Origin: a virus
Strand: one strand, 5' to 3'
IMG/VR virus record: IMGVR_UViG_3300033183_000115
Location: 1 to 33,879 of that record
DNA: 33,879 nt
Positions 1 through 33,879 of the stretch are shown piece after piece. Both the position numbers and the translations under genes were made by a program. How positions within the stretch are numbered: the first letter of the stretch is position 1; each line of letters starts with the position of its first letter. The notes under the pieces were generated by a model. That model searched no databases. It saw only the letters and a program-made list of their open reading frames with translations, and had not been told where the DNA came from.

Positions 1-50
1 ACTAACGGAGGCATGATTAGATGTGCTAAAGCGTCCACCATTGTGGGCAA
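1..50. repeat. Exact 50-nt terminal direct repeat, copy 1 (identical to 33830..33879); most likely a circular-assembly overlap
   Basis: nt 1..50 (actaacggaggcatgattagatgtgctaaagcgtccaccattgtgggcaa) are repeated letter for letter at the window end. An ORF reads in frame through the junction. Confidence 0.95.
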
Positions 51-1293
51 TATAATATACCCAAGTTGGGTTTGCGTTGGTTGAATTGTAGTTACTTGCA
101 TAACCGTCTGTATAATCCATCGTGTTACTTGCACAACTTAATGTGGGTTGTGTTCTCATTGCAGTATTAAATGAAAGGGCGTTATAAAAAGTAGTGCTGT
201 TACCGTGTCCAGCTAACGGTGAAGCTATTTGATAATAGCGTTCACACCTAGCCAACTCATCGCCATACGACCGATGTTCAAACGGCGTGGCTGTCTCGCC
301 TACTTCTAGTTGGACGCCTGTGATGTAGAAGGTGTTTGTTTCGTTAAACCAGTTTACTTGGTTAGATGTCCCAAAATGTGCAATATTTGTACTCCAAGTA
401 TTGTTAGTTGGAGCATAATAGTCAGAGCCAAAAGCTAAGTTCCAAAACAACCTGAGGCCCAAACCGTTGTCATTATCAATAGCACCACCAGCCGCTTTGA
501 TATTTGCATCTGGTGTAATTTCTATTTGCTTAAATTCCCAAGTATCAGCAGCACTTATGCTGTATTCAACATTCAAGGTGTAGGTGGTGTTGTCAAACTT
601 TTGCACTGTTATTGTGTATATGCCTGTTTTTGATGAACGCACCCAGAAAGATAGTGTTAATGTTTTGGCTGAAGCCGTACCCCAAGCTAGTTGCTGCAAG
701 TCTTGTGCTTCAATACATTGTGCAAACTGTGCATAATCAGCAGCGTCCATAGATGTATCTGTGCCGGTAACAGTTAGCTTTGCAGAATAACCAAAGCCCT
801 GTCCAGAAGGCACAGTGGCAGATTGCTCAACAGTGTATGAACCAGCAGTATATTCCCAAAACTTAAACCTATCTACAGTTTGATATGTTCCGTTGGTAAC
901 TGTTGTTGCAGCGGTGGCTCTTTGCCAAACAGTCATCGCACCGTTGATGATGAGGTTGCGGTTGCTATAAGGAGCCGCCCACGACAGCGTACCGGCACCG
1001 TCTGTAATCATCGTCTGGCCACTTGCACCATCGCCATCCGGCAGGGTGAAGGTAGTGGTCGTGGTGACGCTGCTTGGCGCTTGCAGCTTGATGCTGTTGG
1101 TGTCGGTGTCGTCCTGTAGCTTGAGAACGTCAACGCCGCTTGTGCCAGCCGCAAAGTCAGCGAGATGGCTCATCTGCTCGCGGATAGCGTTGTTCACGCC
1201 CGATGGAAGCATGCCTTCCGCCACTGAAACTCCGCCGACATCCAGATTGTTCGCGGCGGTGCTGTCGTAATCGGTGAGTTTATCTTTGGCCAT
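1..1293 (-). CDS. Tail fibre B, first 431 codons; the gene crosses the circular junction and ends at 33761 (453 aa in total)
   Basis: The ATG at 1293-1291 overlaps the TAA of fibre A (TAATG). I hand-translated the frame and it is open down to nt 1 (MAKDKLTDYDSTAANNLDVGGVSVAEGMLPSGVNNAIREQM ... YGDELARCERYYQ ... AHNGGRFSTSNHASVS). It is absent from the ORF track because it has no in-window stop. The N-terminus is paralogous to fibre A. Confidence 0.85.
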   Translation of the reverse strand, partial: MAKDKLTDYDSTAANNLDVGGVSVAEGMLPSGVNNAIREQMSHLADFAAGTSGVDVLKLQDDTDTNSIKLQAPSSVTTTTTFTLPDGDGASGQTMITDGAGTLSWAAPYSNRNLIINGAMTVWQRATAATTVTNGTYQTVDRFKFWEYTAGSYTVEQSATVPSGQGFGYSAKLTVTGTDTSMDAADYAQFAQCIEAQDLQQLAWGTASAKTLTLSFWVRSSKTGIYTITVQKFDNTTYTLNVEYSISAADTWEFKQIEITPDANIKAAGGAIDNDNGLGLRLFWNLAFGSDYYAPTNNTWSTNIAHFGTSNQVNWFNETNTFYITGVQLEVGETATPFEHRSYGDELARCERYYQIASPLAGHGNSTTFYNALSFNTAMRTQPTLSCASNTMDYTDGYASNYNSTNANPTWVYYIAHNGGRFSTSNHASVS

Positions 1294-2234
1294 TAGTTTG
1301 CCTCCAGTGCCGTGATACGGGCTTCAAGTTCCTGTATGGTTTTCACCAGCAACGGCACCAGTTTCGACTGGTCGATGCTTTGTGGAACAATGTTGCCTTC
1401 ATCATCAACTGCATCCTTAGTGCCGTTGATTGCTTCAGGCACAATGTCCTGTACCTCGTGTGCAAGGAAACCATCGACAGGAACAGCATTATCGCCATCA
1501 GCAATCCATTCAAACCTAGCTGGCTTTAGTTGCTTGAGGCGTGTGGTTGCATCCCAATCGTAAGTCACGTTGGTTTTTAGGCGGTAGTCTGATGATGTGT
1601 TGTAGGATACTGTTGTTGTATTATAAGTGATACTGCCAACCATAGACGTATTATAAGAATCATAAAACCGCATACCATATTGGGTGTAGCTTTGTGCATT
1701 ACCTCTAACTTGGATGCCGTATTGTGCGCTTGCTATAGTATAATTGTAGACAGTAAGAGCGTCACCACCACTAGGATTCGTGTCGTTAATTATTAGTCTG
1801 CCGCTGCTGTCGATGCGGAGGCGTTCTGTACTAGCACCATAAACAAGAGTAAGCGCATCTGTGCTGGCAGGAATTTCCCACTTAAAATTAGTCACTGCCG
1901 TTTGCGACATATTTAATGTGCAAGCAGAACCGTTGGCAGAATTTATTTGCATATTAGCATTTGGCGAAGTAGTCCCCACGCCGACCCGATTATTCGTGCT
2001 GTCAACGTAGAGGGTGTTGGTGTCAACTGTGAGGTCGCCGGTTACAGTCAGGCTATCAGCAGACGGGCTTTCCAGCGCCACCGCGCCAGTAGACACATCC
2101 TTCAGGTCGGCCATAACCTCGCGGATGGCGTTGTTGATGCCAGCCGGGGAACAGCCCTCGCTGATGTCGATGGACTGGATGTCGGTGTTGCTGCTGTTCG
2201 TGGCCGAATAGTCACGGATAGAGTTTTTGGCCAT
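1293..2234 (-). CDS. Tail fibre A with a C-terminal peptidase-S74-type intramolecular chaperone (self-cleaving) domain
   Basis: 313-aa track ORF with AGGAG upstream. The C-terminus (SSDYRLKTNV...ARFEW...GFLAHEVQDIVPEA...IDQSKLVPLLVKTIQELEARITALE) is the classic endosialidase/tail-fibre chaperone motif. The N-terminus (DY..T..N...EG...INNAIREVMADL) is shared with fibre B. Confidence 0.9.
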   Translation of the reverse strand: MAKNSIRDYSATNSSNTDIQSIDISEGCSPAGINNAIREVMADLKDVSTGAVALESPSADSLTVTGDLTVDTNTLYVDSTNNRVGVGTTSPNANMQINSANGSACTLNMSQTAVTNFKWEIPASTDALTLVYGASTERLRIDSSGRLIINDTNPSGGDALTVYNYTIASAQYGIQVRGNAQSYTQYGMRFYDSYNTSMVGSITYNTTTVSYNTSSDYRLKTNVTYDWDATTRLKQLKPARFEWIADGDNAVPVDGFLAHEVQDIVPEAINGTKDAVDDEGNIVPQSIDQSKLVPLLVKTIQELEARITALEAN

Positions 2235-2268
2235 TCTTTTCTCCTAAAGCCTTAGCCTTTATACCACG

Positions 2269-3930
2269 TTACGGGCTGACGCGCACCGCCCGTCCGTCTG
2301 CGGTCATAGCGTATGTGACTGGATTGCCCTGCCGGTCGGTCACGGTTTCATATTTGGCGATCTGACCGCCAGCCGCCATATCTTCGATTGAGCCGGCTTG
2401 GGCGCTAGGAATAGCAGGCCTAATCTGCTGGGACAGAAGGCCAGCCGTTGCAGGTGCGCGTAGGCCAGCCGCCGCCAACGGTATAGCGGCGCGCTTCATG
2501 CCAAACTGACCAAGCCTTGTGGTTGCGCCGCGACCAAGTATGCCACCAGCCAAGCCCAGCAAAGCGCCTTCTGGCGACATATCGCCGGGGGCGCCGACAA
2601 GCGCACCGCCACCGCCGTATAAAGCGGCGCCGGTTAGCAGACGACCTGCGGTGCCGCTGTCCGGCAAGGATGGGCCGATAATGCGCTGCGCCATTTCGAT
2701 GGGGCGCTGCATACGTCCCTCGCCAGCCGCAAGCCTACCAAGGCCGGCTGCGCCAGCTTTACGCTCCTCGGCTCTAACGGCTGACATTGCTTGCGCCGGA
2801 GTAAATACGCCCTCCATAGCTTTCGCCTGCGCTGCCCTTAACGGCACAAACTGTGAGTAAGCCCTATTGGTGCGCTGTAGCAGGTCTTTGTTTGCCGGGG
2901 AATATTTAGCAATCAAATCCATCATGCTGACGTCTAACTCAGTCAGCGCGTCGGCTATTTTTCCGTCTATTGGGTCTGTGCTTTTGCCAAAGCGCATAGC
3001 CTCTTGGCCTATTTTCTTTTGAATGTCTTGGATAGCTTCGCCTGTCAGCTTACCGTCTTTGACGCGACCCAAAACTTGCTGGATGACGGTGTTCTCAAAG
3101 TCAGCAGCTTTTTTCTCACCAGCCATTCCGGCGCTTTGTTTTGCTGATGCAACAATAGACGACAGGTCATCCAAAAGATCGTCAGACACGTCTATCTCTA
3201 CACCATCTAACGCCTGCTTGTACTTTTGGTTGAAGATGTCGCGCGCCTTGCTGAAGGCAAGACGTGGTGATGTGTCTTTTGGCAGCTCCACGCCAAGTGG
3301 CTTCAGGGCGCGGTTATACATAAACACTGGAAATGCCTTCATGCCGCGCTCTTGTTGTGCGCGTATGCCGCCGCCGATAAACGGCATAGAGGTTAGTGCC
3401 TCCTCTGCCCTTTTCAGGCCGGGGTAATATTGCCCTACGGTTAACGGTATTTTTTTGCCTAGCGCCTTAGCCTGACGCGACACAACTGGGGCTAACGCCT
3501 CGCCGCCAACACCTAATGCGCCGCCAAGCGCCGCGCTTGCAGGAACATCTGCCATTTCTTCTGCTGCGCCGGCACCATAAGCCGCGCCGCCTAAGCCTGC
3601 TTGTTTCAGTGCGCCCTGTATTCCAAGCCGCCCCAATGTCCTAGCCGCGCCTACGCCACTTGGTATGCTAGATAGGATTTCGGTGCCGTAAGCCTCAACA
3701 GGGAAGTCAGACCGAAACTTCTCCAGCTCGGACCGTATTCTGTCGCGCTCTTGCTTGTAGGTTTTGTCACCAATCGCGCTGCGGATAAACGCCTCAAGCT
3801 CGTCAGCGGTGCCAAACGTAATGCCTTGAGCCGCAGAGCGACCAAGGCCAGCAAAGTATTCTAGCGTGAAGCGTTCAGCTTCTGGGGCTGTTGGTTGCGA
3901 CGTCATTCCGCCTACGGGTTTCAGTGCCAT
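2269..3930 (-). CDS. Internal virion / ejection-like protein (553 aa, Gly/Ala-rich)
   Basis: Track ORF, last of three consecutive large Gly/Ala-rich proteins just upstream of the fibres. This is the position held by ejection proteins in P22-like podoviruses. No motif was recognised. Confidence 0.75.
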   Translation of the reverse strand: MALKPVGGMTSQPTAPEAERFTLEYFAGLGRSAAQGITFGTADELEAFIRSAIGDKTYKQERDRIRSELEKFRSDFPVEAYGTEILSSIPSGVGAARTLGRLGIQGALKQAGLGGAAYGAGAAEEMADVPASAALGGALGVGGEALAPVVSRQAKALGKKIPLTVGQYYPGLKRAEEALTSMPFIGGGIRAQQERGMKAFPVFMYNRALKPLGVELPKDTSPRLAFSKARDIFNQKYKQALDGVEIDVSDDLLDDLSSIVASAKQSAGMAGEKKAADFENTVIQQVLGRVKDGKLTGEAIQDIQKKIGQEAMRFGKSTDPIDGKIADALTELDVSMMDLIAKYSPANKDLLQRTNRAYSQFVPLRAAQAKAMEGVFTPAQAMSAVRAEERKAGAAGLGRLAAGEGRMQRPIEMAQRIIGPSLPDSGTAGRLLTGAALYGGGGALVGAPGDMSPEGALLGLAGGILGRGATTRLGQFGMKRAAIPLAAAGLRAPATAGLLSQQIRPAIPSAQAGSIEDMAAGGQIAKYETVTDRQGNPVTYAMTADGRAVRVSP

Positions 3931-3933
3931 CTA

Positions 3934-5055
3934 TCAGTCCTCAACAAATAACTGTCCGCCAATCATCACATAAGTGCCTTTTGGCAGGTTTGCGGCTTGA
4001 GCCTCGCGCATTGATGCAAAACTTGTGTAAGGGCGCGCAAGCGACCCTGTTTTCGGTAATCTGCTCAAGACAACTTTTTTCGGGTCTAGGCCGTAAGCCT
4101 CTGACAGATTTGTGTATCTGCCTTCAACAGACTTCTGCATATCAAGATAAGGCTGGAACTGTGTGCGTGCGGCAGTCACAAAATCGTTTCTGACGTCTTG
4201 CGACAAACGCTGACCTTCGACCACTTTATTGTAGAGGTTTCTAAGTTTAGAGCCAATTCCACCGGCATTTTCTGCCGTTGCGAACTCACCCTCTCTGACG
4301 ACAGATGTCGGGTCGATGACTTTCATGTAACCAAAAATCAAAGCAATGTCCGTTGCGCCAGTTGGCTCATCTGCCATTGCCGCTTTTTGAACCTTCTCAA
4401 AACCAAGCAGCGCTTCATCAAAAGTCTTGGCTTGCTTATCGAACTCGCCGCGAAGCTGCTTCTCGTTTCCAAACGCTTCTTTGCCAGCCGCACCAGCAAT
4501 CTCACGCTCTTTTTGTGCGAACTGCATCAGCTTTAGCTTCTGCTCAAACGCCGCAGCATCCTGCTTGCGCTTCGCTTCTAAGCCAGCAGCGTATGCCTTT
4601 TGCGCCGCGCTACCCATAGCCGCAATGCCCTGACCAAACGTGACGGGTGTTGGCGACCAACCGCCGGCAGCTAGGCCAGCCAAAGACGCCTGCGTGATGG
4701 CCTGACCAGTTGGCGACATCAGGTCGGCGCTAAACGCCTCACCAAGGCTGCTTGGCAGTCCGCCGGCACCTGCACCAACCCCAGCACCACCAGCGGCCGC
4801 CTGTGCGGCTCCTGCGGGTGTTGTGGGTGCTGCTTGTGCTTGGTTCTTTTGCATTGCCGATTGAGCTGCGCGCTGGAGCATAGGAAGTATAAACGGACGC
4901 GTAATAGGCGCAGCAGATGTTGGAGGCTTTGGCCGCACTAGTGACATTCGCGGCGTCACACCATACGGCGTTTGGTATTGCTGCATCATGTTGGCTTGCG
5001 GCATTGGGCCTGTGCCGTATCCTTGACTAAATATGCTGCGATAGTTTCTGCTCAT
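3934..5055 (-). CDS. Internal virion / ejection-like protein (373 aa)
   Basis: I trimmed the 524-aa track ORF to the internal ATG at 5055 (MSRNYRS...). That start is preceded by GGGGTAGAG and lies 4 nt after the upstream stop. The longer version would overlap the 5060..5803 gene by about 450 nt and gives an Arg-rich nonsense-like N-terminus. Confidence 0.75.
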   Translation of the reverse strand: MSRNYRSIFSQGYGTGPMPQANMMQQYQTPYGVTPRMSLVRPKPPTSAAPITRPFILPMLQRAAQSAMQKNQAQAAPTTPAGAAQAAAGGAGVGAGAGGLPSSLGEAFSADLMSPTGQAITQASLAGLAAGGWSPTPVTFGQGIAAMGSAAQKAYAAGLEAKRKQDAAAFEQKLKLMQFAQKEREIAGAAGKEAFGNEKQLRGEFDKQAKTFDEALLGFEKVQKAAMADEPTGATDIALIFGYMKVIDPTSVVREGEFATAENAGGIGSKLRNLYNKVVEGQRLSQDVRNDFVTAARTQFQPYLDMQKSVEGRYTNLSEAYGLDPKKVVLSRLPKTGSLARPYTSFASMREAQAANLPKGTYVMIGGQLFVED

Positions 5056-5059
5056 ATCT

Positions 5060-5803
5060 CTACCCCAACAGTCCCAGTAAGCCGCCACCCAAGGCGCCAA
5101 GCCCTTTGCTAAAACCAAGCTGACCGGCAAGCTGTGCGCCACCAAGAGCGCCACCCAAAGCCGAAACGCCCGGTTGCCGGAAGTAAGGCGTAACCGTGTC
5201 GCGGCCAATCGTGCCACCTTGAATAGCCGCCATATAGTTGGCGAGAGAGCTAAGGGGCTGGGCTTGCTCAAAGTTGAAGCGATCAATGTCAGCTTGCAGT
5301 TCGGCCTGCGACTGCGCCTCGCGTGCCGCACCAACATCTGCCAGCGTGCCGAGGTCTGCATAACCGAACTCACGGGCAGCCGGCGCTTGCGCGATTGCTG
5401 CTTGCTGTGCTTGATAGGCAATAGGCGCCAGCGCTTGGCCAAGGGCCGCCTGCTGGTAGCCAGAGCCGTAACGGCCTGCTTTTGCTGCTTGTGCCTGAAC
5501 CGCCTCAATCGCTGGCTTAAACGCTGCGGCCATCAGTGGGTTTGTGCCGGTCAGGTTCTGCATGACAACGTCCTGAACAGCAGGAATAAAGCCAGAACCA
5601 GTTGTCGCCATCTGACGTGCGCCAGCCAGTGCCATCTCTGTTTCAGGCGCAAAGCCTACAGTCGTCTGACCGGGGTAATAGGTGGGCTGGTCGCTGTATA
5701 GCCGCTTGGCCTCTGACAAGCCGTACTCGATAAATGGCTTTGCGTATTCTGGTGGGCCTACGCTTTGGGTAACTGTCCTAGTTTGTCCGCCGCCTTTAGA
5801 CAT
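5060..5803 (-). CDS. Internal virion / ejection-like protein (247 aa), C-terminus GGGLLGLLG
   Basis: Track ORF with Gly/Ala/Gln-rich composition. It is the first of the three-gene ejection-like set. Confidence 0.75.
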   Translation of the reverse strand: MSKGGGQTRTVTQSVGPPEYAKPFIEYGLSEAKRLYSDQPTYYPGQTTVGFAPETEMALAGARQMATTGSGFIPAVQDVVMQNLTGTNPLMAAAFKPAIEAVQAQAAKAGRYGSGYQQAALGQALAPIAYQAQQAAIAQAPAAREFGYADLGTLADVGAAREAQSQAELQADIDRFNFEQAQPLSSLANYMAAIQGGTIGRDTVTPYFRQPGVSALGGALGGAQLAGQLGFSKGLGALGGGLLGLLG

Positions 5804-6197
5804 CGCTTATATCCTTTACCAAAACCACCGACGTGGCGGTGTAATCTTTGAGCTGACGCTGCCAGCCTTTTCTGCCTACAATCTCCATCCCGTCACAGCC
5901 AATCGACTTGGCCCAGACCGCGATAGACTTTTCCGCCTGCATCAGCTCGTCAAGCTCGCCGCCGGCTAACCATATGCGGCACACTGATCTCTGTGGGTAG
6001 TCCACTATTTCCGTAATAATAGCAGACTTCTCCAGCGGAAAAAACTGTGCCTTCCCAGACGCGACCGCGTGGTACACATCGTCGATTGTGTGGGTGCCGC
6101 CAGCGTATTGCAGCGCATCCTGTATGTACTTGCCGCATCTTTGCCAGTTTTCGAGCAATCTGTTCTCACCCGATAATAAGGTAGGCGAATGGTGCAT
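5796..6197 (-). CDS. Conserved hypothetical protein (about 133 aa); start uncertain
   Basis: The track ORF 5796..6287 overlaps the upstream gene heavily. An internal ATG at 6197 (MHHSPTLLSG...) or a TTG near 6158 is more plausible. The motif ...AQFFP...ITEIVDYP...IWLAGGELDEL...WAKSIGCDGMEIVGRKGW resembles a recurrent phage family of unknown function. Confidence 0.6.
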   Translation of the reverse strand: MHHSPTLLSGENRLLENWQRCGKYIQDALQYAGGTHTIDDVYHAVASGKAQFFPLEKSAIITEIVDYPQRSVCRIWLAGGELDELMQAEKSIAVWAKSIGCDGMEIVGRKGWQRQLKDYTATSVVLVKDISDV

Positions 6198-6489
6198 CGT
6201 GTCCCTGATTGTCGTGGTTGATAACCATCGTGCCTTTAGTGCTTGTGCCGTCAATATACGGATTGTGGTGCCAAGGGTCGTGGTCAACGCCGGTGAAAAA
6301 CACCAAGCTAGATGTTGAATAGCGCGGATCTTGCACGGTCGTCTGCGTTGTGTTTGCCGGAAATGTCACATACCCGACGCTGTTTAAGCCGCCGTTAATC
6401 GTGCGGTTTAGAACTTCGGCAATCTCGCGTGTTGTAGCCGTGACAGGGTTTAACGTGCGAAAGTTAGTTGTGCGCTGCTCAATAGTCAT
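6166..6489 (-). CDS. Small structural-module protein (107 aa)
   Basis: Track ORF with an ATGA overlap to the upstream gene at 6486..6489. Confidence 0.7.
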   Translation of the reverse strand: MTIEQRTTNFRTLNPVTATTREIAEVLNRTINGGLNSVGYVTFPANTTQTTVQDPRYSTSSLVFFTGVDHDPWHHNPYIDGTSTKGTMVINHDNQGHDAPFAYLIIG

Positions 6490-7949
6490 CGTCTACCTAC
6501 CGCCCTCACATCAATATCGACACCGTGCGCGTATGACCAATCGCCGGTCAGCTCCATCTTGACGCGGTGGTATCTGTCATGTGCCCTAAACGGCACAAAG
6601 CCTGACGTGTTTGTGTTTCCGCCAGAAACGTAGTTAACCAAGTCCGTCGGCGTGCCGCGCAAACCTACAGACATAGAAACTGTGCCACCCTCGTGATATG
6701 GGTAGACGCGCGTAATGATAGCGTGATTTCCGACCTGAACAGCGGCCTCGCCTGTTGTGACTGTGGCGGCTATGGGGTCGCCGGAAAAAGCATAAATATT
6801 CGCACCATACGCGCCGCCAAACAAAAACTGACCGCCCTTATACAGGGCGCTATCAAGTGACGCTGGCAGCGCGTCTATGCTGGTGCTGATGTTGTCCAAA
6901 TCTTCGAGTGTATAGCCGGGCGTAAAGAACGGCGCGATCAAATCGTTTTTGACATTCGCCAAAGACCAGCGGTTCAGAGCGTAGTTAAATATCAGCAGCC
7001 GGTCAGGCGTGCCATCAATCGAACTGTTAGACACATACGACCAGACTGCGATTTGGTTCTGTGGGTCTACCGTCGAGGTCATTTTGTCCTTGTAGGAGAT
7101 GTTGAAGTCTTCCGTGAGGAACCATCTGTTTACCTTCTCGGCACCGATTGGCTGGCTTCTAGTGCCGTCAAACATATAGAAGCCGTCATCTGATAGGTAA
7201 AACACCATATGGCCGATGTTGCAAACCGACCCCGGCACCTGACAGCCTCTAGCCGTCTCGACCTTATCAAACTGCCAGATAAGCGGCGGGCCTGAATAGG
7301 TGGCGCGGACAATAGCACGCTCCATCAGGATCGTGCAGTATTCCCCGCCGACCATCCCGGTAATCGCGCCGGCGTCCGGGATTTCCTGATAGTCACTTTG
7401 ATCCGTGCCAGCGGTCCAGCTTGTGATGTCGTTAAAACCTGACCAACGCACCTTGTACGGCACGCGTCCTGACCCTTCGTCAATATTCGCAGTCCACACA
7501 AAGTCACGCACCACCGCTATGTAGTCAGCCTTTGGTGGCGTGCCAGATAAATCAGAAAACACGCTATCGACGCCAAGCTGGAATTTTTGCAGTTCTTCGC
7601 CAGTGCCGCCAGACGCAATAACTGTGTCGCCAAATTGCACAAACCGCCAACGCTCGCCGCTAGACAAATCATAGGCTGGCGTGCCTGCCTTGCTTATGTC
7701 GTCGAGGCCACTGGTTCCGGCGTTAAATGAGTAGAGCTTCGCGCTATCGCCAGCAAACAGCTTCACCGACCCATCATTCTGTTTAGCCGCAAAGATGTTT
7801 AGTATCGTGTTTGACGCGGCAGTCGAATATTGCACAAAACCGGGCATGCTGCGGTATCCGTTGGCCGCAGGTATGACGTTAAGCGCCTCAACGACGCCAG
7901 CATTTGAAAAGTCCGGCTGATCCGGCAGCCACTCGCCAAACGTAATCAT
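6486..7949 (-). CDS. Tail hub / tail tubular-type protein (487 aa; in the position of P22 gp10-like proteins)
   Basis: I trimmed the track ORF to the ATG at 7949 (MITFGEWLPDQPDFSNAGV...), which forms an ATGA overlap with the upstream stop. The call rests on size and position between adaptor and ejection proteins. Confidence 0.65.
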   Translation of the reverse strand: MITFGEWLPDQPDFSNAGVVEALNVIPAANGYRSMPGFVQYSTAASNTILNIFAAKQNDGSVKLFAGDSAKLYSFNAGTSGLDDISKAGTPAYDLSSGERWRFVQFGDTVIASGGTGEELQKFQLGVDSVFSDLSGTPPKADYIAVVRDFVWTANIDEGSGRVPYKVRWSGFNDITSWTAGTDQSDYQEIPDAGAITGMVGGEYCTILMERAIVRATYSGPPLIWQFDKVETARGCQVPGSVCNIGHMVFYLSDDGFYMFDGTRSQPIGAEKVNRWFLTEDFNISYKDKMTSTVDPQNQIAVWSYVSNSSIDGTPDRLLIFNYALNRWSLANVKNDLIAPFFTPGYTLEDLDNISTSIDALPASLDSALYKGGQFLFGGAYGANIYAFSGDPIAATVTTGEAAVQVGNHAIITRVYPYHEGGTVSMSVGLRGTPTDLVNYVSGGNTNTSGFVPFRAHDRYHRVKMELTGDWSYAHGVDIDVRAVGRR

Positions 7950-8677
7950 TGCCCTAACCAAACTCCTGTTGCGCCAGACGTGACTGTAGACCAAATCGCC
8001 GGCGTGTCTGTTATGTCAGACCAAGTAGCCGCTGTATCTGTCGTGTCGGTCCACGCTTCGCCAAGTATCTCTCCGGTGATTGTACCAGCTACGGATAGAT
8101 TTGCCGACCCAGACATAGCAAACGTGCCGACCGGCGCTGACGTTGCTGTGACTGCTGCGGTGGCTTGGCCCTCTGCTGCATAAACCAGAAACGCTTGAGC
8201 CGTAGCGTTAAACGCGACAGTGGCGGTGCCGCCGTAAGACGCAATGAATATCGCGCTTGCCGTAACGCCAGCCGCGCCGGTAACAGATGCGGCCATAGGC
8301 TGTATGCGGTTGGCGGTGCCTGTGGACGTGACGGCAACAGAGGCGGCGCCAGACATAGCCTGCACATGCTGCGGCACGGCCGTTGCCGTTACAGCCAAGG
8401 ACGCGGCACCGTCAACCTCAATCGCAAACTGAACAGCACCAGTTGCGGTCAAGGCAACTGACGCCGAGCCTTCAAACGCTTTCACCTCAAGTTGGTCAAG
8501 CGTGTCTAACGTCAGCCCATAGTTATCTAACTGCTCAAGCGTACCCCACGCGTCCAACTGCTCAAGCGTCGGGTTAGACCAGTCAACCTTGGTTAGCAGT
8601 AACGCGCTGTCCAGCGAATAGGGCAGCGCGTCAATGCTTGACGTGAAGTTGTCTAGGTGTGGAGTGCCTGTTGCCAT
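7946..8677 (-). CDS. Repeat-containing tail protein (243 aa)
   Basis: Track ORF with internal periodic G-x-A-S-[VL]-A-[VL]-T-[AS]-T-G units and TLEQLD repeats. The N-terminus (LDNFTSSIDALPYSLDSAL) duplicates a motif in the 487-aa protein. Confidence 0.7.
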   Translation of the reverse strand: MATGTPHLDNFTSSIDALPYSLDSALLLTKVDWSNPTLEQLDAWGTLEQLDNYGLTLDTLDQLEVKAFEGSASVALTATGAVQFAIEVDGAASLAVTATAVPQHVQAMSGAASVAVTSTGTANRIQPMAASVTGAAGVTASAIFIASYGGTATVAFNATAQAFLVYAAEGQATAAVTATSAPVGTFAMSGSANLSVAGTITGEILGEAWTDTTDTAATWSDITDTPAIWSTVTSGATGVWLGQ

Positions 8678-8685
8678 TACCGCCC

Positions 8686-9072
8686 CTAAGCTGCGGTGAT
8701 GTCGAGATCACCTGTCGGTATTTTCAAGATGTCGCCTGATGCGATTGTTTTGGCCGTAGTAAAGGCGCCGTGAATTAGCAGGTTGCCGGCACTGGCCGCA
8801 TCGAAGATGCCGAAGTGTGACACGCTGCCCCAGCTACCAGTTGCCGCGGCGAACTCAATCGCCGCGCTATTTGACGTGGTGCCACTCGCCGCTGCGCTAA
8901 ACGTAGCCGCCACGCGGCTGTAGTTATTGCCGGTCAGCTCGGTGCCGCTGTTGTCGTCGTTAAACGATCCGGTCGATAGGCCGACGTAAACTGCTGCTGG
9001 CATCGTGTATGACCCAACAGATAAAATATGGTCGAGAATTTCATTCTCTAAATAATCGCTCATCGCGCTCAT
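8686..9072 (-). CDS. Conserved structural-module protein (128 aa)
   Basis: Track ORF. The pattern LENEILDHIL...YVGL.T....DD.SGTEL.G..Y.R....F..A...T..N...I.F recalls a recurrent podovirus protein family. Confidence 0.7.
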   Translation of the reverse strand: MSAMSDYLENEILDHILSVGSYTMPAAVYVGLSTGSFNDDNSGTELTGNNYSRVAATFSAAASGTTSNSAAIEFAAATGSWGSVSHFGIFDAASAGNLLIHGAFTTAKTIASGDILKIPTGDLDITAA

Positions 9073-9075
9073 GCT

Positions 9076-9717
9076 TTACTCCACTGATGCGTTTTGCCGT
9101 TGATAGATACTGCTCATTTGCAGCGATCCAGTACCGTAATGCGCGCGCTGCTCATCTCGGCGGATTTCGTCTATAGCCAAATTGAACCGCTGCATATATT
9201 GAGCCGCACGCTGTTCATCTAGCAGGTAAGCATACGCCTCGGCCAACGCACCGTAAAGGTAGGCATCCGGCGAGCGGCTTAGGATGTTGTTTGTTGCGTT
9301 TGTGGCGGACAACGCGTTAATCGTGCCTATATAGACAATCTCCAAAGAATAGGTCGTGTCAGGCACGGGGCGCAGCTTAATCTCATCGCCGATAATGCTG
9401 TAGCCAAGTGGCTTGCCCTGACCGCCAGACGCAAACTTTTCGTCCAATGCGACTGGGCTGTAGTAAGACAGGACAGTCAGCGGTGTGGTGTTTAGCTTCA
9501 CCTCGCGTACCTCACGCAAGTCAGTTGGCAGCGAGAGGTATTCATTGCCGCCAACTGTACTGGCTGTTGCGCGCTTTTCCTGACTGCGTGTCTCAAGCTC
9601 GCGGCTCATGCGCGCCTCAGCCATCGTGATAAAATCAGGGATTTGCGCGGTCAGATCGTCGCGTGCCAAGAAGTTGGCAATCGCCGTCTGCAAATTGGTG
9701 TAGGTATCAATCGCCAT
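9076..9717 (-). CDS. Head-tail adaptor / head-completion protein (213 aa)
   Basis: Track ORF. The N-terminus (LQTAIANFLARDDLTAQIPDFITMAEARMSRELE) is typical of phage adaptor proteins. There is a TAATG overlap at 9717, and the gene lies shortly after the MCP. Confidence 0.6.
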   Translation of the reverse strand: MAIDTYTNLQTAIANFLARDDLTAQIPDFITMAEARMSRELETRSQEKRATASTVGGNEYLSLPTDLREVREVKLNTTPLTVLSYYSPVALDEKFASGGQGKPLGYSIIGDEIKLRPVPDTTYSLEIVYIGTINALSATNATNNILSRSPDAYLYGALAEAYAYLLDEQRAAQYMQRFNLAIDEIRRDEQRAHYGTGSLQMSSIYQRQNASVE

Positions 9718-10040
9718 TAGATATGCCCGCCGCCAGTTCTAAAGTCACGGTTCTGGTGATCGTTCAGCCACGCCTTCCAGCCCTTCGGGTTTTCTTGCGG
9801 TGTGCCAAGCGTCTCAATCAGGTGATTATACACGACGTTGGGGATTTCCGCCACATGCTGCATATGGCGCTGCGTGTTGCCGATTAGGCTTCCCTTTTGG
9901 TAGTCGTTATTCATCTGCCGGTTTAGCTTTACCAGCGTGTCGAAATGCTGCTTCTGCTCAATGACAGTCGTGCCGTCACTGTTCTGGTGCATATACATTT
10001 CTTTGCCCGTCTTCGGGTCTATGTGCAAAACTCGCTTCAT
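9717..10040 (-). CDS. Hypothetical protein (107 aa)
   Basis: Track ORF, first gene after the post-MCP hairpin. Confidence 0.65.
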   Translation of the reverse strand: MKRVLHIDPKTGKEMYMHQNSDGTTVIEQKQHFDTLVKLNRQMNNDYQKGSLIGNTQRHMQHVAEIPNVVYNHLIETLGTPQENPKGWKAWLNDHQNRDFRTGGGHI

Positions 10041-10060
10041 CTCTTACCCCTGAATGGATA

Positions 10061-10084
10061 GAGGGGGCAGTTGCCCGCCCCCTC
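10061..10084 (-). terminator. GC-rich hairpin just downstream of the MCP gene (possible leaky terminator or RNA-stabilising stem)
   Basis: gagggggc-agttgccc-gccccctc forms an 8-bp perfect stem. Only a weak U-tract follows on the minus strand. Confidence 0.4.
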
Positions 10085-10091
10085 CGTGATT

Positions 10092-11042
10092 TTACGAACC
10101 GTTGAGGTCGAAGATGGCAGCGTGTGCCTTTGGCGCGGTTGGCTTGAGCGCCCATTCCACAACGATGTGTGAAGTGGTTGCGTCACCGTCCTTAGCCAAG
10201 TCCTGCTCAAGGAAATTACGACCGTTGAGGGTGCAGATCGAAACGTAGTCAGGGTCGATCAAGAACACCCGGTCGTTTGACAACAAGCGTGACGGCACAG
10301 CTTCAACAGTACCGAAGTCGGTCAGGAAAACACTGGTAGACCCGACGTATGTGACTTCTTTAGCTTTGGTCATGTTGACGTCGTTTGACACCAAGTTGCC
10401 TGACGCTGACAGGTCAGAGAAGTTGGCGCGGTTGGTAGCAGAAGCCACCATCAACCGTGGATTACCGCCGTCTTCCCACGCATCCTGCATGCCGTCTTCA
10501 ATGAGGGCCAGTGTCAATGCGCGAGCCGTACCTGCGGTGATAGTGTCTGTACCGTTACCAGTAGCAAACGCACCTGTGCTGGCGCCGACTGACCCATTGG
10601 TGATCCAGCAAGACAGCGAAGCTGATTTGCGTGGGTCAGAACCGTCACGGGCAACGTCGGTGTCACCGATTGCCTTTTCGATGTCCCGGCGCAGTTCGAG
10701 AGCCTTCAACACCTTCTGGTAGTTGTGTTCCCGTTCACGCCCGGCTGTATCGACGGCGTCCAGAGTACCAGAGGTCGCGAAGACCTTTTTGGAAATCTGG
10801 TGGTAGTTGCCAACGCGGCTGGTAGGCGTGGCCGCAGCAGTTGAGGTGGTGGCACCTTCGTTGTGGTAGTTAGTAGATGACGCAGCGGTCAGCTCCTGTA
10901 CCTGCCACTCGGTAAAGATACCGCGAGAGGTTTCCTTCTTCACATTTGAGAAGATTGGTGTCTCGGCCGGGTCGATCCGGTAAATGATATCCGCGAGCTG
11001 TTCCTTCTCACCAACAGCAGCAGATGTTGCGAATACAGTCAT
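10092..11042 (-). CDS. Major capsid protein (316 aa; SU10/DUF5309-like HK97-fold family, as I recall it)
   Basis: The N-terminus (EKEQLADIIYRIDPAETPIFSNVKK...FTEWQVQEL) matches the hallmark start of that MCP family. The gene directly follows the scaffold gene and is followed by a hairpin. Confidence 0.85.
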   Translation of the reverse strand: MTVFATSAAVGEKEQLADIIYRIDPAETPIFSNVKKETSRGIFTEWQVQELTAASSTNYHNEGATTSTAAATPTSRVGNYHQISKKVFATSGTLDAVDTAGREREHNYQKVLKALELRRDIEKAIGDTDVARDGSDPRKSASLSCWITNGSVGASTGAFATGNGTDTITAGTARALTLALIEDGMQDAWEDGGNPRLMVASATNRANFSDLSASGNLVSNDVNMTKAKEVTYVGSTSVFLTDFGTVEAVPSRLLSNDRVFLIDPDYVSICTLNGRNFLEQDLAKDGDATTSHIVVEWALKPTAPKAHAAIFDLNGS

Positions 11043-11062
11043 TGTATTTCACTCCTTCTGGT

Positions 11063-12082
11063 TCAGGCTTTGTTGCCCATAAGATACTCAACAGCAGCGT
11101 CAATCGTTCCGGCGGCTTCAAACCGCTGGCGCGCTTCACGCTGAGAACGGGTAGCAACTTCGCGCTTGGTCCGTGGGCGTCCTGCCTTTGCCATCTTTGG
11201 CGCCTGACGGGCTTTTTTCTTGGCGTCGGGTTTCTTCGACTGAAGATTGTCCCACTTCCAAGCCTTGTAAAGTAATTCAATCGCGCGAGCGTCAGACGCG
11301 TTTGCGATTTCTTCTTCACTAAAGCCAATGCGGCGCTGTGCGTACTTGATGACCTCCTGACGCTCCGCCTCGCGGACATCGTCATTCGACCATTCAGGTA
11401 TGCGGTTGAGCATGTCGGCACGTTGCGTTTGCAGGTGCTTACGCAATTCCTGCTCCTGCTCGTATGCCCGCTCTTGAGCTACGCGGTACCTTTCGGCTTC
11501 GACCTGCTTCTGCTGTTCCTTGTAGGCATCCCACTCGGTCTTGGCTAGGAACAAGTCACGCTCGCTCATCGTTTCAGACAAGGCTCTCCAGTCAGGTTCT
11601 TGCTCGACTGTCTGCTGGATTTGGGCGCTCAACTGGTCAAGTTGCTGCGCGTAGGCGTCTCGGAGCTGCTTAACCTGTGCCGCCTCTTGTTCAAAGGCTT
11701 TGCGCTGGTTAGCCAATTCCATCGACTTCCTAGTAAATGACTGCTGCCGCTGATAACCGTTTCGCAGCTCGTCTAGGTCTACCTCGATTTCCTCGCCGTC
11801 GATTTTGACTTTGTAGGTCTGTTGAGGCTCCGCGACATCTGCGTCGTCTTCATCATCGTAGTCGTCATCTTCGCCGTCATAAGCATCATCATCCTCGAAG
11901 TCGTCGTCCGGCGCATCTTGTGCGTTATCGGTCTCCGCTTCTGGTGCCTCTGCCTCAGGCTGTTGAGACCGAGCTTCGGTCTCAGGCCGCTCATCTGTAG
12001 CAGTATCCGCTGGGGGATTGCTCAGAAGGCTAATTGCATCATTCATTGAAAGTTCGCCGGTTCCTGATGGATTGTCGGACAT
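11063..12082 (-). CDS. Scaffolding protein (339 aa)
   Basis: Strongly acidic N-terminal third (DDDFEDDDAYDGEDDDYDDEDD), then a long coiled-coil-like Q/E/A/R-rich region. It lies immediately upstream of the MCP. Confidence 0.7.
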   Translation of the reverse strand: MSDNPSGTGELSMNDAISLLSNPPADTATDERPETEARSQQPEAEAPEAETDNAQDAPDDDFEDDDAYDGEDDDYDDEDDADVAEPQQTYKVKIDGEEIEVDLDELRNGYQRQQSFTRKSMELANQRKAFEQEAAQVKQLRDAYAQQLDQLSAQIQQTVEQEPDWRALSETMSERDLFLAKTEWDAYKEQQKQVEAERYRVAQERAYEQEQELRKHLQTQRADMLNRIPEWSNDDVREAERQEVIKYAQRRIGFSEEEIANASDARAIELLYKAWKWDNLQSKKPDAKKKARQAPKMAKAGRPRTKREVATRSQREARQRFEAAGTIDAAVEYLMGNKA

Positions 12083-12090
12083 TTTAATAT

Positions 12091-12378
12091 CTACCTTTTT
12101 CTGTTTAGGGTTGCGCGCATCTTGAAATCATTTAGCTGCGCTTCCGCTAACTTACCATCCTCAACCACGCTTTGAAAATACCCCCTTAACGCGCTAAGAG
12201 ATTGGCATAAATAGTAAACTCGCTCTCTGTTCTCGGCGTCCTTGATGTCGCTAGACTTCCACGCCTCGGTAAACTGTGCGTCGAGATAGTCAAACGCCTC
12301 GACAAATAACTCATTCCGTAGCAGCGCCTCGGCCTTTTCAGCTCTGGCCTGCTTTGCCCTCGCCTTTAATTCGTCCAT
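12091..12378 (-). CDS. Hypothetical helical protein (95 aa)
   Basis: Track ORF lying between the 390-aa protein and the scaffold. Confidence 0.65.
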   Translation of the reverse strand: MDELKARAKQARAEKAEALLRNELFVEAFDYLDAQFTEAWKSSDIKDAENRERVYYLCQSLSALRGYFQSVVEDGKLAEAQLNDFKMRATLNRKR

Positions 12379-12387
12379 AATCTCCCT

Positions 12388-13560
12388 CTACGATAGTAGC
12401 GTGTAGCCCGACAGTTGTGGCGGACGCTTGAAATATTCAGGGTAAGTCGCACCCTGCCGGCGGAAATTAAGGTTTGCCGCTGTGAAATCCTGCGGCGTTC
12501 CAAAGCCTACGCCGTAACGCTGCTGGAAGCCGCCAAGGCCAGTCGGCGCCACGTCAAGCAAGCCCATACGCGCATACGCGCCGGGGGCTGGTGGAACGAC
12601 TGAACCTACGCCACCAGCGCCGGCGCCTGTGTCTAGGCGGCACGCTTGCAAGTCTTCGTCGAAGATGTAGCCTTCCTCGCATTGGCCGGTGACAGGGTCG
12701 ACTGGTTTGATTTCATCACTGTCACTTGACCCACCGCTGTCGCCGACGCCTGTCATTCCTGTGTAAGCGCCTCTGGCTATCAAGTCTTCAACGGTTTTCG
12801 GCGGCCCCAACATCACGTTTGTTAAAGCGTTAATGCCCTGACCAAGTAAACCAAAGCCCGGTGTACCCATTTGGCCGATTGGGCGTCCGGTTGCAAGGTC
12901 AAGCTCATAACCATATGGCTGTGACCCCATCATGCCGGCTATCTTCATGCTCAAGGGCATGCTTGATCTTTGCTCGTCCGTAAGGCCAGCAAGGTTCGTG
13001 GTTATTACTTGACCGCCGGGGCCGACAATCGTTTCAAGTCCAATAGGCAGGCCGGTCACAGGGTCGTACCCACCAGCGTTCAAGTTAACAGGCGGGGTTG
13101 TAATTAACCCCTGCATCCTTGCCCTTTGTTGAGCCGCAAGTGCCTCCCCTGCATATGGCGCTCGTTGCACCCCATAAGTATTGGCAATATTTTGGACAGC
13201 TTGTGCCACAGCAGGTTTTGCGGCTTGAATTGCTTGAGCCTGAATGGCTGCCCTGTTTAAGGCTGCACCATCAACACCAAGGCTGCGAGCAGTAGCAACG
13301 TCAGACAGAATGTCTTTGGTTGCTTGTATTGCAGTAGCTACATTGCTCTCCGATGGATCAAAGCCACCGCTATAATTGAAGTCATCTGCGCTTAACCCAG
13401 CGGCTGCTGCTGCAATATTTTGCTGCACATCTTGGCTTATATCTTCATCAGAAAGACCGGCGTCATCACCGCCACCGGGGTCGCTAGAGCCAAAACAAAA
13501 CATCTGGCGCTGCATAAGCTCGCCATAGTCAACGCCGTTAATTAGATCGCGTATACGCAT
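12388..13560 (-). CDS. Gly/Ala/Gln-rich head-module protein (390 aa); candidate partner or substrate of the adjacent acyltransferase
   Basis: Track ORF. The start is ATG 13560 (23-nt overlap with the acyltransferase gene) or ATG 13515. It contains GLLG/GLLD motifs and a Cys-bounded loop (CEEGYIFDEDLQAC). No known family was recognised. Confidence 0.75.
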   Translation of the reverse strand: MRIRDLINGVDYGELMQRQMFCFGSSDPGGGDDAGLSDEDISQDVQQNIAAAAAGLSADDFNYSGGFDPSESNVATAIQATKDILSDVATARSLGVDGAALNRAAIQAQAIQAAKPAVAQAVQNIANTYGVQRAPYAGEALAAQQRARMQGLITTPPVNLNAGGYDPVTGLPIGLETIVGPGGQVITTNLAGLTDEQRSSMPLSMKIAGMMGSQPYGYELDLATGRPIGQMGTPGFGLLGQGINALTNVMLGPPKTVEDLIARGAYTGMTGVGDSGGSSDSDEIKPVDPVTGQCEEGYIFDEDLQACRLDTGAGAGGVGSVVPPAPGAYARMGLLDVAPTGLGGFQQRYGVGFGTPQDFTAANLNFRRQGATYPEYFKRPPQLSGYTLLS

Positions 13561-13954
13561 AACCAGATCGTCCTTTCAATGATCGCAGCCATTGAGCCTT
13601 TATTTTGTCTCCGTACCGTCTGCCAAGCTCATCCCTGACATACTTAACCCAGCTCGCCTTCAACCCAAACGGTGAAACGATGTCTGGTATAAACAGGTTT
13701 GGGCCAGTGTTCCATTCGTTAGCGCCGATAGAACGCTCGCCCTTCTTCAACTCATCAACCGCCTCATCGCTCACAAAAGCATAAGAGAAAAAGGCAACAG
13801 GCCTATCGTCTTCGCGGATCAAAAAATATTGGTTCCTTTTGATCGGCTGTAAGAAAAACCGTTTTAACGCCACCATTCTCCAATTATTATAATAGTCGAA
13901 AAAGCTGGCTAAATATACCACCTCACTAAAAACGCGATTTACCTGCGATCCCAT
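13538..13954 (-). CDS. HlyC/CyaC-family (RTX toxin-activating) lysine acyltransferase homologue (138 aa)
   Basis: By-eye alignment to recalled HlyC/ApxC sequences covers most of the length. NQYFLIREDDRPVAFFSYAFVSDE matches NQYVLLTRDDYPVAYCSWANLSLE, and EWNTGPNLFIPDIVSPFG matches DWTSGDRKWFIDWIAPFG. The start overlaps the portal stop as TAATG. The gene is AT-rich relative to its neighbours. Confidence 0.65.
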   Translation of the reverse strand: MGSQVNRVFSEVVYLASFFDYYNNWRMVALKRFFLQPIKRNQYFLIREDDRPVAFFSYAFVSDEAVDELKKGERSIGANEWNTGPNLFIPDIVSPFGLKASWVKYVRDELGRRYGDKIKAQWLRSLKGRSGYAYTRSN

Positions 13955-16005
13955 TACTGCGCTCTAGGCAAATTTGTCGATATCTCGGCGTCGGTGACTG
14001 CCTTAGCCACGCGAAGCTCGGCTTCCATTGCCAGCTCCTGCCGGCGGATTTCCATTTCCATCTGCATCTTTTCACGCTCAAGCTGAAGCTCGGCTTGCAT
14101 ACGCTCACGCTTGAGCGCGATTTCGGCTTCAGCTTTCTGCTGTGCGATCTGCATATCCATTTGCGCCTTTTGCTGCGCGGCAGCCACAGCCGGATCAGGC
14201 TGCGGAGGCTGTTGCGCCTGCATAGCCTGCTGCTGCGCGATCATCTGCGGCGCGTTGAAGAACTGGTCCGCATCCTTAAACCCGCCAATCTCAACGATAG
14301 AGCGCAGCGTGTTCACATATTGCGGCATCGTCACGATTGGGTTTTGCGGCCCAAGCTGCATCAGGATTTGCTCCTGCTTCGCCGCAATCTGCGTCAGGAA
14401 CGCGATTTTGGTTTCGTCGTCAGTCGTGCCAAGGCCAACCTGCACGACGGTGTCAAATTCCGACTTCCACTCGGCTGGGTTGATCGGCACAAACTTGTTA
14501 CGCAGGCGCATAATCTGCGGCTTGTTGTCGTGCTTCAGGACAAGCGCCAAGATGCCCTTGAACAAGTCCTTGACGCCGGTCTCGGCCATTGTGCGGGCAT
14601 AGCTTTCCAGCTTCACTTGCGCTCCGCGTACCGTTGCAGCCACAGCCGAAGCTGTCGAAGATTGCAGCGCGTTGGCGTCGAGGCCCTGCGAAGCGGCGCT
14701 CATTCCTGTCCGCTGTTCTTTTACTGTGTCGAGGTAATCCATCAGCGGGCGAATTTCATTGCCAACCGATGCGCCGGCAAGCGGCTGGATCATGCCCGGC
14801 TGCCTTACGCGGATAATCCCGCCAGCCTGCGCGTCCAGCAAGTCGTCCAAATTAACAGCGCCCTCGACGGCAGCGATCCGCGGCAGGGTCGACGAATAGA
14901 CGCTGTCGAGATACTGACGCATCAGCGTAGTCTTGATGACCTGCAAGTCCTCGGTCATGTCGTAGATTGAGCGGCCAACCAAGCGGTGCGGCATCAGGAT
15001 AGGCGACGCAACTGCAAACGGAATGTGGTCCCACGGCTCATTGTGCAGGATGTGCTGGCCTTCCGAGCCAATCGCGCAGATGCGGCGGCGCTCGGCTATG
15101 CCGTCGCCGTCGTAGTCCATTTTGACGATGCACTCGTAATAGATGACGCTACGCATAGTCGGGTCGGACGGGTCAACGCCGGTAGACGCCTCCAAATCCT
15201 GAAAGCGGTTGCTGACTTCCTCATTGACCTTCAGCTCGTCTTCGCCGGCGTATTGCTCAACCTCATCGCGGTCGTAGCCCATAGCCACAAGGTCGCTGAC
15301 GGTCAGGGTGGTGCGGTGCGCCATAAAGTGCGCGTCCTCAAGCGACGTCGCGCGGCGGTTAACCAAAAATTCCTCCGGCGGCACGTTGATGACCTTGATC
15401 TCGCCTTCCTCGCGGGTGACGCGGACGGTCAAGTCGTACTCGGAGCGTAGCGGTATCGTCTCGCCGCTCTCGTCGTCGTAGATGCTTTCCATAACGGTTT
15501 CCATCTGCTCGACGATCTCGACGCTTGGGTCGTTCATCAGCATGACCAGCTCGTCCTCGGACAGGCCGGTATATTCTTCCTCGTCAACTTCCTCGCGCGT
15601 GTCGTAGAAGAACTTAACGACGCCCATACGGAAAAGCAGCGCGTCCTTGAAGAAGGTGTGCAGCAGCTTGTAGCCGTCATTGCGACTGTTGATGATGTAG
15701 TTAACGTAATCAGACGCCTGCTCGGCTGCCTGCTGGTCTTCGCTGGTGCGCGGCGCGAAGCGGACGTATTTGTCGTTGGCGGTGAATACCCGCATCAGGT
15801 TCGGCATGATGGCTTCGACGGTGTCGGCGACTTCGGTGGCGACTACGGCTGACCGGCCCTCAACCTCATTGCCTAGCGGCTCACCCAAATAAAAGTCGAG
15901 AGCGCGCAGACGCTCTTGGGTGTATTCGCTGTCGAAGTGGTTAAGGGCGTCCGTAATCTCGCCCGACACAATCGTGCTTAGTTGCACGTCATCCATTTTT
16001 GCCAT
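13954..16005 (-). CDS. Portal protein (about 683 aa, P22-like with a long C-terminal coiled-coil 'barrel')
   Basis: Large ORF lying between the terminase region and scaffold/MCP. The C-terminal roughly 100 aa are Q/E/A/M-rich and helical (QQKAQMDMQIAQQKAEAEIALKRERMQAELQLEREKMQMEMEIRRQELAMEAEL). I prefer the ATG at 16005 (AAAGGTG upstream) over the GTG at 16017. Confidence 0.85.
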   Translation of the reverse strand: MAKMDDVQLSTIVSGEITDALNHFDSEYTQERLRALDFYLGEPLGNEVEGRSAVVATEVADTVEAIMPNLMRVFTANDKYVRFAPRTSEDQQAAEQASDYVNYIINSRNDGYKLLHTFFKDALLFRMGVVKFFYDTREEVDEEEYTGLSEDELVMLMNDPSVEIVEQMETVMESIYDDESGETIPLRSEYDLTVRVTREEGEIKVINVPPEEFLVNRRATSLEDAHFMAHRTTLTVSDLVAMGYDRDEVEQYAGEDELKVNEEVSNRFQDLEASTGVDPSDPTMRSVIYYECIVKMDYDGDGIAERRRICAIGSEGQHILHNEPWDHIPFAVASPILMPHRLVGRSIYDMTEDLQVIKTTLMRQYLDSVYSSTLPRIAAVEGAVNLDDLLDAQAGGIIRVRQPGMIQPLAGASVGNEIRPLMDYLDTVKEQRTGMSAASQGLDANALQSSTASAVAATVRGAQVKLESYARTMAETGVKDLFKGILALVLKHDNKPQIMRLRNKFVPINPAEWKSEFDTVVQVGLGTTDDETKIAFLTQIAAKQEQILMQLGPQNPIVTMPQYVNTLRSIVEIGGFKDADQFFNAPQMIAQQQAMQAQQPPQPDPAVAAAQQKAQMDMQIAQQKAEAEIALKRERMQAELQLEREKMQMEMEIRRQELAMEAELRVAKAVTDAEISTNLPRAQ

Positions 16006-16144
16006 TTTTTCTAGCACCTTTTGCCGCGCGTTTTGGCGCGGGCTTTGGTTTCGCCGCCTCGACAGTATCGCACACTTCCTTGCTTTGCTCCAGAGGGGGC
16101 TGCGGGCGGCGTATACGGCCCACAGTAGGCCGGCGGATCATCAT
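15989..16144 (-). CDS. Small basic protein (51 aa; MMIRRPTVGRIRRPQPPLEQSKEVCDTVEAAKPKPAPKRAAKGARKNGKNG)
   Basis: Not in the track because it is under 60 aa. Its ATG at 16144 forms an ATGA overlap with the upstream stop, and its 3' end overlaps the portal start. The call is supported only by the coupling pattern and the basic composition. Confidence 0.45.
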   Translation of the reverse strand: MMIRRPTVGRIRRPQPPLEQSKEVCDTVEAAKPKPAPKRAAKGARKNGKNG

Positions 16145-16350
16145 TGCACAGTAACCTTGCGGGTCTTCTTCTTGCCGCCCTTGATCGGTGTGTTGATCTT
16201 TGCGGCGGTCTCAGTGTGACCGTAGCTAGTCTGCACGACCTTAGCGGGGCGTGGATCCAGCACAGTCTCAACGACCGGATTGTTGCCTTGAATACAGCGT
16301 TGCTTTATTTCACAACGGCCACGATACGGGCAATTTTCGCAAACATTCAT
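16141..16350 (-). CDS. Small basic Cys-cluster protein (69 aa; CENCPYRGRCEIKQRC, Lys-rich tail)
   Basis: Track ORF with ATGA overlaps at both ends. Confidence 0.7.
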   Translation of the reverse strand: MNVCENCPYRGRCEIKQRCIQGNNPVVETVLDPRPAKVVQTSYGHTETAAKINTPIKGGKKKTRKVTVQ

Positions 16351-16508
16351 GCTTTTCTCGCTTTCTTCTTTTTGGCGGTTTTGGCCGCCTTCTTAAACGC
16401 GGCAGCGGTTGGCGCACCCTTGTCGCCAGCCTTCCGCATCTTCTCGCCGCTGCCGGCCTTTATGCGGGCGCGTTTTGCGGCGATATTAGCGTATAGTCCT
16501 CTAGGCAT
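16347..16508 (-). CDS. Small Lys/Arg-rich protein (53 aa; [31 protein letters not shown]...KKKKARKA)
   Basis: I trimmed the track ORF 16347..16553 to the ATG at 16508. That gives an 8-nt overlap with the upstream 48-aa ORF. Confidence 0.65.
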
Positions 16509-16647
16509 ATTTCTTCCCCTTTTTCTTAGCTTTGCGGGCCGTCGATAGCGCAATAGCCACGGCCTGCTTTTGTGGCTTGCCGGCTTTCATCTCGGTGCGA
16601 ATGTTCTTCGAGATGGTCTTTTTGCTGTAGCCTTTCTTGAGCGGCAT
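16501..16647 (-). CDS. Small Lys-rich protein (48 aa; [48 protein letters not shown])
   Basis: Not in the track because it is under 60 aa. Its ATG at 16647 overlaps the upstream TAA (TAATG). The K.QA.AIALS.AR signature resembles a widespread small-protein family (DUF6496-like, from memory). Confidence 0.6.
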
Positions 16648-16817
16648 TAGCGTTTCCTCGCTTTTTTCTTGGCTGCTTCGGATAGCTGGCTAAAGTGCAT
16701 CACCTTCTTGCTGGCCGGCGACATACGCGCGCCGGTCATTATCGTGCCGTCGGGGTGCTTATGCACGGCGCCGCGATATTTGGTGCCGTCGCGAAAATAG
16801 TGAATACCCGCTGCCAT
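16647..16817 (-). CDS. Small basic protein (56 aa; [42 protein letters not shown]...)
   Basis: I trimmed the track ORF 16647..16871 to the ATG at 16817, which overlaps the upstream TAA (TAATG). Confidence 0.65.
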
Positions 16818-17134
16818 TATGATCCCTTCTTCCACTTGGTCGATTTGGACTTCGTCTTGCTCGGCGCCCATTTCGTCTTGGCCGCCCAGTATGCCGCAGA
16901 CATTGGCCCCTTGGCAATGTTCTTGGCGTGGCGGCTTTCAAACGCCTTGCGCTGGCCGACCGTCTGGTTCGTCTTCACGCCCTGCTGACCAAAGCGGATC
17001 GTCTTCACCTGATCGCCTGACTTCGCCACAACCACATGCGACTTGGTCGGGTGGCTCGGTGTGCGCTTCGGCTGATTGTAACCGCTAACGCCGGCGCGTG
17101 ATAGGCGGGGGTCTTTTGGCTTGCGTGGGGGCAT
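16817..17134 (-). CDS. Basic protein (105 aa, roughly one residue in four is K/R; PKRTPSHPTKSHVVVAKSGDQVKTIRFGQQG motif)
   Basis: Track ORF. Its ATG at 17134 overlaps the TAA of the 893-aa gene (TAATG). The motif recalls a viral small-protein family (DUF5872-like, from memory). Confidence 0.75.
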   Translation of the reverse strand: MPPRKPKDPRLSRAGVSGYNQPKRTPSHPTKSHVVVAKSGDQVKTIRFGQQGVKTNQTVGQRKAFESRHAKNIAKGPMSAAYWAAKTKWAPSKTKSKSTKWKKGS

Positions 17135-19815
17135 TAGTCTAGCAAGCCTCTAGTTGGTGTTGGGGTGCTGCCTAATAACCCAGAAGAGACGTTTTCGGCA
17201 GAGCCGGCGCCGGCTCTTCCTGCGAAGATGTCTGGGCCAAGCCTAAATCCGTACTTTGTTGCGTATTCTTCGTCGACCCGACGTATTTTTGGGGCGAGAA
17301 CATTTTGAACGAGGTCGAGAACATCGGATCGTCCGCCTTCTTGAAGGATTCTGACATAATCTTGCCCATTTGGATTTCCTTTCCAGTCATTCGTTAAAAG
17401 ATCGCCAGAAGACGCAAAATATTCAAGGTCAACATCTTTATCTATTGAACCCTGAATGATTTGCTTAATTCTGTCGTTTGCAGCCTTAACCACATTTGCC
17501 TTTGCTCTGGCTGCAGCCTTAGGGTTAGCCGGGTCGCCAACATTGGCAAAATGGTTAAAGTGAATAAAGCTAAGCTCACCCTCATCATAACCCGTCAAAA
17601 ACCCCTCTAGCATTATCGGGTTACCATCATTGTCCATCAGGACATTTCCCTTTGCGTCTGTCAGCGGCGACTTCATCGCCTCATCAAGACGGCTACCAAT
17701 AGCAACTGCGTCTTCGCTTGTAAACTTGTTTCCTATTGGCTTAATAGAAATTCCATTTGCTTTCGATTGCGAGTTAATTGAAAACGGACGGTAATACCCA
17801 ACACCTTCCTGACGAAGAGCCAATCCTCTGGCCGCGGCATACATTCTTATGAGCTGCTCATCCTCAGCTTGTATGTCCGGTCTTTTGCCAGCCGCCTTAA
17901 TGCGCGTAGACGCAATCTTTTCAACACGCGACGGATTGATGTCACCCTGCCAATATCCGGGCGCCTCAAAATGACCGGGAGACAAGATGCCAAGCGCCTC
18001 AGTGATTGCGTCGTTGCCTTGATCGTTCTGCATTGCTTGAGCGATGTCAGATGTGTATTCATTCCGTATTTGATATGGCGCATCACTAAGGCCGACCATA
18101 TGACCTGTGCTTCTGCCGGGTATTGCTTCCCACGGCATCCGCGCATAATTTTCTTCAAGAAAATAAGAAAAGTCTTTTACAGCTTTTCCTATTTGCTCCT
18201 CGCTAAAACTCTGGCCCATAGCCTCATCAATTTTTAGCGAAGAATAAGCATCATCGTCTATCACCTCAAGGGTTTTGCCCTTCATTCGCGCAATACCTTG
18301 ATCAAGAGCTTTTTGCCGCACGTTAGCCTTTACTTCAGGTGCTTCCATACGCGCTTTGATTGCAGTCCATATAGCAGCTTGAGCTTGATGAGGCTCCCAA
18401 CCAAGCTCATTTGCCACATCATTTGTCATGCTTTCGATAAGGTCGTATTTTTTAGTTTTTCCGACGTTATCATCCAAAAACCCAAACGCGCGAGCCATCC
18501 ATAAGTCGCTTGTAACACCCTGAACAAGGTTAGGGTCAATCTGGCGCATAAGGTTGATATAAAAATTATTGATCTTGCGGCCATCAAATTGCACACCCTC
18601 TTTCATCAAAAGCTGCGCAGCCAAATCACGCTGCGCGGTGGCAATGTTGTCATAATCCTTTGACGGCCTGTATATTCTGATTTCATCACCGACATTCTGG
18701 CGAATGATACGAGCGCCCTTGCCACCGGCACCCTTGAATATGGCGTCAGCTTCAAGCGGCCCTTTTTCGACAATAACCTTGTCTCCGACTTGCCGTGCTT
18801 GAACCCCCGCCGCGCGCCCTCCAGCAGCGCGAGCGGCTGTTTGCGCCGCTTTCATATCAGCATAAGTACCTAAGGTTTCCCGCTTGATAGACCCAAGCAT
18901 TTCACCCCTAAATATATCACCGCCGGCCATTGCTCGGTTATATGCTTTAACGGCGTTTGTGGTATTCACTTGCACGGTTGTTTGTGGTGAATATATAGCA
19001 ATCAACTGAGCGATTTGTTCAGCGCGGCCTTTGTCACCGCCTGCTATATCCAAAATAGCGTCGCTTGAACGCTCATACCACAATCGACCGGGGGCGCCCT
19101 CTCTGGCAAGCTGCCGAATATCTTGTGACAGTAGCCCATAAGCAGCGCCAGCTTCTGGTGATTGGTATCGTTCAACCATACGCCCATATTGCGTTTGACG
19201 CGCTTCCTCAAGCGCCCGGATCATCTTATCTTCAGTCATAGTTGGTTTTGGTGGCAGACCACGACCCATTCCGCCGGGGCCGGAACCAAGCACCATCTCA
19301 CCAGCTCTTGCCGCCCTTGTAGCAGCCATAGGCGCCACTGCGGCTGATCCGATGAACATTAGTGGGTCATATTCAATAGGCTCGCCTTCTGGTGATATGG
19401 TGCCATATCCACCAAGCATATTTACACCAGCAGCTTGCTGCTCTGCCAACATACGGTTGGCAAGGCTTGGCACAGCCATAGCTGTCTGCGCGGCTTGTTG
19501 ACGCTTCTCTGGAGAAGTCATTAACCCGCCAAAATAGTCAAAAGCCCCAGTGACGGCACGATACGCCGGCATGTACTCAAAGCCAAATTCAGGCTCACCA
19601 TATTGGGCTGGCTGGTAACCTGTGGCGCTGTATGTGCCTGCGGCAGCATCCATCATAGGCGCGTATGTTGTAGCCTCAGGTTGTAAAACAGGACGCCTAA
19701 TAGGCGTAAAAATATTTGCCAGTGACCCTAAAAGGCCGCGCTCTTGTTCGCGTGTCCTACCGTATTCATAGCCGGGTTGTCCAACGCGCGTGATGTTCTG
19801 ATCTAAAAGGCCCAT
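17134..19815 (-). CDS. Large protein of unknown function (893 aa) between terL and portal; possibly a virion-packaged or ejected 'polyvalent-like' protein
   Basis: The track ORF starts at a TTG (19827). The ATG at 19815 overlaps the terL TAA (TAATG), so I prefer it. The protein begins MGLLDQN and ends RGLLD. Parts of the gene are visibly AT-richer than flanking genes. Confidence 0.85.
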   Translation of the reverse strand: MGLLDQNITRVGQPGYEYGRTREQERGLLGSLANIFTPIRRPVLQPEATTYAPMMDAAAGTYSATGYQPAQYGEPEFGFEYMPAYRAVTGAFDYFGGLMTSPEKRQQAAQTAMAVPSLANRMLAEQQAAGVNMLGGYGTISPEGEPIEYDPLMFIGSAAVAPMAATRAARAGEMVLGSGPGGMGRGLPPKPTMTEDKMIRALEEARQTQYGRMVERYQSPEAGAAYGLLSQDIRQLAREGAPGRLWYERSSDAILDIAGGDKGRAEQIAQLIAIYSPQTTVQVNTTNAVKAYNRAMAGGDIFRGEMLGSIKRETLGTYADMKAAQTAARAAGGRAAGVQARQVGDKVIVEKGPLEADAIFKGAGGKGARIIRQNVGDEIRIYRPSKDYDNIATAQRDLAAQLLMKEGVQFDGRKINNFYINLMRQIDPNLVQGVTSDLWMARAFGFLDDNVGKTKKYDLIESMTNDVANELGWEPHQAQAAIWTAIKARMEAPEVKANVRQKALDQGIARMKGKTLEVIDDDAYSSLKIDEAMGQSFSEEQIGKAVKDFSYFLEENYARMPWEAIPGRSTGHMVGLSDAPYQIRNEYTSDIAQAMQNDQGNDAITEALGILSPGHFEAPGYWQGDINPSRVEKIASTRIKAAGKRPDIQAEDEQLIRMYAAARGLALRQEGVGYYRPFSINSQSKANGISIKPIGNKFTSEDAVAIGSRLDEAMKSPLTDAKGNVLMDNDGNPIMLEGFLTGYDEGELSFIHFNHFANVGDPANPKAAARAKANVVKAANDRIKQIIQGSIDKDVDLEYFASSGDLLTNDWKGNPNGQDYVRILQEGGRSDVLDLVQNVLAPKIRRVDEEYATKYGFRLGPDIFAGRAGAGSAENVSSGLLGSTPTPTRGLLD

Positions 19816-21215
19816 TAAACCACCCAACTGTTCTTTGGTTTCAGACTGCGATTGTGATTATAACCCCTTGAGTAGCCGCCAGCAACCGCACCTTGGCCGG
19901 CGAAGGATAGCACAAACGCGTCGGCCACGTCAGGCGACCTCTGCCCGCGTCGTTTCATCTCGTCCTTGCTCTCGACCTTCAGCTTGCCGGTCGACAAATA
20001 CTTATACCTAATCCCCGTCAACTCCGCGATCAACGTGTCATCCGACGGTATCTTGCAGTCACGCGCCTCAAACCACTCGCGGCACGACCAAAACAGCTCA
20101 TCGCGGAGCCGGTTGAAGCGGTCCTTTAGGCTGGCCGTCTCACTAACCGACACAGCGACCGCCGGCATGTCCAGCTCGCGCAGGCGGTCCGCCAAACCGG
20201 CGCCAAGGCCAATCGCGTCAATATATATCGCGGTGGGTCGCTTGCTGTACGGTACGGCGTCGTATTCCGACAACACGATGCCGGCAAGCTCCATCAGGTC
20301 CTTATTCTGCCACGTCTTGATCGGCTCGACCAGCACGTTGCCCTGCCGCTTTGCCAGCGCCGACCTGTCACCGCCAAAGCGCGCGACGTCCAGCCCCCAC
20401 ACGACCGGCGTCGTCGGTCCGGCTTCAACGTCACGCGTCACCGCCTCCTCGACCAAGTGCAGCGGCAGAAGCACGTCGTCGGATTGCGTCGGAAACTCGC
20501 CCAAGACGCGCACGCGGAACACGTTACTCTCGGCGCCGTATTTTGCCGCCATTTCGTCGATAAACTTCGGGTCGACGTAATCGCCCTCCTCGCAAGACAC
20601 AGTGATGCAATGCCACTTGTCGCGGTCGGAGTGAAACGCGTCGTAGAAGTACCCGTCAGACCGCGTTGGGTTCCCGCACATGATAATCTTCGCCCCCGGC
20701 GTACTTAGCGCGCCGCTGGCGGTCTCAAAGATGACATTCGGCACGCCAGACGCCTCCTCGACCACAAACAGCATGTGCGGGCTGTGAAAACCCGCCAAGC
20801 TCTCTGGGTTCTCGCGGCGGCTGGTACGCGCCACGGCGAAACTGTCGGTGGCGCCTTTGAGCGATATCTTGTCGCTCTTGAACTCCAGCAGGTCTTTGAA
20901 CGCCTGCGGCATATTGCGCGCCCAGCGGTCGATTTCCGTCCACAGAACGTCCGACAACTGATGCGCGCTGTTCGCCGTCACCGCCACTTTGCACGGATAA
21001 TGCGTCATAAGCCACCACAGCACGACCCAGCTCTCAAATGCGGTTTTTCCGACGCCGTGGCCCGATTTTATCGCCACGCGGTCGTTGTCGGCTATGGCCT
21101 TTAGGGCTTTCGCCTGCCACGCCTGTGGGGTGGCTTGCAGCACCTCCTCGACGAATAACGTCGGATCGGCGCGCATCGCTGCGATTGCGTCGACGGTGGC
21201 TTTGGTGTCGTTCAT
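19815..21215 (-). CDS. terL: Terminase large subunit
   Basis: Walker A-like KSGHGVGKT and Walker B LFVVEEASG are present. RNase-H-like nuclease Asp motifs are VWGLDVARFGGD, IYIDAIGLGAGLADRL and SPDVADAFVLSF. I chose the ATG at 21215 (MNDTKATV, GGAG 8 nt upstream) over the track start at 21260. Confidence 0.93.
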   Translation of the reverse strand: MNDTKATVDAIAAMRADPTLFVEEVLQATPQAWQAKALKAIADNDRVAIKSGHGVGKTAFESWVVLWWLMTHYPCKVAVTANSAHQLSDVLWTEIDRWARNMPQAFKDLLEFKSDKISLKGATDSFAVARTSRRENPESLAGFHSPHMLFVVEEASGVPNVIFETASGALSTPGAKIIMCGNPTRSDGYFYDAFHSDRDKWHCITVSCEEGDYVDPKFIDEMAAKYGAESNVFRVRVLGEFPTQSDDVLLPLHLVEEAVTRDVEAGPTTPVVWGLDVARFGGDRSALAKRQGNVLVEPIKTWQNKDLMELAGIVLSEYDAVPYSKRPTAIYIDAIGLGAGLADRLRELDMPAVAVSVSETASLKDRFNRLRDELFWSCREWFEARDCKIPSDDTLIAELTGIRYKYLSTGKLKVESKDEMKRRGQRSPDVADAFVLSFAGQGAVAGGYSRGYNHNRSLKPKNSWVV

Positions 21216-21416
21216 GCGATTTCTCCGAAGGGGGGGGGTGGTGCTTGCGTTTACGTTCAACGGGTGGGGGGTGGTTAGGGGTCTATATTTTTTTTCCCGC
21301 CCCCGCCCGCACGCGAAAGGGGGGGGTCGACGAAATCAGGGCTTTTTTCGCCATAATTGTAGAAAATGTCGCATAACGTTAATTATGCAAATCGTGTATC
21401 GTGTAATATCAACCAC
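21216..21416 (-). promoter_or_regulatory. Unusual 200-nt terS-terL spacer with homopolymer tracts and a promoter-like element
   Basis: No ORF. It contains G9 (21230..21238), GGGTGGGGGGTGGTTAGGGG (21262..21281), T8 (21288..21295), CCCGCCCCCGCCCGC, G8 (21319..21326) and T6. On the minus strand, TTGATA (21412..21407) and CATAAT (21387..21382) are separated by a long 19-nt spacer. Confidence 0.45.
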
Positions 21417-21962
21417 TTAGCTGCCTGTGGATAACTTTTTGCCCTTTTTACCGCGTTTTGCCTCTTTTTTAGGCATATCTTCGTTAACCGAAATCTGGTT
21501 AATTTCGGTCGCGCGTGCGCGTACTTTGTCCAGTTGTGTGTTTTCTCTGCTCTCTATCGCTTTTGTCATAGCCGCATCGTTTACCTTGGTTAGCAGGTCG
21601 AGATAGCTTCCGCCTTCCACTTTCTGAACGTCTACCTGCTGCCTGTCGCCGTATAGCTTTGGCGTCATGCGGCCGGACTGCCACTTCAGGATATCTGCTG
21701 CGACACGCAAACCTGCGGCCCTTTCCTTTGGCGCCGTCCTAGCCTCGCGCTTTATTTCATCAAGCTCATCAGCCAAGACCATACCGCGAAACTCTAGCGC
21801 CAACCTGTACTGCTGTTCAAAGGAAGGATCAGCCGCTATCTTGCGGCTAATAGTTACCCAAGCTGGCATTGATGGATCACGGCAGACTTGGGACACAGGC
21901 TCGCCGCAAGCTACCCTTTCCAAAAACTTGTTAAACACCTCATCAGGCGTTCTAGCTGTCAT
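21417..21962 (-). CDS. terS: Terminase small subunit
   Basis: FLERVACGEPVSQVCRDPSMPAWVTISRKIAADPSFEQQYRLALEFRGMVLADELDEI...LRVAADILKWQSGRMTPKLYGDR is the typical HTH plus oligomerisation pattern of this terS family. The gene lies directly upstream of terL. Confidence 0.8.
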   Translation of the reverse strand: MTARTPDEVFNKFLERVACGEPVSQVCRDPSMPAWVTISRKIAADPSFEQQYRLALEFRGMVLADELDEIKREARTAPKERAAGLRVAADILKWQSGRMTPKLYGDRQQVDVQKVEGGSYLDLLTKVNDAAMTKAIESRENTQLDKVRARATEINQISVNEDMPKKEAKRGKKGKKLSTGS

Positions 21963-22197
21963 CGTCGTCAGGCTCCAGCGTTAACACAAACGTCGGCTTA
22001 TCCTCTATCACCAGCAACGGCGACCGACACTTCGAGCAGATGATCGACTGCATCTTCTCGAAGACGTATCCGTGCGTCTCTTGCTCACACCAGTCGCACT
22101 CGACTGGCTCCGAGAAGAACCGCACAAAATGCCTGTCGCTAAAGCTGATGACGTTACTCACGAACAGATATCTCTCCGGCACACGCCAGATAACCAC
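21952..22197 (-). CDS. Small Cys-containing protein (about 70-81 aa; CDWC...CSKC); start uncertain
   Basis: Track ORF. A GTG at 22161 would give only an 8-nt overlap with the upstream gene. Confidence 0.6.
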   Translation of the reverse strand: MVIWRVPERYLFVSNVISFSDRHFVRFFSEPVECDWCEQETHGYVFEKMQSIICSKCRSPLLVIEDKPTFVLTLEPDDDDS

Positions 22198-22420
22198 ACC
22201 CGTCGACGTAGTTGTCCGCGTTCCTTGGGTTGCTCTTGATCCGCGCCACCTTCAGCAGCGCCATCATCACACCGACGTCTGTCGGCAGCACCTGAAAGCC
22301 CAGATGCGTCGACCAATACTCCGCTATCGTGGCAAAGTTGTTCTCCATATTGCCGTGCTGGTCGGCACGCTCTTTCGTCACCAGCACCTTTGCCGTGTCC
22401 AGCACATCAGCCCGCTGCAT
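22154..22420 (-). CDS. Conserved phage protein (88 aa; DUF6378-like by memory)
   Basis: Pattern ERADQHGNMENNFATIAEYWSTHLG...TDVGVMMALLKVARIKSNP.NADNYVDGCGYLA. Confidence 0.7.
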   Translation of the reverse strand: MQRADVLDTAKVLVTKERADQHGNMENNFATIAEYWSTHLGFQVLPTDVGVMMALLKVARIKSNPRNADNYVDGCGYLACAGEISVRE

Positions 22421-22583
22421 CGCACTGCTCCTTCACATCAACCACCTTCAGCTTGCACACCAGACACTCATAGCGCCGGCGCGTTACATCCTCGCCCTTG
22501 TACGTCAGCAGCGACGTACACTTCGGACACCTCATCTTCGACAACCGCCGTTCCCACGACCCGTCACCCTTCTCAATAGTCAT
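22407..22583 (-). CDS. Zinc-ribbon protein (58 aa; CPKC...CLVC)
   Basis: I trimmed the track ORF 22407..22682 to the ATG at 22583, which has GAGGG about 9 nt upstream. Confidence 0.6.
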   Translation of the reverse strand: MTIEKGDGSWERRLSKMRCPKCTSLLTYKGEDVTRRRYECLVCKLKVVDVKEQCDAAG

Positions 22584-22809
22584 GCGTATTACCCTCACTA
22601 AATGGCACCTCGACTGTAGCAATAGGTGTGTCGCCGCGCAATAGCTCCCGCGGCCATATGTCCACCCTGACGCTATCCCCAACCCGCTGCACGTTAACCG
22701 TCAGCGTCCGCACGTCGATCCACGTCGACGTACCGATAAGCATGTACTCGCGGTCCTTGAGGATGTCGTCGCGCTCCTCGACGTCAGGATTAAAACGGTA
22801 TTTCGTCAT
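22573..22809 (-). CDS. Hypothetical protein (78 aa)
   Basis: Track ORF, packed in an operon with its neighbours. Confidence 0.65.
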   Translation of the reverse strand: MTKYRFNPDVEERDDILKDREYMLIGTSTWIDVRTLTVNVQRVGDSVRVDIWPRELLRGDTPIATVEVPFSEGNTHDY

Positions 22810-23407
22810 TGAGTATCGTCTCCGTCCTTGTCTTGACCTTCTCGACTACCGCGCCGGGGAACGCTTCCTTCACCTTATCCACCAGCTCGCTGGCCTGCCA
22901 AGCGCTGATGATCCGACCCACCTCGTCCACGCTGTAGACACGCACCTCGCGGTTCTCTTGCTGCACCTTCGACACCTCATAGCCCGTCGGCACTATCGCC
23001 AGCACAGACCCGTCAGGCATCCTGCCCTCGACGTACTCGCCCGTCAGCGGCTTGGCGCCGGCAGCTATAGCCGCCTGCTCTATGGCCGCCACACCACGCA
23101 ACGTGACCTCGACCTCATGCTCGACATCCTGCTGCCGCTCTATCGCCGTGTTCAGCCTGTCCATCTGCTGCTCGAACCTGTCGCGCAATTCGACCGGCAC
23201 TAACCACACCAGCCTGTCGATACCCCACTTCCGCTCAATAGCAGACACGACGTCATCGTACCGATGAAGCGCCTGCTGCATACGCCGCCTCGCACCCTCA
23301 CTAGGCGCATAGTAAACCTTGTCCGGCTTTGGCCTGCCTCTACCTTTTTTAGCCACCTTTTCTATTTCCCCTGTCTCTTGTCCATAAACTTGTCGGTCGC
23401 ATCGCAC
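22790..23407 (-). CDS. Hypothetical protein (up to 205 aa); start uncertain (GTG 23407 or GTG 23356)
   Basis: Track ORF that begins at a non-ATG codon. An AT-hook-like KKGRGRPKP lies near the N-terminus. Confidence 0.65.
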   Translation of the reverse strand: MRCDRQVYGQETGEIEKVAKKGRGRPKPDKVYYAPSEGARRRMQQALHRYDDVVSAIERKWGIDRLVWLVPVELRDRFEQQMDRLNTAIERQQDVEHEVEVTLRGVAAIEQAAIAAGAKPLTGEYVEGRMPDGSVLAIVPTGYEVSKVQQENREVRVYSVDEVGRIISAWQASELVDKVKEAFPGAVVEKVKTRTETILNDEIPF

Positions 23408-23477
23408 CCCCTAGAGTGGGGGGTGCGACCGACGATTGTCGGTTTTCGGTGCGACATTTGTCGACATTGCGACAAAT
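23402..23477. promoter_or_regulatory. Structured intergenic region with a 10-bp GC hairpin, an 8-bp palindrome and CGACA-type short repeats
   Basis: tcgcaccccc (23402..23411) pairs with gggggtgcga (23419..23428). ccgac-gatt-gtcgg is followed by tttt. atttgtcg (23456..23463) pairs with cgacaaat (23470..23477) across a 6-nt spacer. GTGCGAC occurs twice and CGACAtt/CGACAaa several times. Confidence 0.5.
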
Positions 23478-23486
23478 TCGACCTAT

Positions 23487-25310
23487 CTATTTGTTTTCGT
23501 TCACTATCCATACCTTATTATCATCGATAGCTATGATCCTCGCGGCTTGTAAATCCTTCCGCGCCTTCGACTGCTCTTGTCGCGTGTGATCGGGCGTTTT
23601 TTCGGCATGATAAGCACACCAAGCGCGATAATTTGGCCGCGGATTTCCCATCTTGATGATGTAATCTTGCAGGCTTTCGAGCGCCAACTGCATGTTGATG
23701 TCCTTCTTCGGCTGGCTCTTTCTCCGCTCATCAGTGCGCGTCAGGACGACAGAACTACCGCTTGGCGACGCAATCTGCGTCATCTCCAGCGTTATGTCAT
23801 CGATGACCTCGGCGTCTTTCTGCTTTTGCACCGACATCGTTACCAGACTTTCGTCCTTTGTGACCGCAATCGAAGCGTCTACCGCGCCAAGAATGGCCGA
23901 CGACCCTCTTGCCCCACGCTCGCTATTCTTGCCGGCGTGATGCACAAACACGACCGCGCACTCGAACTTATGCTTTAGCGCGTCAGCCGCAGCCACGGCT
24001 AGGCCAGCCTCTTGCGAGCTATTTTCGTCGGCCCCCAAGAGGGCGCGCGCCAATGTGTCGACGTAGATACACGTCCACTTGCGGTCAAGCCGCTCAATCG
24101 ACCGTATCAGCTTCTCTATGTCGGCCTGATCGCGGAAGTTAACCGCCACGGGCAGCATGTGAAAATGCCCGCTGACACCCAAATTGTGTGACGTCTTCCA
24201 CGCCTTGATACGTTTCCCGTACCCGGCCACGCCCTCCCCTGCGATATAAAGCACGTCGCCCTGCTTTGTGGGCATACCCTGCCAGTCAATCCCGTGTGCC
24301 TGACACAGCGCCATATCGAGCGTGATAAACGACTTACCGCTGCCGGGCGCACCGTAGATCATGCTCAAGCCGTGCGCCGTTATCAGGCCCTTGTCGCCCT
24401 CACCGACGGCCCAAGCTACCGGCGGCATGTTTATGAGGTAGTTTTCGTCGACAAACTCGAAGAAATCGCCCTCATTATTATCGTTGTTATAATCGTCCTC
24501 CTGCACGTCTGGCGCCTGCTCCAGAGCCGGTGCCGCCTTAACCGCCGCGAGCAGCTCGTCCTTGCCGTTGCCGGCTGCAAGCCAATCCACGATATCGCCC
24601 TTGTCCGGCAGGTTCGGCAGCTCGACGCGCTTAATGCGTGCCGCCACACCGTACAGCTCGGCCGCCACTAGGTCGGCGTGCGCGTGGCCCGGCTCATCGT
24701 TATCCGGCAGGATGACCACGTTGCGACCCTCAAACCAGCGGTTGAGGACCGACTGCCACTTCTTAGCACCGCCGTGGCTCGAAGTAGCCAAAAGGCCCAA
24801 TGTGGCTACTTTGTCCGCCGCCTTCTCGCCTTCCACGATAAACACAGGCTCGTCTGGCCGCGCTAGGATGTCCGGCAGCCTGTACGGCAGCGCCTCGACG
24901 TCCTGCATGTTATAGAGCCAGCCGCCCTTGCCGTCGGGCCGACACTGTCTGAACGTCTTAGGCTCGAACCGCCGCACCTGATACCGCACCTCGCCGTTTT
25001 CGTCGACGTAGTCATAGCAGGCGCTCATAAACCGTGCCGGCTGTAAGCTGACTTGCGTCTGCTTTTGGATGCCAAATTTTTTCTCTAAGATATCGGGGAT
25101 GCTGCCCAATATCGTGGCGCCCTCATACCGGCGCACCAAGTCGACGACACCGCCGCCCTCATTATTCTCGAAGTCAAACCAAGTGCCTTTGCGTAGGTCC
25201 AGCTCTTTCGACCCGTGCGTACCCCAGCGCAGGATGTGGCCACGACGGACTGCCGGCTCACCCCAGTAAGCCGTTGCGACCGCCTCCGCATGTGCTGCTA
25301 TATTTGTCAT
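23487..25310 (-). CDS. Bifunctional primase-helicase (Toprim domain plus RepA/AAA_25 RecA-like ATPase), 607 aa
   Basis: Toprim motifs are FIVEGEKAADK and VILPDNDEPGHAHA. Walker A is GAPGSGKSF and Walker B is CIYVDTLARAL. The N-terminus (LRWGTHGSKELDLRKGTWFDFENNEGGGVVDLV) is typical of phage/plasmid primases. Confidence 0.9.
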   Translation of the reverse strand: MTNIAAHAEAVATAYWGEPAVRRGHILRWGTHGSKELDLRKGTWFDFENNEGGGVVDLVRRYEGATILGSIPDILEKKFGIQKQTQVSLQPARFMSACYDYVDENGEVRYQVRRFEPKTFRQCRPDGKGGWLYNMQDVEALPYRLPDILARPDEPVFIVEGEKAADKVATLGLLATSSHGGAKKWQSVLNRWFEGRNVVILPDNDEPGHAHADLVAAELYGVAARIKRVELPNLPDKGDIVDWLAAGNGKDELLAAVKAAPALEQAPDVQEDDYNNDNNEGDFFEFVDENYLINMPPVAWAVGEGDKGLITAHGLSMIYGAPGSGKSFITLDMALCQAHGIDWQGMPTKQGDVLYIAGEGVAGYGKRIKAWKTSHNLGVSGHFHMLPVAVNFRDQADIEKLIRSIERLDRKWTCIYVDTLARALLGADENSSQEAGLAVAAADALKHKFECAVVFVHHAGKNSERGARGSSAILGAVDASIAVTKDESLVTMSVQKQKDAEVIDDITLEMTQIASPSGSSVVLTRTDERRKSQPKKDINMQLALESLQDYIIKMGNPRPNYRAWCAYHAEKTPDHTRQEQSKARKDLQAARIIAIDDNKVWIVNENK

Positions 25311-25347
25311 TACCTATACCCCAACCCCTTTACCCTTGTCAGAAGAC

Positions 25348-25386
25348 GGCAGGGCGACGCACAAGGGGTGAAAGCGCCGCCCTGCC
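25348..25386 (-). other. Stem-loop between the SSB-like and primase genes (9-bp stem ggcagggcg/cgccctgcc, 21-nt loop)
   Basis: Perfect inverted repeat seen directly in the sequence. On the minus strand it is followed by GTCTTCTG, so any terminator activity is weak at best. Confidence 0.35.
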
Positions 25387-25393
25387 TGCCGCA

Positions 25394-26023
25394 CTAGAAC
25401 AGGTCAGCGCCTGCCGGTGTAGCAGGAGGTGTCGCCGCCACCTGCGGCGCGACCATCGCTGGTGCGGGTTCTTGTGCCGCGCCGTCAAGCGCAGCGGGCC
25501 GGTCGACCCAGCCCACGATATTCAGGACCGGAGCCTTGAAGCGCAACTCGCCTTGCGGTGACTGCACCTTAACAGTCTCCGGCTGGCCCGCTTCAATGAC
25601 CGGCACCTTGCCAGCGTTGGCGTGCTTCTCCGCCTCGAAGTGATCGTGCAAAGCGTCGATGACGCGCAGCACGGTCTTGGCTGAGTGGCTGAACTCACGC
25701 GGGCCGCTCTCGCCTTGGATCAAAAGCCGAAACCGAATGGCCTGCTTATGTTCCTCGGAAGGACGTGCCGGCATAGGCTCGCCGAGCTTGACCATATGAA
25801 AGTCCGGCGCGCCCGACGCAAACGACAGGTAACCCACCTCCATAGCGGCAATGTCCGCGACAAATTTGAACGGCGTGGCAAGCTCGCTTTCTTGTTTGCC
25901 CCAAGTGCCGTCAGCCCCTTGGACACGATCTTGGGCGATCCAGTCGCCACCCTTCGCGTCAAATTTTACGATTGGCAGAATGTCACCGCTGCCACGGCTT
26001 TCAGTCGAAAATCCTAACGCCAT
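25394..26023 (-). CDS. Possible ssDNA-binding protein (209 aa)
   Basis: Strong AAGGAG RBS and a position within the replication module. A Pro/Ala-rich flexible tail ends in ...GADLF, with a terminal aromatic residue as in T7 gp2.5-type SSBs. The function is a guess. Confidence 0.35.
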   Translation of the reverse strand: MALGFSTESRGSGDILPIVKFDAKGGDWIAQDRVQGADGTWGKQESELATPFKFVADIAAMEVGYLSFASGAPDFHMVKLGEPMPARPSEEHKQAIRFRLLIQGESGPREFSHSAKTVLRVIDALHDHFEAEKHANAGKVPVIEAGQPETVKVQSPQGELRFKAPVLNIVGWVDRPAALDGAAQEPAPAMVAPQVAATPPATPAGADLF

Positions 26024-26034
26024 CTATTTACTCC

Positions 26035-26475
26035 TTAAACGTCAACGTCAGTTTCAAAAGACCTGATGATTGTCAGGTCGCTCTGTTGGTAGTAGGCGCA
26101 GACGTCGGCGTCCTGTGGATCGCCTCGGTCTGACCTGCCACCCTTCTGTATCGAGAACGGCGCCGCAAAGTCGAGCTTTCCGAGCGCGTCCTGATACAAA
26201 AGAAGAAGATAAGACGGCAAACCCGTCGTATCTGTCAACTGTTTTGCGCGCAGCACCTTCGACAGCGAGATCATCACCGTCGGGTATGCGTCGTGCCTTA
26301 CGCGCCTTGCCTTGACCTCCGCGAAGCCGCATATGCCGCCATCGCGCCGGTCGTGAATGGCGAAATCCAGCTCGTACCGTACCGGCAGCTTGTATAGCTC
26401 ATAGCCGGCACCGGCCAGCAGATTGGCGACACGCTTTTCGTTGTCGAGGTCTGCCTGTGTCTCGTATTTAGGCAT
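26035..26475 (-). CDS. PD-(D/E)XK-fold nuclease-like protein (146 aa)
   Basis: Motif order is E(DNEKRV)...YELDFAI...GFAEVKAR, that is D...E-x-K. It overlaps the upstream nuclease gene by 8 nt. Confidence 0.5.
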   Translation of the reverse strand: MPKYETQADLDNEKRVANLLAGAGYELYKLPVRYELDFAIHDRRDGGICGFAEVKARRVRHDAYPTVMISLSKVLRAKQLTDTTGLPSYLLLLYQDALGKLDFAAPFSIQKGGRSDRGDPQDADVCAYYQQSDLTIIRSFETDVDV

Positions 26476-26914
26476 CCGCCAGATGCTCCCTTATCAACAT
26501 CATCGCCGTATCCGTGTCGCACTCAACCGCATACCGCCAGTCGTACATCTCTGTCGTGTCGCCCGCCGGCACATAGTCCGCCATACCGACGATGGCGGCG
26601 ACAGGAAAGCGCCAGCGCCACGGCTGCCGGTCATACCTATACGCCAGAAGCGGCATCTTAAAAGCCGCCTCAGCCGCCGTGCAGACTTGGTCCCACCAGT
26701 GGGGCTGCGCGCCATAGCCTTTCCCGTAGAGCTTCACCTCAACGCAAAACGGAAAGTTCGGATCGCTGCAAATCACATCGCCCAAGTCGCCCTGACGGTA
26801 CTGCTCGATGTCGCGCTTGAACGTCAGATTGTCGGCACCGCCGCCCAGCTCCTCGGTCAGTATCTTGATGACTTCCGTTTCGCCACGCACGCCCTTATTG
26901 CGACTGTTCACCAT
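26468..26914 (-). CDS. PD-(D/E)XK nuclease, Holliday-junction-resolvase-like (148 aa)
   Basis: NKGVRGETEV...GDLGDVICS...FCVEVKLYGK gives an E...D...E-V-K arrangement, as in Hjc/RecB-like phage resolvases. There is an ATGA overlap with the RHH gene. Confidence 0.55.
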   Translation of the reverse strand: MVNSRNKGVRGETEVIKILTEELGGGADNLTFKRDIEQYRQGDLGDVICSDPNFPFCVEVKLYGKGYGAQPHWWDQVCTAAEAAFKMPLLAYRYDRQPWRWRFPVAAIVGMADYVPAGDTTEMYDWRYAVECDTDTAMMLIREHLADA

Positions 26915-27114
26915 CAGCCCAGCTTCTCCGTGACGCGGTTCCGGTCCATCTCGCCCTGTATCATCCGCGAGCGGGCAATGCTCTCAAGCTGCTTAACGAG
27001 CAGCTCGTCGGCCAGCGAAGACTGCGAGCGGTGAGCCGACAGTTCCAGCTCACGTTTGAGCGCCTCGATGGTCGAGGCACGCAATCGTAGCAATGTTGGT
27101 TTTATTTCGGTCAT
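26914..27114 (-). CDS. Ribbon-helix-helix (CopG/Arc-like) transcriptional regulator (66 aa)
   Basis: I trimmed the track ORF to the ATG at 27114 (GAAGGGA upstream). TLLRLRASTIEALKRELELSAHRSQSSLADELLVKQL fits a beta-strand/helix/helix pattern. It is the first gene of the leftward operon at the divergent control region. Confidence 0.6.
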   Translation of the reverse strand: MTEIKPTLLRLRASTIEALKRELELSAHRSQSSLADELLVKQLESIARSRMIQGEMDRNRVTEKLG

Positions 27115-27348
27115 TTGACTATCCCTTCTGTAAGTCAAGCTGGAAGCTAAAAACGCCGCTGGCGTCAAAAAGGTAGGAAAGTAGCCTAAAATAGCTAAAG
27201 CCCGTCAGTGGGCAAATTTGGGCGATTAAAGGCATATTGATATTTTTCTGATATTTTTTTAGTATCCCTATTGTTTTACGCTTGTATCATACCCATATCT
27301 GGATTATAAGGTACAAATAAGGTTCAAATTGAAAGGGAGATCGAACCA
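27115..27348. promoter_or_regulatory. Divergent control region between the leftward (RHH-led) and rightward operons
   Basis: 234-nt AT-rich spacer. Plus-strand sigma70-like candidates are TTGATA (27237..27242)-17 nt-TAGTAT (27260..27265) and TTGTAT (27282..27287)-17 nt-TATAAG (27305..27310). There is a tandem TGATATTTTT direct repeat. The palindrome ACGCC-GCT-GGCGT (27153..27165) is flanked by A-runs. Confidence 0.55.
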
Positions 27349-28041
27349 ATGAAAAAGACAGTACGCGATTACACACAGTCAGCCATCGCCGCTTCACGGT
27401 TTGGCCACTTCACAACTAAAGCCGCACAGAAGGACGCGCTCGACGATCTGAACCGCGCCTATCATCTGATGCGCGGCAACATCTCATACGGCGCGCTGCG
27501 CGAAGCTGGCATCAGCGTGTGGGACGTTCCACACGATCTGCACCAAATCCGCGAAAAGCATCGTCAGGCATTTGAGGCGTCTCACCTCAACTTCGACGCC
27601 GTCCTTGAGAAGCTCGACCTTCGCAACAAGATCAAGGCAATGGAAATCGTCAAGGCTGCACCAAAGCCTAAAGCTGCTCCTACTGGCAACCAAGCCACGC
27701 ATCAGGGGTCTTGCCAGATTTGCGGTCGCGTTCACAAGGTCAACAACCGGACTGGCCGGATTGCCACTCACGGTTACACCACCCGCTTTGGTTACTTCGA
27801 GGGCGAGTGTTCTGGCCGCGGCCAGTTGCCTTACGAGAAGTCATGCGACTATCTGGTCAAGGTTATCGACCAGCAGCGCGATATGATTAAGTCTCTGATG
27901 TCTGACCCGTCAGCGGTATACGACCAGCGCCGGCCAAAGATAACAAACGAAATGGTCGCCGGCCAGATCGCAGCGTTCATTGAACGCGCCGAGCGCCGCG
28001 TCGCAGATTGGAAACCAGCAAACCTTATTCCGGTGGCCTAA
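27349..28041 (+). CDS. Hypothetical early protein (230 aa) with a Cys/His cluster (CQICGRVH...H...C)
   Basis: Track ORF with RBS AAGGGAGAT. Confidence 0.8.
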   Translation: MKKTVRDYTQSAIAASRFGHFTTKAAQKDALDDLNRAYHLMRGNISYGALREAGISVWDVPHDLHQIREKHRQAFEASHLNFDAVLEKLDLRNKIKAMEIVKAAPKPKAAPTGNQATHQGSCQICGRVHKVNNRTGRIATHGYTTRFGYFEGECSGRGQLPYEKSCDYLVKVIDQQRDMIKSLMSDPSAVYDQRRPKITNEMVAGQIAAFIERAERRVADWKPANLIPVA

Positions 28042-28050
28042 CGGCCACCG
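28031..28050 (+). other. Stop-codon hairpin cggtggcc-TAAC-ggccaccg (copy 1 of a two-copy intergenic cassette)
   Basis: 8-bp perfect stem with the TAA stop in the tetraloop, followed by CTAACC and then the RBS. The core GGCCTAACGGCC recurs at 30657..30668. Confidence 0.5.
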
Positions 28051-28072
28051 ACTAACCTCGGAGGGAAATGAT

Positions 28073-28453
28073 ATGCAATACGATTATCCACCAATCCCGA
28101 CATTCCTGCTGCGCGGTCACGCTGACTGCATCGTCAAGGCCAGCGCCGCAGCAGTTGTCGACCGCGCGGTAGAAATGCCGCAGGCCAAAAACAAATTGAC
28201 CGCCGCGTTCAAGGGGCGCGTCGCGTCATCCGTTATCAGCAGCATCCGCAATGGCAACGACACGTTCGGCAAGTTGCGGAAGGCGCTGCCCGAATACGCG
28301 GACAACGAGATCAGAGCGGGTATCCGCTTTGCAAAGAAGTGGGTGCCAATGCTTGAACGCAAAGGCACCCGCGCCAAGCCAGTGATGGCTAAATACCAAG
28401 CGCGCGTCGTGTCCAACGGCAAGCGCTATGAAGTTGTAACCTACTCGTCCTAA
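28073..28453 (+). CDS. Hypothetical protein (126 aa)
   Basis: I trimmed the track ORF to the ATG at 28073 (GGAGGGA upstream; MQYDYPPIPTF...). Confidence 0.75.
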   Translation: MQYDYPPIPTFLLRGHADCIVKASAAAVVDRAVEMPQAKNKLTAAFKGRVASSVISSIRNGNDTFGKLRKALPEYADNEIRAGIRFAKKWVPMLERKGTRAKPVMAKYQARVVSNGKRYEVVTYSS

Positions 28454-28469
28454 ATCAAGGGAGATCAAA

Positions 28470-28727
28470 ATGAATAGCATCGTAGAAGTTCCACCATATG
28501 CTGCCGACATTGGCGTCATCTGGGTATGCCTTAACTCTGTCTGCTTTAACGGCAACCCTGAAGCAATGCGCGCTCATCGCCGGCTGCTGAAGACGTATCG
28601 CCGCAAGATCGCAAAGCTCAACGAAGTTGATCCTAGCGAGATCGAAAGCGAGATGATTGAGTTTTACGAAGACGTGGCCAAGAGTGTTGCGCGTCGTCGC
28701 CGGCAGGAGGCACGGGTCAATGCTTAA
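28470..28727 (+). CDS. Hypothetical protein (85 aa)
   Basis: Track ORF with RBS AAGGGAGAT. Confidence 0.75.
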   Translation: MNSIVEVPPYAADIGVIWVCLNSVCFNGNPEAMRAHRRLLKTYRRKIAKLNEVDPSEIESEMIEFYEDVAKSVARRRRQEARVNA

Positions 28728-28842
28728 AGACGCAATCGGAATGTTTGTCATCACTTCACTGGTGATCGTGTTCGGCACCAACGCCGTCACGACCCAGTGG
28801 AACATGTGGGCCTTGATGGTCCGGTTCTTGGGAGGTCAGTGA
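28720..28842 (+). CDS. Small membrane protein (40 aa; MLKDAIGMFVITSLVIVFGTNAVTTQWNMWALMVRFLGGQ)
   Basis: ATG at 28720 with GGCAGGAGG 8 nt upstream, overlapping the upstream stop. One clear hydrophobic helix is present. Confidence 0.5.
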   Translation: MLKDAIGMFVITSLVIVFGTNAVTTQWNMWALMVRFLGGQ

Positions 28843-28843
28843 T

Positions 28844-29071
28844 ATGAAGGTCACAAAATTAAAACGCGGCTATGCGATCCGCTTGTCTGACAGCGAATAC
28901 GATCTGTTGAGTGGTGAAATGCAATGGGAGTTTATGCAAAGCAGCATGTTCGTTGATGAAGATTGGAAGCATTTGCCACCTGACCAACAGCGTGTTCTCA
29001 CAGAAATATCCAATCTAAAACGCGATTGGTTTGCAATCAATGAAGATAGGAGATCATCCAATGGTCGGTAA
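28844..29071 (+). CDS. Hypothetical protein (75 aa), AT-rich gene
   Basis: Track ORF with RBS GGGAGG. A hand count gives about 43% GC, against about 60-70% in the adjacent exonuclease gene. Confidence 0.7.
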   Translation: MKVTKLKRGYAIRLSDSEYDLLSGEMQWEFMQSSMFVDEDWKHLPPDQQRVLTEISNLKRDWFAINEDRRSSNGR

Positions 29072-30023
29072 ACGCACACCTGACGACATCGTCACCGCAA
29101 GCCGGATCCCGGCGCTGATGGGCGTCAGCCCATACGACACACAAAACGACCTGCTGGCATCCGTGCTGGCAGCCGTCGAGGGCAAGCCCGACCCCAAGCC
29201 GTTCAACGGCAATGAGGCTTGCGACTGGGGCGACACGCTAGAGCCGGTCATCATCAAGACAGCCGCCGAGCGGTTGGGGCTGACCGACTTGCAGCTCGAA
29301 CACGACGCCGTCTTTCACGACACGCTGCCTTTTGCTGTGTCGCTGGACGGCACCGCCGACGGCGGGCTGGGCCACAACGTCGACACCGACTGGTCTAAGG
29401 GCATCATCTGCCCGAATGGCCCTGTATGGGTCGACGGCACGGGCGTGCTGGAAAGCAAGCTGACCAGCAGCAAGCCAGAGGACGCGCCAGCGCCTCACAG
29501 AGGCCCGCTACAGCTTCAGGGGCAGCTAATGGCCACCGGCCACACTTGGGGCGCTGTGTGCGTCTTATACGGCGGTGTGGAGCTGCGTATCTTCCTCTAT
29601 CAGGCCGACGCCGCGGTGCAATCAAAGATAATGAACGCGATCCACGACTTCGAGCGTCGCAAGATGGACGTCGACTGGTATCCCGTGCTGACTAGCTCTG
29701 ACGGCAACACCGCCTACAGCCGCGTCGACGACGGCGCCCCGCCGCTTGAACTGCCGGAAGAACAGGCCGACTGGCTGGGCCAGCTCGTCAACGCCAAAGA
29801 GGCAAAACGTGCCGCCGAGCAGGACATCGACGAGGCCGAGGCTGCGCTCAAAGAGTTTATGGGCAGCCACGAGCAGGCGACGGGCGTGGTCGGCAATACG
29901 ACCTACACCGTGCGCTGGCCGATGCGTAACTTCAAGGCACAGCCGGCAAAGACAACACCGGCTAAACCGGCCCGTGTGGCCCGTCAGGGGACGCTGACGG
30001 TAAAGGTGGCCTATGATGAGTGA
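29061..30023 (+). CDS. YqaJ/lambda-exonuclease-family recombination exonuclease (320 aa) with a roughly 100-aa C-terminal extension
   Basis: The ATG at 29061 has AGGAGAT upstream. Motifs are ASRIPALMGVSPYDTQNDLL, WGDTLEPVIIK, SLDGTADG and GVLESKLTS (D...E-x-K). Confidence 0.8.
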   Translation: MVGKRTPDDIVTASRIPALMGVSPYDTQNDLLASVLAAVEGKPDPKPFNGNEACDWGDTLEPVIIKTAAERLGLTDLQLEHDAVFHDTLPFAVSLDGTADGGLGHNVDTDWSKGIICPNGPVWVDGTGVLESKLTSSKPEDAPAPHRGPLQLQGQLMATGHTWGAVCVLYGGVELRIFLYQADAAVQSKIMNAIHDFERRKMDVDWYPVLTSSDGNTAYSRVDDGAPPLELPEEQADWLGQLVNAKEAKRAAEQDIDEAEAALKEFMGSHEQATGVVGNTTYTVRWPMRNFKAQPAKTTPAKPARVARQGTLTVKVAYDE

Positions 30024-30228
30024 GGCAAACCTAACAGCCAAGCAGGCGCATTTTAAGCGCATGTGGCAGCGGTTTGTGCGGAAGTACGGCCACGCGCCTA
30101 CCCTGCACCAGATGGCCGGCCACATGAGCCTAAGCCCGTCGATGGTTAAAAAGTACCAAGACCAGCTCATTGAACGCGGCGCCGCCGTAAGGGTGGCTGG
30201 TAAAGCAGCCGGGTTTCGGCTAACATAG
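30013..30228 (+). CDS. LexA-N-terminal-like winged-helix DNA-binding protein (71 aa)
   Basis: LTAKQAHFKRMWQRFVRKYGHAPTLHQMAGHMSLSPSMVKKYQDQLIERGA resembles the LexA DNA-binding domain pattern. It overlaps the exonuclease gene by 11 nt. Confidence 0.5.
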   Translation: MMSEANLTAKQAHFKRMWQRFVRKYGHAPTLHQMAGHMSLSPSMVKKYQDQLIERGAAVRVAGKAAGFRLT

Positions 30229-30266
30229 TCGGTAGCAGGCCTCCCTCCCGCCTGCTGCTTACCCTC

Positions 30267-30311
30267 GCGACCCAGCTATTCTCTCCCTTAAAGCTGGGTC
30301 GCCTTTTTTTT
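30267..30311 (+). terminator. Rho-independent terminator ending the first rightward operon
   Basis: An 11-bp stem gcgacccagct/agctgggtcgc with a 14-nt loop, followed by T8. A second hairpin, agcaggc/gcctgct (30234..30256), precedes it. Confidence 0.85.
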
Positions 30312-30323
30312 GCATAAGGGGTA

Positions 30324-30352
30324 TTGATATTATTGTGATAGCATATTATCTT
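30324..30352 (+). promoter_or_regulatory. Sigma70-like promoter candidate (TTGATA-17 nt-TATCTT)
   Basis: It lies between the terminator and the next RBS. It shares the octamer TTGATATT with the 27237 candidate and with the minus-strand candidate at 21412. Confidence 0.5.
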
Positions 30353-30384
30353 CTTAGGGTAAGTTGATTTAAGGGAGATTAGAT

Positions 30385-30663
30385 ATGTTTGATTTTGTAG
30401 CAAAGCGGGTTGAAGCAGGCGTTCCAGCTTGGGGCTTGTTTGAGGGTGGTTCTGAAATTGGCGTCCTTACAGCCTTTGATGGTGAGGGCGTTGTCGCTAC
30501 CATTGAAACACGCATTGGCGAAGAACACACATTTCGCGGTGATGTTGTTGCTGATGTTTTGGCCGCTTGTCGCAAGGCTTATGTGGCTGATTACGAATAC
30601 GCCGAAGCAGAACTTCGCGATTTAGAAGTTGCAGACGCTGGTAGATATTTGGCGGCGGCCTAA
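30385..30663 (+). CDS. Hypothetical protein (92 aa)
   Basis: Track ORF with RBS AAGGGAGAT. Confidence 0.75.
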   Translation: MFDFVAKRVEAGVPAWGLFEGGSEIGVLTAFDGEGVVATIETRIGEEHTFRGDVVADVLAACRKAYVADYEYAEAELRDLEVADAGRYLAAA

Positions 30664-30673
30664 CGGCCCCGCC
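30651..30673 (+). other. Stop-codon hairpin ggcggcggcc-TAAC-ggccccgcc (copy 2, with one bulge)
   Basis: It has the same GGCC-TAAC-GGCC core with the stop codon in the loop, followed by CTAACC and then the RBS, as at 28031..28072. Confidence 0.45.
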
Positions 30674-30693
30674 CTAACCAAGGGAGCAGCACT

Positions 30694-30867
30694 ATGAAAA
30701 CACCATCATTTGAAAAAGGCGAATTGATAAACATAAAGGGCGACGACGGCGGTTATGTGACCGCCCAAGTCCGCCACATCGACGGCATCAACGATGAGCT
30801 TTACAGCGTGATCTTCGAGGACATGCAGACCGGCGATCGGTTCAGGCGGACCTACCGCTACAAATAA
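30694..30867 (+). CDS. Small protein (57 aa; MKTPSFEKGELINIKGDDGGYVTAQVRHIDGINDELYSVIFEDMQTGDRFRRTYRYK), SH3/KOW-like beta pattern
   Basis: Not in the track because it is under 60 aa. RBS AAGGGAG lies upstream and a strong terminator follows directly. Confidence 0.6.
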   Translation: MKTPSFEKGELINIKGDDGGYVTAQVRHIDGINDELYSVIFEDMQTGDRFRRTYRYK

Positions 30868-30876
30868 TCTCCCTGA

Positions 30877-30905
30877 CCCCCGCCACTGTGCGGGGGTTTT
30901 TATTT
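30877..30905 (+). terminator. Rho-independent terminator at the convergence of the rightward and leftward transcription blocks
   Basis: cccccgc-cactgt-gcggggg is followed by TTTTTATTT. It overlaps the stop of the minus-strand holin gene. Confidence 0.85.
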
Positions 30906-31331
30906 GCGATACTTGCTGACGGCGCGGTTGCCAAACCAGAACGACATAATCGCCGCAAACAGACCCTGCGTTTCCCCGCTCCACAGAAGCTCCACAGCGG
31001 CCTTCCAGTCTCCGCCACTGTCTAACACCTTAATCACGATGACGGCCTCCACGGCGCAAAATAGGCCGAAGAACGCGTATGTTATGACGGGGCGAACAGA
31101 ACCGCGCAAAGCATTAACAAAAGAGCCAGCGTCGAGAGACTTATCATGCTCGTATATCCCTTTTGCCTCGGCTATGTCGGCCTCGAAGTCCAGCTCCTTT
31201 AGCCGCAGATCCGACTGTGCCTTCATCAGCTCAAGGCGTTGCTTGTGTTCCTGCGCTTGCTTGAAATAGTTTAGCACCTCCGGCAGGAAGCTGGTGCCAA
31301 AGCCCAAGAGGCTACCGAGTAGGCTCATCAT
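30900..31331 (-). CDS. Holin-like membrane protein (143 aa; resembles the 'GTA holin, 3 TM' family of alphaproteobacterial GTAs and phages)
   Basis: N-terminus MMSLLGSLLGFG, a central charged helix (ELMKAQSDLRLKELDFEADIAEAKG) and C-terminal hydrophobic helices. It is the last gene of the lysis cassette, with an ATGA overlap. Confidence 0.6.
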   Translation of the reverse strand: MMSLLGSLLGFGTSFLPEVLNYFKQAQEHKQRLELMKAQSDLRLKELDFEADIAEAKGIYEHDKSLDAGSFVNALRGSVRPVITYAFFGLFCAVEAVIVIKVLDSGGDWKAAVELLWSGETQGLFAAIMSFWFGNRAVSKYRK

Positions 31332-31531
31332 TTCGCTTTATTCTCCGAGTTAATCCACACGGCAAACGATCCGGTCATAGCGCCCATAACCACAGACACA
31401 AACGCCGACTGGCTGGCGACTGGATCAGACAGGTTCATAAACCACTCGGCGCAACGCCAGCTCATTAGCGTCATCACCAGCATCATAAAGCGTGGAAGTA
31501 TCTTCCACTTTAGTACCTGTTCGGCGCTCAT
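31328..31531 (-). CDS. Two-TM small membrane protein (67 aa), holin/antiholin candidate
   Basis: The two hydrophobic helices are ILPRFMMLVMTLMSW and AFVSVVMGAMTGSFAVWI. It lies next to the lysozyme gene and has ATGA overlaps on both sides. Confidence 0.6.
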   Translation of the reverse strand: MSAEQVLKWKILPRFMMLVMTLMSWRCAEWFMNLSDPVASQSAFVSVVMGAMTGSFAVWINSENKAK

Positions 31532-31638
31532 CCGAAAAACGCCTTGGGCTTGTTACGCTTGTTGACGTTTTTCTTGTGCTGACCGGGACGGCGTACCCGT
31601 TTCCGTTCGATACGAACATTCTCAACCTTCTTTGCCAT
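31528..31638 (-). CDS. Putative 36-aa highly cationic peptide (MAKKVENVRIERKRVRRPGQHKKNVNKRNKPKAFFG)
   Basis: Not in the track. The ATG at 31638 lies 17 nt inside the lysozyme 3' end, with AGGGCG upstream. Its TGA overlaps the next ATG (ATGA). It fills an otherwise non-coding 90-nt gap. Confidence 0.4.
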   Translation of the reverse strand: MAKKVENVRIERKRVRRPGQHKKNVNKRNKPKAFFG

Positions 31639-32134
31639 CTGCTAACGCCCTAAATCTTGCCGTAATTCTTTTGGCCCTGTTTGGTGTCTGGTCGAACCAG
31701 CGGCTGTCTTCTGCCTCTGCCGCGACGTCAAGCCACGCCTTTGGGTCGTCCATAGCCTTGGCGACATTCTTCCACATCTTGACGAATTTTGAGTACCTTG
31801 GGAAGCCTAACTGGAAGCACATGTTGCACAAGCACAATGCCGCGTCAGGGTAACGCTCGTCCAGCTCGTCAAAGTCGACGCCGACCTTGTCGCACAAGCG
31901 CCGGCAATCTTCGATAGTGACGGATATATCCAAATTAAACCGCTGCCGCACGCGGTCCTCTGACACTGGTGTGCCTACAGGCTTGCCGTATTCTTGGTCA
32001 TGCTCTTTTACCAGCGCGCCTATACCGAAAGTTGGCAGACCTAAATGGTCTAGGTAAATGATGTGTTCGCCAGCATCATTTTTTTTAACGCCTTCGTCGG
32101 CGGCTATTTCTTCTCGCAATGTGTCTTTATTCAT
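31622..32134 (-). CDS. T4-type lysozyme (GH24 endolysin), 170 aa
   Basis: Catalytic pattern is DEG...YLDHLGLPTFGIG. SRWFDQTPNRAKRITARFR is nearly identical to T4 lysozyme SRWYNQTPNRAKRVITTFR. Confidence 0.95.
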   Translation of the reverse strand: MNKDTLREEIAADEGVKKNDAGEHIIYLDHLGLPTFGIGALVKEHDQEYGKPVGTPVSEDRVRQRFNLDISVTIEDCRRLCDKVGVDFDELDERYPDAALCLCNMCFQLGFPRYSKFVKMWKNVAKAMDDPKAWLDVAAEAEDSRWFDQTPNRAKRITARFRALADGKEG

Positions 32135-32544
32135 CGCCTCATCTCCAGAATGACGTCAACCGCCTTAGCCCAGCTATCAGCCTCTGCTTCAGGTGTGAAG
32201 CGCGACGGGGGCAGGCGCATAGAGCGTTGCCGTATTGACGTAACCGGCATGAACAAGACCCTGCGGGCATTGGGGGAAACAAGGCACAGAACATCGTAGT
32301 CACTCGGTTTTGGTAAATGTTTCGTCTTACAGCCGTGGCCAAGCTGGAAATGGTGACGCGGAGATCGACCATCCGCAGCGCTAAGTAAACTCGCAGTCTT
32401 TGCCTGCACTCGAATAAACGTGTCATTTTGCCAAGCCACCATATCGACCCTGTCTTGCTGCGCCATAGACACGCGCCAGCCAAGGCCAAGGATTGCGGCT
32501 GCGGCGATATATTCGCCAATCAGCCCGGTTGTTGTTTCGCTCAT
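32131..32544 (-). CDS. PD-(D/E)XK-fold nuclease-like protein (137 aa; Hjc/YraN-like pattern)
   Basis: I trimmed the track ORF 32131..32748 to the ATG at 32544 (TAATG overlap). GLIGEYIAAAAILGLGWRV...DRVDMVA...IRVQAKT gives an E...D...Q-x-K arrangement. Confidence 0.45.
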   Translation of the reverse strand: MSETTTGLIGEYIAAAAILGLGWRVSMAQQDRVDMVAWQNDTFIRVQAKTASLLSAADGRSPRHHFQLGHGCKTKHLPKPSDYDVLCLVSPNARRVLFMPVTSIRQRSMRLPPSRFTPEAEADSWAKAVDVILEMRR

Positions 32545-33041
32545 TACATGATCGTTGCTGTTGCTACCCCGACCATCATAGCAATAATAATCGCCACGGC
32601 TAGTGCCACTACACCAGCCACGATCACAAACATTTTGACGTTTTCCATAAACTCGTCGTGCCGCATTTGTGCCTCTTTCCGCGCCTTGGCTTGCGCCTCG
32701 CGCTGCTCTTGTATCCGCTTTTGCCGCTCGGCCAGTATGCCGGCCCAAGTGCCGTGACCGAAGCGCATGTCTACCATCGTCGCCACTTCTTGCAGCTTTT
32801 CCTGCGCCAGCCGCGCGTCGATGATTTCCTTCGCCACAGTGTCGACGCCAAACTGGTCACCCAGTCCTGTGCCGGACTTCTTGTTGCGCGCCTCCTGCAC
32901 CTGCTTTTCGCCGGCAAACAGGTTGTCGATGGCGCCGGCTATCTCGCCAATGTCTTTGGCGGTGCTGATGTTGCTCTTGATAAACTCGACGCTCTTTTGG
33001 ACCAGCGCAATGCCGGCCAACGCCGCACTAATCGGTTCCAT
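32544..33041 (-). CDS. Tail-anchored coiled-coil membrane protein (165 aa)
   Basis: Track ORF with a charged helical body and a single C-terminal TM helix (MFVIVAGVVALAVAIIIAMMVGVATATIM). Confidence 0.7.
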   Translation of the reverse strand: MEPISAALAGIALVQKSVEFIKSNISTAKDIGEIAGAIDNLFAGEKQVQEARNKKSGTGLGDQFGVDTVAKEIIDARLAQEKLQEVATMVDMRFGHGTWAGILAERQKRIQEQREAQAKARKEAQMRHDEFMENVKMFVIVAGVVALAVAIIIAMMVGVATATIM

Positions 33042-33044
33042 AGC

Positions 33045-33224
33045 CTACCTCGGCACTGGTTTGCAGATAGCGACCATTCTAACACGGTTCTCGTCCGTTG
33101 TCGGCACCGAAGGCTGGTGGCTCAATCTCTCGGCGAAATAAAGGCAGCGGTCGATGTCGTTAAACCTCTGCGTCTGGTCCACTATCTGACTGCCCAGATA
33201 GACCACTAATAGAAACTGTATCAT
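33045..33224 (-). CDS. Small protein with a hydrophobic N-terminus (59 aa; MIQFLLVVYLGSQIVDQ...)
   Basis: One codon short of the track cutoff. The ATG at 33224 forms an ATGA overlap with the upstream stop. Confidence 0.5.
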   Translation of the reverse strand: MIQFLLVVYLGSQIVDQTQRFNDIDRCLYFAERLSHQPSVPTTDENRVRMVAICKPVPR

Positions 33225-33415
33225 GTGCCGGTCGGTAGCTTCAGGCCGCTTTCATAGCACCGGGCCTCCCAGTCCAGTATCTTGCCAGCTATCTGCATCT
33301 GCTGGTAGGCGGTCACGACCTTATCGTGGTCAGGGCAGGTTTCCACTGGGCCTGCATTAACGTGCGGCTGTCCATTGGGCAGAATAACGACCACAACGAA
33401 CAGCAGGACTTTCAT
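33221..33415 (-). CDS. Small protein with a signal-peptide-like N-terminus (64 aa; MKVLLFVVVVILPNGQ...)
   Basis: Track ORF with ATGA overlaps on both sides. Confidence 0.65.
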   Translation of the reverse strand: MKVLLFVVVVILPNGQPHVNAGPVETCPDHDKVVTAYQQMQIAGKILDWEARCYESGLKLPTGT

Positions 33416-33582
33416 TTGATGAACCGTTTATACAGGGCTTGCACCGTGTTGGTTTCCCAAATGCGGATGATGACCCAAATGCCAGTAAACAAAGCCACTA
33501 TGTCAGGGAACATACCGACCCAAGCCGCGAATGTGCTGGTGCCTGCAACCGCGTCAATGATGACCTTGTTTTCTTCGCTCAT
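33412..33582 (-). CDS. Small membrane protein (56 aa; MSEENKVIIDAVAGTSTFAAWVGMFPDIVALFTGIWVIIRIWETNTVQALYKRFIK)
   Basis: Not in the track because it is under 60 aa. It has ATGA overlaps on both sides and a long hydrophobic stretch. Confidence 0.55.
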   Translation of the reverse strand: MSEENKVIIDAVAGTSTFAAWVGMFPDIVALFTGIWVIIRIWETNTVQALYKRFIK

Positions 33583-33764
33583 CAATCAGCATCCTGTATG
33601 GTCAACTCGCCAGCCTCTACTTGCCGCATGATTTCTGCGTAGTCCCTGTTTTCAGGATTGATGGGGGCAACGGCTACTTCACCGTTCACTACAAACCTGA
33701 TACCTGACGTTTGCTTGGAGCCATCTAGGTTTTGTATCTCAACATATTGTGCTTCAGTAATCAT
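33582..33764 (-). CDS. Hypothetical protein (60 aa) immediately downstream of fibre B
   Basis: Track ORF. Its ATG at 33764 overlaps the TGA of fibre B (ATGA). Confidence 0.65.
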   Translation of the reverse strand: MITEAQYVEIQNLDGSKQTSGIRFVVNGEVAVAPINPENRDYAEIMRQVEAGELTIQDAD

Positions 33765-33879
33765 AGTTCCGCATCCGCTTTGATAGAAATAGCTGAGTTC
33801 AACATCATCGTACCACGCCTAGCATCCCCACTAACGGAGGCATGATTAGATGTGCTAAAGCGTCCACCATTGTGGGCAA
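33761..33879 (-). CDS. Tail fibre B, 3' end (33830..33879 duplicates nt 1..50)
   Basis: Continuing the nt 1..1293 frame through the repeat gives ...HASVS-GDARRGTMMLNSAISIKADAEL-stop, with the TGA at 33763..33761. Confidence 0.8.
   Translation of the reverse strand, partial: AHNGGRFSTSNHASVSGDARRGTMMLNSAISIKADAEL
33830..33879. repeat. Exact 50-nt terminal direct repeat, copy 2
   Basis: Identical to nt 1..50. Confidence 0.95.

Follow-up and report, generated by a model that had tools for sequence, protein, structure and literature searches.

Why would a tailed phage keep, among the genes that build its head, a relative of the enzymes that activate bacterial toxins? The proteins known to be fatty-acylated by toxin-activating acyltransferases (TAATs) are RTX cytolysins, joined in 2021 by one class of CdiA effectors, and in both cases the lipid drives contact with the membrane of the target cell. 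To our knowledge, no tailed phage has been shown to use an enzyme of its own to lipidate its proteins, and the literature yielded no study of one that does. The window analyzed here, which is the whole 33,879-nt stretch of IMG/VR record IMGVR_UViG_3300033183_000115, derives from a marine or freshwater podovirus and encodes a 138-aa TAAT homologue directly upstream of a 390-aa protein (p390). The features discussed below, all on the minus strand, are as follows.

13954..16017, minus: portal gene (687 aa; PF23899 SU10_portal, E 1.4e-205)
13538..13954, minus: TAAT/HlyC-family homologue, a short Tyr-variant form (138 aa; PF02794)
13889..13891, minus: Tyr22 codon TAT of the TAAT gene, at the catalytic His position of HlyC/ApxC/CdiC (ApxC alignment)
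13682..13684, minus: Asp91 codon GAC of the TAAT gene, catalytic Asp of the TAAT His/Asp dyad (ApxC alignment)
12388..13560, minus: p390 gene (390 aa; acidic, Gly/Ala/Gln-rich, disorder predicted over most of its length), presumed to be the partner or substrate
13480..13560, minus: p390 leader, 27 N-terminal residues (MRIRDLINGVDYGELMQRQMFCFGSSD), the first 8 codons overlapping the TAAT 3' end
13495..13497, minus: leader Cys22 codon, an invariant residue
12391..12708, minus: conserved C-terminal domain of p390, residues 285-390 (KPVDPVTGQCEEGYIFDEDLQACRLD...YARMGLLDVAPTG...GYTLLS; profile over 120 homologues)
12091..12378, minus: p95, a conserved 95-aa protein between p390 and the scaffolding gene (phrog_8161, E 3.6e-9)
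11063..12082, minus: head scaffolding protein (phrog_3927, E 8.5e-56)
10092..11042, minus: major capsid protein (MCP), SU10_MCP family (PF17236, E 5.7e-73; PDB 9ny2, E 6.8e-37)

The TAAT gene in the head operon

The profiled proteins of the window matched phage families for packaging, structure, and replication (terminase, portal, scaffold, MCP, adaptor, nozzle-like protein, ejection protein, tail fibre, and primase/helicase), and tRNA genes were absent from the window. Among portals in the PDB, that of the window matched 7sxk (E 1e-118) and the SU10 portal 7z44 (E 5e-60). The TAAT gene is embedded in this head-morphogenesis operon and is translationally coupled to both the portal gene and p390. 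As an earlier sequence-only reading of the window had described, its start overlaps the portal stop (TAATG) and its 3' end overlaps the p390 open reading frame by 23 nt; a Shine-Dalgarno-like motif, AAAGGA, lies 10 nt ahead of the p390 ATG. Promoter-like sites for the cassette occurred at chance level only, and no strong minus-strand terminator-like site was found flanking the TAAT gene. Composition also agreed with that reading, both in the low GC content of the TAAT gene (44.6%, versus 57.8% for the portal gene, 54.5% for the p390 gene, and 54.6% for the whole window) and in the Gly/Ala/Gln richness of p390 (G 57, A 47, Q 27).

Proposed by eye as an HlyC/CyaC-type homologue, the 138-aa product was matched by the Pfam profile PF02794 at 77.9 bits (E 7.8e-22; gathering score 25) over residues 9-125, corresponding to profile positions 2-114 of 127. 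It also matched phrog_20210, a family of unknown function (E 3.4e-17), and a phmmer search against the PDB identified ApxC (4WHN, E 5.6e-10). When its AF2 model (pLDDT 86.5, pTM 0.81) was compared with known structures using Foldseek, ApxC 4WHN chains were the top matches (E 2.5e-10 to 1.2e-9, TM 0.72-0.76), followed by generic GNATs with E > 2e-3. These results confirm a true member of the TAAT/HlyC family, with a predicted ApxC-like, GNAT-related fold.

Exchange of the enzyme gene together with a leader

Of the related loci, 66 were classifiable, and the TAAT gene lies between the portal and p390 genes in 18 of them. The leader MRSRDLIDGFDYxExMQRQMFCFGS was present in 18/18 TAAT-positive loci and 0/48 TAAT-negative loci; in the latter, p390 begins with a different leader, xIRGQDHLLAYITPEEAxLLxxGGxGxxGPMGIPAF. 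All 16 alignment columns separating the two groups of loci fall within p390 residues 1-27. The survey of synteny recovered the same arrangement elsewhere (loci L003-L011, L014-16, L020, L035, L037, L059-60, L089-92, and L108-113), and two further TAAT clades, at 32%-37% identity, occupy the same slot in the order portal, TAAT, p390-like protein. In all three clades, the downstream protein has Cys at residue 22 within [FW]CFG, and the CFG leader follows the pattern M..R/K..LIxG....M.[FW]-C22-F-G-[SG]. Across 126 loci, a regular expression for [FW]-C-F-G at residues 21-24 matched TAAT-linked loci only, and a reverse DNA-pattern scan for the leader returned 13 IMG/VR contigs, 12 of which were TAAT contigs; the 13th ends 22 nt upstream of the pattern match. 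The idea that the 390-aa protein is the partner of the enzyme thereby gains strong comparative support from the strict co-inheritance of TAAT and the 27-residue leader. Because leader and enzyme are adjacent and overlap by 14-23 nt, part of this co-inheritance is forced linkage; the TAAT gene of the cassette either overlaps both neighbours or abuts them within a few nucleotides.

Horizontal acquisition, previously suggested from base composition, was shown directly by comparisons between loci. The TAAT DNA of L037 and L020 is 94%-97% identical, whereas their portal genes are 53%-83% identical per 100-nt window, mostly 65%-83%. Conversely, the portal genes of L037 and L021 mostly share 82%-99% identity in each 100-nt window (75% in the final one); alignment of the two loci is lost at the portal stop, stays lost across TAAT and about the first 300 p390 codons, and then resumes at 66%-98% identity. 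Portal C-termini are near-identical between TAAT-positive and TAAT-negative relatives, and the portal gene forms the left boundary of the cassette. At the level of these alignments, TAAT and leader are shown to constitute a mobile two-part cassette, exchanged between phage sublineages. Since TAAT-negative relatives carry a different leader on p390, the cassette of TAAT and CFG leader looks like an interchangeable alternative to a TAAT-independent leader.

The sequence-only reading was unaware of any description of such an enzyme in this setting. This needs qualifying as regards the genes: seven or more marine phage isolates have a TAAT in their annotation (Pelagibacter phages HTVC112P, 026P, 111P, 115P, 103P, and 104P, and Roseobacter phage CRP-235), and TAAT is also labelled in a figure of a pelagiphage preprint. 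As regards function, no study was found in the literature. Like the window enzyme, the isolate TAATs are phage-encoded homologues, and several are apparently Tyr variants by eye, but they share 27%-33% identity or less with the window clade and its nearest relative, P0132. Their contexts also differ, being the siphovirus tail tip, unnamed large proteins, or the early region, and their downstream proteins begin MG... and lack the CFG leader. In five of the six isolate contexts inspected, the TAAT gene directly precedes the gene for a large protein, overlapping it in four. That protein is a J-like tail protein in HTVC112P, 026P, and 111P; in HTVC115P it is gp45, which is Lys/Gly-rich and weakly matched by a membrane-protein PHROG, and in CRP-235 it is gp29. 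Neither gp45 nor gp29 showed significant homology to p390. We considered the MG start as a possible N-terminal glycine acceptor and set it aside because the lambda J protein also starts with MG and p390 starts with MR. The TAATs of HTVC103P and HTVC104P lie near record position 9.5-10 kb (tblastn), and in HTVC103P this is an early/replication region, with SSB, primase, and polymerase genes as neighbours and at a distance from the structural genes, which indicates that a tie to a structural gene is not universal among phage TAATs. A search of 185,579 species genomes found no relative of the window TAAT clade, cellular or prophage, and IMG/VR yielded no member of the P0133 clade. There was no PADLOC match that would point to a defence or anti-defence role. 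The sole defence-related link in the literature was a generic list of toxin-antitoxin domains.

Substrate, acceptor, and catalysis

The p390 family is large, its cluster representatives numbering more than 313. Neither Pfam nor PHROGs gave a family for p390 or its relatives, a profile search of PDB sequences returned nothing below E 0.45, no transmembrane segment was found in p390, and its AF2 model, built from a 38-sequence alignment, reached a pLDDT of only 50. With no family and so poor a model, the ejection or membrane-inserting role that had been suggested for this protein was not borne out. Across 120 homologues, p390 consists of a conserved leader, a hypervariable middle, and a conserved C-terminus, the extreme end of which is still recognisable in phage C72C1; Cys294 and Cys307 are invariant in all TAAT-positive partners. 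Among 19 distinct TAAT-linked p390 proteins from the three TAAT clades, no alignment column reaches 60% Lys, and the leader of the window clade contains no Lys at all. As no Lys is conserved across partners, classical site-specific lysine acylation is not evident. Lys285 was tried as a TAAT-specific lysine and rejected: it is present in 11/11 proteins of the window clade, yet also in 17/37 TAAT-negative loci, and the other two TAAT clades have Pro or Ala at this position. The acceptor may be the invariant Cys22, Lys285 with its conservation within the clade, or lysines that are not conserved.

Given a true TAAT relative whose gene always accompanies the 27-residue leader, it is probable that the phage lipidates a protein of its own. 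We put at about an even chance the reading that the 138-aa gene encodes a functional, phage-specific TAAT, paired with the downstream p390 and probably acylating it. Late in infection, the enzyme would dock on the p390 leader and, with host acyl-ACP as the donor, attach a fatty acyl chain to p390, in the way that HlyC acylates proHlyA and CdiC the largely unstructured receptor-binding domain of CdiA. Asp91 would serve as the base, and protonation of the thiolate leaving group would fall to Tyr22 in place of His. Once lipidated, the acidic, disordered p390 would have an affinity for a membrane or hydrophobic surface, which may come into play either during assembly or after p390 exits the capsid at infection; in TAAT-negative relatives, the same protein would carry an alternative, self-sufficient leader. 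The more specific proposal that the Tyr-variant TAAT lipidates p390 at the leader or guided by it, possibly on Cys22, and that the acyl chain engages the host membrane, is put forward far more tentatively.

An active enzyme could also have a substrate other than p390, be it a different protein of the virion, an envelope or regulatory protein of the host, or a small molecule, in which case the CFG leader would co-travel only through DNA adjacency and overlap. The 23-nt overlap does force co-transfer of the first 8 leader codons, p390 lacks a conserved Lys, and the HTVC103P and HTVC104P TAATs, the former away from structural genes, fit this explanation as well. Forced linkage is nonetheless at odds with the boundaries of the exchanged segment, of which the left falls exactly at the portal stop and the right always takes in the whole 22-27-residue leader, ~60 nt past the overlap. 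It is likewise at odds with a leader that is almost invariant where the p390 sequence adjoining it is hypervariable, and with an association that has outlasted divergence of the enzyme to 32%-37% identity in three clades. Nor do other head proteins offer a better partner: in portal, p95 (which every related locus encodes and in which no column discriminates by TAAT), scaffold, and MCP, the only column co-varying with TAAT was one conservative I/V column in the portal. The sequence-only reading had also drawn attention to six Lys-rich mini-proteins encoded upstream of the portal gene. These small open reading frames do exist, and none matched a Pfam family, but as substrates they were rejected, since five of the six are equally or more frequent in TAAT-negative loci; being just as common in relatives without the enzyme, they are linked to TAAT by nothing. 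A 105-aa basic protein (16817..17134) does show an association that favours another substrate, being present in 7/7 TAAT-positive versus 9/27 TAAT-negative loci. On balance, we consider a substrate other than p390 unlikely.

Similarly improbable, in our judgement, is that the protein has kept the TAAT fold without acyl transfer and serves as a chaperone or assembly factor that binds the CFG leader, for example by maintaining the solubility of the disordered p390 or bringing it to the portal or procapsid. Tight coupling to the leader fits binding as well as catalysis, and the missing conserved Lys in the partner points the same way, as do several properties of the enzyme itself. The ApxC catalytic His (PLHRKW) aligns with Tyr22 (DYYNNW), in the column of HlyC His23, ApxC His24, and CdiC His37, as the sequence-only reading had cautioned; position 19 is Phe rather than the family-typical Ser; and the protein is shorter (130-138 aa) than the median of the His-type family (156 aa). 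On the other side, the Asp counterpart that had been noted by eye was recovered, the Asp of ApxC FIDWIAPFG aligning with Asp91 in FIPDIVSPFG (ApxC Asp93, CdiC Asp107), which is invariant in the clade. The consensus is also kept at the ten most conserved agreeing family positions (G84, Q42, W81, P95, A59, G97, L15, D91, P37, and P52). Tyr22 itself is retained in all close homologues covering the position, and among 152 aligned family sequences the His column contains H in 99, Y in 25, and F in 3 (Tyr ~17%), without decay of the Asp column (D 129, E 18; Asp/Glu in 147/152). Occurring in 25 of 152 sequences, Tyr is a recurrent variant and not an isolated loss. A search for compensating substitutions that go with the change from His to Tyr found none. 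In many GNAT acetyltransferases, Tyr donates the proton to the leaving thiolate, and in the wider GNAT superfamily it is a competent general acid. Moreover, both ApxC H24A and CdiC H37A retain partial activity (PMC8510554). The Tyr variant is plausibly active.

A decaying passenger gene (moron remnant) of no present use to the phage, which its patchy presence (18/66 classifiable loci), GC content below that of the rest of the genome, and lost catalytic His might suggest, is very improbable and effectively refuted by the selection analysis, given a pairwise dN/dS of 0.04-0.19 (about 0.08 among 10 distinct TAAT alleles, with synonymous sites saturated), an open reading frame intact at 138 aa in 17/17 loci examined, a slot unchanged in three deeply diverged TAAT clades, and recent horizontal spread at 94%-97% identity. 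At the codon level, the TAAT gene is shown to be under strong purifying selection.

Known enzyme-substrate pairs and implications

Paired with p390 as a probable acyltransferase, the phage enzyme resembles HlyC, CyaC, and ApxC, with their RTX protoxins, in family, fold, and retention of the catalytic Asp, and the hlyC-hlyA arrangement in the position of a small enzyme gene immediately upstream of its (here presumed) partner gene. It differs from ApxC in having Tyr for the catalytic His and in its length of 138 aa, compared with 183 aa for the ApxC chain in 4WHN. The RTX-like partner that the analogy had led one to expect did not materialize: unlike the protoxins, p390 has no nonapeptide repeats (GGxGxDxUx), no Gly-Lys (GK) site, no Pfam repeat family, and no conserved Lys. 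In addition, the phage gene sits in a head operon, and no secretion-family match (ABC transporter or membrane fusion protein of a type I system) was found among the profiled proteins of the window.

A comparison may also be made with the CdiC-CdiA pair of class IV contact-dependent inhibition, in which a TAAT member lipidates a non-RTX, largely unstructured segment of CdiA, a large delivery protein (PMC8510554). CdiC keeps the His/Asp dyad and modifies Lys1467 with 3-hydroxydecanoate; the lipid promotes interaction with the target-cell envelope, and the acceptor Lys is not invariant among homologues (PMC8510554). The phage system shares with this pair a TAAT member beside a non-RTX partner that is, here by prediction, largely unstructured, but its enzyme has Tyr, and its partner is a head-module protein bearing an N-terminal leader with an invariant Cys. 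Leader-guided modification is known from RiPP biosynthesis, and capsid-targeting leaders from the T4 internal proteins and P22 gp7. In these systems, as in p390, a short conserved N-terminal leader precedes a variable region and is tied to an enzyme or assembly step dedicated to it, a likeness that is an analogy only.

The pairing of TAAT with the CFG leader is a new finding, a phage variant of a known enzyme-substrate pairing. It is compact, consisting of a 138-aa enzyme and a 27-residue leader that phages exchange as a unit and that replaces another leader on a conserved head-module protein. If the proposed reading is true, this would be the first fatty acylation of a structural-module protein of a tailed phage by a phage enzyme, and marine phages would exchange the system as a module that can take the place of an unmodified leader. 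If Cys22 were the acceptor, the TAAT family would gain a new acceptor chemistry. Acylation would add a further post-translational modification to the biology of phage assembly or genome delivery, provide the first functional handle on the large p390 family, and offer a working hypothesis for the annotated but ignored TAAT genes of abundant pelagiphages and roseophages. It would also put to the test whether Tyr can stand in for the catalytic His and whether TAATs accept residues besides Lys, and a small leader-directed acyltransferase of this kind could serve as a tool for protein lipidation.

The enzyme and its surroundings in the head module

The portal, 138-aa, and 390-aa genes noticed in the sequence-only reading are all present with the overlaps it described, the portal stop overlapping the start of the 138-aa ORF (TAATG) and the 138-aa and 390-aa ORFs overlapping by 23 nt.

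Head-module genes in the window
13954..16017, minus strand: portal protein, 687 aa (PF23899 SU10_portal, E 1.4e-205)
13538..13954, minus strand: toxin-activating acyltransferase (TAAT) homologue, 138 aa (Pfam HlyC PF02794)
12388..13560, minus strand: p390, 390 aa, no Pfam or PHROG family matched

An AAAGGA motif lies 10 nt ahead of the p390 ATG, and downstream of this gene follow, in order, a 95-aa protein (p95), a scaffolding protein, and an SU10-type major capsid protein (MCP). The window seems to correspond to one entire JGI contig of 33,879 bp. The phage is a podovirus (terminase, portal, adaptor, nozzle-like protein, and tail fibre), one protein of which matches the PHROG 'DNA ejection protein' family.

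The 138-aa protein is a TAAT by sequence and fold, bearing out the HlyC/CyaC-type homology first proposed by eye. It matches the Pfam HlyC profile at 77.9 bits, well above the gathering score of 25 (E 7.8e-22), and its sole PDB sequence match is ApxC (4WHN, E 5.6e-10). The AlphaFold2 model (pLDDT 86.5, pTM 0.81, 28-sequence alignment) is closest to 4WHN chains (E 2.5e-10, TM 0.72-0.76), with ordinary GNAT acetyltransferases ranking after them at E > 2e-3 only. Profile, fold, and the catalytic Asp, kept as Asp91 in the alignment, all agree with the family; the catalytic His does not and falls on Tyr22, exactly as the caveat attached to the original claim had it. An exhaustive family profile search yielded 741 representatives (E <= 0.001), and 152 sequences were aligned, namely the best 149 of these matches, the window TAAT, an ApxC fragment, and P0131. 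The Asp column of this alignment holds D in 129 and E in 18 sequences, and the His column H in 99, Y in 25, and F in 3; Tyr is therefore a recurrent variant and not a one-off lesion. In many GNATs a Tyr protonates the leaving thiolate, and by analogy Tyr22 could take over this role of the His. Work on CdiC favours direct attack, the Asp acting as base towards the lysine while the His does no more than protonate the leaving thiolate, and His-to-Ala versions of ApxC and CdiC are still partly active (PMC8510554). Because Tyr is recurrent, the protein keeps the ten most conserved of the family positions at which it agrees with the consensus, selection on the window clade is strongly purifying (dN/dS 0.04-0.19, ten distinct alleles), and His mutants retain some activity, we infer that the window TAAT is probably active as an enzyme. 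Some family representatives are fusions: in the 334-aa P0138 a Tyr-variant TAAT (FYNNW) is preceded by a 200-residue domain that carries no annotation, P0136 and P0151 each contain two TAAT domains in tandem, and P0269 joins a P450 fragment to a TAAT.

Other features of the region vary among relatives. Six small Lys/Arg-rich ORFs (15989..17134, minus strand; 48-105 aa, overlapping or abutting, none with a Pfam family) sit between an 897-aa gene and the portal and differ in presence among relatives, the 69-aa ORF being nearly universal (33/34 loci) and the 105-aa ORF occurring in 7/7 loci with the TAAT gene (TAAT+) and 9/27 without it (TAAT-). These mini-proteins had been put forward as possible substrates; across related loci their presence is not associated with the enzyme, and they were rejected in that role. 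The 897-aa ORF (17134..19827, minus strand; start MGGLMGLL), flanked by the large terminase on one side and the small basic proteins on the other, has a single match (DUF7178 / phrog_3842, residues 393-494) and low GC3 (0.43 vs 0.74-0.77 for portal and TerL); as it is rare among relatives (4/27 TAAT-, 0/7 TAAT+), it counts as a further accessory insertion, the second in the genome. In the 51-nt gap from the MCP stop to the next gene lies a strong G+C-rich palindrome of 8 pairs (10061..10084, GAGGGGGC...GCCCCCTC), whose position just past the capsid gene suggests a terminator or attenuator. The window MCP gene (10092..11042) is uninterrupted, unlike that of several relatives with group I introns (62-94 bits vs a gathering score of 50) inside or at its start.

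Group I introns (Rfam RF00028) in related phage loci
L020 8467-8770
L002 (phage C72C1) 4875-5115, minus strand
L017 5632-5881
L040 3011-3226

The intron is probably why GenBank splits the C72C1 'major head protein' into two annotated pieces, separated by small ORFs on the opposite strand.

A mobile cassette of enzyme and leader

The survey of relatives called for in the sequence-only reading covered 80 IMG/VR loci reached through p390 and eight further loci, and revealed a conserved order of portal, TAAT where present, p390, p95, scaffold, and MCP. Among loci with a visible junction, the enzyme is encoded in 18 (window counted) and missing from 48, in which the portal directly adjoins p390; the closest GenBank phage, C72C1, is without it. 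No relative of the window TAAT clade was found among 185,579 bacterial and archaeal species genomes. The p390 family is large and unannotated (> 313 cluster representatives), with ~25 conserved N-terminal residues, a middle that is hypervariable and rich in Gly, Ala, and Gln, and strong conservation over the last 105 residues, which include a Cys pair. Window p390 is acidic (40 Asp+Glu vs 23 Lys+Arg), its AlphaFold2 model is poor (pLDDT 50), and no transmembrane segment, RTX repeats, or Gly-Lys motif was found in it.

In every TAAT+ locus, p390 starts with MRSRDLIDGFDYxExMQRQMFCFGS (the CFG leader; MRIRDLINGVDYGELMQRQMFCFGSSD in the window), whereas most TAAT- loci carry xIRGQDHLLAYITPEEAxLLxxGGxGxxGPMGIPAF and a few have other short forms. 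All 16 alignment columns discriminating the two classes fall in p390 residues 1-27; portal, p95, scaffold, and MCP have none except one conservative I/V column in the portal, the C-terminus of which, adjoining the cassette, is near-identical between classes. Two further TAAT clades, 32-37% identical to the window enzyme, are found at this position in phages more distantly related to the group (P0132-like in L089-L092, P0135-like in L108-L113), where the p390-like proteins downstream start MSKLKYLIDGKADEQFENMLWCFGG and MWDRDFLDKWDMGKRMESRLFCFGS, respectively. All three clades share a Cys at residue 22 within [FW]-C-F-G, with Ala for Gly in one locus. In the reverse test, a degenerate DNA pattern for the window-clade leader retrieved 13 IMG/VR contigs, 12 of them those recovered with the enzyme and the thirteenth ending 22 nt upstream of the pattern match. 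Enzyme and leader are thus one cassette, bounded on the left exactly at the portal stop and on the right always past the whole leader. Co-inheritance this strict and ancient, together with the asymmetry of the boundaries, argues for the CFG leader as the enzyme's putative recognition element or target. Since the same protein bears another conserved leader in TAAT- relatives, enzyme plus CFG leader behaves as an interchangeable alternative to a self-sufficient leader.

A third, CFG-like leader type (MFNxDNINNIDPAAKFESKMLCNFGGGG, Cys at residue 23) was found in L086-L088 (p390 starts ~3111, 2139, and 305), where the portal adjoins p390 with no TAAT within the sequence covered; it could be a remnant after enzyme loss, or the enzyme could be encoded elsewhere in those genomes. 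The TAAT-independent leader, found at p390 N-termini in L021, L023-L033, L038-L054, and others, is modular. Its motif recurs close to the N-terminus in three further large phage proteins (in roseophage CRP-901 a LysM-domain protein, in phage DSL-LC04 one annotated 'tape measure', and in pelagiphage HTVC106P gp43), which weakly suggests that leaders of this type serve proteins acting at the cell envelope.

TAAT-independent leader motif outside p390
L127 3501-3614
L128 3501-3587
L129 3501-3599

Comparison of L037 (TAAT+) and L021 (TAAT-), from the same sublineage, revealed portals mostly 82-99% identical per 100-nt window, an unalignable stretch from the portal stop across TAAT and approximately the first 300 p390 codons, and a return to 66-98% identity thereafter. 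L037 and L020, from different sublineages, have TAAT genes 94-97% identical despite portals mostly 65-83% identical, which demonstrates recent horizontal exchange of the gene. The GC dips of the TAAT gene (~10 points in the window, 8-9 points in L003 and L007) fit such exchange, and the compositional island originally taken to suggest horizontal acquisition is real.

Candidate acceptor residues and proposed acylation model

The 19 distinct p390 proteins linked to a TAAT have no column with a conserved Lys, the window-clade leader contains zero Lys, and only Cys22, Cys294, and Cys307 are invariant; the absence of a conserved Lys counts against the classical lysine-acylation model. Non-conserved lysines could nonetheless serve by analogy with CdiA, the acceptor of which is likewise not invariant (PMC8510554), as could Lys285, conserved in the window clade only. 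More speculatively, the acceptor might be Cys22, which, if true, would be new chemistry for the TAAT family.

The best explanation, which we hold with middling confidence, is leader-directed fatty acylation of p390: the Tyr-variant TAAT would take an acyl chain from host acyl-ACP, and the CFG leader would direct it to p390 as the protein acylated. The main rivals, each held to be unlikely, are a non-catalytic role in binding the leader and an unrelated substrate, with the leader hitch-hiking. Leader-directed acylation retains the enzyme-partner pairing once proposed from gene order insofar as the co-inherited leader ties enzyme to p390, although p390 is neither toxin-like nor endowed with a conserved Lys. 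The wider proposal of a lipidated virion or ejected protein is partly supported: a true TAAT homologue functionally tied to p390 stands, and p390 itself is at most a putative virion component.

Known systems and phage isolates

The arrangement resembles HlyC-HlyA in that a small TAAT is encoded just upstream of a large protein, but the window system fails on every count as an RTX operon. CdiC-CdiA is the closer likeness, as there a TAAT modifies a disordered segment of a large downstream protein; for p390, modification is proposed. At least seven marine phage isolates already have an annotated TAAT gene, one of these genes being labelled in a preprint figure. The gene is followed in HTVC112P, 026P, and 111P by one for a J-like tail protein that is extended at its N-terminus by a hydrophobic stretch, rich in Lys in the latter two and without Lys in HTVC112P. 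This extension (~35-60 residues; ~35 in HTVC112P, 50-60 in 026P and 111P) starts MGG[IV][IV] and comes before the conserved N-terminus usual for J.

J-like tail-tip proteins after a TAAT gene in sipho-pelagiphages
L115 4387-6546
L116 4393-7299
L001 8390-11698

In HTVC115P the protein encoded after the TAAT gene is rich in Lys and Gly and weakly matches a membrane protein in PHROG; in CRP-235 it is a 491-aa protein whose gene is followed by a lysozyme gene. The TAAT gene of HTVC103P lies in an early region, with a match at a similar record position in HTVC104P. Full-text literature searches turned up neither functional work on any phage TAAT nor an account of a virion protein being lipidated by a phage-encoded enzyme. 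The enzyme family and its annotated phage copies are already known; new and specific are the cassette structure, the leader with its invariant Cys22, and the exchange for an alternative leader, and all three are directly testable.
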